DNA of 64,000 bases from contig OZ024740.1 in NCBI GenBank assembly GCA_964016885.1, forward strand, positions 247,256,001 to 247,320,000. Reading direction: 5' to 3'. A model generated the notes under the pieces. It ran no database searches. It saw only the letters and a program-made list of their open reading frames with translations, and was not told the DNA's origin. Below are positions 1 through 64,000 of the stretch, in pieces. The DNA is from Eledone cirrhosa (lineage: Eukaryota). Positions within the stretch are counted from its first letter, which is position 1; every line of letters starts with the position of its first letter. Position numbers and translations under genes: made by a program.

Positions 1-1039
1 CTGGTTATATGTACTTTAATGTGTAAGAATTACACTCGCACACACACACTCACACACCATTGCACATACACACAAACACAATTACATGTACACCCGCAGA
101 CATACCATATAACAAGCACACACACAAATGCATATAGAGAGGCACGAAACAGCATACACACACATAGACACAGACATTAAAATCCCAAACAACATCAAAT
201 CATAAATAGAAAATAGAAAGGGGCAGTACTACTCTCTAACTGACCTTCCCTTTCTTCTCCCTTCTATTATCTCTTCATTTCAGATTAGTCATAGTATCTT
301 CTTCTCTCCCACACTCCAAACTCTATCTTCCAACCATTAACCGCCATTGCTATTGAATGGTGTAGATGTCAGAAGTCGCTCTTGAACCCTTCATCACGCC
401 CTCTTGGGGATGGTTGACACAGACGACAGACAAGCATCTATGTAACCACATACACATATACACAAAACAAGTCTATATATATATATATATATATACACTT
501 GTTTATATATATATATATATATATATAGTTATTGAAATAACAGATTAAAGTTTAATCAAAGAATCGCTTATATATGTTTGTGTGTATGAATATGTCTTTA
601 TATATGTATGTGTGTGTATATATGTATGCATTCATGTATGTGTTTATATATATATATATTTATATATATGTGTGTGTATGTGTGTGTTTGTGTGTGTGTA
701 TGTACATACATACATACATAAACGTAGTATAAACAGTTTGTCCATGAGTATAGTATTTAAACACATTATATAATGATTTCAAAACCTGAAATCAAGTGAT
801 ATGAAATGGCTGACTGAATATAAACGTATCCTTTCTCACAAATGTTTTTTTCCCGTTCCTTTCTTTTCTTACTAACTATATTTCTATTTTTTTTAATTTT
901 ATTTTTCATTCTCTTCTGTTGTTGAGCTAGTCTGCGTAACGTTAGAAAAACCTTTCTTTCTATACCAAGCGTTAAATCAATATATTTCTTCATTGTACTG
1001 TGTCGTTTGCTTACTTATTTCTATTTACTTTTTGCATAT

Positions 1040-2757
<1,718 letters not shown>

Positions 2758-2872
2758 TAATAAGAGGAATTCCAACTTTGTCTGATTTACTCGTTTTATT
2801 TACAATCCTTTAAAATATATAATGGTATTATAATAAAATAGTATGATAGAATATTAAATTCTAAGTGTTAAT

Positions 2873-2911
2873 TGAACAAGTACTTTCATGCTTTCGCAAT
2901 CTTCAGGTTCA
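2873..2911 (-). ncRNA. Minimal type I hammerhead ribozyme in the 3' pLTR of a Penelope-like element
   Basis: Minus: TGAAC-CTGAAGA-T-TGC-GAAA-GCA-T-GAAA-GTAC-TT-GTTCA; palindromic stem III (AGTACT); ~400 nt downstream of the GIY-YIG stop on the same strand. Confidence 0.8.
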
Positions 2912-3225
2912 TAATATGTGGTGACAGTCAAGTTTGCAATTTTCAACTGTAATAAGATGGGTAAATTTCCTACCTTTTATATATCTTATACAGAGAAAAG
3001 TGGCTCCAGAATGCTAAGCCCTGTAAACTGTATTTCGACCAATCAGTGTGTAGTTTCACTGAATTACTAAAGCTGATTGGTTTAAGCGTCACGGTTGGTT
3101 GAACATGTCTAACGACCAATAATTAATCATATCCAAAGCATCAATTGTTTTGCTATTTTTAGAAATGAAGAAAATAGCATTTTCTATTAATCATCACCAT
3201 CAACATCACTTTTATTATTATTATT

Positions 3226-3261
<36 letters not shown>

Positions 3262-3308
3262 AGTGGTCGTAGTCATAGTGGTAGTAAAAGTAATACCCCT
3301 AAGCGTTA

Positions 3309-3702
3309 TTATTGTTCATTTAGCTTGGGTTTGAATTTATCAATACAATTCTTTTCTTTGATTTTTCTCTTGATTTCACTTGGGCTGTGTAATTTGTAGA
3401 ATGGAAATGTTATAAATATTCCCTGACCACATGTTGCTAGATGGTTACTTAGGGGTATCTGACGGACATTTGGGTCTCTGATTTGTTGACGGTGTACCCG
3501 TGCACGTTCCGATAGTGCATTTCCAGTTTGACCGACATATAGTTCCTCACAATTCGGGCATTTAATGCAGTAAATTAGATTTCTGCTTTTGCAGTTCATA
3601 TTTGCATTTGGGAATATTTTTCCAGTTTTTGTTTTCATATATTGACCGGCGTGTATGGATTGACATGTGCCGCATCGACTAACATTGCATTTAGATACAG
3701 TG
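3309..3702 (-). pseudogene. Penelope-like (Neptune-type) GIY-YIG endonuclease C-terminal fragment
   Basis: RCGTC linker, then CKSRNLIYCIKCPNCEELYVGQTGNALSERARVHRQQIR...HLATC...PFYK...PKLN; an inverted copy of the linker lies at ~3727-3870 (+). Confidence 0.85.
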
Positions 3703-4319
3703 AAGGCTTAATCACAGATCGATCTTTGACTCTTAGTAAAAGACAGCCAAAAAAGTTGAAGCAATTGCTAACAAAAGCAAAGTTTGACCTTAACAACAAA
3801 GACCAATCATTCACTGTATCTAAATGCAATGATAGTCGATGCGGCACATGTCAATCCATACACGCCGGTCATAAACGATCTTAACCAAGATGATATTTAC
3901 CAAAAAGAAGGACAAGTCAACATCATTGGATACCATCAGTGTTGCAGGTGTTATATCAGAGTTTTCCTTCTCCTAGAATTCTGCCTTGACAAAGGCTAAG
4001 GGGTCATCCCGGTGATTTGGGATGGCCATTGACTCTTAAGAGCTCCTTTGCCCTTTGACAGGTTTTGTTTTTAGTCCTGCAGGATGTCCAAAGTCACCCT
4101 CCTCACCAAGAAAACTTGGTGGGGTTGCCAGTTTAGTCGCCAACAAACCCGACCATGAAACAGGTTGTACTGGGATACATGTTACCAGTAGCACACACTG
4201 GTATATATATTTATACCAGTAGCACCATCTGGTATGTTTGTATGTATATATACATATACATACAGACATACAAACATATATATACATATATATATACATG
4301 TATACACATATATTCACTT

Positions 4320-4352
<33 letters not shown>

Positions 4353-4361
4353 CACATATGC

Positions 4362-4438
<77 letters not shown>

Positions 4439-4444
4439 CATATA

Positions 4445-6485
4445 ACTTTGAATAACTTTGAAATGTTTCGGCCAGTATTGGCCCAGGCTATGTCTAACTT
4501 AATAGCACCACCTGGCGAAGTCTTTCAATTCAGGATTTGGGCACCATGGCCCATTCGAGAAGGGAATTACTGTTTGCGGAGACATATCCGGGTGTGGGTG
4601 GTTTGTCCGGGATTACTTCGAGGAATTTGTCCAAAGACTTCTTGAATTTTGTGTGGTCAATTTCTGTTTTGACGTGTCCTGGTGTGATGTTGAAGAGAGC
4701 AGGGCCAATTGAGGTGAAATAATTGTGCCGTATTGTTGTTATGAGTTGCGATTTAGATTTTTGTTTGGGACGTATAGCACGGGGCCCAAGCCTTGGGTGT
4801 ATTTTTAAGGTGATGCCAACATCATTTGGGCAATGCTGATGAAACGTTTTCGACATCATGCAGATAATATAACGTTGGATTGAGTAAAGTTTCAGCTTTT
4901 CTAGTCGACCCCAGTAGTCAAGGTCTGACATGCCATTTATCTTTTTCGTGATTGCCCTTTGGGGAGCTTCAAGTTTCATGATACTTTGTTTCATGTGGGG
5001 AGACCACAGTGGACAACAGTATTTAAGGTGTCGTCGGGCAAAAGTGGACAAGAGAAGGATAATGGTGTGGGAATCTCTCGACTGGAAGGTTCTGAGGATC
5101 CAGGAACACATTCTGCGGGCCATGTCAACTTTGCTGCTTATATGCGTGGCCCAGCTTATGTTGCTGTCCACGGTTACTCCCAAGTCTCCGATGTTGTTAG
5201 ATGCCACGAGAGTTTCACCGGAGGGAAGGGAGTACGGGAGTTTCAGAGCATCCTCTTTTCCAAAGTCGATCAGTTCGAATTTGTCTTCGTTCAGTAACAT
5301 GTTGTTCTTTTCCGCCCATTGAGTAACAGCCAGTAGGTCTGACTGAAGGCTTATCCGGTCATCCACGTCATTGATGACCTTTTGGAGCTTGGAATCATCA
5401 GCGAAAATTCTAATGTTGCTGTGTTTGATGATGTCAGTGATGTCATTAATATAGATGATGAAGAGAAGTGGGCCCAACACAGTGCCTTGTGGGACCCCAC
5501 TACTGACTTTGGCTGGGCTGGATTTGACTCCTTCGACTACAACATGTTCGGTTCTGTTTGACAGGAAGCTCTTGATACACTGCAGCAGCTTTCCAGTGAC
5601 ACCAATATTGGACAGCTTTCTCAGTAGAATGTTGTGATCAACCCTGTCAAAGGCCTTGCTGAAATCAAGTTAGATAACATCAGTGTTGGAACCCTCTCCC
5701 AAGGCTCTCAAAATGTCATCAAAGTGATGCAGTAGCTGCGTCAGGCAATCCCTTCCATTACGGAATCCATGCTGGTTGGAGTTCAGCATATTGTTACTCT
5801 CAAGGAAGTGAGTCATTCGCGATCTCACCACTCTCTCAAATACCTTAATGATATGAGAGGTGGGTGGGATTGGACGGTAATTCACGGCAGGGATTTGCTT
5901 CCTTTTTTGAAAACTGGGACAACAGACTGGGATAGAAGGTTTTCTGGCACATATCCAGCATCCAGTGAGTTCCGCCACAGATTGGCAAGAGGAGATGCAA
6001 GTTGGTGTTGACACGCCTTCAAGACACAAGCAGGGAATCTATCGGGACCTACTGCTGAATTATGCTTGATTTCCTTTATTGCCGCTAAGATATCAGGGGC
6101 GCCAAACGTTATGTCCGATAAGGTGTAATGGGGAGTTACATCGCCGATACAGCCCAGATCGGCCATACCAGGATTGCTGAAAACAGAGCAGTATTGTTTC
6201 TGCAGTATCTCACCCATGGTTTTAGCATTGTCTTGAAGAGTGCCATTTTCATCAATTAGAGGGCCAACAGTAGAGCCAGTGATTTTGTGTTTTTTTGCAA
6301 ATGAAAAGAACACCTTGGGATTGAGTTTGATCTTCTCAATGCCCCAGGCCTCTTCAGTTCTTCTCTGATTGTTGATGATAGACATCATATTGTTTTGGAG
6401 GTTATGTTTTTTAATCTCTAGTGATGAAATGGCAGTCAAGTTGATGTGTTGCTGCTGACAGTATTTCAGCTTGTTGATTTTTTTG
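4445..6485 (-). mobile_element. 5'-truncated, frameshifted CR1-group LINE (RT fragment plus 3' end)
   Basis: NYRPI..TSHIIKVFERVV, QHGFR.GRDCLTQLL, LGPLLFIIYINDI, FADDSK, YCCPLWSPH, LDKFLEVIPDKP..PGY...NSNSL across ORFs 5882-6544, 5670-6029, 4530-5480. Confidence 0.85.
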
Positions 6486-7010
6486 TTATATATACATATA
6501 TATATATAAAATATATATATAGATATATATATACATATATACAAGTAAATATAAATTAATATATATGATGAAACACAAATACCAACATATATGTGTTTAT
6601 ATTGTAAAAGAAATTAAGTTAGCTTGAATGAAATATACTAATTATAATATTATTACAGTTTGCCTATCTCGATTTAAAATAATAAATCAATAAAAACAAA
6701 CAGTATTGGCAAATGAGCATGGTGTTTAGACAAATTTAAATTTCAAAATCAAACCTGTTCCGTAGATAAGTTAAAACTTTAAAATCCAAATATGTTTCGA
6801 GATGAATAAGTGTAAGGATATCATGTCCAGCTCACATCAGTAAACACCCTGAACAAATTGATATGCTTCACTTCTAAATATTTTAAAAGACTGTTTAACG
6901 CACATGGTTTAACACATGGTTTTTCAGTTTCTAGCCAGCCTCATACTCGTACTGCTAGAAATAACAGCCGTATATATGGGACTACTATCAGCTCAACGTA
7001 AGGAGCAATT

Positions 7011-7142
7011 ATATTAAGTGTATTGAGTTCAAAACTCAAGCATTCCTTTACAATGAAATAGCTCAAAGAAAGAAATATTTCTTTCTTTGAGCTATTTCAC
7101 TGTAAAGGAATGCTTGAGTTTTGAACTCAATACACTTAATAT
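7011..7142. repeat. Near-perfect ~130-bp palindrome with no spacer
   Basis: ATATTAAGTGTATTGAGTTC...GAAAGAAAT|ATTTCTTTC...GAACTCAATACACTTAATAT; one mismatch seen. Confidence 0.92.
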
Positions 7143-7192
7143 ACATATATATATATACATATACATATATACATATACATACACACACACAC

Positions 7193-7280
<88 letters not shown>

Positions 7281-7399
7281 ACATACACATATATACATGC
7301 ATATACACCTAAAAAAAATATATATACATATAAATATATACATATATATATATACACATATATACACACACATACATACATATATAATATATATGTATG

Positions 7400-7475
<76 letters not shown>

Positions 7476-7503
7476 AACAAAAGATGGTTAAAACAGTTCC
7501 ATG

Positions 7504-7574
7504 TATTTTATTATGCGCATTTCAAAAACAAATATCATCATGCAATAATATTTGTGTTTTCATCAGATAAAATA
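7504..7574 (-). ncRNA. Type I hammerhead ribozyme (TATTTTAT stem I family)
   Basis: Minus: TATTTTAT-CTGATGA-AAACACAAATATTAT..ATGATATTTGTTTTT-GAAA-TGCGCA-TA-ATAAAATA; stem III palindrome ATGCGCAT. Confidence 0.85.
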
Positions 7575-7923
7575 GGAAGACATGATATGAAGGTTAAAAA
7601 ACACTTGTGGATAGTGCAGTTTTAAATCAACATATGAAAATTAGTTTTAGATTGATGTGTGATATTGGGAAAACATTTTTTTAGGGGGGGGGTGAAAAAG
7701 AGGAGGAGATGAGAGTAAAAAGTGGAGAGGGAGGAGTATAATGAGGAAGGATGAGATAGGAGGAGAGATGGGTGATAGAGAGAGAGAGATAGCTTTTATA
7801 ACTGAGAAAAATATATTATTTTACATAGAGAGGTTGAAAAACCGTTGGAAGATAATGTATAAATTAAAAGAATTTGAAAATTAACGAAGAGAAAAATAAT
7901 GTAAAGTTAAGGTTTGTCTATTG

Positions 7924-8090
7924 AAGGGTTTAATAATATGTGCGATGAAAAGAAAATGTTAATATGTATTAAGAATAATATTTAAGGGTGTAATAATATG
8001 TGCGATGGAAAGAAAATGTTAATATGTATTAAGAATAATATTTAAGGGTTTAATAATATGTGCGATGGAAAGAAAATGTTGATATGTATT
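7924..8090. repeat. 60-bp tandem repeat, ~2.8 copies
   Basis: AAGGGTTTAATAATATGTGCGATG(A/G)AAAGAAAATGTT.. recurs at 60-bp spacing. Confidence 0.9.
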
Positions 8091-8389
8091 ATTAAAAAGA
8101 ACAACAAGTAATGTAAGTAAGGATATATTGTGAGATGAGCATGAGTAAGTTAGATGAAAGGGTGAAAAAAATAATGAATTGAGGATGAATAATCTAACGT
8201 CAAAAAATGTTTATGTTTACGAAGGATTTGTGCAAGGTAATGTAGAGTAAGAATGTATTGTATTGTGTAATAATTGTTTCTATGCTAGGCAACATTGAGA
8301 AAAGGTACAGATTAGGGGTTAGACATTAAAAGAAAAAGAGAAGAAAGGGAAAATGAAGAAAGGGAAGTGATAAATAGGAGTGATATGGA

Positions 8390-9817
8390 ATGAGTAATAT
8401 TATACTTGAAGCTAGACGCACAGTAGTGCACTTTGAAAATAGTTATTGGGTCCGCAGGGATAGACTCTCGGAATTCGACATTACGATGGGTTCTAATGAT
8501 TCGGCGGAGGTCACGGATTTGGTTGGGATCTATATAGCCCATAGACTCCAGAGCGAATTTACGGACCTCCACGGCGGAATATACCGCGACGATACACTTC
8601 TATTAGTCAAGAATATGAACAAACAAAACCTAGAAAGGCGACGTAAAAACATTAGGAAACTTTTCTTAGAACTAGGGCTTAATATTACCTTTGAACACAA
8701 TCTTAAGGTGGTCAACTTCTTGGATGTTACCTTCAACCTTAATAACGGTAATATAGAGCCATTTCACAAACTTAATGAAAATCTTAAGTACGTTAATGTA
8801 AAATCGAACCATCCTCATTCCATTATTAAATCTATCCCTAAAAATATATCCATAAGGATCTCCCGACTGTCGTCTAATTTGCAGACCTTCAACGAGCATG
8901 CTGAATATTATAATGACGCACTTAGAAAAGCTGGTTACTGCGAGAAAATTGAATATCTAGACGATAACCACATAAGTACTATGAATAAAACACATCTAAG
9001 TCGAACTAGTATTGCACCACACACACACATCAATAGGCATACTAACAGGTGCAAACCAGCAAATAGAGTCAGACGTAGAGAGTACATATGGTATAACCCC
9101 GTGTACAATTCTTCTATTAGCACTAAGATTATCTCACAATTCTATACACTAATCAATAAACACTTTACAACTTCACATAAATACTATAAAATCTTTAACT
9201 CGCGCACCATTAGACTCTCATACTCCACTGCACCTAACATAGAACAACTAATTAGAAAACTCAACTCAGCAATACTGAATAAGTACATCCCTAATGACTC
9301 AGCGCACCAGCATAGCAACATGCAACGCACTAACACGCAACCGCAACCCCACCAAACTATCCAGGATTCTACTGCAAAACATAAAAATAGTTGTAACTGC
9401 ACCAAACCAGGTACGTGCCCACTGAATAACCAGTGCCTAGCACGCAATATTGTCTACCGGTGTACAATAAATTCCGGGACCAACAAATGGTATTACGTCG
9501 GATGTACCGCAACTTCTTTCAAGGCTCGCCTATACCAACATCGATCTTCGATCAGGCACGAGGAAATGCGCTCCGTAACAACCCTCGCCGATAAAGCCTG
9601 GCAGCTTCGGAGGAACAATCAAGCGTTCTCCCTTGATTGGCAAATTATTGCAGCTGCGCCTGCATATCAGCAAAATCATCGATTCTGCAAGTTATGCAAT
9701 TTAGAGATATACTGCATTTTAACGTCGGTAAACAAACTTTTGAACAGCAAAATTGAACGTTCTCTATACTGTAACCATCGTTTGAAAACGACTTTTTCTT
9801 TTTTTAAATGCATATAA
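8390..9817 (+). CDS. Penelope-like retroelement RT (C-terminal half) plus GIY-YIG endonuclease, 5'-truncated but uninterrupted
   Basis: FDITMGSNDSAEV.DLVG, YRDD, FLDVTF, WYNP, CNC..CPL..QCL linker, IVY..YVGCT..FKARL..H, CKLC..E; no start codon context upstream. Confidence 0.9.
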   Translation: MSNIILEARRTVVHFENSYWVRRDRLSEFDITMGSNDSAEVTDLVGIYIAHRLQSEFTDLHGGIYRDDTLLLVKNMNKQNLERRRKNIRKLFLELGLNITFEHNLKVVNFLDVTFNLNNGNIEPFHKLNENLKYVNVKSNHPHSIIKSIPKNISIRISRLSSNLQTFNEHAEYYNDALRKAGYCEKIEYLDDNHISTMNKTHLSRTSIAPHTHINRHTNRCKPANRVRRREYIWYNPVYNSSISTKIISQFYTLINKHFTTSHKYYKIFNSRTIRLSYSTAPNIEQLIRKLNSAILNKYIPNDSAHQHSNMQRTNTQPQPHQTIQDSTAKHKNSCNCTKPGTCPLNNQCLARNIVYRCTINSGTNKWYYVGCTATSFKARLYQHRSSIRHEEMRSVTTLADKAWQLRRNNQAFSLDWQIIAAAPAYQQNHRFCKLCNLEIYCILTSVNKLLNSKIERSLYCNHRLKTTFSFFKCI

Positions 9818-10226
9818 TGTTACCTTTTTACACCAACGTTTGCAAATTTCTGTCTTATATGTTTATACACTAGATATGGCTTTCTATAATAATAGTATTA
9901 AACACTGTTTTTCTGGACCCCTTTAGAAATAACCTGCTACTATAATAGCCCTAATAACTTGTCTGTGACATTGTACCACTTTGACCCCTCTAACTAAATT
10001 TTGTCCGAACAACACCACTAGAAGTATCTACTTCCCAGCCAACCTTAGCACGCCTCATTAAGCTAACTGCTGCCAAAACATTCTCTCTTCACAATCTCTA
10101 CTAGTCTGACAGTCTTAAACCCTAAGACTCCCTCCACCTTACTCACTTCCCTCTTCCCCTTCTCTTCCTACCTCCTTCTTTATCTTTATCTAGTGTATAA
10201 AATATTTTCATATCATTCTAATACAA

Positions 10227-10343
10227 AGGTCTGATGACATGGTGTGTAGGCTTACAGTGTACTTTCGGTTTTTGATAATATTTGTGTATTATTCAAATAG
10301 CGAGGTATAGGTAACTCATACACTATAGAAACAATTGTTACCT
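10227..10343 (+). ncRNA. Type I hammerhead with ~90-nt stem II in the 3' pLTR of the 8390-9817 Penelope-like element
   Basis: AGGT-CTGATGA-C-ATGGTGTG...TACACTAT-A-GAAA-CAATTG-TT-ACCT followed immediately by AATAAA (10344-10349). Confidence 0.8.
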
Positions 10344-10380
10344 AATAAATTCTATATACCCGCATTTCCATTTCGTAAAT

Positions 10381-10700
<320 letters not shown>

Positions 10701-10787
10701 TTATGTATACTCCAGTCCTACAAACTGTAGAGTGCTTCTTATCCGATATCTGCATTGCTTTATTGTACTACAATAAAACTCACCTCC

Positions 10788-10963
<176 letters not shown>

Positions 10964-11643
10964 CATGTATGTGTATGTATATATATATATATATATATAA
11001 ATATGAGAATAAACGTGCTGCGGAGTTGCAAATGGGTTACATATGAATAAAGTGGTCCTTCATCAGTGATCTTCCAACCATCATCGGTGTTTCTTCGCTT
11101 TAAAGACCATATACCTCCGGTTGGTGCCAGCAACGGCTAAAGAAAGTCGTTGGGACATGTAAATAAAGGGAACAGCGAGAGTGTAAACAAACAAAGATGG
11201 TGAAGCAACGAAAAGTGAGGAAGAGCGAGTCAAGTCCAAAAATTTCCATGAATATAAGTTCAGTGAAATCGTGAACGAGAGAGAATAAAGACCAGCAAAC
11301 CTGGTTGAAATGTGAGCAAGGAAGGAATTTCGCACAGGTCTAACGGGAGGAAGAAGGGGTCTAGTCTGTGAATTCGGTAAACATAAGTTCTGTGAAATCG
11401 TAGACGAGAGAGAGAAAAAATGCCGACCGGCCTGGCCAAGCGTGCGAAAGAAAAGAGAGTGTTTGTCGGAAGTTTCTGATATCCTTGGGGAATTTTAATG
11501 TTAGTGTCATGTACGTTTTCTGTGTCATGCGAGTGATTTGTATGCGTGGATGTGGTCTGAATTTTTGGCGTGTTGTGTAGTCTTTTTCTCTGATGCTAGT
11601 GTTGTGTTGGATGTAGTGTAATAATTGGTTGTTGTTCAAATTT

Positions 11644-11830
11644 AATTGTTTCTACTTTAGGCACAAGGCCAGCAATTACCCAGTGCATTACTGGTACTTT
11701 ATTTTATCGACCCCGTAAGGATGAAAAGCAAAGTCAACCTCGGCGGGATTTGAACTCAGATCGTAAAGGGACGTAACTATGCTGTAAAGCATGGCGTCCG
11801 ACCCTCTACCGATACTGCCAATCCACCGCC
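11644..11830 (-). mobile_element. tRNA-derived SINE
   Basis: Minus: A-box-like TGGCAGTATCGG, B-box GTTCAAATCC, core GC(C/T)TTTCATCCTTACGGGGTCGATAAAATAAAGTACCAG; about 8 copies in the window. Confidence 0.85.
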
Positions 11831-11839
11831 TTTGTTGTT

Positions 11840-13379
11840 GAAATTTAATGCTATGTAGTGTGTATCGTTTTGGTTGCTTTGTTTTGTTTGCGTTTGTTGT
11901 GGGTTTGTTTCTGTTTCGCTTGTTGGTGATTTGTGTGGAGTTGGTGATGGTGGTGTTGGGGTTAAGGATGGTGATGGTGTTTGTGGTGATGAGGCTGGTG
12001 ATACTGGTGTGGGTGTTGGCATAGATATCTTAACTTTTTTGTTAGTTGTTTGTTTGTTTCACCCTGCATTTTGTTTTTGGAGGGCGAAGGAAGAGGATTT
12101 TTTCTTTTTGGGGTTCTTTTTATTTTCTCTTTTCCTGATACAGTTTCCCACTCATCCTCGTCGTCACTATCAGTCTCCAGTTACGATAGGTCGGGGAGTG
12201 GAAAATCCTCCACAGGCGCTGGTGCTAATTCTGGTGTGGTAGGTGGTGCTGGTGTTGGTTTTGCTACTATTGCTGTTACAGTTGCTGAGGTTGTTGCTGC
12301 TACAGTTGTTGCTGCCATTTCTGCTGCTGGTTTTGATGGTAGAGTTACTGGGGTAGGTAGGAGAGGTGGCCTCAACTTTTTAGCCTGAGGGCAGAAAGCC
12401 TTTAGGTGGGTTCCTTCGCCACAAACGACACACCTAGGCCTTCTACCCTCAACGGCTACGGTGAGGTGGCTGCCGTCAGTTAGGTCTATCACCTCTGGAA
12501 TTCCCTCTATGTTTTTTGGTCCGCTTGGATCAGGAGCTCCATCCCAGATGCGGACCAGTTCTTCTGCTTTTCTTTTGATATCTTAATTACTTTAGTGCTG
12601 GCCTCGATGTCGGTGAGGACGGCAGCCATTAGCCAGGGAATTTCGATGGCCGGCGGAAATGGGTCACCCTGATCTTCACGAGTCTCTGACCACAATAGCT
12701 TGGGACGAGTGTGAACTCGTCACTTCTTAATGAGGCCATGGAGTACTCTCTGGCTTCTGTGGGGTTCCAAAGACCACGTTCACTGTTCCATGTTTCTGCC
12801 CACATCTGATGTGGGTTTTTTCGCCCACACATGTCCCAAAGCTTTTTGTATCTGGGACCCGGATGCATGTTCCACTCGGCGTGATTTTGTGTTTATCGTC
12901 CGATATGACACGGTGCATAGGCGCCGACGATTCATTTTATTAGATGGGGGGCTGACCCTGTACCCATCTTCTTTTACCATTCGTTTGGCTTCAATCAATT
13001 CATCCTGGCTTACCTCGATTGTTTCGCTTTTCTTGGCTGCTTTGGCAAACGACACATTTTGTTTTGCGGTAGTGTTGATGTTGTTGTTATTCTCATTTTT
13101 GTTGTTGTTGCCGTTGTTGTTATTGTTATTTTTGTTATTGTTATTTTTAGTTGCAGTTGTGGTGGTGGTGGTGTCAGTGGTGTTCGGCGTGGAAGAATCG
13201 ATTTTGGGTGAATCCATTTCGATATCACGAGATAATAATTTATTTTTTGTTTCTGTTGTTGCTGTGGTGGTGGTATCAGTGGTGTTGGTTGTTCTTTTTG
13301 ACATTGTGAAGGTGGGGATGGCAGCTTTAACACCTGTGGTTGTTGGTAATGGCAAGAAATCCATGTCTGTATGCGGCAA
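11840..13379 (-). pseudogene. Disrupted L1/Tx1-like ORF1 (gag-like, zinc knuckle)
   Basis: VSFAKAAK low-complexity N-terminus, and VEGRRPRCVVCGEGTHLKAFCP (CX2CX4HX4C) in ORF 12181-12492; several frameshifts. Confidence 0.65.
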
Positions 13380-13714
13380 ATTAAAATAATTGAGACTGCT
13401 ATTAATTACATTTTCAGTGTTGGCAACCGTGGCAAGGTGTATAATGGTGGTGGTGGTGGAGATGTTAGTATGTTAGAAGCAGGAGATTTGACTCCATGTT
13501 TTTTTTCCAAAGAAATATTTTGTTTGATAAATAAAAGTTTAAATTTTGGGCTCAAGGCCCCTATATTATCGTGTGTCCTTTTCAGAAAGCAGTATATGTG
13601 AACTTATAAACAGTTAACAACAAAGATTTTCCATAACTGGCAATTTGAAACAACTGAAAACAACAAACATTTGTGGAGCTCACGATAATACGATTTCCTA
13701 CGTAGGTAGCCAAT

Positions 13715-14140
13715 TAATAATAATAATGCTTTCTTTATTAACCACGAGGGTTAACATAAAGTATAACATTAAGAACAGCACAAGACGGTACAAATGGGCA
13801 TTTCTGCGTGTAAAGAAAAAGCAAAGGAAATGACAAAACAGAAACAAAAGAAAATTCCCTAATAGGGGGAGGCTTCCGAGGGACACTCGTGGAAAAAGCC
13901 CATTAAAAAAGCCAGTGTGAAACTGACCACTAGGGTCACCAGTTTAACAATATCTGTTTCAATACACGTTTTCAGATAAAATAACCTTGCAAAACAAATT
14001 CAAAAACAAAGTATATATATATATACCAGATAGGGTGTGGTAAAAACCAGCTAGACCATAACCCACTAGAGTACTAGATACTTGGGGTAGTAGAGTGGGT
14101 AATATGAAAACATTCAGAACCCTGGCGGCTGAGCTTGAAT
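13715..14140 (-). mobile_element. 3' UTR/tail of an L1/Tx1-like LINE
   Basis: Reverse complement matches 50440-50687: CCACGAG..CCCTCGGAAG..CCCCCTATT(A/G)GGGAATTTT...CCCT(C/T)GTGG..AATAAAGAAA..(ATT)n. Confidence 0.75.
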
Positions 14141-14266
<126 letters not shown>

Positions 14267-14404
14267 AAGAATGAGTTATTTGGTTTGTTGACTATTGAAC
14301 AAAGTTAATTTTGAAACAGATTAGAAGCACTCAACAGTTTAATCCGGAGTATCATTAATATCAATAATATTAATAAATGGAAAATATCTTTATAAAACCA
14401 TATT

Positions 14405-14465
14405 TATTTTATTACAAGTATTTCAAGGGTACTAATATTTAAGTACGTTTTCGTCAGATAAAATA
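14405..14465 (-). ncRNA. Type I hammerhead ribozyme
   Basis: Minus: TATTTTAT-CTGACGA-AAACGTACT-loop-AGTACCCTT-GAAA-TACTTG-TA-ATAAAATA. Confidence 0.7.
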
Positions 14466-14555
14466 TAATTTATATATAATATATATTATATATATATATA
14501 TAATTTATATATATATATAAATTATATATATATAATATATATTATATTTAAATTA

Positions 14556-14616
14556 TATTTCATCTGACGAAAGCGTACTTAAATATTAGTACCCTTGAAA
14601 TACTTATAATAAAATA
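14556..14616 (+). ncRNA. Type I hammerhead ribozyme
   Basis: TATTTCAT-CTGACGA-AAGCGTACT-TAAATATT-AGTACCCTT-GAAA-TACTTA-TA-ATAAAATA. Confidence 0.72.
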
Positions 14617-14888
14617 AATATGGTTTTATAAAGATATTTTCCATTTATTAATATTATTGATATTAATGATACTCCGGATTAAACTGTTGAGTGCTTCTAA
14701 TCTGTTTCAAAATTAACTTTGTTCAATAGTCAACAAACCAAATAACTCATTGTTTAATATGATGATTTCTAAAGAATGAAACAGTTCTAGTCCTGTAGAA
14801 TCCCATCTATATTAAAACTTTTATACTCTGCTATGTATTGAGTGCCTTACTTAATGGGTTACCTCCGATTTAACGAGGAATAACTTAA

Positions 14889-14956
<68 letters not shown>

Positions 14957-15293
14957 ACATATATATATGTATAATTTATATATACATATATAATTTATAT
15001 ATATATATATATCCATCTAACTGTCTGTCTGTTTATCTATCTGTCCTCTTTCCTCCTCACCGCACATCTACCGTCTCTTATGTAAACAGTCCCAGCGAGA
15101 CACGTCTTAGGCAACTTCATGTTCCAGTTCCTATCTATCAGATAATATTTTAGGTTGAAAGATCTGCAGAAGTGTTTTTCACCTTCAGCGAGAAATGATA
15201 GAATATCCAGCAGCGTTTGTATACAACGGCTCAGTTGTGTTGTTGTGGACGTAACGTGAAGATATGCGTACATTATATATAATATATTTATAT

Positions 15294-15366
<73 letters not shown>

Positions 15367-15655
15367 CAAATAACGAAACGAAATTAAATTTCGTTTCGTT
15401 TGTAACTCACTTTTGTATGACTGACGCTTAAACAATTAAGTTAAAAATGTACATCTACATATGCATACTAAAATACTAGTGTGCATATGAATACACACAC
15501 GTATACATATGTAGATGTAACAAGTCTTTCACTGGTTACTTTACTGTGAGTAACCCAGCTATTCTGTATGTAAACACACAGACAAACCGGTTTTTAGAGT
15601 CATACTGGTTTTCGAGGAAACACCTTTCCTCTATTCTCCAGAAAGCCAGACAAGG

Positions 15656-15700
15656 AATATTGAACTAGTTTCGTTGTTGTTGCAACTCATCAGCAATATT
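15656..15700 (-). ncRNA. Minimal type I hammerhead ribozyme
   Basis: Minus: AATATTG-CTGATGA-GTTG-CAACAA-CAAC-GAAA-CTAG-TT-CAATATT. Confidence 0.9.
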
Positions 15701-16158
15701 TACCTATCTACCGGCCTTTCTGGAGAATCGTAAAAGCACATATCGTTATATGCTTTTTCTATGAAAATTAGTAGTGGGCAGACTAATTTGTATAGAGTGT
15801 GAGTACGCACCGGTTCAGCGGAGACGATAAAAACAAATAACGAAACGAAATTAAATTTCGTTTCGTTTGTAACTCACTTTTGTATGACTGACGCTTAAAC
15901 AATTAAGTTAAAAATGTACATCTACATATGCATACTGAAATACTAGTGTGCATATGAATACACACACGTATACATATGTAGATGTAACAAGTCTTTCACT
16001 GGTTACTTTACTGTTTCGTTATTTGTTTTTATCGTCTCCGCTGAACCGGTGCGTACTCACACTCTATGCAAATTAGTCTGCCCACTACTAATTTTCATAG
16101 AAAAAGCATATAACGATATGTGCTTTTACGATTCTCCAGAAAGGCCGGTAGATAGGTA

Positions 16159-16203
16159 AATATTGCTGATGAGTTGTAACAACAACGAAACTAGTTCAAT
16201 ATT
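16159..16203 (+). ncRNA. Minimal type I hammerhead ribozyme
   Basis: AATATTG-CTGATGA-GTTG-TAACAA-CAAC-GAAA-CTAG-TT-CAATATT; palindromic stem III ACTAGT; predicted GUU cleavage triplet. Confidence 0.9.
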
Positions 16204-16625
16204 CCTTGTCTGGCTTTCTGGAGAATAGAGGAAAGGTGTTTCCTCGAAAACCAGTATGACTCTAAAAACCGGTTTGTCCGTGTGTTTACATACAGAATAG
16301 CTGGGTTACTCACAGTAAAGTAACCAGTGAAAGACTTGTTACATCTACATATGTATACGTGTGTGTATTCATATGCACACTAGTATTTCAGTATGCATAT
16401 GTAGATGTACATTTTTAACTTAATTGTTTAAGCGTCAGTCATACAAAAGTGAGTTACAAACGAAACGAAATTTAATTTCGTTTCGTTATTTGTTTTTATC
16501 GTCTCCGCTGAACCGGTGCGTACTCACACTCTATGCAAATTAGTCTGCCCACTACTAATTTTCATAGAAAAAGCATATAACGATATGTGCTTTTACGATT
16601 CTCCAGAAAGGCCGGTAGATAGGTA

Positions 16626-16670
16626 AATATTGCTGATGAGTTGTAACAACAACGAAACTAGTTCAATATT
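16626..16670 (+). ncRNA. Minimal type I hammerhead ribozyme (second tandem copy)
   Basis: Identical to 16159-16203. Confidence 0.9.
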
Positions 16671-16905
16671 CCTTGTCTGGCTTTCTGGAGAATAGAGGAA
16701 AGGTGTTTCCTCGAAAACCAGTATGACTCTAAAAACCGGTTTGTCTGTGTGTTTACATACAGAATAGCTGGGTTACTCACAGTAAAGTAACCAGTGAAAG
16801 ACTTGTTACATCTACATATGTATACGTGTGTGTATTCATATGCACACTAGTATTTCAGTATGCATATGTAGATGTACATTTTTAACTTAATTGTTTATAT
16901 ATATA

Positions 16906-18086
16906 TACTTTAACTTTAATTATATCTCATAAAATAATACAACTGGTTTTTCCACATTATACATATTGTTAGCACCCCAAACACTTAAATTGGGTTTATA
17001 TTTAAATATAACCTAAGGTTTGTTGAGTGAGATGGTTACTAGTGAGAGTTTAGCTTTAAACTATCTCTGTTATTGTATTAAATATTTACTCTTGATTGGC
17101 CAGAGGTGTTTATTTCCAGGTACCTTATGAATTTGACTTTCCGTATTTATTACTGTTGTGAAATATTGTGGCTTTTTTTGGATGTAACTTCTCTGTTTTC
17201 TAGCCTAAGAAAATATATATATATGCCTACGTATATAATTACATGCATATAATTATTTATTTTCTTTTATTAATTGAGTTCTTTACACGAGGAATCAATA
17301 TTGGTTTTGAAATAACTAATTAACCCGCGTGTGTTTTATATTTTACTCTTAATTCGGCCGGAGAATTATATTCCCATTTGCCCTTTATAGCATAACTTTC
17401 TGCATTTACTGCGGTTATGAGAAGAGGTTCTTATTCGGGTACAACTTCTGATTTAGCCTAAGAAAATATCTATATGCGTGTGTAATTTATACAAGCATAT
17501 ATTTATTTTTTAATTTTCAATTGAGTTGTTAAACACGTTGGATTGATAATGTTTTCAAAAAAACTAATTAACCCGCGTGTATATTATTATTTTTTTTCCT
17601 CATTTCGTGGATCGTGGGTTGTCTCCCCTTCCCGCTTCGTGTCGCTATGATACTTCCTCAGCCAAAAACTGCTGGAATTTCAAATTTGGCGGTCATTCGA
17701 GGCGAGAGAGAGTAACTTTACGAACACGATTTTTGACAGCGGTAAGAAATTATTTTCTTATATCAAAGTTTAACGGGCTTCCACTGATGATTTATAAGTA
17801 CCCACCTAAATATATTCTTACATGAATATATATTAGGCTTCTACATAAACTGGAAACATTCTCCCAACTTGTAGAAAACTTATAATGAAACAATTGTTTG
17901 GAAAGAGATATACTTTAACTTTAATTATATCTCATAAAATAATACAACTGGTTTTTCCACATTATACATATTGTTAGCACCCCAAACACTTAAATTGGGT
18001 TTATATTTAAATATAACCTAAGGTTTGTTGAGTGAGATGGTTACCTGTCAGAGTTTAGCTTTAAACTATCTCTGTTATTGTATTAA
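16906..18086 (+). mobile_element. ~1.0-kb non-coding HHR element with ~175-bp direct terminal redundancy
   Basis: 16906-17081 repeated at ~17911-18086; HHR directly upstream of the second copy; internal diverged duplication 17201-17332 / 17454-17580. Confidence 0.75.
17779..17903 (+). ncRNA. Type I hammerhead with ~96-nt branched stem II
   Basis: TTCCA-CTGATGA-T-TTATAAGT...ACTTATAA-T-GAAA-CAATTG-TT-TGGAA. Confidence 0.82.
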
Positions 18087-18110
18087 TTATGTATATATAT
18101 ATATATATAT

Positions 18111-18179
18111 TTATTAAAATAACAGATTAAAGTTTAAGCAAAGAATCGGTGCTTAAACTTTAATCAGTTATTTTAATAA
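18111..18179. repeat. Short hairpin (30-bp arms, 9-nt loop); left arm plus loop also present at ~533-566
   Basis: TTATTAAAATAACAGATTAAAGTTTAAGCA / TGCTTAAACTTTAATCAGTTATTTTAATAA. Confidence 0.85.
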
Positions 18180-18266
18180 ATATTTGCTCTACGGTTCTTA
18201 TATATTTGATATATATTTATCCTTATCAAGCCCTCTTTGGATTTTAGTCTTCAAATTTATTATTAT

Positions 18267-18331
<65 letters not shown>

Positions 18332-18720
18332 GAGGTTATATTTAATTTGTTGGGATTCAACAAGCTTAACATTTTTTATAACTGATATAAAGCACTCAAC
18401 AATTTTGTTTTATAAAGAAATATTTAAGTTTTGACTTACAACTATTAATATAATATAAATACTTGTTTTAATTTTAATTTTTAATTTTTTTATTTTTTTA
18501 TTTTTTAATTTTTTAATTTTTAATATTAATATTAAATTAAATCTTTAATATTATTTCAATATAATTTTAATCTTTAATTTTTATTTTTTATTTTTTATTT
18601 TTTATTTTTTATTTTTTATTTTTTATTTTTTATTTTTTATTTTTTATTTTTTATTTTTTATTTTTTATTTTTTATTTTTTTTATTTATTTATTTATTTAT
18701 TTATTTTTTTATTTTTTTTT

Positions 18721-18753
<33 letters not shown>

Positions 18754-19280
18754 TTATTATTTTTTTTTTATTTATTTATTTTTTTATTTATTTATTTTTT
18801 TTATTATTTTTTTTTTATTTTTTTTATTTTTTATTTTTAATCTAATTTTTCAACCTATCATTATAAATATTGTATTCACAACGTAATGAACCCTACATTC
18901 TAAATATTATTCTTCCACGTTAATCTTATTTCTTCTTTCACTTCTTTCACTTAGATATATTTACGCTATGTATATTTTTCCATTAAAACTTATTTCTTCA
19001 TTCAATCTATCTCCACTATCACTATGTATAATCGTTCTTTCTTTTCTCTTCTCTCTTTCTCCTTTCTTTTCTTTTTTCTCTCTCCCTTACATATCATCTT
19101 CTTCCAACAGTTTAATTTAAATAAACCGTTATCTTTTCAATTTTTCGGACACTCATGTGCATACTCACTCATAACTTTGTATTACCCTCAATAAAATATC
19201 TCCACTATCCAGGAAACTCCAACCGTTAAGGTTGTCTTTTTTTTTCGGGTATGTCAATATTTATTTATAAAACAAATTTG

Positions 19281-19346
19281 TATTTTATCTGATGAAAGCG
19301 CACCATAATTTGCCTTGGTTGCCCTTGAAATATAAATAGTAAAATA
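19281..19346 (+). ncRNA. Type I hammerhead ribozyme (TATTTTAT family) at the end of a pyrimidine-rich PLE-like 3' region
   Basis: TATTTTAT-CTGATGA-AAGCGCACCA...TGGTTGCCCTT-GAAA-TATAAA-TA-GTAAAATA; flanks resemble 62000-62195. Confidence 0.75.
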
Positions 19347-19384
19347 AACATGGTTTTATAAATATAGTTTCCATTTATTAATAT

Positions 19385-19451
<67 letters not shown>

Positions 19452-19829
19452 CAAAGGAGATTGATATATGATATATAACGACCATGTGGCTCTATGATAA
19501 CTCTGAGAGAATTACAACTAAAAATCCAAGACCCCAGAGTCTGCATAGAAAATAACATATATAATATTTTTCAGGGAATAATCTAATTACGTTAAAAAAA
19601 CGTAGACAGAATAAATCTTATACTTACATTGCTAATAAGTTTTTACAAAGCCTATATGGTACTATTTCACGCAGCAAAAATCATCAACATTTACCGTTGA
19701 TTAACATCGGCATATGGTGAAGCCGAGAGCTGCAATTATCATTAAACTTGAAATTTTGAATAGACATTCCCTATTACAATGTGAACAATTCCATGATCAT
19801 TATCTTCAGCAAGGGAGGATATGTCCTGT

Positions 19830-20050
19830 CCTCGAGCAGCCCTTTTGAGTTCAGCATGTCAAACACGTTCCATCTCAAAATTATCCACACTGTGCTTTAT
19901 GCTGCATCTCTAACCTGTCCTATCATGAGCTGTCTCTACCCAATTCTTACAATTTATTTTTACTTTATTCAATGTTTCATTCAAGGAATCTTTGTATCGT
20001 TTCCTTGGTGTATGGCGCGATCAATTTCCTAGCTTTAGTTCCCCGTAGAG
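19830..20050 (-). pseudogene. Degenerate RTE-like LINE C-terminal fragment
   Basis: Minus translation gives PRKRYKDSL...W...AHDR..*R...FE.ER...ELKRAAR with stops. Confidence 0.5.
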
Positions 20051-21381
20051 AAATTGTTTAGGAATGCGGCTATCAAAAAAGCGAACACAGTGTCCTGACC
20101 ATCTTAGGTGACTATGCATGATCATTGCCTCTATCAAGCATGTTTGCTCTCTCGAGAACAACTGTATCTGGAGTGAGAGATTTCCAGGATATGTCTGGAC
20201 TTACAAACCATTTACAGACTCACTTTAGAGAACTGTCCACTTAAAAATAAAAGAAGTAAATAAATGAAAATTGGATATTCGAATGAGTTTTGTTCGTTCA
20301 TCGTGTATCAACCCTTACACACATACACACACACGCGCGCACGGACACACACACACACACATATATATATATATGTATGTTCCTTTTTTATCTTTGTCCT
20401 GTGCTCGCCCTATTTGAATATAAATATGTGTATGTATAAATATGAGACTTATGTCTCAGTGCATCAGTGAATAAGCAGTGACCAACAAATATGTGTGTGT
20501 GTGTGCGTGTTTATCTCTCTTTGAATGTACAAGTGAACTATTTATGTATGTATCTATGTCAGTGCGCCCATATACAAGTCGTGCGTATGTTTAAATAAGT
20601 TATATATGTGTAAGTATATGTATATATATTGTATTGTGTTGACGTAGGAGTGATCTATATTAAGAACCTCCGTTTACTGCAACACAACCTGTACTCTCAA
20701 TGTAGAGAACAGCCGCCATATCGTCACGTAGTTTATATGATTCTTATTGCATTAATTCATTCCTTGTTTGCTTTAGGAGTGTGTCTGCAATATGCCCTCT
20801 TAGTAACGACCAACTGAGAGAGGAGGAGGTGGAGGAGGAGGAGGCGGAGGAGGAGGAGGAGGAGGAGGAGGTGGAGGGGTAGCATGAATGTGAGATAAAC
20901 GAAGGTAAAGAAACGAGTAGAAAATAGATGATATATTGGGGAGAGCAAAAAATAAAAAATATGTTTGCACACGTGCTAATAATGCAGGGTTGCCTAATGT
21001 ATTTTATAAAAAGAACATTTTCAAAAATATAGCGGATTGTTTTCGTTAGAATGTAGCGCAGAATGAAACCATTACTAGTAAATTGATACACACACACTGA
21101 CCAATATCTATCTATATACTACTAAAACTCTGTGATTACGTGCTTTTCTGTAATTTAATACAGCCAAAACGGCGCATAATGGGAAAATACTTTGAAAGGA
21201 GGTTGACCCTGAAATGGGAATACAAATGGAATAAAACAAGTTTCAAGAAAATCGGAGCACGAGTTCCCGAGATACGGGGTTTTTCTGGGTACCTTCATAA
21301 ATAGCCAACAGCTCCGTGATAACCAATTAGATCACTAACGCGCTAACCGTTGTGTTTCATTTCCGAAAAGCCTTAGTGAAG

Positions 21382-22826
21382 TCAAGTTAAAGACAGACAG
21401 GATGAGATGACGCATTGCTGTGTATCCAAAAACAGCAAAACAACTAGACTACCTGTGACCCAACTTTCATCTTTTATTTCATTCGCGTTTTGACTTTTCA
21501 TCTCCCAAAACATAATTATTGTCTCAACGAATAGAATTTTTTTAGCACTTTGTGACATGACAACCAACGGTGAACTGATTATCCATATTTTCTAGCAAAT
21601 GGCTGAACTGACGGTGGAGCACGGCCTCTCATATAGTTCAGTGTCTTTGTGACCAAGCTAAGCACATGATGCAATTTTAGAATATTTGAACACAAATTTT
21701 GCTGAAGAATAATATAGTGAAAATGTGCAAATGATGAATCTGGATGCGAGTTTTCTATTTTTGTTCGTAACTTGGCAGCAACACCATTATGTCTTCCAAC
21801 CATATTCGCAGTACCACCAGTAGATAGCATGCAAGTTTACTCAAATCAAAACCATAGTCATGCAGAACCTGCACAACCTTCTCAAAGATGTCCTGGCTTG
21901 TTGTAGTGTCATGCATGGGGACCAGTTCAATCAGTTTTTCATAAATATTAAATTCACTGTCACAGGTCCCGATGAAGACTGCAAGCTGTGCTATTCCAGT
22001 GATGTCAACAGTCTCATCAATAGCAATATAAAAAAATATTCAAACCTTGATGATACAGCCTTCAACTGTTGTTTCAGATCACCTGATATTTCATCAATCC
22101 ATTCAGTAACAGTGTTCCTGGTTAATAAAATATCTTTGAATAACTGATTTCTCTGGTCATACAATTTTCAGCTGTTTTTACAAGGCATTGCTTTAGAAAG
22201 TCCCCTTCATTGTAAGATTTCCCACTCAAGGTGATCATTCAGCTGAGTTCATAGCTTGCAGTAACGGAAGCGACATTCCATTCCTCAAATTTCATAAAAT
22301 AGGTCTGTTGCTGTGTCAAGTGAGCCTTCAATTCTTTGACTCTTGAAACACACAATGGGCTTTCATATTTATCGTAAGATCGATGGTTTGTTTCATAATG
22401 TCTTTTAAATTGTACTCCTTTGGAGTGGCGATGCAGTTGTTGCAAATTAAACAGTGTATCTTTCCGTTCACTTTTGTGCAAAAATACTGTAATTCCCACT
22501 TTTCTTGAAACACTCGTCCGTCTTCGTTCAATTTCCTTTTTCTCTTAGCTGGAGAAGCACTAGCCATTTAAAAAAAAAAAATTTTTGAAATTTTGAAAGA
22601 AAGTCTTATGTTTACAGCCGCTAATGAGCTGCACATGGTTCGCCGGAAGTTAAAAGTAGTTGATAAAAATCGCACATACACAAAAAAAAACAAAAAAAAC
22701 AAAAAAAACAATCGTATCGAAAAATATTTTTATTTTATATTACGAAGATAAAACATGCTCGCTCTGTAAAAAGCTTTGTGCGGGCCGCATGTGTGCTTGC
22801 AAAGGGCCACATGTTTGACATGTCTG
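21382..22826 (-). mobile_element. Decayed hAT (Charlie/SPIN-like, EPM2AIP1/GTF2IRD2-type) DNA transposon, 5' part with one TIR
   Basis: KRKL...RVFQEKW..QYF....CLICN......KEYNL.RHYET.H (BED-like), T(D)G..NM.G...G, H.ILQQ.LC; terminal CAGACATGTCAAAC..GGCCC at 22826; many frameshifts. Confidence 0.85.
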
Positions 22827-22854
22827 GTATATATATATATATATATATATATAT

Positions 22855-22878
22855 AACCCTAACCCTAACCCTAACCCT
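22855..22878. repeat. Short interstitial telomeric tract (AACCCT)4
   Basis: AACCCTAACCCTAACCCTAACCCT = (TTAGGG)n on the minus strand. Confidence 0.85.
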
Positions 22879-23760
22879 GTACTGGATTATACCATCATGT
22901 CCAGGGTCCGGGTAAATATTTTATTTATTTTATTTGACCTGTTTGGCTTGCCTCGTCTTTTTTGGCTTAGGTGGTTGATGGCTTCTTGGCCGCCATCTCA
23001 GTTTGTTTGGCCTTTATAACCTATGTTTATTGCTCTGGTCTCTATTTGGTCGACAGAGCGCTTGCCAGCATAACTCGGATATTACGTTTCGCTTTGTTTT
23101 CGACCACGGCCGAAATACGAATCTCGCTGAAATTATATTTGTATTAATCTCCCGAGTCTAACAATTAACCAGTTAATATTTTAATTTTTTTTAGATAATT
23201 CTATTGACTGATTAATTGCTTAAGTTTATTTTAAAAACTAACTGGTCGAGAGCTTAATTCGATTTGTGCAGTTTTTGCAATTATTGCATTAATTTTACAC
23301 TTACTGAATTCATCTGCCAAAATCTGGGTTTTTCTCCCTTGAAGCGTTACACACGTGATTTTATCACTACATACCACTGTGTGATTCTGAACGCTGGCGT
23401 AGAACAAAATACCTGTTGACGAAGTGACAACCTTGTTCGGTCATTGTACCAAAAGCTTATTATTTTAAGCAGGCAGTATAATTGATTTAGGTGTCGCAGA
23501 AACCCTGTACTGGATTATACCACCATTTCCAGGGTCCGATAAATATTTCATTTATTTTGTTTGACCTGTTTGACATGCCTCGTCTTTTTAGGTAGAGGAT
23601 TGATGGCTTCTTGGCCGCCATCTTAGTTTGTTTGGCCTTTATACCCTATGTGTATTGCTCTGGTCTCTATTTGGTCCATGGAACGCTTGCCAGCATAACT
23701 CGGATATTACGTTTCGCTTTGTTTTCGACCATAGCCGAAATACGAATCTCGCTGAAATTA
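22873..23760. repeat. Diverged ~265-bp direct repeat with 628-bp period (unclassified non-coding element)
   Basis: AACCCTGTACTGGATTATAC...GAATCTCGCTGAAATTATA at 22873-23137 and 23501-23762. Confidence 0.85.
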
Positions 23761-23940
23761 TATATATATATATGCGTGTGTCCTGTTTGCGTATGTATGT
23801 ATTTGTATTTGTGTATGTATATATGTATGTATGTATTTATGTATGTATATCTAAACTATAATAAAGTAAGGTCTGCGGGACTGCGTACGGTTTATCTTTT
23901 AGTCCAGTTAGTAAAATAAGTTGAATTACTTTGAATAAAT

Positions 23941-24124
23941 AATTGTTTCTACTTTTTGGCACAAGGCCAGCAATTATTCCAGTGTATTACTGGTACTTTA
24001 TTTTATCGACCCCGTAAGGATGAAAGGCAAAGTTAACCTCGGCGGGATTTGAACTCAGTTCGTAAAGGGACGTAACTGTGCTGCAAAGCATGGCGTCCGA
24101 CCCTCTACCGATACTGCCAATCCA
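23941..24124 (-). mobile_element. tRNA-derived SINE
   Basis: Same family as 11644-11830. Confidence 0.85.
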
Positions 24125-24661
24125 AATAATGAATGAATATTACATAATTTATGTCCTAAATTTCGTAAACATAAATAATTTAAAATTGACTTGTTTTCAA
24201 ATTTTCATTCACATTTCTACACTTCCGGAATATCGTCGCCACCACCACCACTTCAACTACCATATATATAGAAAGAGTGAGTGTGTGATGAGAGAGATAG
24301 AGAGATTATGATTTTCTACACGCTGACGCGTATGATTGTGCACATACATACATCTATGTGTATGAGTATATAATTATTATGAGTATATAACTATAATCGC
24401 GCAAACACAAACTTATAAAAATACACGCTCACCGACATTCACGCAAATACACATACATTCACACAAACATACATACATTCACACATACATTTACACAAAC
24501 ACACACACACAGTCATGATAGCAGCGTCCGGTGAATTGGAAATGCGAGGGTAAAACAAATATAACGTTTTATTTATTTATTAACTCTTTATTTATTTATT
24601 AACTCTTTTTTTTTAAACTCATTTAATATAATGGTTACAGAACGAAAACACTAACAAATAT

Positions 24662-25038
24662 AATTGTTTCTACTTTTGGCACTAGGTCAGCAATTATCCC
24701 AGTGTATTACTGGTACTTTATTTTATCAACCCCGTAAGGATGAAAGGCAAAGTTAAACTCGGTGGGATTTTAACTCAGATCGTAAAGGGCCGCAACTCTA
24801 TGCTGCAAAGCATGGCATCTGACCCTCTACAGATACTGCCAATCCACCACCCTTTTAATAATTGTTTCTACTTTTAGCACAAGGCCAGCAATTATCCCAG
24901 TGCATTACTGGTACTTTATTTCATCGACCTTGTAAGGATGAAAGGCAAAGTTAACCTCGACGGGATTTGAACTCAGATTGTAAAGGGACGTAACTATGCT
25001 GGAAAGCATGGCGTCCGACACTAACCGATACTGCCAAT
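24662..25038 (-). mobile_element. Two tandem copies of the tRNA-derived SINE (24662-24852, 24860-25038)
   Basis: Both match 11644-11830. Confidence 0.85.
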
Positions 25039-25189
25039 TCAATATAATATATACAAAGGAAAGGGAAAGGAAAAAAAAAAGAGAACAAATACACAAGCAC
25101 GTAATACAGACATCATAGACCACATAGAACAAAATGCAGACGAAAGAGTGGAAAAACGAGCCGCTACCAGAGCAAAAGATAGCAAAATA

Positions 25190-25630
25190 GCGAGGAGCAC
25201 TGGGAAACCTCTCTAATAATTTTAGGCAGGCCAGCATGCTCGCAGCGTTACCTGGGGTGATGGCGACGCTGAGGTGCTGGAACAACCAAGTGCCCTCACA
25301 AGCATCACCAGTTACCTCTGTTTGGCGAGCCACCAGTGAAGATAAGAACCTCGTTGTATGTCGCCCGACTTCCCCAAAACGTCTCGAACGTCACAAGCTG
25401 GATAATGTCGTTAGCTGACAGAACACGGTATTTTAGGATTTTGTTCCGTTCAGCTGCGGATGCTGTAGCTCTCGCCCTTACCGCTGCATCCAGAATGTGT
25501 GAAGAAGCAAAAGAGTCACTAACTGTGACGTCCCAGGTAAGGCACCTGCCTCTTGACCAGGAGCACAGAGTAAGGGCTATCAAGTCTTTTCCCAACAATT
25601 CAGGACAACCCAGATGGTTCCAAAATTGAG
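25190..25630 (-). pseudogene. 3' fragment of a CRE-like (restriction-like endonuclease) non-LTR element
   Basis: LTL..W..GRCLTWDVTVSDSFA.SH....AASAAE..K..KY..L....LVTFETF and WLFQHLSVAI..GNAASM. Confidence 0.7.
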
Positions 25631-25949
25631 GGGATGTTTGCCCGGGCCAAAGCTCTTGAGTGGTAATAGGACAGTGTGTGTATGGGCGCGCGCGTGAGTT
25701 TGTGGGTGTTCTTAAATTAGAGACATGTGTGTGTGTGCGTGTCACTGTTTTTAAGTTAGATATATATATGTGTGTATCCCTTTCCTTCCTTTTACACACA
25801 CATACATTCACACAAACACACATACACATTGCGCGATGGACCGGTGGACAGAAGTCCCTCAAATTTATATACATGTGAATGGAGTTCTACTGAAGCATTT
25901 AGAGAAGTTCAATGAAGAATCAGATGAAGAGGGGGGGGGGGTAAAAGCC

Positions 25950-26410
25950 AAACTCGCTGTCTTCCTGGTATTCCTGCCAACTCTTACCGAGGATCATGAA
26001 TCTTGAGTAATGACCAAAAGAATACAATTGCAAATACAAGTGGTAGAAATAGGATTCCTCCGAACCATCTTTGGAGTAACGTTACTCGATAAAGTGCATA
26101 GCTCAGAGACCAGAGAGTCACTCCTGGTAGAGCCGCTACTTCCCCTAATTGAGAGATCACAACTCCGATATTATGAGCATGTGGTTAGAATGTCTCAGTA
26201 AAGAATCGCTGGACACATTTTACAGGCAAAACCAACCGGCAAGAGACCCAGAAATAGACCCTGAGAAAGATAGTGGATAACATACATGAGCTTGGCTGGT
26301 CACGCTTTGTATCCAGCTGGATCAGTTAGAGATGTTTGCTACTGATAGACTCGCTGGAAGGAGTGTTTGAGAAGGACTCTGCCCCCACGACCCTCTCAGA
26401 AATAAGTGGG
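25950..26410 (+). pseudogene. RTE-clade LINE 3' fragment
   Basis: PTLT..HES*VMTKRI..QIQ..E.GFLR.I.GVTLLDKV.S...RE.L.VEPLL..IERSQLRY..HV.RM. Confidence 0.8.
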
Positions 26411-27340
26411 GGAAGAAGATATTGTCAATTTACTTTTCAATTTACATATATCTATATGCATATATATTTGCGTATAATACCAATATGCACACTACATATG
26501 CTAGCAGAAAACCGCCTGAAGGGCGGTTTTTCTCCTAGTATATGTAATCTATATATGTATGTTTATATTTATATTGTGAAGCTTGTGCTAACCAGTAACG
26601 CAGGGCGAATTTTGAGTTATGCACCCAAGCTTTGAAAATTTCACTTCTGATGTTGAAACAAACCTTGTTTTAATATAGGGCCTGCACCTTTCCGCGATCA
26701 TCCAGCGGATGTTTTACTCCACGGAGCTTTCTTCAATTGTCAAACTTAAGTGGAGAGTTTTATTTAATTACTTTATTCCTGTTATTATACCTCTCTCTGA
26801 AGTACCGTTCTGCAAGTCTGACATATTGCTTAAGGAATCGGTTAAATGGACTGTTGCCTCATAAATCATAGCCTCTATTTTGGTGGCCCTGGTCCTATAT
26901 GAGCATCTAATCGCATTAGAGAGTATAGGTTTAGTAGTGAAAATTAGAAGTCAAGCTCAAACTAACATGTTATGCCTGTTGAATAGCTTCCTACATTCTT
27001 ATCTGTTAACGCTTTTGCCGATATTGGTTTTACCGTATTTGTTGGCAAAAGCGATGTTAACTCGATTGCGTTTCGGCGTCTTTGAGCTTGCGCTATAGCT
27101 AATGTTCCCTTAAATACACTCACCTTTAGGGCATCGTTGTAATAAGGGTTCTCTTTATTGAATATATCTCTGCTAGATGAGACGTTGGAATCCCATTCAA
27201 GGGATTGAAAGAACTACCTTAAAATGCTCTACGTAGAATCAACTTCCCAGGGGCATATATAGTAAGTAATAAGACACATAGTACTCCATACGGTGCGTCA
27301 TAAATTAAATGCCTGTCAAGTATTGAGGAAAATTCTTCTC

Positions 27341-27405
<65 letters not shown>

Positions 27406-27747
27406 TCTCTCTCCCGCTCTCTCTCTCTCTCTCTCTCTCCCTCTCTCTCCCTCTCTCACTCTCTCTCTTGTGTCATGCAGAAAGGAAGAGCGAAAAAGAA
27501 AAAGAGAAAGGAACACACATATACATATGTGTATGTGTGTGTGTGTGTGTGTGTGTGTTGTATTTGTGTGTGTGTTTATGTGCTTTACGTGTGCATGTGT
27601 GTTTACGTGGCAGTAAGAGTTACATGAACTGAACTGAGTACATCTTAACTCTTCCAGACGATATACTATTCACACTGAAAGTGTTCCACGAATAATTTCA
27701 AATCCTCTCAAATCACGCACACACGCACACTGAAACTCACCCGCCCC

Positions 27748-27823
<76 letters not shown>

Positions 27824-27938
27824 AAGTAATTCCGTCGGAAAGGTCCAGGAATGTATGTATATATTTATATATATACATATATATATATACATACATACAT
27901 ATACACACACACATATTTATAAATACATATATATGTAT

Positions 27939-27986
<48 letters not shown>

Positions 27987-28216
27987 TTGTGTGTGTGTAT
28001 GTGTGTGGCTGTGTGTGTGTGTATGTATGTATATATATATATATATAAACACACACACACCAATGGTGCGACCGCACTTTAAACATATGTGTTTAACTAT
28101 AAATATCTGATATGTTTATATATTCTAGATTGGTGTAGTGTAATGTTGAACAACCCAGCGCCATCTGCCGGAGGGGTGTGTATAGAAATTGTGTGAATTT
28201 TGTCTATTGGTTTTTA

Positions 28217-28273
<57 letters not shown>

Positions 28274-28544
28274 TGACTGGGTGTTTTTGTCTGTGTGAGT
28301 GCGTAACTTATATAGATACTTAGTCTATTTGTGTGATTTTTGTTGTTGTTTAAGCCCACTGTCTTTTTGTAGATATAGTGTATCTCGAAGTACACTAACC
28401 AATGTGTTCTTGAGGTTTAAGATTAGAGTGGGATTTTAAGGAACTCCGCTAGTTATCTCTAGCAGAGCAAGCGACCAGGTAAAAAGTTCCCTTGTTGACT
28501 GTTGGTGGTGGTAGTAGTGGTCGTGGCAGTGGTGTTGATGGTGG

Positions 28545-28808
28545 TGTAGTGGCTGAGATGGTCGCTTGGTAGCTAGCAGTTGCCTCCCCTTAACAACCCT
28601 TCAGGGAAGGGAGGCAAAAATACACCCGGACACAGCCACAGGTTCACACACTCTTTTTGGACCACGGACATGAACAGACGTGGAAAGACCCGCTCCTCAA
28701 AATATTGACGTTGTAGGAAATTTACTAAATTATTGCATTAAATAAAATGATTGTTAGACTTGATTGTGCATTTATTTATTCGACAAAGAGAAACATAACT
28801 TTCCTTTA
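28545..28808 (+). repeat. 5' LTR (TGTAG...CTTTA)
   Basis: No difference from 33667-33930 seen by eye. Confidence 0.95.
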
Positions 28809-28809
28809 T

Positions 28810-28822
28810 TGGCGACCCTGAC
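28810..28822 (+). promoter_or_regulatory. Primer-binding site, tRNA-Trp-like
   Basis: TGGCGACCCTGAC 1 nt after the LTR; resembles the tRNA-Trp PBS TGGTGACCCCGAC with 2 differences. Confidence 0.65.
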
Positions 28823-29341
28823 GATAAAGAATGAAAACGCAGCCTATTGGAGTCCGAAATTCTTTTTAACGGCAATGTGGAATGGCTTAACATTTGGAAT
28901 GTCCGAATCACTTAGCGTAAGTCCTTAAAATTCATTATATTCCATTTGTTATAGCACGCATACAGACAAACACAAAAATACAACACACAACAAAAAAAAA
29001 AAAAAAAAAAAAAAAAGGATTTCTCTGGAAATAGATTTTTGCTTCCAACATTCTGTGGAAATTACAAATGGAGATATTTCGTTTTCCCGCGTTCAGCCTG
29101 TCTTCTCCAATCCCAGCCATCTGATTGGCTGCATCGTGCCTCATGACGGCTTCATCACGGACACATTTTAAATCAGCCATCTTGGATTATCTGACCATCA
29201 ATTTTCATGGAAAATGATTTTTTTTTATTATTAAAATTTTCTTTGGAATATTTTTTTTTAAAGAAAAAAATTACCAGCAATCAGCAGCAACACCTGGCTA
29301 ACTATTGACCAACACCAAAAAGTCATCAAATACGTGGCACC

Positions 29342-30127
29342 ATGAGTCAACATCATTTGCCGTCCTTCGCAGGCGACATCAAGTTGTGGTTTGCGCAGCT
29401 GGAATGTTTCTTCGAATTGACGAGGACAAAGGAACAGCATAGGCTGAAGGTCCTGATCAATGGCCTACCTGTTTCCTTGGCATTCTCGGTGAGGGACGTT
29501 GTGACGGATTTAGACGCCGACGTTACCTACGGCTCATTAAAAAAAGAAATCCTTCGCCGAAATACCAAGTCGGTAGAGAGCCGTTTTCGGGAGTTGTTGG
29601 ACGATGCTCAAATGGGTGACAGGAAGCCGAGCTCCTATTTGCGACATTTGCGGGAGTTGAGCGACTCTCAGGGGATTGACACCCCCTTCATAAAGCAACT
29701 TTTTTTCTCACGCCTACCACCAAGTGCGCAAGGAATATTGGTCAATAGTTTAGAGAAGGATTCATTAGAACAACTTGCCGCGTCCGCGGATAGGATACTT
29801 GAGGTGGACTCGAACAGCAATCAGCATAATGCTTATGTGGCTTCAGCTTGCGTCCCTCCACGTAGTTCTTCTGTGGCCGACGGCAAACTGTTGGAGTTGA
29901 TTGAAGCTCTCACCAAAAAGGTAGAGGATTTGACGGTACATCAGAGAGAGCCTTCTCAACGTTTGAGGTATCGTTCGCCGCCGTCCTCTATTCATCGCCA
30001 GCACTACAACGCAGGCAACAATAATTCTTCGTTGTGTTGGTACCATGCTAACTTCGGCAGTAGGGCGCAACGTTGTCGCACGCCCTGTGATTATAAGAGA
30101 TCGGGAAACGCAAAGCAGAGCCACTAG
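29342..30127 (+). CDS. gag: Gag of the Ty3/gypsy element
   Basis: LPSF..D..LWFAQLE..F, GDRKPS..LRHL, C-X2-H-X9-C-X3-C ([18 protein letters not shown]). Confidence 0.92.
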
Positions 30128-30149
30128 GAGCGGCTAGTGAACTCTGGGA
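30103..30149 (+). promoter_or_regulatory. -1 programmed ribosomal frameshift signal
   Basis: G_GGA_AAC in the gag frame (30103-30109), 7-nt spacer, hairpin AGAG-C-CACTAG-GAGCGG-CTAGTG-AA-CTCT. Confidence 0.8.
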
Positions 30150-33100
30150 AAACCGACCGAACCGCCATCTTTTCGTATACGACCTGCGGTCAAAAAAATA
30201 TTTCCTTGTCGATACTGGCGCGTCGCTGAATATTTGGCCTGTCAGTTATCTCAAAAAAAGCCCAGCCGAAGCAGATATAAATCTACGAGCAGTCAACCAC
30301 ACGGCCATTCGAACGTATGGGCAAATTTCGCTTCCGCTTCGGTTAAAAAATTTGCGGCGTGATTTAAGGTGGAAGTTTACTGTCGCCGACTTGCCATACG
30401 CCATTTTGGGAGCGGACTTTCTCCACCATTTTTCCTTGTTGGTGGACATTCGCAGACAACGCCTTGTTGATTCTGAAACAGGCCTTTCTTTCGAGGGTTC
30501 AGAGCCGGACGTCGCCACCGTCAGCCCTTCCTTTTTCTTGGCTGAAGTGGGCAACCAGTATCAAAGCCTGCTACATTCATTCCCTCAGTTGACGCAAGGA
30601 AAGTTAAGAATAACTAGCCCGGATCATGCGATTGAACACTTCATATCCACTACAGGTCCACCTGTTTTCTCACGTCCTCGAAGATTGTCTACAGAGAAGT
30701 TGAAAGCTGCACGCCTTGAATTCGACCACATGCTGGAATTGGGAATAATTCGGCGCTCCACAAGTCCTTGGGCATCGCCTCTGCATATGGTACCTAGATC
30801 TTCTGGGGATTGGAGACCGACGGGTGACTACCGACGCTTAAACGCGATTACTGTGCCTGACCGTTATCCAATCCCGCATTTGCAGGATTTTGCGTCGTCA
30901 TTGCAGGGTTGCAGAATCTTTTCTAAGCTTGATTTGATCCGCGCTTATAACCAAATTCCGGTTAACGAGGAGGATATCCCAAAGACTGCTATTGCCACTC
31001 CTTTCGGATCGTTCGAGTTCCTCACTATGCCTTTCGGCCTTAGAAACGCTGCAAGTACCTTCCAACGATTTATGGATGATATTACTCGGGGCCTGGATTT
31101 TGTGTACACGTATATCGACGACGTGTTGATTGCTAGTTCTTCCCCTCAGCAGCATTCAAAGCATCTGGATCTCGTATTTCGACGTTTACAGAGATATAAT
31201 GTTCGAATTAATGCTTCCAAGTGTGTTTTCGGCTCGACTTCACTAACATTTTTAGGCCATCTGATTGACGCCGATGGTATTCGACCTCTTCCTGAGAAGG
31301 TTAAGGCAGTATCGGATTTGCCTCCGCCAAGTTCACTGCGTCAATTGCGTCAATTCCTGGGCCTTGTAAATTTTTATAGGCGATTCGTACCTGGTTGTTC
31401 CAAATTGCTGTTCTCGTTGACAGAGATTTTTAAGGGTTGCCGGCGTAAGAATATGGACATTTCCTTAAATGAAACGCAGCTTGATGATTTTAAAAAAGTG
31501 AAAAAGGCGTTAGCGAACGCGTCTTTGCTCGTCCACCCAGTACCCAACGCCGAGCTATCGCTCTGTGTTGATGCTTCGGATAGCGCCGTGGGCGCAGTCT
31601 TACAGCAGAAGGGTGATGGGGTACAGCAACCACTCGAGTTCTTTTCGAGGAAGTTAAAGCCTGCAGAAACTCGCTATAGCACCTTTGGAAGGGAGCTATT
31701 AGCAATTTATTTATCAGTGAAACATTTTGCTCATGTACTTGAAGGTAGAACATTCACCATTTTCACTGATCATAAACCCTTGACGTTTGCTCTTCGAACT
31801 AAGGCAGACAAATACTCGCCCAGAGAAACGAGACATCTGGACTTCATCTCACAGTTCACGAACGACATTCAACATATTCCGGGTTCTTTGAATACAGCGG
31901 CCGATGCGCTGTCTCGCCTGCCGATCGCATCGATTTCGTCTTCCGAGGAGATAGATTTACATCGAATGGCAGCTGCCCAACCCACTCTCGAATCGTTGGA
32001 TGTTACATCGCCAGAGTTTGTGCATTGCAAACTGAAATACATTCCGATCTCAACTGCTGACGGACAGATACTGTGTGATGTTTCGTTGGACTCACCACGA
32101 CCTCTAGTCCCAATGGAACATCGACGAACTGCGTTTCTCGCTTTACATGGCATTTCTCACCCAGGAGTATCAGCCTCAGTAAAACTCATAACAGCCAGAT
32201 TTTTCTGGCCTGGTATGAGACGTGACATTGCTGCTTGGTGTCGTTCCTGTGTCGCTTGCCAACAAGCGAAAGTTCATAGACATGTTAAGGCTCCTCTCGG
32301 AACCTTCACCTGCCCCGATGCAAGATTTCGTCACATTCATGTGGACATCGTCGGCCCGTGGCCGGTTAGTCGTGGTTTTTCGTATCTTTTGACGATTGTT
32401 GACCGTTTTTCGCGTTGGCCTGAAGCCGTCCCTATAACAGATATCACCGCCGAAACCACAGCCCGTACCCTCGTATCTTCGTGGATCGCTCGTTTCGGTG
32501 TACCAACCACCATAACAACGGATCGTGGTCGTCAATTCGAGTCTAACCTCTTCCGAGAGCTAACTCAAATCCTGGGGGCTACTCGAATAAGAACCACGGC
32601 TTACCACCCAGCCTCAAACGGAATGGTGGAAAGATTCCACAGGCAGCTCAAAGCCTCCTTAAGGGCTTCCATGGACTCTTCACGTTGGAGCGAGTACCTA
32701 CCCATTGTATTGTTGGGTATTCGGTCGACGGTAAAGGTGGACCTTGGGTTCTCCTCTGCCGAATTAGTTTATGGTACGCCTCTGGCGTTACCGGGGCAAA
32801 TGCTGGCCCCTTTTGACCTGACTTCGCAGGACCCCGCTTCCTACGTGTCCCGGCTTCACTCTTATTTCAAGGATCTACCACCGATGGGCACTAGGAAGCA
32901 GACTGTAAAAACTGCCGTCCCAAGGGATATTGCCTTGTGGACCCATGTGTTCGTTAGAGACGACGCCGTGAGACCCCCTCTTCAACGGCCGTACTCTGGA
33001 CCCTATCGTGTGCTTGCTCGCACAGACAAACATTTCACACTGGACATTCGGGGTTCCAGGGAAACGGTTTCCGTTGATCGTCTCAAACGAGCAAACCTGG

Positions 33101-33258
33101 ACAATGACACAATGACACTTGAAACTCAAATGCCCCCCTCTTTTTCTTTGCCACACAGGCCTATTTCTTCCCCTCCCCCACCATCAACACACAGAACTAC
33201 GACCCGTTCTGGGCGAAGGGTGCATTGGCCCCGTAAGCTATGCAGTAATATAAACTGA
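30103..33258 (+). CDS. pol: Pol (protease-RT-RNase H-integrase), reached by -1 frameshift from gag
   Basis: The frame of ORF 30352-33258 is open from 30103 and contains FLVDTGAS; then YIDD, DAS..AVGAVL, TDHKPL, HHCC (H..SHPG..C..CQ), [21 protein letters not shown]. Confidence 0.93.
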
Positions 33259-33666
33259 ATTATATATATTTTTTTTTTTTTGTTTTGTTTTGTTATTTTT
33301 TTCCTTCCAATTGTTTTTGTTGTACATTGCATTTTGTTACTTATGGATTCTTGACTGCCTACGGCAGTGTCAATATATTATATTTTGCGTAACATTACGA
33401 CTGTTGTCAATTCTGACACAGTCCCTTTTTTTTTGGTGCATTTTTATAACTATGCTACATATGGCATTTTCATTGCCTAGCAAAACATTTTTTTTCCTTG
33501 TTTATCGCATCTGGGGCCCCTTTATTGCGAAGAGTGTTATCTTTTCATGCATTTTGCATCTTTTACTGTACGTTTTTTTTTTTGTTGATACATTCTTCTA
33601 CATTTTGTAAACTACCTTCGCTTCATTGTTAACGATTTTGCGACAAAAAATCTGCTCCGAGGTGAA

Positions 33667-33930
33667 TGTAGTGGCTGAGATGGTCGCTTGGTAGCTAGCA
33701 GTTGCCTCCCCTTAACAACCCTTCAGGGAAGGGAGGCAAAAATACACCCGGACACAGCCACAGGTTCACACACTCTTTTTGGACCACGGACATGAACAGA
33801 CGTGGAAAGACCCGCTCCTCAAAATATTGACGTTGTAGGAAATTTACTAAATTATTGCATTAAATAAAATGATTGTTAGACTTGATTGTGCATTTATTTA
33901 TTCGACAAAGAGAAACATAACTTTCCTTTA
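33667..33930 (+). repeat. 3' LTR
   Basis: Matches the 5' LTR; preceded by the short purine-rich tract GAGGTGAA. Confidence 0.95.
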
Positions 33931-33986
33931 GTGGTATTAGTGGTGTTCTTAATGTTGTTGGCAGTTTTGACGGTGTTGGTGATAAT

Positions 33987-34171
33987 AATCGTTTCTACTT
34001 TTTGGCACAAGGCCAGCAATTACCCAGTGCATTACTGGTACTTTATTTTATCGACCCCGTAAGGATGAAAGGCAAAGTCAACCTCAGTGGGATTTGAACT
34101 CAGATCGTTAAGGGACGTAACTATGCTGGAAAGCATGGCGTCCGATCCTTAACCGATACTGCTAATCCACC
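33987..34171 (-). mobile_element. tRNA-derived SINE
   Basis: Same family as 11644-11830. Confidence 0.85.
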
Positions 34172-34595
34172 GGTGTTGTTGATAATAATGAAAGTGTTGT
34201 TAGTGGTAGTACTAGTGGTAATGTTAGTGATAGTTTTCCTAGTGGTAGTAATGGTGGTGGCAATCCTGTTGGCGGGCGAATTGTAGCGGTGTCACGTTGT
34301 GTCCTTCAGCAATACACTTTATTTCACATTGATCCAGTAATACACTTTATTTTACATTGATCCAATCCAGTGTTTAAGCATGTGCATTCTCTTAGAATAA
34401 GTGACTGCATGCATGTGTGTGAATGTGTTCGTTTAATTTAATTTTTTAAATCCCTAACAATAAAGAAAAAAAAAATATTACCAATATAGAAACGTGGCTC
34501 TTTTACTGGAATCTAACCGACAAAAATTAATTTCATATGTGTGTATGTTATGTTATATATGTATGTTTGTATGTATGTGTGTATGTATGTATGTT

Positions 34596-37500
34596 CTTCT
34601 GGTTTTATAATATCACAATTTTTTTCCCAATAAAGAGAGAGTCGGGTTCTAATATAGACACAAGACTCTCTCATTGGAATTTACACAACATTAACTAGGT
34701 AGATTATGTATGCATGTGTAGATATGGATGTTATTGTATGTGTTAATGTGTATGTTTTGAGTTGTATGTGTGCATGTGTATATGCTTTGCATCTGTACAT
34801 GTGTAAATGCAGTTATTAGATGCAACATTTTTGGAATGTTTTACATATTTTTACTGTTCCATTAATGGATTGTACTTGTAATTTCCTAACTAGTTGTGTT
34901 TTTTCTGTTCCTGTGAAGCCTAGCTTCTCAATATTTGTATTGAGGCAGTTACTAACATACCCCAGTGCCCCAATAATCACAGGCATAAATCTGAAGGTGT
35001 AATCAGGGTGGAGTATCTGCAGATTTCTCATCAGTTCTGCATAAATATTCTCATTTTCGTTAATCTTTGATATTATATTGGCATCTGCTGGGCAGCTAAT
35101 TTCCACTACTGTGCATGCTTTCATCTCTCTGACCCATATCATAATATCTGGTCTGTTATGGCTGCATTTTATTGGGGTTTTTAATGGAACATTCCACCAG
35201 TACTCTTTCATATTATGTATATAGATGTCTTCCACATTGCTGTAGCTTTTAATGTGTTTATTATCGGGGCTATCTTTAACGAACTGCATTGTTCAGTGTT
35301 TTGGTCACTACATCATGCCTCATAGGTAGATAGTATCGCGATGACATCTTTGGACAGCTGCTGATGACATGGGTGATATCCTCGATGTTAGTTCTGCAGA
35401 GTCTGCACTTTTTATCACATCTAGGTGTTTTGCTTGCATCCCTATCTCTTTTGTGAATCAGGTATTTCGTTTTAATCTCCTGTTCTTGGATTGCAAAAGC
35501 GTATCCTTCAAAGTGGGAGCCAATATAGCGGTTGTTGGTCCAAGATAGACTACTTTCCTGAACTATATTGCTCTCACTCTGGAGCTTCCTGGCAACATAT
35601 CCATGCATGATTTTTTGCTGATAAGCATGCAGTTTTTCATCCATGGATTCACTGCGATACTGCTGAGCGACTTCGCTGGGTGTCATTTTTTTTATTATCA
35701 CAAGGGGAATATCTCTCGAGGAGTTCCTTCCCAACTTTCATGATCTTGTCAGTTTCATGAAGATAGACTTGCTCGAGAAACGGGCTCCTACGCTTCGAGG
35801 TTCGTAGATGTTGTCGGAGAGATATGATGCGACATTCAAATGTTGTCTGAGCTGATGTTAGGCCTCTGCCTCCCTGCTTACGTTTCAAGTAAAGGCGGTT
35901 TATGTCACTGTTGATGCGGAAGTTTCCGGTATGGTTTAGTATTTTTCGAGTTCCAACATCAACTGCTCGGATTTTGTCTATCGTCCAATTGAGTATTCCA
36001 AACGTTGGTGTTAGGACAGGCACAGCAAACACATTGTGAGCCACTGTTTTGTTTTGTGCAGAGAGTTCCGATGATCAGATCTTTCTTAATCGGGTGTAGT
36101 ATTTCCTGGTTACGCGTTCTTTATTACAGATACCATTATAGGATATGTTCTCATCTATCCCCAGGTATCTGTAGCAGTCCTCATCAGATATCGGTGAAAC
36201 AGTTAGGCCATTGATGACAATGTTGCTAGATTGGGTTGTTGTTTTTCCCCGCTTTACAGTCATGTATGAGCATTTATCTTGGCCAAACTCCATTCCTATA
36301 TCCTTTGAGAACGTTGTAATCAGGTCAAGATTTTTCTTCATCCCATGTTCTTGGCATAGAATTTCAGATCGTCCACAAAGAAATAATGGGTTAGGTTCGT
36401 ATTTCTGTCCTCTTGTGAGCCAATGATGTATCCCTCACATTTCTTGAGCAGAAAGGACAAGGGGTTTAATGACAAGATGAATAATATCACACAGAAACTG
36501 TCCCTCTGAAATATGCCCCTGCAATATTTTATTTTATCAGTGAAAATAGAGTCCTTCCTCTCTGTCCTTAGAATAGTAGCCCAAGAAGAAGACAGCCTCT
36601 CTATGGCTCTGAAAATAATGTCTGGGACTTTAGCAAGTTGGAGGGCCTCTATCATCCAAGAGTGGGGAACAGAATCGAAAGCTTTCCTGTAATCCAGCCA
36701 GACAGTAGCCATATTCCTCCTAAGTTGTCGCACCTCCGACATCGCAGTTTTGTTGATTAGGAGTTGTTCAGCACATCCCCAAACCCCTTTCTTTCTAGCT
36801 GCTTGTTCATCTGTGATGATGTTATTATTTTCACAGTGATCTTGGAGGAATAGGTTCAGGCAGGCTGTATACATCTTATACATCAGGTTCTGGCATGCAA
36901 TGGGTCGGTAGTTTTTTGCCAAGTGGATGTCTTTGTTCTTTGGGATAGTGTAATGTTTGTGCTAAGTCAACCATTCTGGTATAAGTGTATCTCCCTTAAG
37001 AACTTGTTGGTAGAGGTCAGTAAGATACCTCCGATAGAATATCAGTTTTTTGTACCAGTAGCCGACAATCATGTCTCTTCCTGGTGTTTTCTGGTCTTGG
37101 GGTTTTCCTATCACAGTCTCAAGGGTACCCTCAGTTATTTCGTTTGTTTTTGTTGTAGTGTAGGAGCAATAGTTCTTTCGGATTTCTTTTAACCACACTG
37201 CATCTTGGTTGAAATTCTTCTTTTCACCCCATATTTTGCTCCAAAAGGAATCTATGTCTTTCTGGGATGGGGCCTCAGTGACACTTATTATTTTCTTCTT
37301 CATATCTCTATAGACTGATGTTTGGTTTCGTCTAAAACTTTTATTAAACACATTTCTCTTATCTACCTTCTTCAGGTATCGGCGTTTTTCTCTAACAGCT
37401 CTCAATTCTTGTTTAAGGGTGATCAGCTTATATTGAAGATTTCTGGTTCTACTGTTACCAAACATCGTCATCGTCTCTATTTTATTTTTCACTCTTTGTT

Positions 37501-38691
37501 GGTGAGGAGTGAGGCTTTTTTGTATTTGTTTGCATGTAAGGAGCATTGTCACATATCCTATGGTTTTTTTGTAGGTCAGCAATCTGTTTTTCTATTTTAC
37601 TTATATATGATGGTATTTTTGGTGGTGTTTTGTTCTTATTAATATCTCTGCTATCACCACTGTCGTTGCTAAGGCATATAAACAGACGTTGATTTGCCAA
37701 AATGTTGGGGTTTTATCTGTCGTAAATATTCATCCTCTATTTCGTCAATAACACGTAATATTTCATTATTTGGTTTTTTATTAAGCATTGTAGTTTTAAC
37801 ACGTTCAGCAAGAGAGATATTTATACATGAGTTAATTTCTCTCTGGAAGATTTCGTTGAGGGAAATTTTCAATTGTTTATACTTTTGATTATTATCATTA
37901 GTATTTTCCACAACAGTCGAGGTAGACTCGGATGGTACGCGTGGTGTCAAATTTCTTCGATTATTATTATTATTATTCGATTATTATTATTATCGATAGT
38001 GTTTTCCCCAGCATTCGAGGCAGACTCAGATGGTACACGTGGTGCCAAGTTTCTTACAGGCATAGTTGTTTCAAGGCGCTGTTCGACCTGGCTGCTAGGA
38101 AGTCTAGTAGCATGGCACCTGTAGCACGTGTTGTTGATAACATGTTTGTTGTGGGGGGACTTACAATTAATAATATTTATATTATTTTTACGTTCAACAA
38201 ACATCGCTTGTTGGTGTAATTGTTTCGCTGTGAAATAATTTAGCTCTGGGTGCATTTCGTCCCAGTGTAGCTTCATTCTATTCATATAGCCAATGGAGGG
38301 ATTGTTTTTGCTATTTTATAACAATTAAATAAATCATTATTAAGTCCCCAACTCCAAGAGAAACACGATTTATAATTTCGGTTTCTAGTTACAACTGAAT
38401 AAAGTGTGTTTACCTTTCTTGTTTGTTGTCTTCGGTACTTCCTTAATTTTGTTGTTGATGTTGTGTTCAGCCATGCTGTTTGTAGCAAATCCTTGTAAAA
38501 TGAATTATGTATTTAGTCGGATATCTCTATGAATTCGAATAAAAAGTGTCTTCAGAAGATATAGTTAGAAGAATAACCAGTTATTCAACATGACTGTAGT
38601 TGTGGCATTACTGTCGGAGATAGTATTCATCTTAAATTTAATAAATAGTCTCCCACGCCAAAGTATGCGACTGATCGCGTTGACTGTATAG

Positions 38692-38693
<2 letters not shown>
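34596..38693 (-). mobile_element. Near full-length but frameshifted R4/Dong-like non-LTR retrotransposon (RT plus RLE)
   Basis: NYRPIAC.N..YK, DYRKAFDSVPHSW, GIFQ.DS, FVDDLK, YRYLG, GGRGL, CRLC...E.I.HVISSC, RHD, NRPDI...VEISCP; (TACA)n at both ends. Confidence 0.88.
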
Positions 38694-38723
<30 letters not shown>

Positions 38724-40651
38724 TGTATGTATGTATGTATGTATGTATGTATGTATGTATGTATGTATGTATGTATGTATGTATGTATGTATGTATGCAT
38801 GTACGTACGTACGTATGTATGTATGTATGTATGTATGTATGTATGTATGTATGTATGTATGTATGTATGTATGTATGTATGTATGTATGTTTGTATGAAT
38901 GTCAGGTCGCTCTTCAGCACAGTACAAACTGTGCATGGTCGGGTTGTCGTCGACTAAAGCGGCAACTCCACAAAGCCTGCTTGATGGGGAGGGTGATATT
39001 GGACACCCTACGGGATGAAAAACAAAACCCGGGCGGAGAACTCAGGAGATTCAGCGACCATCCATTAAAGTTTTTTCTTTTTTGTTTGTTTTTGAGCGAG
39101 AGACTCCTAGTTTTCATTAAGACAATCTCTCTAGGAGAATGTCGCTCTGATATAAAACCTGCGACCTAGTTTGCATCCAATGATGTAGACGAGTTCTTCT
39201 TTTGGGGAAATGCATTTGATGTGCAGAGAGTGGGATTGGCCCTGTGCAAAACCTTTCCTCACCTACAAAAGCTTCAAGCACAAACCTCGCTTGATATGTG
39301 ACATTTTTTGCGATGCATGGTATTTCTGGCGATAGGCTAGTCCCTAGCAGGACTAAAAAGCCACGTCCGTAATGCGCATGGTTAAGTATCAAGCTATGGC
39401 ATTACTCGAAATCGAGTTGCAGCCATTATGTATGTATATACATAATATGTCGGTAAACATGCATATATATAAAACTGGGGTACTGTGTCTATACCACCAA
39501 GGGTAGTAGCTGGAGCTTTTTAGAAGTGGTTAAAGTGATCTTCCAAGAAGAAAAAACTATTTCAAACTCTAATCCCATTAGCGCGAGACCAAGAATAACT
39601 AGGTACGAAGCCCTAGTGCCCAATATCCCATTTGGAGTGATATTCCCTAAGCTTCTGTTGAACAAAGAGTAGAAGGCTATTTCGAAATAACACAATCTCT
39701 TTACAAAGGCAGAGATCTTGCACCTGCTTGTTTTGGGGTCATTTGGGGTATTGTAGGCAAATGTCGTTGGAGTATTACGCAAACACTTACTGACTAGGAA
39801 TCCATGCATGAACATTGCTGACAGCCATAATCCGTATTCCAAGGCGGCAGTTAAATAAATAAAAGTCATTTTGGCGAGGGGAAGACTGCGACCGTACAGG
39901 CTTGACAAGCTAGAGGTATCTAGTTGCTGGCGTGCACTTAAAGCGGCCATTGGCAGATATAAAATCCTTTGTCATAAAGCTGTTCAATGGTGACACTCGG
40001 TTACATTGGTGTCTAAGCAGCCCTTCTAGAATCAGCACTGTTCACCACATTTCTGGATGGTTTTAGAACCTAAAAACAAAGCATTCAAATACCCATAATC
40101 ATGGCCTGCATCAGACAGCAGAGCCAAATGGATTTTATAAAACAAAATATGGTCTTACTCATCTAGCGAGTCAATGACCACATATGTATGTATGATTGTA
40201 TGTATGTGTGTGTGTGTGAATTTATGTGTGTATATGATCCTGTCTCCGAGGCGTGAGCCCGGGCTATGTGTTTTGTGGAAGACCAGTGGTCGTCCATGCA
40301 CACCAGTCTCCACTCTCCACGTCACAAGTGTTGTCCAAAGGAAAAGCAAAAGTCGATTCAGCTTGGCATCGATATTGTCGCAGCTCATTTTTAACAGCTG
40401 AAATAAACAACGTGAAATAAAGTATCTTTCTCAAAGACAAAAGGCGCCATTGGGTTTGGGAATGAAACTCACGACATTATGATGATAAGCCCTACATTCT
40501 AACTTTCATGTCACGCCCCTTCGCACAGCGCACACGCACGTGCACACGTATATATATATATATATATATATATAAGTATTGAAGTTTCCGTTGAAAATTG
40601 AAAAAGTCATAGGAGTGAAGAGTGCTCTATGTAAGTACCAGAGCTAAATTT

Positions 40652-40849
40652 AATGTATAATAAACAATACAATATAATTACCTCATTACCAGAGGTTTCC
40701 CGAATAAGAAAACGTCCTCATTCGTTCATCGGACAAGGCAATTTTTAAATTGCCATTTCCGATGAACGAATGAGGACGTTTTTCGTATTCGTCTTATTCG
40801 GGAAACCTCTTGTAATGAGGTAATTATATTATATTGTGTATTATACATT
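40652..40849. repeat. Inverted repeat with almost no spacer, one variant HHR per arm
   Basis: 40652-40745 is the reverse complement of 40747-40849 (one ~11-nt indel). Confidence 0.9.
40676..40743 (-). ncRNA. Hammerhead-like motif with CCGAUGA core variant
   Basis: Minus: AATTGCCTTGT-CCGATGA-A-CGAATGAG..CTTATTCG-G-GAAA-CCTCTGG-TA-ATGAGGTAATT; 11-bp stem I including G-U; weaker copy at 40748-40825 (+). Confidence 0.65.
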
Positions 40850-40883
40850 ATATATATATATATATATATAAAAGAATGAAACG

Positions 40884-41719
40884 CACTCTTAGTACGGCTG
40901 GTACTTAAATGTAAGTATATATCTATACGTACATACATATATGTATACAGACGTACAGTAGTATGTATATATATACATACATGCACACATATATATGTAT
41001 GTACGTATGGGTTTACCGAACATTTATTATAGTGTTCATAGCTAGATAGCTAATACAGTACATCGTTCCTGTGTCAGTGTTGAAAAAAAAGGGGACGATG
41101 GTTGCCTGAACACTGTACGGCGTAATTCGGGCTGTTTGTTGTTTACAAACAAACCGAGCATTATAATAAATGTTCGGTAAACCCATACGTACATATATAT
41201 AAATGTGCATGTATGTATATATATATACATACTACTCTACGTCTGTATACATATATGTATGTACGTATACATACATACTTACATTTAAGTACCAGCCGTA
41301 CTAAGAGTGAGAAATGAAATTTAGTTTCATTCTTCCATTTATGGTTTTCGGTGTGCCCGGCCGACTAACTCACTCGATATGCAAATTAGGCTGCTCAGCC
41401 GTTAATATGCATAAGGAAAGTATATACTTTCAGACGTTCAACCATCTGACAGAAAGGTATACGATGCTGACGATAGCTAATAAGCTTGAAACTAGTACAT
41501 CGTTCCTGTGTCAGTGTTGAACAAAAAGGTGACGATGGTTGCCTGAACACTGTACGGCGTAATTCGGGATGTTTATTGTTTACCAACATACCGAGCATTA
41601 TAAATGTTCGGTAAACCCATACGTATATATTTATATATGTGTGCATGTATGTATATATATACATACTACTCTACGTCTGTATATATATATGTATGTACGT
41701 GTACATACATAGTTACATA

Positions 41720-41720
<1 letters not shown>
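40884..41720. mobile_element. Retrozyme-like locus: ~437-bp tandem unit on plus (41045-41720) preceded by an inverted partial copy (40884-41037)
   Basis: CATCGTTCCTGTGTCAGTGTTG at 41061 and 41498; 40884-41037 is the reverse complement of ~41156-41309. Confidence 0.8.
41461..41503 (+). ncRNA. Minimal type I hammerhead ribozyme
   Basis: ACGATG-CTGACGA-T-AGCT-AATA-AGCT-T-GAAA-CTAG-TA-CATCGT; palindromic stem III ACTAGT. Confidence 0.88.
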
Positions 41721-41817
<97 letters not shown>

Positions 41818-42043
41818 CACACACATATATATATATATATATGTGTGTGTGTGTCTGTCTGTCTGTGTTAGTTAAGTGAGTTGTAACAACAGTTACAGGC
41901 GGAGCACCGTTCAAAGCACTCGATGCCTATACGAGGTCCGTTTCGTTTGGGTTGTATTCCAGTGTTACGGCTGTAGTGTGTAGAGTGTAAATAGATTTTA
42001 AAGAGTCTAAGTCAGTGTTGCAGCATATGTACTAACTTTATTT

Positions 42044-42132
42044 GCATATTACAATTGTTTCGATATCGATAAGCTCAGTAGATAATCAAGGAATTAGGGC
42101 CCAACTCTTTTTCGACATCTCATCAGATATGC
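42044..42132 (-). ncRNA. Type I hammerhead with ~58-nt stem II
   Basis: Minus: GCATAT-CTGATGA-GATGTCGA...TCGATATC-GAAA-CAATTG-TA-ATATGC-AAATAAA. Confidence 0.88.
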
Positions 42133-43069
42133 GAGCTTATATGAGCAAAGACACATCTAAACTGTTGACAAAGGTCCCGAGATATGTTTATATATTGGTG
42201 GATTTGTAGATGGTAGGGGGTAAGGCAGATTTAGGTTTAGAGCGTGGGGTATAATGGTGAAAGATAAAATTATAAAAATATAAACGGTAGAGGACGTAAC
42301 AGGAACCATCGCAATCCACTGAAACAGATTCAAAGACACAACAGAATAGATGACGCAAGTGGAGTCGAAACAAATCAGAACCCTACCACATTCCACAATG
42401 ACGCCCATAACAACACGTATAGCAGAGAAAATCGCAGTCCCACCAGAAGGCACAAACACAGTACCATGAGTACAAACATCGTTGCGAGGCACAAACACAA
42501 CAACGAGACCTGGAGTATCGTCCCAGATAGCACCGACCCAAACACCAACAGTAAGAAGAACCGAAACCGTGCCCATGCGGTAAGAGCCAGCGACAGTAAT
42601 ACCCACACGACTGATAACGGGGATATGGATGACGAGAATTATGAACCCCACGCCGGATGTACCGGAAAACCTAATAGCTACACCCATAACAGTAAAAAAC
42701 AAAAACACCAACTCACGATGCGCCTACACCAAACACGTGTGGACGAACATCCCGGCTATTTTATTTTTTTCAAAACCTTGGACGAATCCTTCTCCCAGTT
42801 GAACAGGTATCACAGACTCTTCAACCCACATAGTGAAATGTTCATACTCCACCACACCCATCCTCAACGAAATCATAGCAGCCATCAATGGCAAGAAGAT
42901 AAAAACCATTGCCACCCAAAAAGACCAACATACCGGAGAATCATCTATAATTGACAGTCCAAACAATAACACCGAGCCGACCAATAGGTCTGAGAACAAT
43001 CAGCACCCACGCACGGAGGCTTCTAATATTACCACACAGGATCCAGCAAATGGCTCGAAACCCAGATAA

Positions 43070-43420
43070 TGCAACGAATGTCCCGTACAGAACAATAATT
43101 GCCTAGCCACGAACTTAATATGCAGATGTAAGCTAGATACCTAAAACTCTAGATACACCAACCTTCACGGCACGACTCTACAACCATACCAACCCCTTCA
43201 ACGATAAATATAACGCTCATGCACCAGGCTGGCTGACTTGGTCTGGAGACTACAGGACACTCAAACCAAGTCCAAGCTTCGCTGGAATTTAGTCAAACAC
43301 ACAAACCCTCACTCCTCGGGCAATTGAAAGTGCCGATTATATCTTGCGGAAGAAGTAGAAATCACAAAATTAAAAAAGAACCCAGTAAACATCAAATCCG
43401 AAATCATACGTAGATGCAGA
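43070..43420 (+). pseudogene. Highly degenerate Penelope-like GIY-YIG remnant
   Basis: Patchy CP...NCLA..L.Y, TTFTARLYNH, W.L, CRL.LAE..EI, paralleling the C-terminus of 8390-9817. Confidence 0.45.
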
Positions 43421-43824
43421 CATTCTCAACAATCAAAATTCTCGAAACAAATTCTAATACACCGATTATATCTATCATCGGACTAAAATACTCACCTACC
43501 AACTCCAACCTATTTTCCAATCTATTCTCTTACACAATTCTCTCACTCAATTTATTTCCTCTCATTATATTTTATCATTTCATATCTTATTTCTTTCCGC
43601 CAATTCAGGAAATACTAAGTGTCCACTACTACATCAACACCGTCTTCGTCGTCATCGCCATTACCTTCATCATCTTGGTTATTGATACCGTTACCGTTAT
43701 TGATATTGATGCCGTTGTAAATAATACTGCTGTTTGCGGTGATGGTGGTATTATCGTCATTGTTGCCGCTACAGTCCACGCCATTACTGTTGGAGTTTGT
43801 TGGTGCTGTTAGTGCTGCTGCTGC

Positions 43825-43858
<34 letters not shown>

Positions 43859-44746
43859 CCAGTCGTCGTTGCTGCTGCTACTTCTGCCTTGAAAGCTGCA
43901 GTTGCTGCCGCAGCGGATGGTGGTGGTGATGATGTGTAGCCGGCCATCGAAAACCCCAATAATACCACTCTTGAGGACGATTGTGGTTGTTGGTGCCGTT
44001 GTTGATGCCGACACCCACTGTTACTAAATCGGATCTTCAACTTGTCATCTCGGTCACCCCTTCCACCCAAGTAAATTAATTAATTTTCTCTTCATTTTCT
44101 CTTAATTATTTTTATTTCACTTTATTCATTTTATTATCACTACCAAAATCAACGTGCCAGATAGTGAACTTCACCCTCCTGGTACCATACGTTGTTCATG
44201 ATTGTTGTTGGTGTCGTTATTGATTGACGACAATAATAGAAACACACCCAGAAACACTTCCATCACACAGAACCACAACTGGACAACTAAACCCACTTTC
44301 TGTAGCCACACACTAAGCATTCATTGTAAATACCACTCTTAATGACAATTAAGACTCTCGTTATTGTTGGCGCTGATGCCGACACACAAATCTCTTCCTA
44401 TTACTAAGACAGACCACATAGACCCTGTCTTCAGTGATATCCCTCCTATCCTTCCACACTTATCCATTAACTTTTCCTTTATTTTTCTTTTCTTTTCTTT
44501 TATTTTATTATATTTCTTTTCTTTTCTTTTCTTTTATTATATTTCTTTTCTTTTCTTTTATTATATTACCACTATCACCATCATCACCCATAATGTCGGA
44601 CAACAAACTTCGCAGTATAGTTACGGCCCTTTACGCTCTGAGTTCAAATCCCGCGGATAAATAAAGCCCCAGTAACATACTGGGGTCAATTTAATCGATT
44701 TTCCCGCCCCCAAAATTGCTGGCCATGTGCCTAAACAATTAGGGCT

Positions 44747-45123
44747 GTGGATTGGCAGTATCGGTAGAGGTTCGGACGCCCTGATTTCAAGCAAAGAGTT
44801 ACGGCCCTTTACGGTCTGAGTTCAAACCCCGCCGAGGTTAACTTTGCCTTTCATCCTTACAGGGTCGATAAAATAAAGTACCAGTAATGTACAGGGATAA
44901 TTGCTGGCCGTGGTCTTTTGTGAGGTTTTCTCCACGAGGGAAGTTTCCCCCCTATTGGGGAATTTTTGTTGCTTGAGTTTTTTTTTATATTTCTATCTTC
45001 TTTTTATAACCTTTTTTACACGGCCAAAACACATTTTGTATCGTCCTGTACCGTTCTGTGCCGTCTGTAATGTTTTTCTTCATGTTAGCCCTTGTGGCCA
45101 ATAAAGAAACTATTATTATTATT
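44747..45123 (+). mobile_element. SINE body fused to an L1/Tx1-like 3' UTR (partial SINE also at ~44590-44740)
   Basis: 44747-44908 matches the SINE up to TAATTGCTGGCC; 44904-45123 matches 50416-50687. Confidence 0.75.
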
Positions 45124-47690
45124 CTTTGAGTCTCAGTCATTGATGTTATTTAACTGGAAAGTTTGTTAAAATGAATATCAAGCCGCTACCTGCAGCCTCA
45201 GATCTTCAGGACGTATCGGAGAGTTCTTGCTGTTCCCAGCAAGCATGCCTTTTGAAGTGTTCCAAATAGCGGGGCTGGACTAATTTTCTTTAACCATCCT
45301 TTGGAAAATCTTTGAGATAGTACTTAATGCGCCTATGACAATCGGGACGACTCTGACTTCATGGCAGTTCCAAATCCTTTTTACCTCCCACTTTAAGTCC
45401 TGGTATCGGTTAATTTTCCTCACTCTCCTTTTCTTGCACTCTCGTGTCAAATGGGCAGGCTACATCTACAATCAGGCATGATCTTTTTTCCTTGTCCAAA
45501 ACCACCAGGTCAGGCCTATTGTATTGTGTTCCAGTTTCTTGTCCGTCTGTATCCTAAAATCCCACAGCACCTTCACCTGATCGTTTTCTATCACCGTCTC
45601 TGGCTTATGATCATACCACTTCTCAGAATGTGGTAAATTGTTTACTTTGCATAGGTGCCAGTGGATCACCCTGCCTATCACATCACGTCTCCAGCCCTTA
45701 TAGTGAGTCTGGGCTAGGTGTTTACACTCGGATACAATGTGAGCCACAGTTTCCTCTCGCTCTCCACAGATCCTACACAGTGGCCAGCCTCCTTCTTGTA
45801 AATATGGTATTTCACCCACTTCGTTCTGAGGGCCTGCTCTTGCGCAGCCATTAGCATTCCTTTTGTAGCCTTTTTAAGGTCTCCTCTTTTTAACTAGTTC
45901 CATGTCTGTGGATCTCTGAATTCAATTTTCTCCAAGAAGGTACTATGAAGGGATTTTTCATGTTGGTTGCTCTTCCTGCTTGTTGTTATTTCCTCCTTGG
46001 ACATCCCCTGGTCTATTGTCCTCTCCTTCAGTACAATTCTGAGCATTGGCTCCCTACTGTCAGTAACGTATTTGTGTAGGTTGTTTTTCTCCATCTGAAA
46101 AGTCCTCTATGCTGATAAGACCTCTTCCACCTTCAGATCTCCTTAAGTAGAGTCTATCGACATCACTCCTCTTGTGGAACATGTTGTAGATAGTCAATAG
46201 CTTTCTATTCTTCTTATCCATTTCTTTTTGTTCAGCAACATTCCATTTCAGAATTTTGGCACTGTACCTAATAATAGACACAGCTCGGGAATTCACTGCA
46301 CTTATGACATTCCTACTATTTAGATGTGATTTTAATAAGGTCCTTACTCTCCTGATGTACTCAGATCTTGTCAATTCCTTCATTGTTTTGTTCTTGATAT
46401 CATCAGCCTCCAGAACACCTAAATATTTGTATCTTTCTTCAGTGTCAATTTCCTTTATCATCTCACCTGTTGGTACCTGGATTCCGTTGCTTCTGCTCAA
46501 TTTACCCCTCTTCATCACAAGGACTCCACACTAACTAATACCAAATTGCATACATATGTCATTGCTTAAAATACGGACAGTGTCAACAAGTACATCCAAC
46601 TCCTTCTCACTCTTCCCAAAGAGTTTAAGATCGTCCATGAAGAGGAGGTGATTGATGGTAAGTTCTCCTTTTCCCAACTTGTATCCTGCTCTCACTTTTC
46701 GCAGTATAATGGTCAGGGGCGTCAGGGCAAGGACAAACAACAGAGGAGACAAACTATCTCCCTGGAAGATACCTCTCTTGATCTTCACGCCTCGCAAAGA
46801 TTCTCCACCCGATGTTAACTCTGTTCCCAGGACTTCATACTTTTGCTCAACAACTGTCTGATGTTATCTGCCACCTTGAAGATCTCTAGGCTTTTGGTTA
46901 TCCAAGAATGAGGTACCATATCGAATGCCTTTTTGTAGTCTATCCATCCCATGGCAAGACCAGTGTGTCTCCTCTTGCAATTCCTCATTACCATCTTATC
47001 AATAAGTAACTGGTCCTTTGTACCACGTGACTTCTTTCGGCATCCTTTCTGTTCGTCCAGTAACAAGTTGTTTGTGTGGAGGTGATGGTAGATTTCCTCA
47101 AACATAATGCTTGTCAACAGTTTCCACATTACGGACAGACATGTGATAGGTCTATAGTGGGTTACATCATTACCCTTGATTCGGTCTTTAATTACCAGAA
47201 CTGTGATACCTTTTGTCAACCACTCTGGTACCTCACCTGACATCAAGCAGTCATTGAACATGGTTGTCACTTTCGGGTGGAGGGATGTTATATTTTTATT
47301 CCAATACCCCTGCACACCATCTGGGCATGCCCTTTAAGAGTTTCAACTGTGATACTCAAATCAGTTTGTTGGTGTGCCTGTTCACTAATCTCCATTTGAA
47401 CTGTCTCAATCCACACCGCCTGATCATTATGTTTAACATCCTGCTCCCATATTTCTCTCCAGAATGTCTTATTCTGTTCCGCCTCAGGGATCAAGTCGTT
47501 GCCTTCTTTCTTTCCCTTCAAGCTGTCCAAACAACATCTTCTGGTTGTTGTCAAACATGCGGTTCTATCTAAACTGACTGACTCTGCTCTCGTATCGCCT
47601 AATATCTGCACTCTTTGCTACAATGCGTTGCTTCAGTTCCTCTATGATAATATAGCCTTTTCCTCCTAGTTTTGTACTTTATTTCCAGTC
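45124..47690 (-). mobile_element. 5'-truncated, frameshifted R4/Dong-like LINE (second family)
   Basis: YRPITCL..MWK, DYKKAFDMVPHSW, GIFQGDSLSPLLF, HLLFMDDLK, YKYLG, GGRGL, CRIC...ETVAHIVSEC, LWDF.IQTD. Confidence 0.88.
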
Positions 47691-47699
47691 TATTTTTAG

Positions 47700-50687
47700 T
47701 GTCTATGGCAAAAAAAGAACTCATACAATATATAAAGCAGCACACAGACATCACAAAAAAACTACTATACCCCACCAACACCAAGAACTCTCCCAACAAA
47801 CATAAGCATCATTGATATCAAAATAGAACAGTACAAACCTTTAAAACAAAAATTCCCCAATACAGTTGGAGACTTCAGAGGGTCGGTTACCAAGAGGATA
47901 TACACTGACATACTCTTGGAAATACCCATGACCAGCGAAAGGGACGGTTCTACTGTCCCTTCACCACAAGAACAAGGTAAGTGACCCTTTCTCACTTGCC
48001 CCGTTTCTCATCCAACATGGCTGAACTCAGAATAGGCAGTATAAATGCACGTGGCCTGGGGTCATCTTGGAAGCAGGGTCACCTGCTCAATGACCTCAGG
48101 TCACTAAACATAGATGTGGTGGCCATCAGTGAAACTAGAATCTCCGAAACACAAGCCTTCGCACCGATCTTCGGCGGCTACGATTGTATACGCATCTCCA
48201 GCCGTCCAGGATCGGGGGGAGGGGTTGCCGTCCTTTTTCGGAGAGGCTTGGATCTCGCGATACGGGCCATCTTCCTAGACGCAGAAGGTAAGTCGGTGGT
48301 GCTGGACGTGACCGGCAGCGAAGACAATGCTTTCAGGCTAGTAGCCGTCTACGCCCCAACAGGGGCAGGACGGCCAGATTTCTTCAGACGTCTAGAGACC
48401 TTTCTTGGAACGTCCCGCTCTTTAGTGTTAGTGGGTGACTGGAACGGTTTCTTGGATGCACGCTGGGATCATGTAGGGCTAGTGGATAGGGGAGGAGGGT
48501 GCAAGAGCCTCACCAACCTGCTCAGACGTCTTGAACTGTCTGACAGGTATCGACTGGATCACCCGAATGTGCCAATGTGGACATGGACAAACCGCATCGG
48601 GTCATCCAGATCGTATCTCGATAGGGTATTCTGTAGAGAACTAGATAAGGCTAGTATAAGTTGTCCACAATTTAAAATAGTCGACTACACATACCACAAA
48701 TTTGTGATCTGTGAGATCGACATAGACAGACTTCATAGACAAGGGCCCGGTTACTGGAAGCTGAACGCGTCTTTCCCGGCGCGCAAAGCCTACAGAGACC
48801 GGAGTAGCGTATTAGTTAAGCGGGCGTTGACGGCAGCGGTCGTCAACAACAGGTGGTGGTTCGCCCTGAAAAGGGCAATTAAAGTAGAGTCAATTAGGTT
48901 TAGCAAAGGAGTAGTGATAGAGGAAAATAGAGTAGAGGGAGAGCTAGTCAGAAAGCTAGAAGAGGCGTTTAGGACAGGCATCGCAACCGACGTGCTTGCG
49001 GCGAGATTGGCACTCGACCAATTCTTCAACGCAAAACACGAAGGCTGCGTTGTCAGAGCTAGAGCGCGTGCTCTGAAACACGAGGGGACAAAAGCCGTCC
49101 AATGGGCCCGGGTGGCAGAGGCGCGACGTGGCAACAAAGCCACAATTCGGTCTTTATCTGACCAAAACGGGTGCGTGATGCTCGAACCCGTGTGGATGTG
49201 TGAAGCTTTTCAGCAGCACTTTGCTGAACTGTTCGGGAGCGGCGGCAGCCCGGATCGGGGCATGGACTTCAGTGCATACCTCGACGGACTGCCTCGGCTC
49301 TCGACGACCGCAACATAGTGTTGCGAAAAGCCAATAACAGCCGGTGAAATACGGGAAGATATGGCTAACTGCACAAGGGGTAAATCGCCAGGTTTAGATG
49401 GTCTCCCCTACGATCTTTATGCATTAATTCCTGACTTGTTCGGTGACCTCTTGGCAGACGTCTACAGCAACTGGCAGCATTACGGGAGCATTCCCAGCTT
49501 TGTTAGCCGGGGAGTAGTAGCGCTGCTGAGAAAAGACCCGAACAAGGGGGATGTTATCGATAATTTCAGGCCCATAACCCTGCTAAACGCAGAGTTCAAG
49601 ATTTTGGCCAAGGTGTTAGCAACGAGGTTGGCGCTTGTCGTCAAGGGTCTGGTGGGAGAGGCGCAGACATGAGCCATTCCGGACAGATCCATACACGACA
49701 ACCTCCACCTCATGCGCTACATCATAGAGAGGTGGTTAAGGAACCTGGCAAGGGTGGGGACCTGATCAACTTGGATCAAACCAAAGCATTCGATAGTGTC
49801 GACCATCGGTACTTGGCAACCGGTTTCGGGTCCGTTTTCAGGAGTTGGATCGCTGCGATTGTACAGCGACATCTGCTCAGTTGTCAGGGTGAACGGTCAC
49901 CTGTCGCAGCCGTTCAGCATCATTCGCTCGGTTCTCAAGGGTTATCCCCTCTTATCCCTCTTGTACGTATTGGCTCTCGAGCCGTTACTGCACAAACTGG
50001 GGGCGATGAGGGGCGTTCCACGTGAACTAGGATGCGGGAAATCCGAGTCGGCTTACGTCGACGACGTCCGCCATGGTGATGTTGAGTACCAGACACGTCC
50101 AGATGCTCGCCACGCTCTCAAGGAATTCGAGATAAACCAGGAAAAGTCGGTGTGCTTGCAGCTCGGCACCTGGAGAGGCAAGTCCATGCCGTCCGACAGA
50201 CACTTTCCTCTCCTGCGAATCCTTAATTAACTTTTTCAAGTTTCACTTGAAGAGGAAAATCAGGGTGGAGAGGAAAATGCTGCCTTCAGCAAGTTTGTTG
50301 AAAGGTGGGTGAATGTAGCGAGAATGGTTCGAGTGAACGGGACCGCTCTGAATATACGCTTGTAGTTTGAGGAATGGAAAAATTGAGAGAGGGCGCTTGC
50401 CCTGGTGGTCAGGGTGGCCGTGGGTTTTGTGTGGTTTTCGCCACGAGTAACCCTCGGAAGGTTCCCCCCTATTGGGGAATTTTTCTTTGTTTGAATTTCC
50501 ATTTTTATTGTTTATATATATGTTTCTATGTCTTTTTTTTCTCCTTCGTTTCTTATATAAATAATAAAAATCTTTACACGCACAAAACCCACATCGTATC
50601 GTCCTGTACTGTCCTGTGCCGTCTGTAATGTTTTCTTAATGTCAGCCCTTGTGGCCAATAAAGAAATCATTATTATTATTATTATTA
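47700..50687 (+). mobile_element. L1/Tx1-like LINE: ORF1 end, disrupted ORF2 (APE endonuclease plus RT), 3' UTR with (ATT)n tail; internal deletion near 50200
   Basis: SINARGL, SET, VYAP, GDWN, YLDR, GPGYWKLN, KSPGLDGLP, FRPITLLN..FKILAK, DQTKAFD; tail AATAAAGAAATC(ATT)n. Confidence 0.88.
48017..49318 (+). pseudogene. APE-endonuclease N-terminal part of Tx1-like ORF2 (premature stop)
   Basis: MAELRIGSINARGL...; reading resumes after TAG with C.KPIT..EI...KSPGLDGLP. Confidence 0.85.
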
Positions 50688-51381
50688 TCAATTTAGACCA
50701 GTCGAAAGTTTTCCATAGGGTCGACCATCCTTATCTGGCGGCGTTCCTGGGGGCGGCTGGCTTAGTGCCTGTCTTCAGAGGCTGGATCTTTGTCATGCCC
50801 AGCGATATCTTTTTTGATGTGTGAGTGAACGGTCACCTTTCGGAACCTTTCAACATCATGCGCTCCGTCCTCCAAGGAAGTCCCATCTTGTCCCTGCTAT
50901 ACGTTTTGAATCTCGAGCCATTACAGCACAAACTGGACACGTTGAGTCCCACGCGAATTGGGATGCGGACGAACCATGTCAGCATATGCCGACGACGTCA
51001 CCGTGGTGACACATGGAGGTGATCGGCACCACACTAAGAGAATACGAGTCGGTGACAGGAGCAATGATCAACCAGGAAAAGTCGGTGGGCCTGCGGCTTG
51101 GCACCTGGATAGGCAGGTCCATGCTGTCCAACAGCGTCGTCGGGTGCTGGACGGAGGGACCGGTTAAATGGCTAGGGGTCTAGTTCGGTCATAACCTCCA
51201 GACGGAGAAAATGGGAGAGGTGACGAGCAGGGTGGCTTCTCTCACCCAGAAATAGGCCGAGAGGAAGCTATCCCTGAAAGGTCGAGCAGAAGTGGTGAAC
51301 GCGTACATCGCCTGCGTCATCTACTACCATCTGACTGTCGTGCCTTGTCCTAATCCTCCCTTGACTGCGCCGGAGCGATTG

Positions 51382-51385
<4 letters not shown>
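50688..51385 (+). pseudogene. Second Tx1-like RT fragment directly after the (ATT)n tail
   Basis: INLDQSKVFHRVDH.YL, VNGHLSEPF...RSV.QG.P.S.LLYVL.LEP, AYADDVTV. Confidence 0.8.
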
Positions 51386-51426
<41 letters not shown>

Positions 51427-51451
51427 TTGCCGCTCTGAAAGAGCTACATAT

Positions 51452-51757
51452 ATATGAATGTATATATAGTGTATTTTGCAATACAATGTATGCTTAATTA
51501 AAAGCATTTCGAAGACCTTATGCTATTGTTTTAGAGTAGTGACAGTCTCACTTACTTTAAATTTTCAGCAAACAGAGGAGATAAAGCTTGACAGAGCTAT
51601 GTTCGTACTGATTGGTACTTATCAAAGCCAAGTACTCCACCCGTTTGCTTAAAATTTAAAGTAAGTGAGACTGTCACTACTCTAAAATAATAGCATAAGG
51701 TCTTCGAAATGCTTTTAATTAAGCATACAGTGTATTGCAAAATACACTGTATATACA

Positions 51758-51764
<7 letters not shown>
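51452..51764. repeat. Inverted repeat, ~122-bp arms, ~69-bp spacer
   Basis: 51452-51573 is the reverse complement of 51643-51764 with few mismatches. Confidence 0.9.
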
Positions 51765-54862
<3,098 letters not shown>

Positions 54863-54894
54863 ATAATAACTTGTGTGTTACACCTCTATTCTTT

Positions 54895-54926
<32 letters not shown>

Positions 54927-55470
54927 GGTTTTGCTCGATCCGAAACTCTGGTAAAAATCACTATAGTTGGATCAAATCGAAGTTGGTGATATATATATAT
55001 ATATAGGACACGTGACCTTACTGCCGAATTTACTACTACAGTCGAATGGCAGTGTTGTCTCAGAACCCGAGGGTAGTGGATAGTCGGAACGAAAAATCTG
55101 TTGACGAAAGGAAATCCCCGTTCCATCTTAGGATACATTACTGACTTGCAGATACATTACGCAACTTGGAGTGTAGCTACCGTATCCCAGAAACCTATCG
55201 AAGATATCGATTAATATCTATCGATCAGGTCCAGGTTCGTCTTTAACCTGCTTGTAATTTCGCTGTTATAATATTAACCTGGCTACATGTCCCTGGTCAC
55301 ATTATTCATTGTCACTATTACCTAATTTCTTGTGTTCACTCTGAGGAGAAATTTATGTATTAATTACTCTGTCATTGAGTGCGATGTGACAACCTTAGTT
55401 GACCGAATCTGATCTACTGCTTGCAGCTGCAACTTCGATTATACTCATTATTATTTGTGTTAAGCGCAAT

Positions 55471-55620
55471 GGATTGGCAGTATCGGTAGAGAGTCGGACA
55501 CCATGCTTTGAAGCATAGAGTTACGTCCCTTTATGATCTGGGTTCAAATCCCACCGAGGTTAATTACCAGTAATGTACTGGGTAATTGCTGGCCTTGTGC
55601 CTAAAATAGAAACAATTATT
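55471..55620 (+). mobile_element. tRNA-derived SINE with internal deletion
   Basis: GGATTGGCAGTATCGG...GTTCAAATCC...GCTGGCCTTGTGCCTAAAATAGAAACAATTATT; ATTATTATTTGTGTTAAGCG repeated on both sides. Confidence 0.85.
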
Positions 55621-56099
55621 ATTTGTGTTAAGCGTTTATGTAGGTACATTATACAATCCGGGACTCCGGATATATCTCGTTAAACCGTGGGTCTATACCT
55701 GGAAAGTTCCTCTCCATGGTGCGTCACAAGGAAAGGATCTTTTTTTTTACCTGTGAAAAACGGGCAGTCTTCCAATATGCAAATTCTTCCTCTCCTCGTC
55801 ACTGTGAGAAAAACAATAACTGATACAGCTTGGTACCATTGGGGATGCAGGCGAACACAAAGTAACGGAAGAAATATGACAAGTCATCACATCAGACACT
55901 CTGACAATTTCACCAGTCGACCTTCTTGGAGTGGTACTTTATTTATCGACCCCGAAAGAATCGGTAAAAATCAGAATCAGCGTCATACAATTCAGGTACC
56001 GGAATTGCGAACTTTAAGGGAACAGACGGTAACACTCATACACCACAGGCGGTCTATTTCGCTAAAGAAGAACTCGAGAGCACTAAGAGTAAATATATG

Positions 56100-56700
56100 T
56101 GAAGAGTACGCTACAGCCGAGAAGAGATGGAAATGTTTAGTTATTCAGAGGAGGAACATAGAAGAGGCAACTCAACTGATGAGACTGACCCACGACACTT
56201 CTTTCGACACGAAATTCGAAGTAAACCTATATGCTAAACAAAATGCATAGAAAGTTATTCGATATATCCACGTGGATGCCGTACAATCCTGCAACAATGC
56301 CACATTTCGTTCTCTGGCGTACCACTGAAGCTCTGCGCAAGATATGTTTATATATACATTTTGCCAAATATTTGGGAAGCGGGGTGGACTAGAGATGAGG
56401 AAAGTCAATGCCTCTATCCCCAAAAGCCTACAGCATCCTGTGACAAATATGGCGGAGTTCTGCGAAAAACCGTTCTCAGTAGATGAAATGGAAGCTGTTC
56501 TGAGCCAATATGCAAGAGACAAATATCCAGGAGTGGATGTCTGCACTATGAATTCTACATTTACTGGCTAGACCTTTCTCTACTCTTTTGGAATATATCG
56601 ACACCAGCTAACATAAGACTGGTATCATTGCTAGTTGTGTGAACCGAGTTGTGGTATCACTTACAAAGAAAGGACCTGAAAAGTAGGATCATAAATGAAA
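56100..56700 (+). pseudogene. Degenerate L1/Tx1-like ORF2 fragment
   Basis: FCEKPFSVDEMEAVL...RDKYPGVD...EFY resembles the pre-RT KSPG.DGLP.E.Y region. Confidence 0.55.
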
Positions 56701-56927
56701 TGTCATGTCCACAACACTTCGTTGACTAGACTGTTACAATCCATCTCTGACTTGCGCTCATACATTATACATATACATTCATAAATCTCCATTACGACCA
56801 CCACATTGTCTACTCCATCTATTCTGTCTATCCTTTACCATTCCGCCCTCTTATCACACTTGTGGGTGTGTGAATCAACCAAAAAACATTCCCCACACTA
56901 TATACCGATTGGGCTTATTGATAGACC

Positions 56928-56958
<31 letters not shown>

Positions 56959-57299
56959 AGAAATCCTTTATCCCAATTTAGTAAAAAAAAACAAGGGAGG
57001 CGGAGAAACATGGGAACGCTAGAAGTTTTAGGCGAGGCTAGCTGTTAAAGGTGACTGACTAACGTCAGTTTAAGTCAGACCTACAAGAAGCTAAATAACA
57101 GTAAAAAGCTTATGAATTGTATTATATCATACTACATAGTGTAAAGACATAGATAAGCATACTAACGGTTGCTAACTGTTTGTGAGGCAGTATATTACTG
57201 ACGTTACCATCTGCTATCCCTCTTCCATTTCTTTCTTATCAAACATGTTTGGTAAAGTTATTCATGGAGATCTTTCCTGGTTTCTTTCTGTTTACTCTT

Positions 57300-57386
<87 letters not shown>

Positions 57387-57421
57387 GTCCCCCCCTCTCT
57401 CTCTCTCTCTCTCTTTCTCTG

Positions 57422-57461
<40 letters not shown>

Positions 57462-57466
57462 TATAT

Positions 57467-58300
57467 TAAATTGAAAAAGTGAAGAATAACATGGTCAACT
57501 GTACAAACAAGGAAATTTATTTACAGTCTAACAATTGTTTCTATGATAGAGTTGTCTAAAAGTTGCTAAACACTGAAGGCAGTGCCACTCAATTTAAAAT
57601 ACATGACGAAATGATGGAGATAACATGTATTTTAAATTGAGTGGCACTGCCTTCAGTGTTTAGCAATTTTTAGACAACTCCATCATAGAAACAATTGTTA
57701 GACTGTAAATAAATTTCCTTGTTTGTACAGTTGACCATGTTATTCTTCACTTTTTCAATTTTATTACTCCAAGATATACTTACATAGGAATACAATTGAA
57801 GTCAGAAACTCGTCATCCACGTAAACCTCTTGTTGAGTCATACAACGCCGTACGCTTAAACTATCCACGAAAAGAAGTTTTCACCTCTAATCGGATTACC
57901 TTTAACGACATCTTGTTATCCTCTATACCAAGCTCCCATTGGGTTGAGCAACCAATTTTACGCACGGCACTAACATCGAAAAATACTATATAGGAATATC
58001 CCTAAAAAAAACGTACCTATACCTACAAATAAGGAATATATGCTCGGTATGATACAAAGAACTAATGACATTATCCGCAGAATCAGATGGAAAGCACATC
58101 ATTACATAATTAAAGGACATAATAATAGTGATAGAAATAACGGATCTACCAGGGAAAAATATGAGTTTAAATCCTGCAAAAATCCACCAGACACCCCACA
58201 TCTTGATGCCTTTGAACTTGATCTCATGAACATGATAAAAGAAATTAAATTCAAAACACGAACCCATCACACAAACTGCAAAATAACATCAATGCACTTA
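57467..58300 (+). mobile_element. Penelope-like 5' end: pLTR with HHR plus ORF N-terminus, preceded by an inverted pLTR copy
   Basis: 57467-57605 is the reverse complement of 57624-57762; then KNVPIPTNKEY...IQRTNDIIRRIRWKA..., Y.FKS...P....L..FE.DL..MI..IKF, typical of PLE ORF N-termini. Confidence 0.75.
57604..57703 (+). ncRNA. Hammerhead with expanded stem II, clipped at the 5' edge of the core by the inversion junction
   Basis: (c)TGACGA-A-ATGATGGAG...CTCCATCAT-A-GAAA-CAATTG-TT-AGAC. Confidence 0.6.
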
Positions 58301-58389
58301 TAAGAAAATGTTTAGACTAGTGTGTGTTTATATGTGTTTGTTGTTATTGTACTTGTGTATATATATATTTATTTATTTGTTTATATTTC

Positions 58390-59205
58390 CTATTGTTTGT
58401 TTGGGTATGGTTGTTGTTATTCCATACGTTCTTTCTGTTCAAATTTTGTCTTCTTAGTTCTATCTCAGTTGCTTCTCTGATTTGACTACCTGGTGAGTCA
58501 TTTCTATGCTTAGATATTATTTTAACTTCTATGTTGTCTATATTACCGTCATGTCTTTGTCTGGCGTGTTCATATAGTACTGAACCTTTTTTTGTTGTTG
58601 TTTTTTTTCGTCCTTCTAGTTCCCCCCAGTGTTGGTCTATTCTTTCTCCTATGCTTCGAGCTGTCTGGCCTATGTATGTCGCTGTCATGTTTCTGCAAAT
58701 ACCCTCTGTACATCTTTTGCTATAAACTACATTTCTAGGTTTACAATTTATCTGGGGGTACATTCTAAATATAACACATTTCTTATTCGTACAGTGTGTT
58801 TTCTTAAGGGGGTATGTTTTGTTGATCAGGGATTTTTTTGGTAGTTCCTGGCTTTTCTACCACTTTAATCTTTAGATGGGTCTTTCTTAGGGCCTTTCTA
58901 CATTTCTTAGCTAATTTCCCTCCAGGGGTAGCATCCACGAACATGACACTCTGGTATCTCTGTTTGTGGTACCATGAAGTGGCTTTCCCTATCTTATGTT
59001 TAGTCCTATCTAAGTTATTCCTTGATTTGCTCCTGTGTAATGGGCAAATTCCTTTCATGTCCATTTCTATGAGGGTCTTATACTTCTCCGTGGCTCCTTC
59101 GTATACTCTGACTCTGTCTCTTTGGTTATAGCCAGAGAACTGCATGCGGTTGATGAAGTGTTGGATGTGTCTTTCCAATGCAGTTGGGTCGCACATGCGG
59201 GACAC
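58390..59205 (-). pseudogene. Penelope-like RT-thumb plus GIY-YIG fragment (frameshifted)
   Basis: F.NRMQFSGY...R, VMFV.ATPGG.L, KVVEKPG, C...NVVY..RC...C...YIGQTARS..ER..QH, SVL.EH....H, Q.REA..I. Confidence 0.85.
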
Positions 59206-60027
59206 ATGCGATCAGAATATTAAAGGAGAATGGTGGGAAGGAGAGGAGTTCCGAGAGGTTGTGAGGGGGGAGTCGTGGAAATACATTAAAATAACATGAA
59301 AAAATTAGAATAAAGGGACAAATTTAAAAATAAATATAACACGAGTGGGACAATAAATTGAAAACAAGTGGTGAAAGGGTGTGAGGCGTGTAGAGGTGGT
59401 GGTGGATGGAAGGGGAGGGAGAGGGGAGAAGGAAATTGGGGGTCCGAGTGGGGAGGGTGGAAGGTGGGGTGTGTGTTTGTGTGTAGGTGTACGTGTGTGT
59501 GTATGCGTGGATATGAGTGTGAGAGTTTGGGGGAGAACGAAGTTCTATGCTCGGGTTTTAGGAAAACCAGTGTGTACATGGGGTGGGGTGTAAGACTGCG
59601 TGTGTGCGCGTGTGGATGGAGATCGGTCGGAAAGGGTGGGGGAGACAGAGCGTGCGGAGTCCGGAGGTGGTGTGGGTGTATGTGAGGATATGCACGTGTG
59701 TATGTGTGTGTGTGTTTTGTGTGGTGTAGATACGTGGGAATGTATGGTTGCGTGTCTGCGAAAATGGTGTAAGTGTTTGTGTGTGTATTGGTGAGTGGTG
59801 TTTCGATGTGTGTGTAGACGGATGGTGAAATTCCGAGTAGTATCTCGTAGATATCCTGAGAGTGTGACCAGTGGTGTAGGATCCGTGGAATAGGTGATAG
59901 TGTAGGATCCGTGAAAAGTCCTACCGTATGCGGTAGGACTTTTGAGCACTCGATGCTCTTACAGAGCAGAGTATAATATTACATAAGAAACGGAGAATCA
60001 GTGGTGCGACGAATTAAATTTTATTAA

Positions 60028-60120
60028 ACATATTACAATCGTTTCTCTGGCGACCAGCTCGAGGCACGATCGATGCAATGATCGAACCTGACTCTGAAAT
60101 CGCAAGATCCTCAGATACGT
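60028..60120 (-). ncRNA. Type I hammerhead with ~62-nt stem II
   Basis: Minus: ACGTAT-CTGAGGA-TCTTGCGA...TCGCCAGA-GAAA-CGATTG-TA-ATATGT-TT-AATAAA. Confidence 0.8.
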
Positions 60121-60258
60121 CTCGATTCTTCGAAGCAGAGTTTCCAAAAATCTTTGCTTCGAAGAATAGAGACGTATGTGAGGATCTTGCGATTTCAGAG
60201 TCAGGTTCGATCATTGCATCGATCGTGCCTCGAGCTGGTCGCCAGAGAAACGATTGTA
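60034..60258. repeat. Inverted repeat, 107-bp arms, 11-nt spacer; right arm carries a core-mutated HHR (GTGAGGA)
   Basis: 60034-60140 is the reverse complement of 60152-60258; explains the mirrored ORFs 60014-60214 and 60078-60290. Confidence 0.93.
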
Positions 60259-60303
60259 TATATATATATATATATATATTGGCAGCATGACCCTCCCAAA
60301 GTA

Positions 60304-60348
<45 letters not shown>

Positions 60349-60389
60349 TGATATTAAATAAATGAAAACTATATTTATAAAGCCATATT

Positions 60390-60454
60390 TATTTTATTAT
60401 TTATATTTCAAGGGTAACCAAGACACCATTGGTACGCTTTCATCAGATAAAATA
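60390..60454 (-). ncRNA. Type I hammerhead ribozyme (TATTTTAT family)
   Basis: Minus: TATTTTAT-CTGATGA-AAGCGTACCAA...TTGGTTACCCTT-GAAA-TATAAA-TA-ATAAAATA. Confidence 0.78.
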
Positions 60455-62087
60455 CAAAGTTTGTGTTATAAATAGAGACATACCCATGAAAATCATACCT
60501 TATCGGTTGGAAATTCACTGGAAAGTGGAAATATATTAGGGAGTATTCAAACTTATATGTGAATATGCAAATGAATATGTAAATAATTGAAAAACAACCG
60601 TTTATTTAAATGACACTGGAGAAAGAGAGAGAGAGAAAGAGAGAAGAAATAGACAAGAGAAGATGAATATAACGTTAATTTTGGGGAAATATATTCTAAG
60701 TATAAATCTAATATTATGTGTATTTACGATTATTAGTTGTTTAAAATTATTTCTAATATAATATTTTCTGTTATAATTATATAGATAAATAATTAAATAA
60801 ATAAATAAATAGATAGATAAATGAATAGATGGGTATATCGTGTTATAGATAATTGTTTTAATGAGTTATGAAGGATATTGGTTTTGTATTTAATGTAAGT
60901 AAATATTAAGTTAAATTAAATTAAATTAACTGAGTTAATAACAATATTTATATTTATATATTTCAAAATGGGAAGATACGGAAAAACTCCAGTTTTGTTT
61001 ATTTAAAAAATAAGTAATTTTTAAAAAGGGATAAACAATTAAAGAAATAAAAAATGAAAAATAAAGAATTTAAAAATATTAAGATTAAAATTAAAATTAA
61101 AATTAAAATTAAAATTAAAATTTAAAAAAATTAGAATTATATATGAATATATTTTATGAAACTTTAAGAAGTGAAATTATAGCAAATGTTATAGATATGA
61201 TTTAGAGAAATCTATATATAAAAACCAAGTGGATAAGATTGTTATGGAAATAAGTAGAAATATTATAAGTGTAATTATAATTTATATATAGTGCTAAATG
61301 TTGAATTCAGGCGATGTCTACAAGAATTAAATAAATTTGTTCTTAAATTAATAGAATTCTTACATTTAAGTATGAAACAAATTTCCTCAACGCACAATTT
61401 GCAGAATCTAGATAAAGCTGTGTTTCATACGCGGGTGCTTATGAAATTATTTTCCAAGTTAATGAAAAGTCCATATTTTTTCATTTTAAGTTCCATATCA
61501 GGTTTGAAACAGAAGTTGAAGATTTTTTATCAAATCTTCGGAAAGAGCATTTGTGATTATTCTAGCGACTTTTAAATTCTGTAGAAGTTGCAACTACATA
61601 GTTAAATATATTATCACTGGTTTTGACTGTACATTTATAGACCAATGTCCTTATCTAAACACTTATTTTGTAAAGGACAGTTTAATTTAATTCTGCAGTT
61701 ACATTTTGCGGAGTTGTTGTTATTCAGAACGGTACTATTATGTTGGATATTGCTAGAGATATTACTGCTATTTTGGTTATTTTGGTTAGAGTTTAAATTT
61801 CTATTATTGATTCTATTTATATTTTTTATCTTTATCCCCTTATATTTTTTCTGTCTCTCTTTCTCCAGTTTCTATTTCTATTTTTTATCTTTATCCCCTT
61901 ATATTTTTCTCTCTCTCTTTCTCCAGTGTCATTTAAATAAACAGTTGTTTTTCAATTATTTACATATTCATTTGCATATTCTCACATAAGTTTGAATAAT
62001 CCCTAATATATTTCCACTATCCAGTGAATTTCCAACCGATAAGGTATGATTTTCATGGGTATGTCTCTATTTATGAAACAAACTTTG

Positions 62088-62151
62088 TATTTTATCTGAT
62101 GAAAGCGTACCAATGTTGTCTTGGTTACCCTTGAATATATAAAATAAAATA
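62088..62151 (+). ncRNA. Degenerate hammerhead (GAAA/stem III damaged)
   Basis: TATTTTAT-CTGATGA-AAGCGTACCAA...TTGGTTACCCTT-GAATATATAAA-ATAAAATA. Confidence 0.5.
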
Positions 62152-62285
62152 AATATGGTTTTATAAATATAGTTTCTATTTATTTAATATCATTGAATAT
62201 TTACTCCAGTAAACTGTTGAGTGCTCTAAATCAGTTATAAACATTTATGTTTGTCCGACTTCCAACAAATTAAATACCACTTCTA

Positions 62286-62326
<41 letters not shown>

Positions 62327-62329
62327 TGT

Positions 62330-62761
62330 ATATATACAAGGGATAACAAAATATTGTTATAGGTAATCCAGTTAGAGGTTGTGAATACTTCGTATTGTGG
62401 ATAGTTTTAACGTACGGCGTTGTTTGACTCAACAAGAGATTTAGGTAGGTGACGAGTTTATGATTTCAGTTGTAATCCCATGTAAGTTTATCTTGGAGTA
62501 ATAAAATTGAAAAAGTGAAGAATAACATGGTCAACAGTACAAAAAAAGGTATTTATTTACAGTCTGACAATCGTTTCACTGATTAAGTTGTCTAAAAATT
62601 TCTGAACACTAGAAGCAGTGCCACTCAATTTCAAATAAGATGTTAGCTTAATCAGATCATCTGAGACAACTACAAAATATCCGGTAAATTTAGAAATTCA
62701 AATTACAGCATCATTAATAATATTAATAATAAAGCTAACATCGTATTTGAAATTGAGTGGC
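62330..62761 (-). mobile_element. Diverged relative of the 57606-57930 Penelope pLTR, with a 30-bp inverted stub (62732-62761)
   Basis: Reverse complement aligns by eye with 57620-57930. Confidence 0.75.
62562..62667 (-). ncRNA. Hammerhead-like motif with expanded stem II and CAGAUGA core
   Basis: Minus: GTCT-CAGATGA-T-CTGATTAAG...CTTAATCAG-T-GAAA-CGATTG-TC-AGAC. Confidence 0.6.
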
Positions 62762-62789
62762 ATCCCTTGTATATATATATATATATATA

Positions 62790-63128
62790 GAGTGGTATTA
62801 CGTGGGATCAACGGCAACATCGTTTAAATCTCGATTATATAGGCATTCTTACTCAATAAAACACCAGAGCCAAAGAAATGTAACAACTTTAACAGAAAAA
62901 GCTTGGACGCTCAGGGATAGCGATCAAAAGTTCACCCTAAAATGGGAGAAATTAGCTAAAACCCAAAGCTTTTCCAGGAGCCAAAATTTCTGCAAATTGT
63001 GTAATCTTGAGATTTATTACATAATCACACACAAGAAGAAACTGCTGAATAACAGAATTGAACGAACATTATTCTGCCGTCACAGAACTAAAACCCTTTT
63101 TTCCCACTACAAGCCGAATATTACATAA
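62790..63128 (+). pseudogene. Penelope-like GIY-YIG C-terminal fragment, related to 8390-9817
   Basis: WYYVGSTATSFKSRLYRH..SI.H...R.VTTL..KAW.LR...FCKLCNLEIY.I....KLLN..IER.L.C.HR.KT.FS. Confidence 0.85.
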
Positions 63129-63400
63129 AAGAGGGACATCCCCCCAACTATATAAACCTCAATCTAGTTAGAGAGATATAAAAACAATCTCTTCTCAACA
63201 TATATTAATAACCTTAAATTACCACACTAATAATGGAAAGATATGCTGATGAGAATAGGTGCAAATATGCGATAATGAATGTGTCTAAAAACGTCCATAA
63301 GTATGTATATATATGTGAAAATGTATATAAATAAGTAAATGTATATATATGTTTGATGTGTATAGTTAGATGTAAGTGTATTCATGTATTAAAGTGCTTA

Positions 63401-63447
<47 letters not shown>

Positions 63448-64000
63448 ATATATATATATATATAGATGTGTATGTATATGTATATGTGTACACATAGACT
63501 AGAGTATGTATGTATATATGTGTGTGTCTATACGTGTGTATATAAAGATAAGTTGAGTATGAAAATGTATACACATGAACGCGTATGTATGTACATGAAT
63601 ACATGTGTGTATATATATATGTATGCATGTGTATATGTATGTATGTATGAATATGTGAATGTGAGTATATGTATTTTGTAGAGGTGTGCAAATATATTTG
63701 TGTGTGAATGCGTGGGTGAAAGGATACGTACACTTGAAAGAAAAATTTAAGTCTGAATGTTAATTAAGTGCAAACACAAAACCAACCACGCATATCTTTA
63801 CTATCTCTAATCCTTCTATAGATTTAGAAAAATAACCAATAATATATTCTATAAAAATGTCAAAACAACAGATGGGAATCTAATTACTCACTGCCACCAA
63901 AAATTCTCACTGCTATCAAAAAACCACTCCCTCAACTATTCTTCTAACAACTTCACCCCTCCCTCCTAATATTCTCTATAAAAACCAAATAGGTCTTCAG

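Follow-up and report, generated by a model that had tools for sequence, protein, structure and literature searches.

A type I hammerhead with a branched 96-nt stem II on an abundant non-coding tandem repeat of Eledone cirrhosa, likely mobilised by Penelope-like elements

INTRODUCTION

The locus described here raises the question of whether two halves of a hammerhead core that lie 96 nt apart can belong to a genuine ribozyme and, if so, what carries it and what the intervening RNA does. The window (the whole 64,000-nt stretch of Eledone cirrhosa DNA that was analysed) is AT-rich and microsatellite-rich and comes from a genome of 3.0 Gb. An initial annotation of the window described the motif as a hammerhead with stem II expanded by a closing helix and two internal hairpins, assigned it to a variant class with further members in the window and predicted that standard descriptors would probably miss it.

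The in vivo role of the hammerheads of Penelope-like elements (PLEs) is described as a mystery (PMC7761336). Strand-swapped dimers have been proposed for some of them (PMC4209133), and a circular RNA model with a PLE partner has been put forward in PMC4209133 and PMC7229834. The core search described in PMC8557442 used spacers of 7-17 nt, and the same paper remarks on 'half cores' 35-50 nt apart.

RESULTS

A hammerhead with a branched stem II

The sequence at 17779-17903 contains the CUGANGA and GAAA..UH core elements with A15.1-U16.1, and its three helices with an open stem I have the type I layout (Table 1). Folding of the insert returned the closing helix and both hairpins that the initial annotation had described, with a z-score of -6.8 against 200 shuffles. 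A strict descriptor found three long-stem-II motifs in the window; 60 shuffles yielded 0.03 on average (maximum 1). From these data we conclude that the motif is a genuine hammerhead of type I, the stem II of which is branched and 96 nt long. The canonical metazoan type I definition comprises a short helix II, a loop 1-loop 2 contact and a match to Rfam clan CL00010, and with a stem II of 96 nt the motif falls outside it.

Positions 10.1 and 11.1, just before the closing helix, form a U.U mismatch in the window copy and a G-C pair in older subfamilies; U10.1-U11.1 is known from natural hammerheads (PMC3088659). In most copies of the family to which the motif belongs (family A), GGGC upstream of stem I (17775-17778) could pair with a GCCC linker (17800-17803). 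This pseudoknot was rejected: its sequence is conserved, but it shows no covariation, is broken in the window copy and is not general.

Table 1. Coordinates of the hammerhead at 17779, its host element and related features of the window
Feature	Position	Strand	Remarks
Host element of family A	16903..18090	+	one ~1005-nt non-coding unit plus ~190 nt
Old internal duplication, ~260 nt	17074..17593	+	71% identity
Type I hammerhead, family A	17779..17903	+	predicted cut between 17898 and 17899
Stem I, 5' strand (TTCCA)	17779..17783	+	pairs with 17899-17903 (TGGAA)
Core CUGAUGA (DNA CTGATGA)	17784..17790	+	only N7 (17788) differs among amplified subfamilies
Insert between core halves, 96 nt	17791-17886	+	closed by TTATAAGT/ACTTATAA
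Expanded stem II	17792..17885	+	8-bp closing helix, 17792-17799/17878-17885
Inner hairpin 1	17805..17837	+	pairing kept, sequence variable; 3 pairs with double changes
Inner hairpin 2	17839..17876	+	sequence nearly invariant across subfamilies
GAAA, palindromic stem III, U16.1 and H17	17887..17898	+	stem III ACAAUUGU; CAATTG
5'-truncated ORF, Hydra-clade PLE of family D	8384..9817	+	RT C-terminal part and GIY-YIG
Family D hammerhead, intact	10227..10343	+	90-nt single-hairpin stem II; in pLTR of PLE
Family F hammerhead, intact	42044..42132	-	58-nt stem II
Family E hammerhead, intact	60026..60122	-	62-nt stem II
Hammerhead-like motif	1118..1204	-	55-nt stem II; core and closing helix; stem III imperfect, non-palindromic
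Family H stub at inversion junction	57603..57700	+	core AUGACGA, C3 lost; lacks stem I 5' strand
Family H copy	62562..62667	-	79-nt stem II; core CAGAUGA, U4 mutated

Long stems II in the window and genome

Further long stems II had been reported in the window. Those at 10227, 42044 and 60026 belong to intact hammerheads; the cores at 57604 and 62562 are broken, and stem III at 1118 is imperfect. The proposal that all share one architecture did not hold, as the stems at 10227, 42044, 60026, 1118 and in the 57604/62562 family are single interrupted hairpins and the multibranched form occurs only in the 17779 family. Their inserts had been called unrelated, which is correct for the six window examples but not genome-wide: among the 12 insert families that we told apart, C, C2 and H are related, as are B and J. 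The remaining families showed no clear similarity in inserts or flanks in a comparison of all but family L, and an architecture or motif common to all families was sought in the insert comparison and not found. Family G was discarded as a long-stem-II family on finding an inner short core. Nor do these motifs form the discrete class that had been proposed: stem II ranges from 11 to 105 nt between families, and since stems II of 14, 30/31 and 36 nt occur in the same window, its length is a continuum.

The hammerheads with a 30-36-nt stem II (7504-7574, 10535-10605, 19281-19346 and 60390-60454) have a palindromic TGCGCA or a TATAAA-type stem III, and the last of them sits 846 nt behind the end of a Hydra-like ORF. 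Head-to-head inverted stubs occur at 57480-57720 and 60026-60260, with the turn within or just before the hammerhead core. The window also contains a short interstitial (TAACCC)n tract (22854-22878) and the ORFs of a Gypsy-type LTR retrotransposon (29309-33258; RT, RNase H and integrase; 1053-aa open frame).

The whole genome was searched with patterns consisting of the exact core, a spacer and an ACRAUYGU stem III, and reversed patterns served as controls. Stems II of 80-110 nt gave 11,736 matches (13 in the control) and those of 45-75 nt gave 3,710 (31 in the control); spacers of 8-38 nt with the same stem III gave 8,598 (28 in the control). A structure check for stem I, a closing helix and the absence of an inner core was passed by 25 of the first 30 loci in the 80-110-nt group and by 19 of 30 in the 45-75-nt group. 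Stems II of 45-110 nt hence number 15,446 raw, or about 12,000 when scaled by the structure check, compared to 8,598 raw and unchecked matches for 8-38 nt. That these motifs are merely chance pairings of two short core strings within AT-rich repeats is extremely improbable. The sampled matches that failed the strict check (5/30 and 11/30) are what chance would produce, but it would not produce the excess over the reversed patterns in either length group, the covariation in family A or the way long-stem-II motifs sit at the 3' end of PLEs. A chance origin was already refuted for families A and D.

At the gathering score Rfam matched nothing in the window, not even the short hammerheads, and this blank is therefore by itself uninformative on stem II. 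When matches with E up to 10 were considered for 15500-19500, Hammerhead_HH9 (RF02275) recognised three short neighbours with a 14-nt stem II (38.6-41 bits, E 3e-8 to 2e-7) and not the 17779 motif. The expectation that standard descriptors would probably miss this motif was therefore correct, as it had no Rfam match up to E 10 and lies outside the 7-17-nt spacer range given in PMC8557442.

Selection on the ribozyme fold

The initial annotation had made conservation of the closing helices among copies a test of its reading, and in both family A and family H pairing is kept with compensatory changes (in family H, in a set of only three copies). Among 10 subfamily representatives of family A, 93.8% of cells were paired and six pairs had changed on both sides, three in hairpin 1, one in the closing helix and two in stem III; all slid controls were far lower. 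An alignment of 26 copies was 95.4% paired, with three double-changed pairs. As the control ignores kinship and the structure was derived from the same sequences, this covariation is support rather than proof.

We also examined 127 copies chosen regardless of their core. No variant was common to at least three copies at 27 core, stem I and palindrome positions, and the 5' strand of stem I had no shared variants; at N7 one variant was common to 21 of the 127 copies. Within the young subfamily, paired and unpaired positions of the insert varied alike (6/62 vs 7/34, p 0.54). We conclude that folding of the insert has to be preserved and that the sequence of hairpin 2 is under constraint.

Stem III was palindromic in 215 of 227 copies (CAATTG in 181, CGATCG in 24 and CGGCCG in 10). 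Its two central bases cannot pair intramolecularly, yet they change together, which argues for strand-swapped dimers. A modelled strand-swapped dimer had -61.6 kcal/mol, compared to -50.4 kcal/mol for two monomer hammerheads, and the unconstrained dimer (-64.6 kcal/mol) lay 3 kcal/mol below the swapped double hammerhead. The predicted lowest-energy fold of the monomer buries the core, and the active fold is 4.1 kcal/mol higher. Together with the joint changes in stem III, these models suggest that the family A ribozyme likely self-cleaves as a dimer via its palindromic stem III.

Origin of the expanded stem II

It is quite possible, though in our judgement somewhat improbable, that the expansion of stem II is tolerated and has no function in itself, in which case any stable helix closing the core would suffice and length would drift from 11 to 105 nt between families. 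The inserts of most families are unrelated and have no common architecture, spacers of 8-38 nt accompany the same stem III in 8,598 motifs, and the Hydra hammerheads published in PMC8557442 have a short stem II, all of which is what drift would leave. Such drift is harder to reconcile with a hairpin 1 that covaries and a hairpin 2 that is invariant in sequence across 10 subfamilies, both far from the core. Moreover, the 21 copies with inserts of 40-79 nt carry mostly different deletions and show no large shortened subfamily.

A second possibility, which we consider distinctly unlikely, is that the expansion of some families is a small retained spliceosomal intron, the splicing of which would turn a long stem II into a short one. 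Families B, J, C2, I, H and L have GT..YAG pairs within stem II (p 0.004-0.054 against shuffles, uncorrected), their removal would leave a 9-bp stem with a loop of 4-11 nt in C2, H and L, and PLEs are described as retaining introns (PMC8557442, PMC4209133). However, the splice-pair scoring was crude and 11 families were tested without correction, an intron of 44-68 nt would be short, families C, D, E and F have no GT..YAG pair, and a search for intron-less C2 copies found none. In family A only 19 of 120 distinct inserts have even a weak GT..YAG pair and the window copy has none; an intron was rejected for this family on the lack of splice-like pairs.

Host element of family A

The element carrying the 17779 hammerhead has no ORF of 120 aa or more (16903-18090). 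The window copy starts about 9 nt past the upstream cut site and ends ~190 nt past the cut, in (TA)n. Sister subfamilies have a unit of ~740-760 nt, compared to 1005 nt here, and the 260-nt duplication may account for the greater length. A family pattern found 2,777 intact copies genome-wide and none in the control. Insertions lie in (TA)n. Their 3' end is constant, at about +189 to +195 from the cut, their 5' truncation varies, and some are multimers of up to 3.6 units. Such insertions, with 3' ends fixed internally, truncated 5' ends, partial tandems and microsatellite targets, are characteristic of PLEs (PMC8557442). Like non-LTR retrozymes, family A consists of tandem units that are non-coding and contain a single type I hammerhead. 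The window copy is inserted at the end of a 467-bp tandem repeat (15360-16897), which contains a hammerhead with a 14-nt stem II and is accompanied by an inverted copy.

Insertion ends as footprints of the template

Variants within insertions were compared between units. Downstream of the cut, in 187 segments, 6 of 25 doubleton variants had both occurrences within a single insertion, in successive units (null mean 0.06), and a major marker agreed in 33 of 35 pairs; upstream of the cut 5 of 16 doubletons did so (null 0.03). Private variants common to both insertion ends indicate that, for the most part, a single template served for consecutive units, as a circle would. Homogenisation of the tandem at the DNA level could contribute to the shared variants. 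Contigs from sequencing runs displayed nothing beyond DNA-type variation and the tandem joint.

Of the 777 matches in the genome to an anchor downstream of the cut, the first 100 were taken; they yielded 88 insertions, or 87 after one inverted duplicate was dropped. Among these sampled insertions, 5' ends fell at +2..+17 in 8/87 cases at the 3'-most cut site and in 6/13 cases after the second cut site, and 7/26 fell at +158..+192, the start zone of the RT itself. Six TA-rich control sites gave 0-8%, and the background was about 2% per 16 nt. The 5' end of the window copy was scored as +9 rather than -7 because the extra matching letters belong to the neighbouring 467-bp repeat; when this copy and one complex copy were removed, the second-site count was 4/11 (p 0.013 against 9%). 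In a length-selected set that included the window copy, 13 of 76 5' ends lay at about +2..+9. Two or three of eight ~740-nt sisters stop at the second site, and none of four insertions of older subfamilies stops just after it. No such accumulation was seen in family D, an intact Hydra element, where the 5' end lay directly past the cut in 1 of 100 rows and, at the upstream site, in 1 of about 10. Three insertions start just after the cut with their first 15-20 nt duplicated or joined to the element's own 3' end, as template restarts predict.

As the rate of 5' ends at the first site is no higher than at TA-microhomology sites, microhomology suffices there. It was rejected as the sole cause of the pile-up since it fails at the second site, and 5' transduction from a single master copy was rejected since the flanks differ. 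The main rival for the pile-up is a transcription start near +5. With an internal promoter at this position, linear transcripts of 1.2 units or multimers would be copied with little or no cutting in vivo, and the conserved fold would be a handle for the PLE protein. Such a scheme would fit the intact 3'-most site in about 90% of copies, the absence of a pile-up in family D, the location of PLE promoters and start sites in pLTRs (PMC8557442) and the report that uncleaved RNA was the main substrate in vitro, with no reads ending at the cut (PMC11167929). We nevertheless consider it unlikely, because it leaves unexplained the private variants of successive units, the stops at the start zone of the RT and the fact that conservation coincides with the catalytic positions while N7 varies freely. 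The insertion ends of family A instead suggest a cleaved or circular RNA template.

Penelope-like elements behind the long-stem-II hammerheads

Full-length relatives of the family D element have open frames of 778-784 aa and 3017-nt tandem units with a hammerhead in each repeat. The encoded protein has the RWK, DKT, CxCX5C linker, CxxC and CxH motifs given as marks of the Hydra clade in PMC8557442. With a single ORF for RT and C-terminal GIY-YIG, a length below 3.1 kb and (TA)n targets, family D (8384-10343) agrees with the definition of this clade, as judged by motifs rather than by a tree. In families D, B, C, I and L the long-stem-II motifs lie 420-900 nt behind the ends of Hydra-like ORFs (450-900 nt for B, C, I and L), and one 30-nt motif is also found behind such an end.

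Several further observations concern PLEs in and near the window. At 62802-63113 the end of a Hydra-like ORF is followed, at about 64011 beyond the window, by the family L hammerhead (92-nt stem II, palindromic CACGTG stem III). Four loci of family D have two preferred 3' ends, at about +48/53 and +162/164 after the cut, with the ORF start at about +212; the 'tail' is longer than the 30-40 bp reported for PLEs. Other GIY-YIG PLE fragments lie at 3309-3707, 53082-54191 and 58344-59211, of which the first two have a CX4CxxC linker and are Neptune-like by motif only; a short hammerhead (2873-2911) follows the first. A search for the carriers of families E, F and G found less than 400 nt of upstream sequence common to different loci, and no PLE-like ORF in the 35 copies that it covered. 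A GIY-YIG fragment near E/F/G copies was rejected as a sign of the carrier, as the two rows represented one locus.

Family A had no ORF-bearing relative and no similarity to Hydra flanks among the loci compared, so that we infer its PLE mobiliser. Membership of the Hydra clade would entail an ORF of its own or homology to a Hydra pLTR, and it has neither; family A works like a PLE passenger and is not classed as a Hydra member. Its insertion pattern indicates that it is likely mobilised by the enzymes of a PLE, probably one of the Hydra clade; (TA)n or microsatellite targeting is also described for Neptune and Naiad (PMC8557442).

DISCUSSION

We hold with moderate confidence that 17779-17903 is a branched-stem-II hammerhead on a non-coding tandem repeat of 0.74-1.0 kb, that its self-cleavage likely takes place in dimers and that the repeat likely owes its mobility to the enzymes of a PLE, probably of the Hydra clade.

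The hammerheads of Hydra-clade PLEs (PMC8557442) are similar: they have a type I layout, lie near the 3' end or in the pLTR, have a stem I that is short and an extra base preceding stem II, in most cases have a near-palindromic AC..GU stem III, and are associated with (TA)n targets. They differ in stem II: in File S2 of Craig et al. 2021 (PMC8557442) the stems of all 26 Hydra rows measure 3-7 bp and their loops 3-10 nt, compared to 55-105 nt here. The nearest published case is spike-moss PLE-X1, with two motifs that have a loop 2 of 29-34 nt and are marked in the same file as deviating from canonical; given this precedent, an expanded stem II is not wholly new. We found no description of a 55-105-nt stem II in PLE hammerheads in the literature searched (Arkhipova 2017 and Lunse 2017 lie outside its scope).

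The minimal dimeric PLE hammerheads (PMC4209133) share the palindromic stem III, a stem I of 4-5 bp, association with PLEs, the lack of a recognisable loop-loop contact and predicted cleavage as dimers. Their helix II is 7-8 bp, whereas here it carries an extra domain of 40-90 nt and positions 10.1/11.1 are often mismatched. Metazoan non-LTR retrozymes (PMC7229834; bioRxiv 10.64898/2026.07.22.740005) likewise consist of dispersed, non-coding units that are arranged head to tail and each carry a single type I hammerhead, a PLE is their proposed mobiliser, and the family A unit is within the reported sizes (51-972 bp or >1000 nt). In contrast, retrozyme hammerheads are canonical and compact, and most family A insertions do not reach the length of one unit, their internal 3' end being fixed; retrozymes are defined by expression and circles, whereas family A is known here from genomic sequence. 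The Rfam clan CL00010 model (RF02275, Hammerhead_HH9) describes the same catalytic core and type I layout but misses 17779. By these comparisons family A appears to behave as a non-LTR retrozyme whose hammerhead is of the dimeric PLE type.

The cycle that we propose would begin with tandem transcripts being cut at 17898/17899 to give unit-length RNA, the ends of which would either be ligated or be kept together by stem I. The PLE protein would nick (TA)n DNA and copying would start about 190 nt downstream of the cut; the RT would then read round past the junction, giving head-to-tail copies with a fixed 3' end. It would often stop on its second arrival at an unligated, already copied end, as may have happened in the window copy. 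Internal initiation by the RT and protein-assisted cleavage are described for an Anolis PLE, for which insertion in vitro did not need cleavage (PMC11167929). Throughout the cycle the long stem II would have to remain base-paired to hold the core halves together, with the outer helix and hairpin 1 kept as structure and hairpin 2 as sequence.

The initial annotation suggested that the insert may bind the RT or act as a regulatory module. At a guess, hairpin 2 would be the likeliest site of protein docking or a tertiary contact; neutral expansion of stem II is about as likely as a docking role. A bolder proposal, which we put forward as improbable, is that stem II is a swappable socket for large RNA domains, with the branched domain docking the Hydra RT and holding a nicked-circle template, and with a retained intron in sister families making cleavage dependent on splicing. 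Were this so, over ten thousand Rfam-invisible ribozymes in one genome would record, through insertion ends, the action of PLE hammerheads in vivo.

Current models undercount ribozymes, as here stems II of 45-110 nt are commoner than those of 8-38 nt for the same stem III. Published claims of hammerhead-less PLEs rest on short spacers and may need rechecking. The young and abundant family A offers genomic footprints of template reuse and of the stop at the cut site, and with its natural palindrome and helix variants one can test directly both whether dimers are cleaved and what the insert does.
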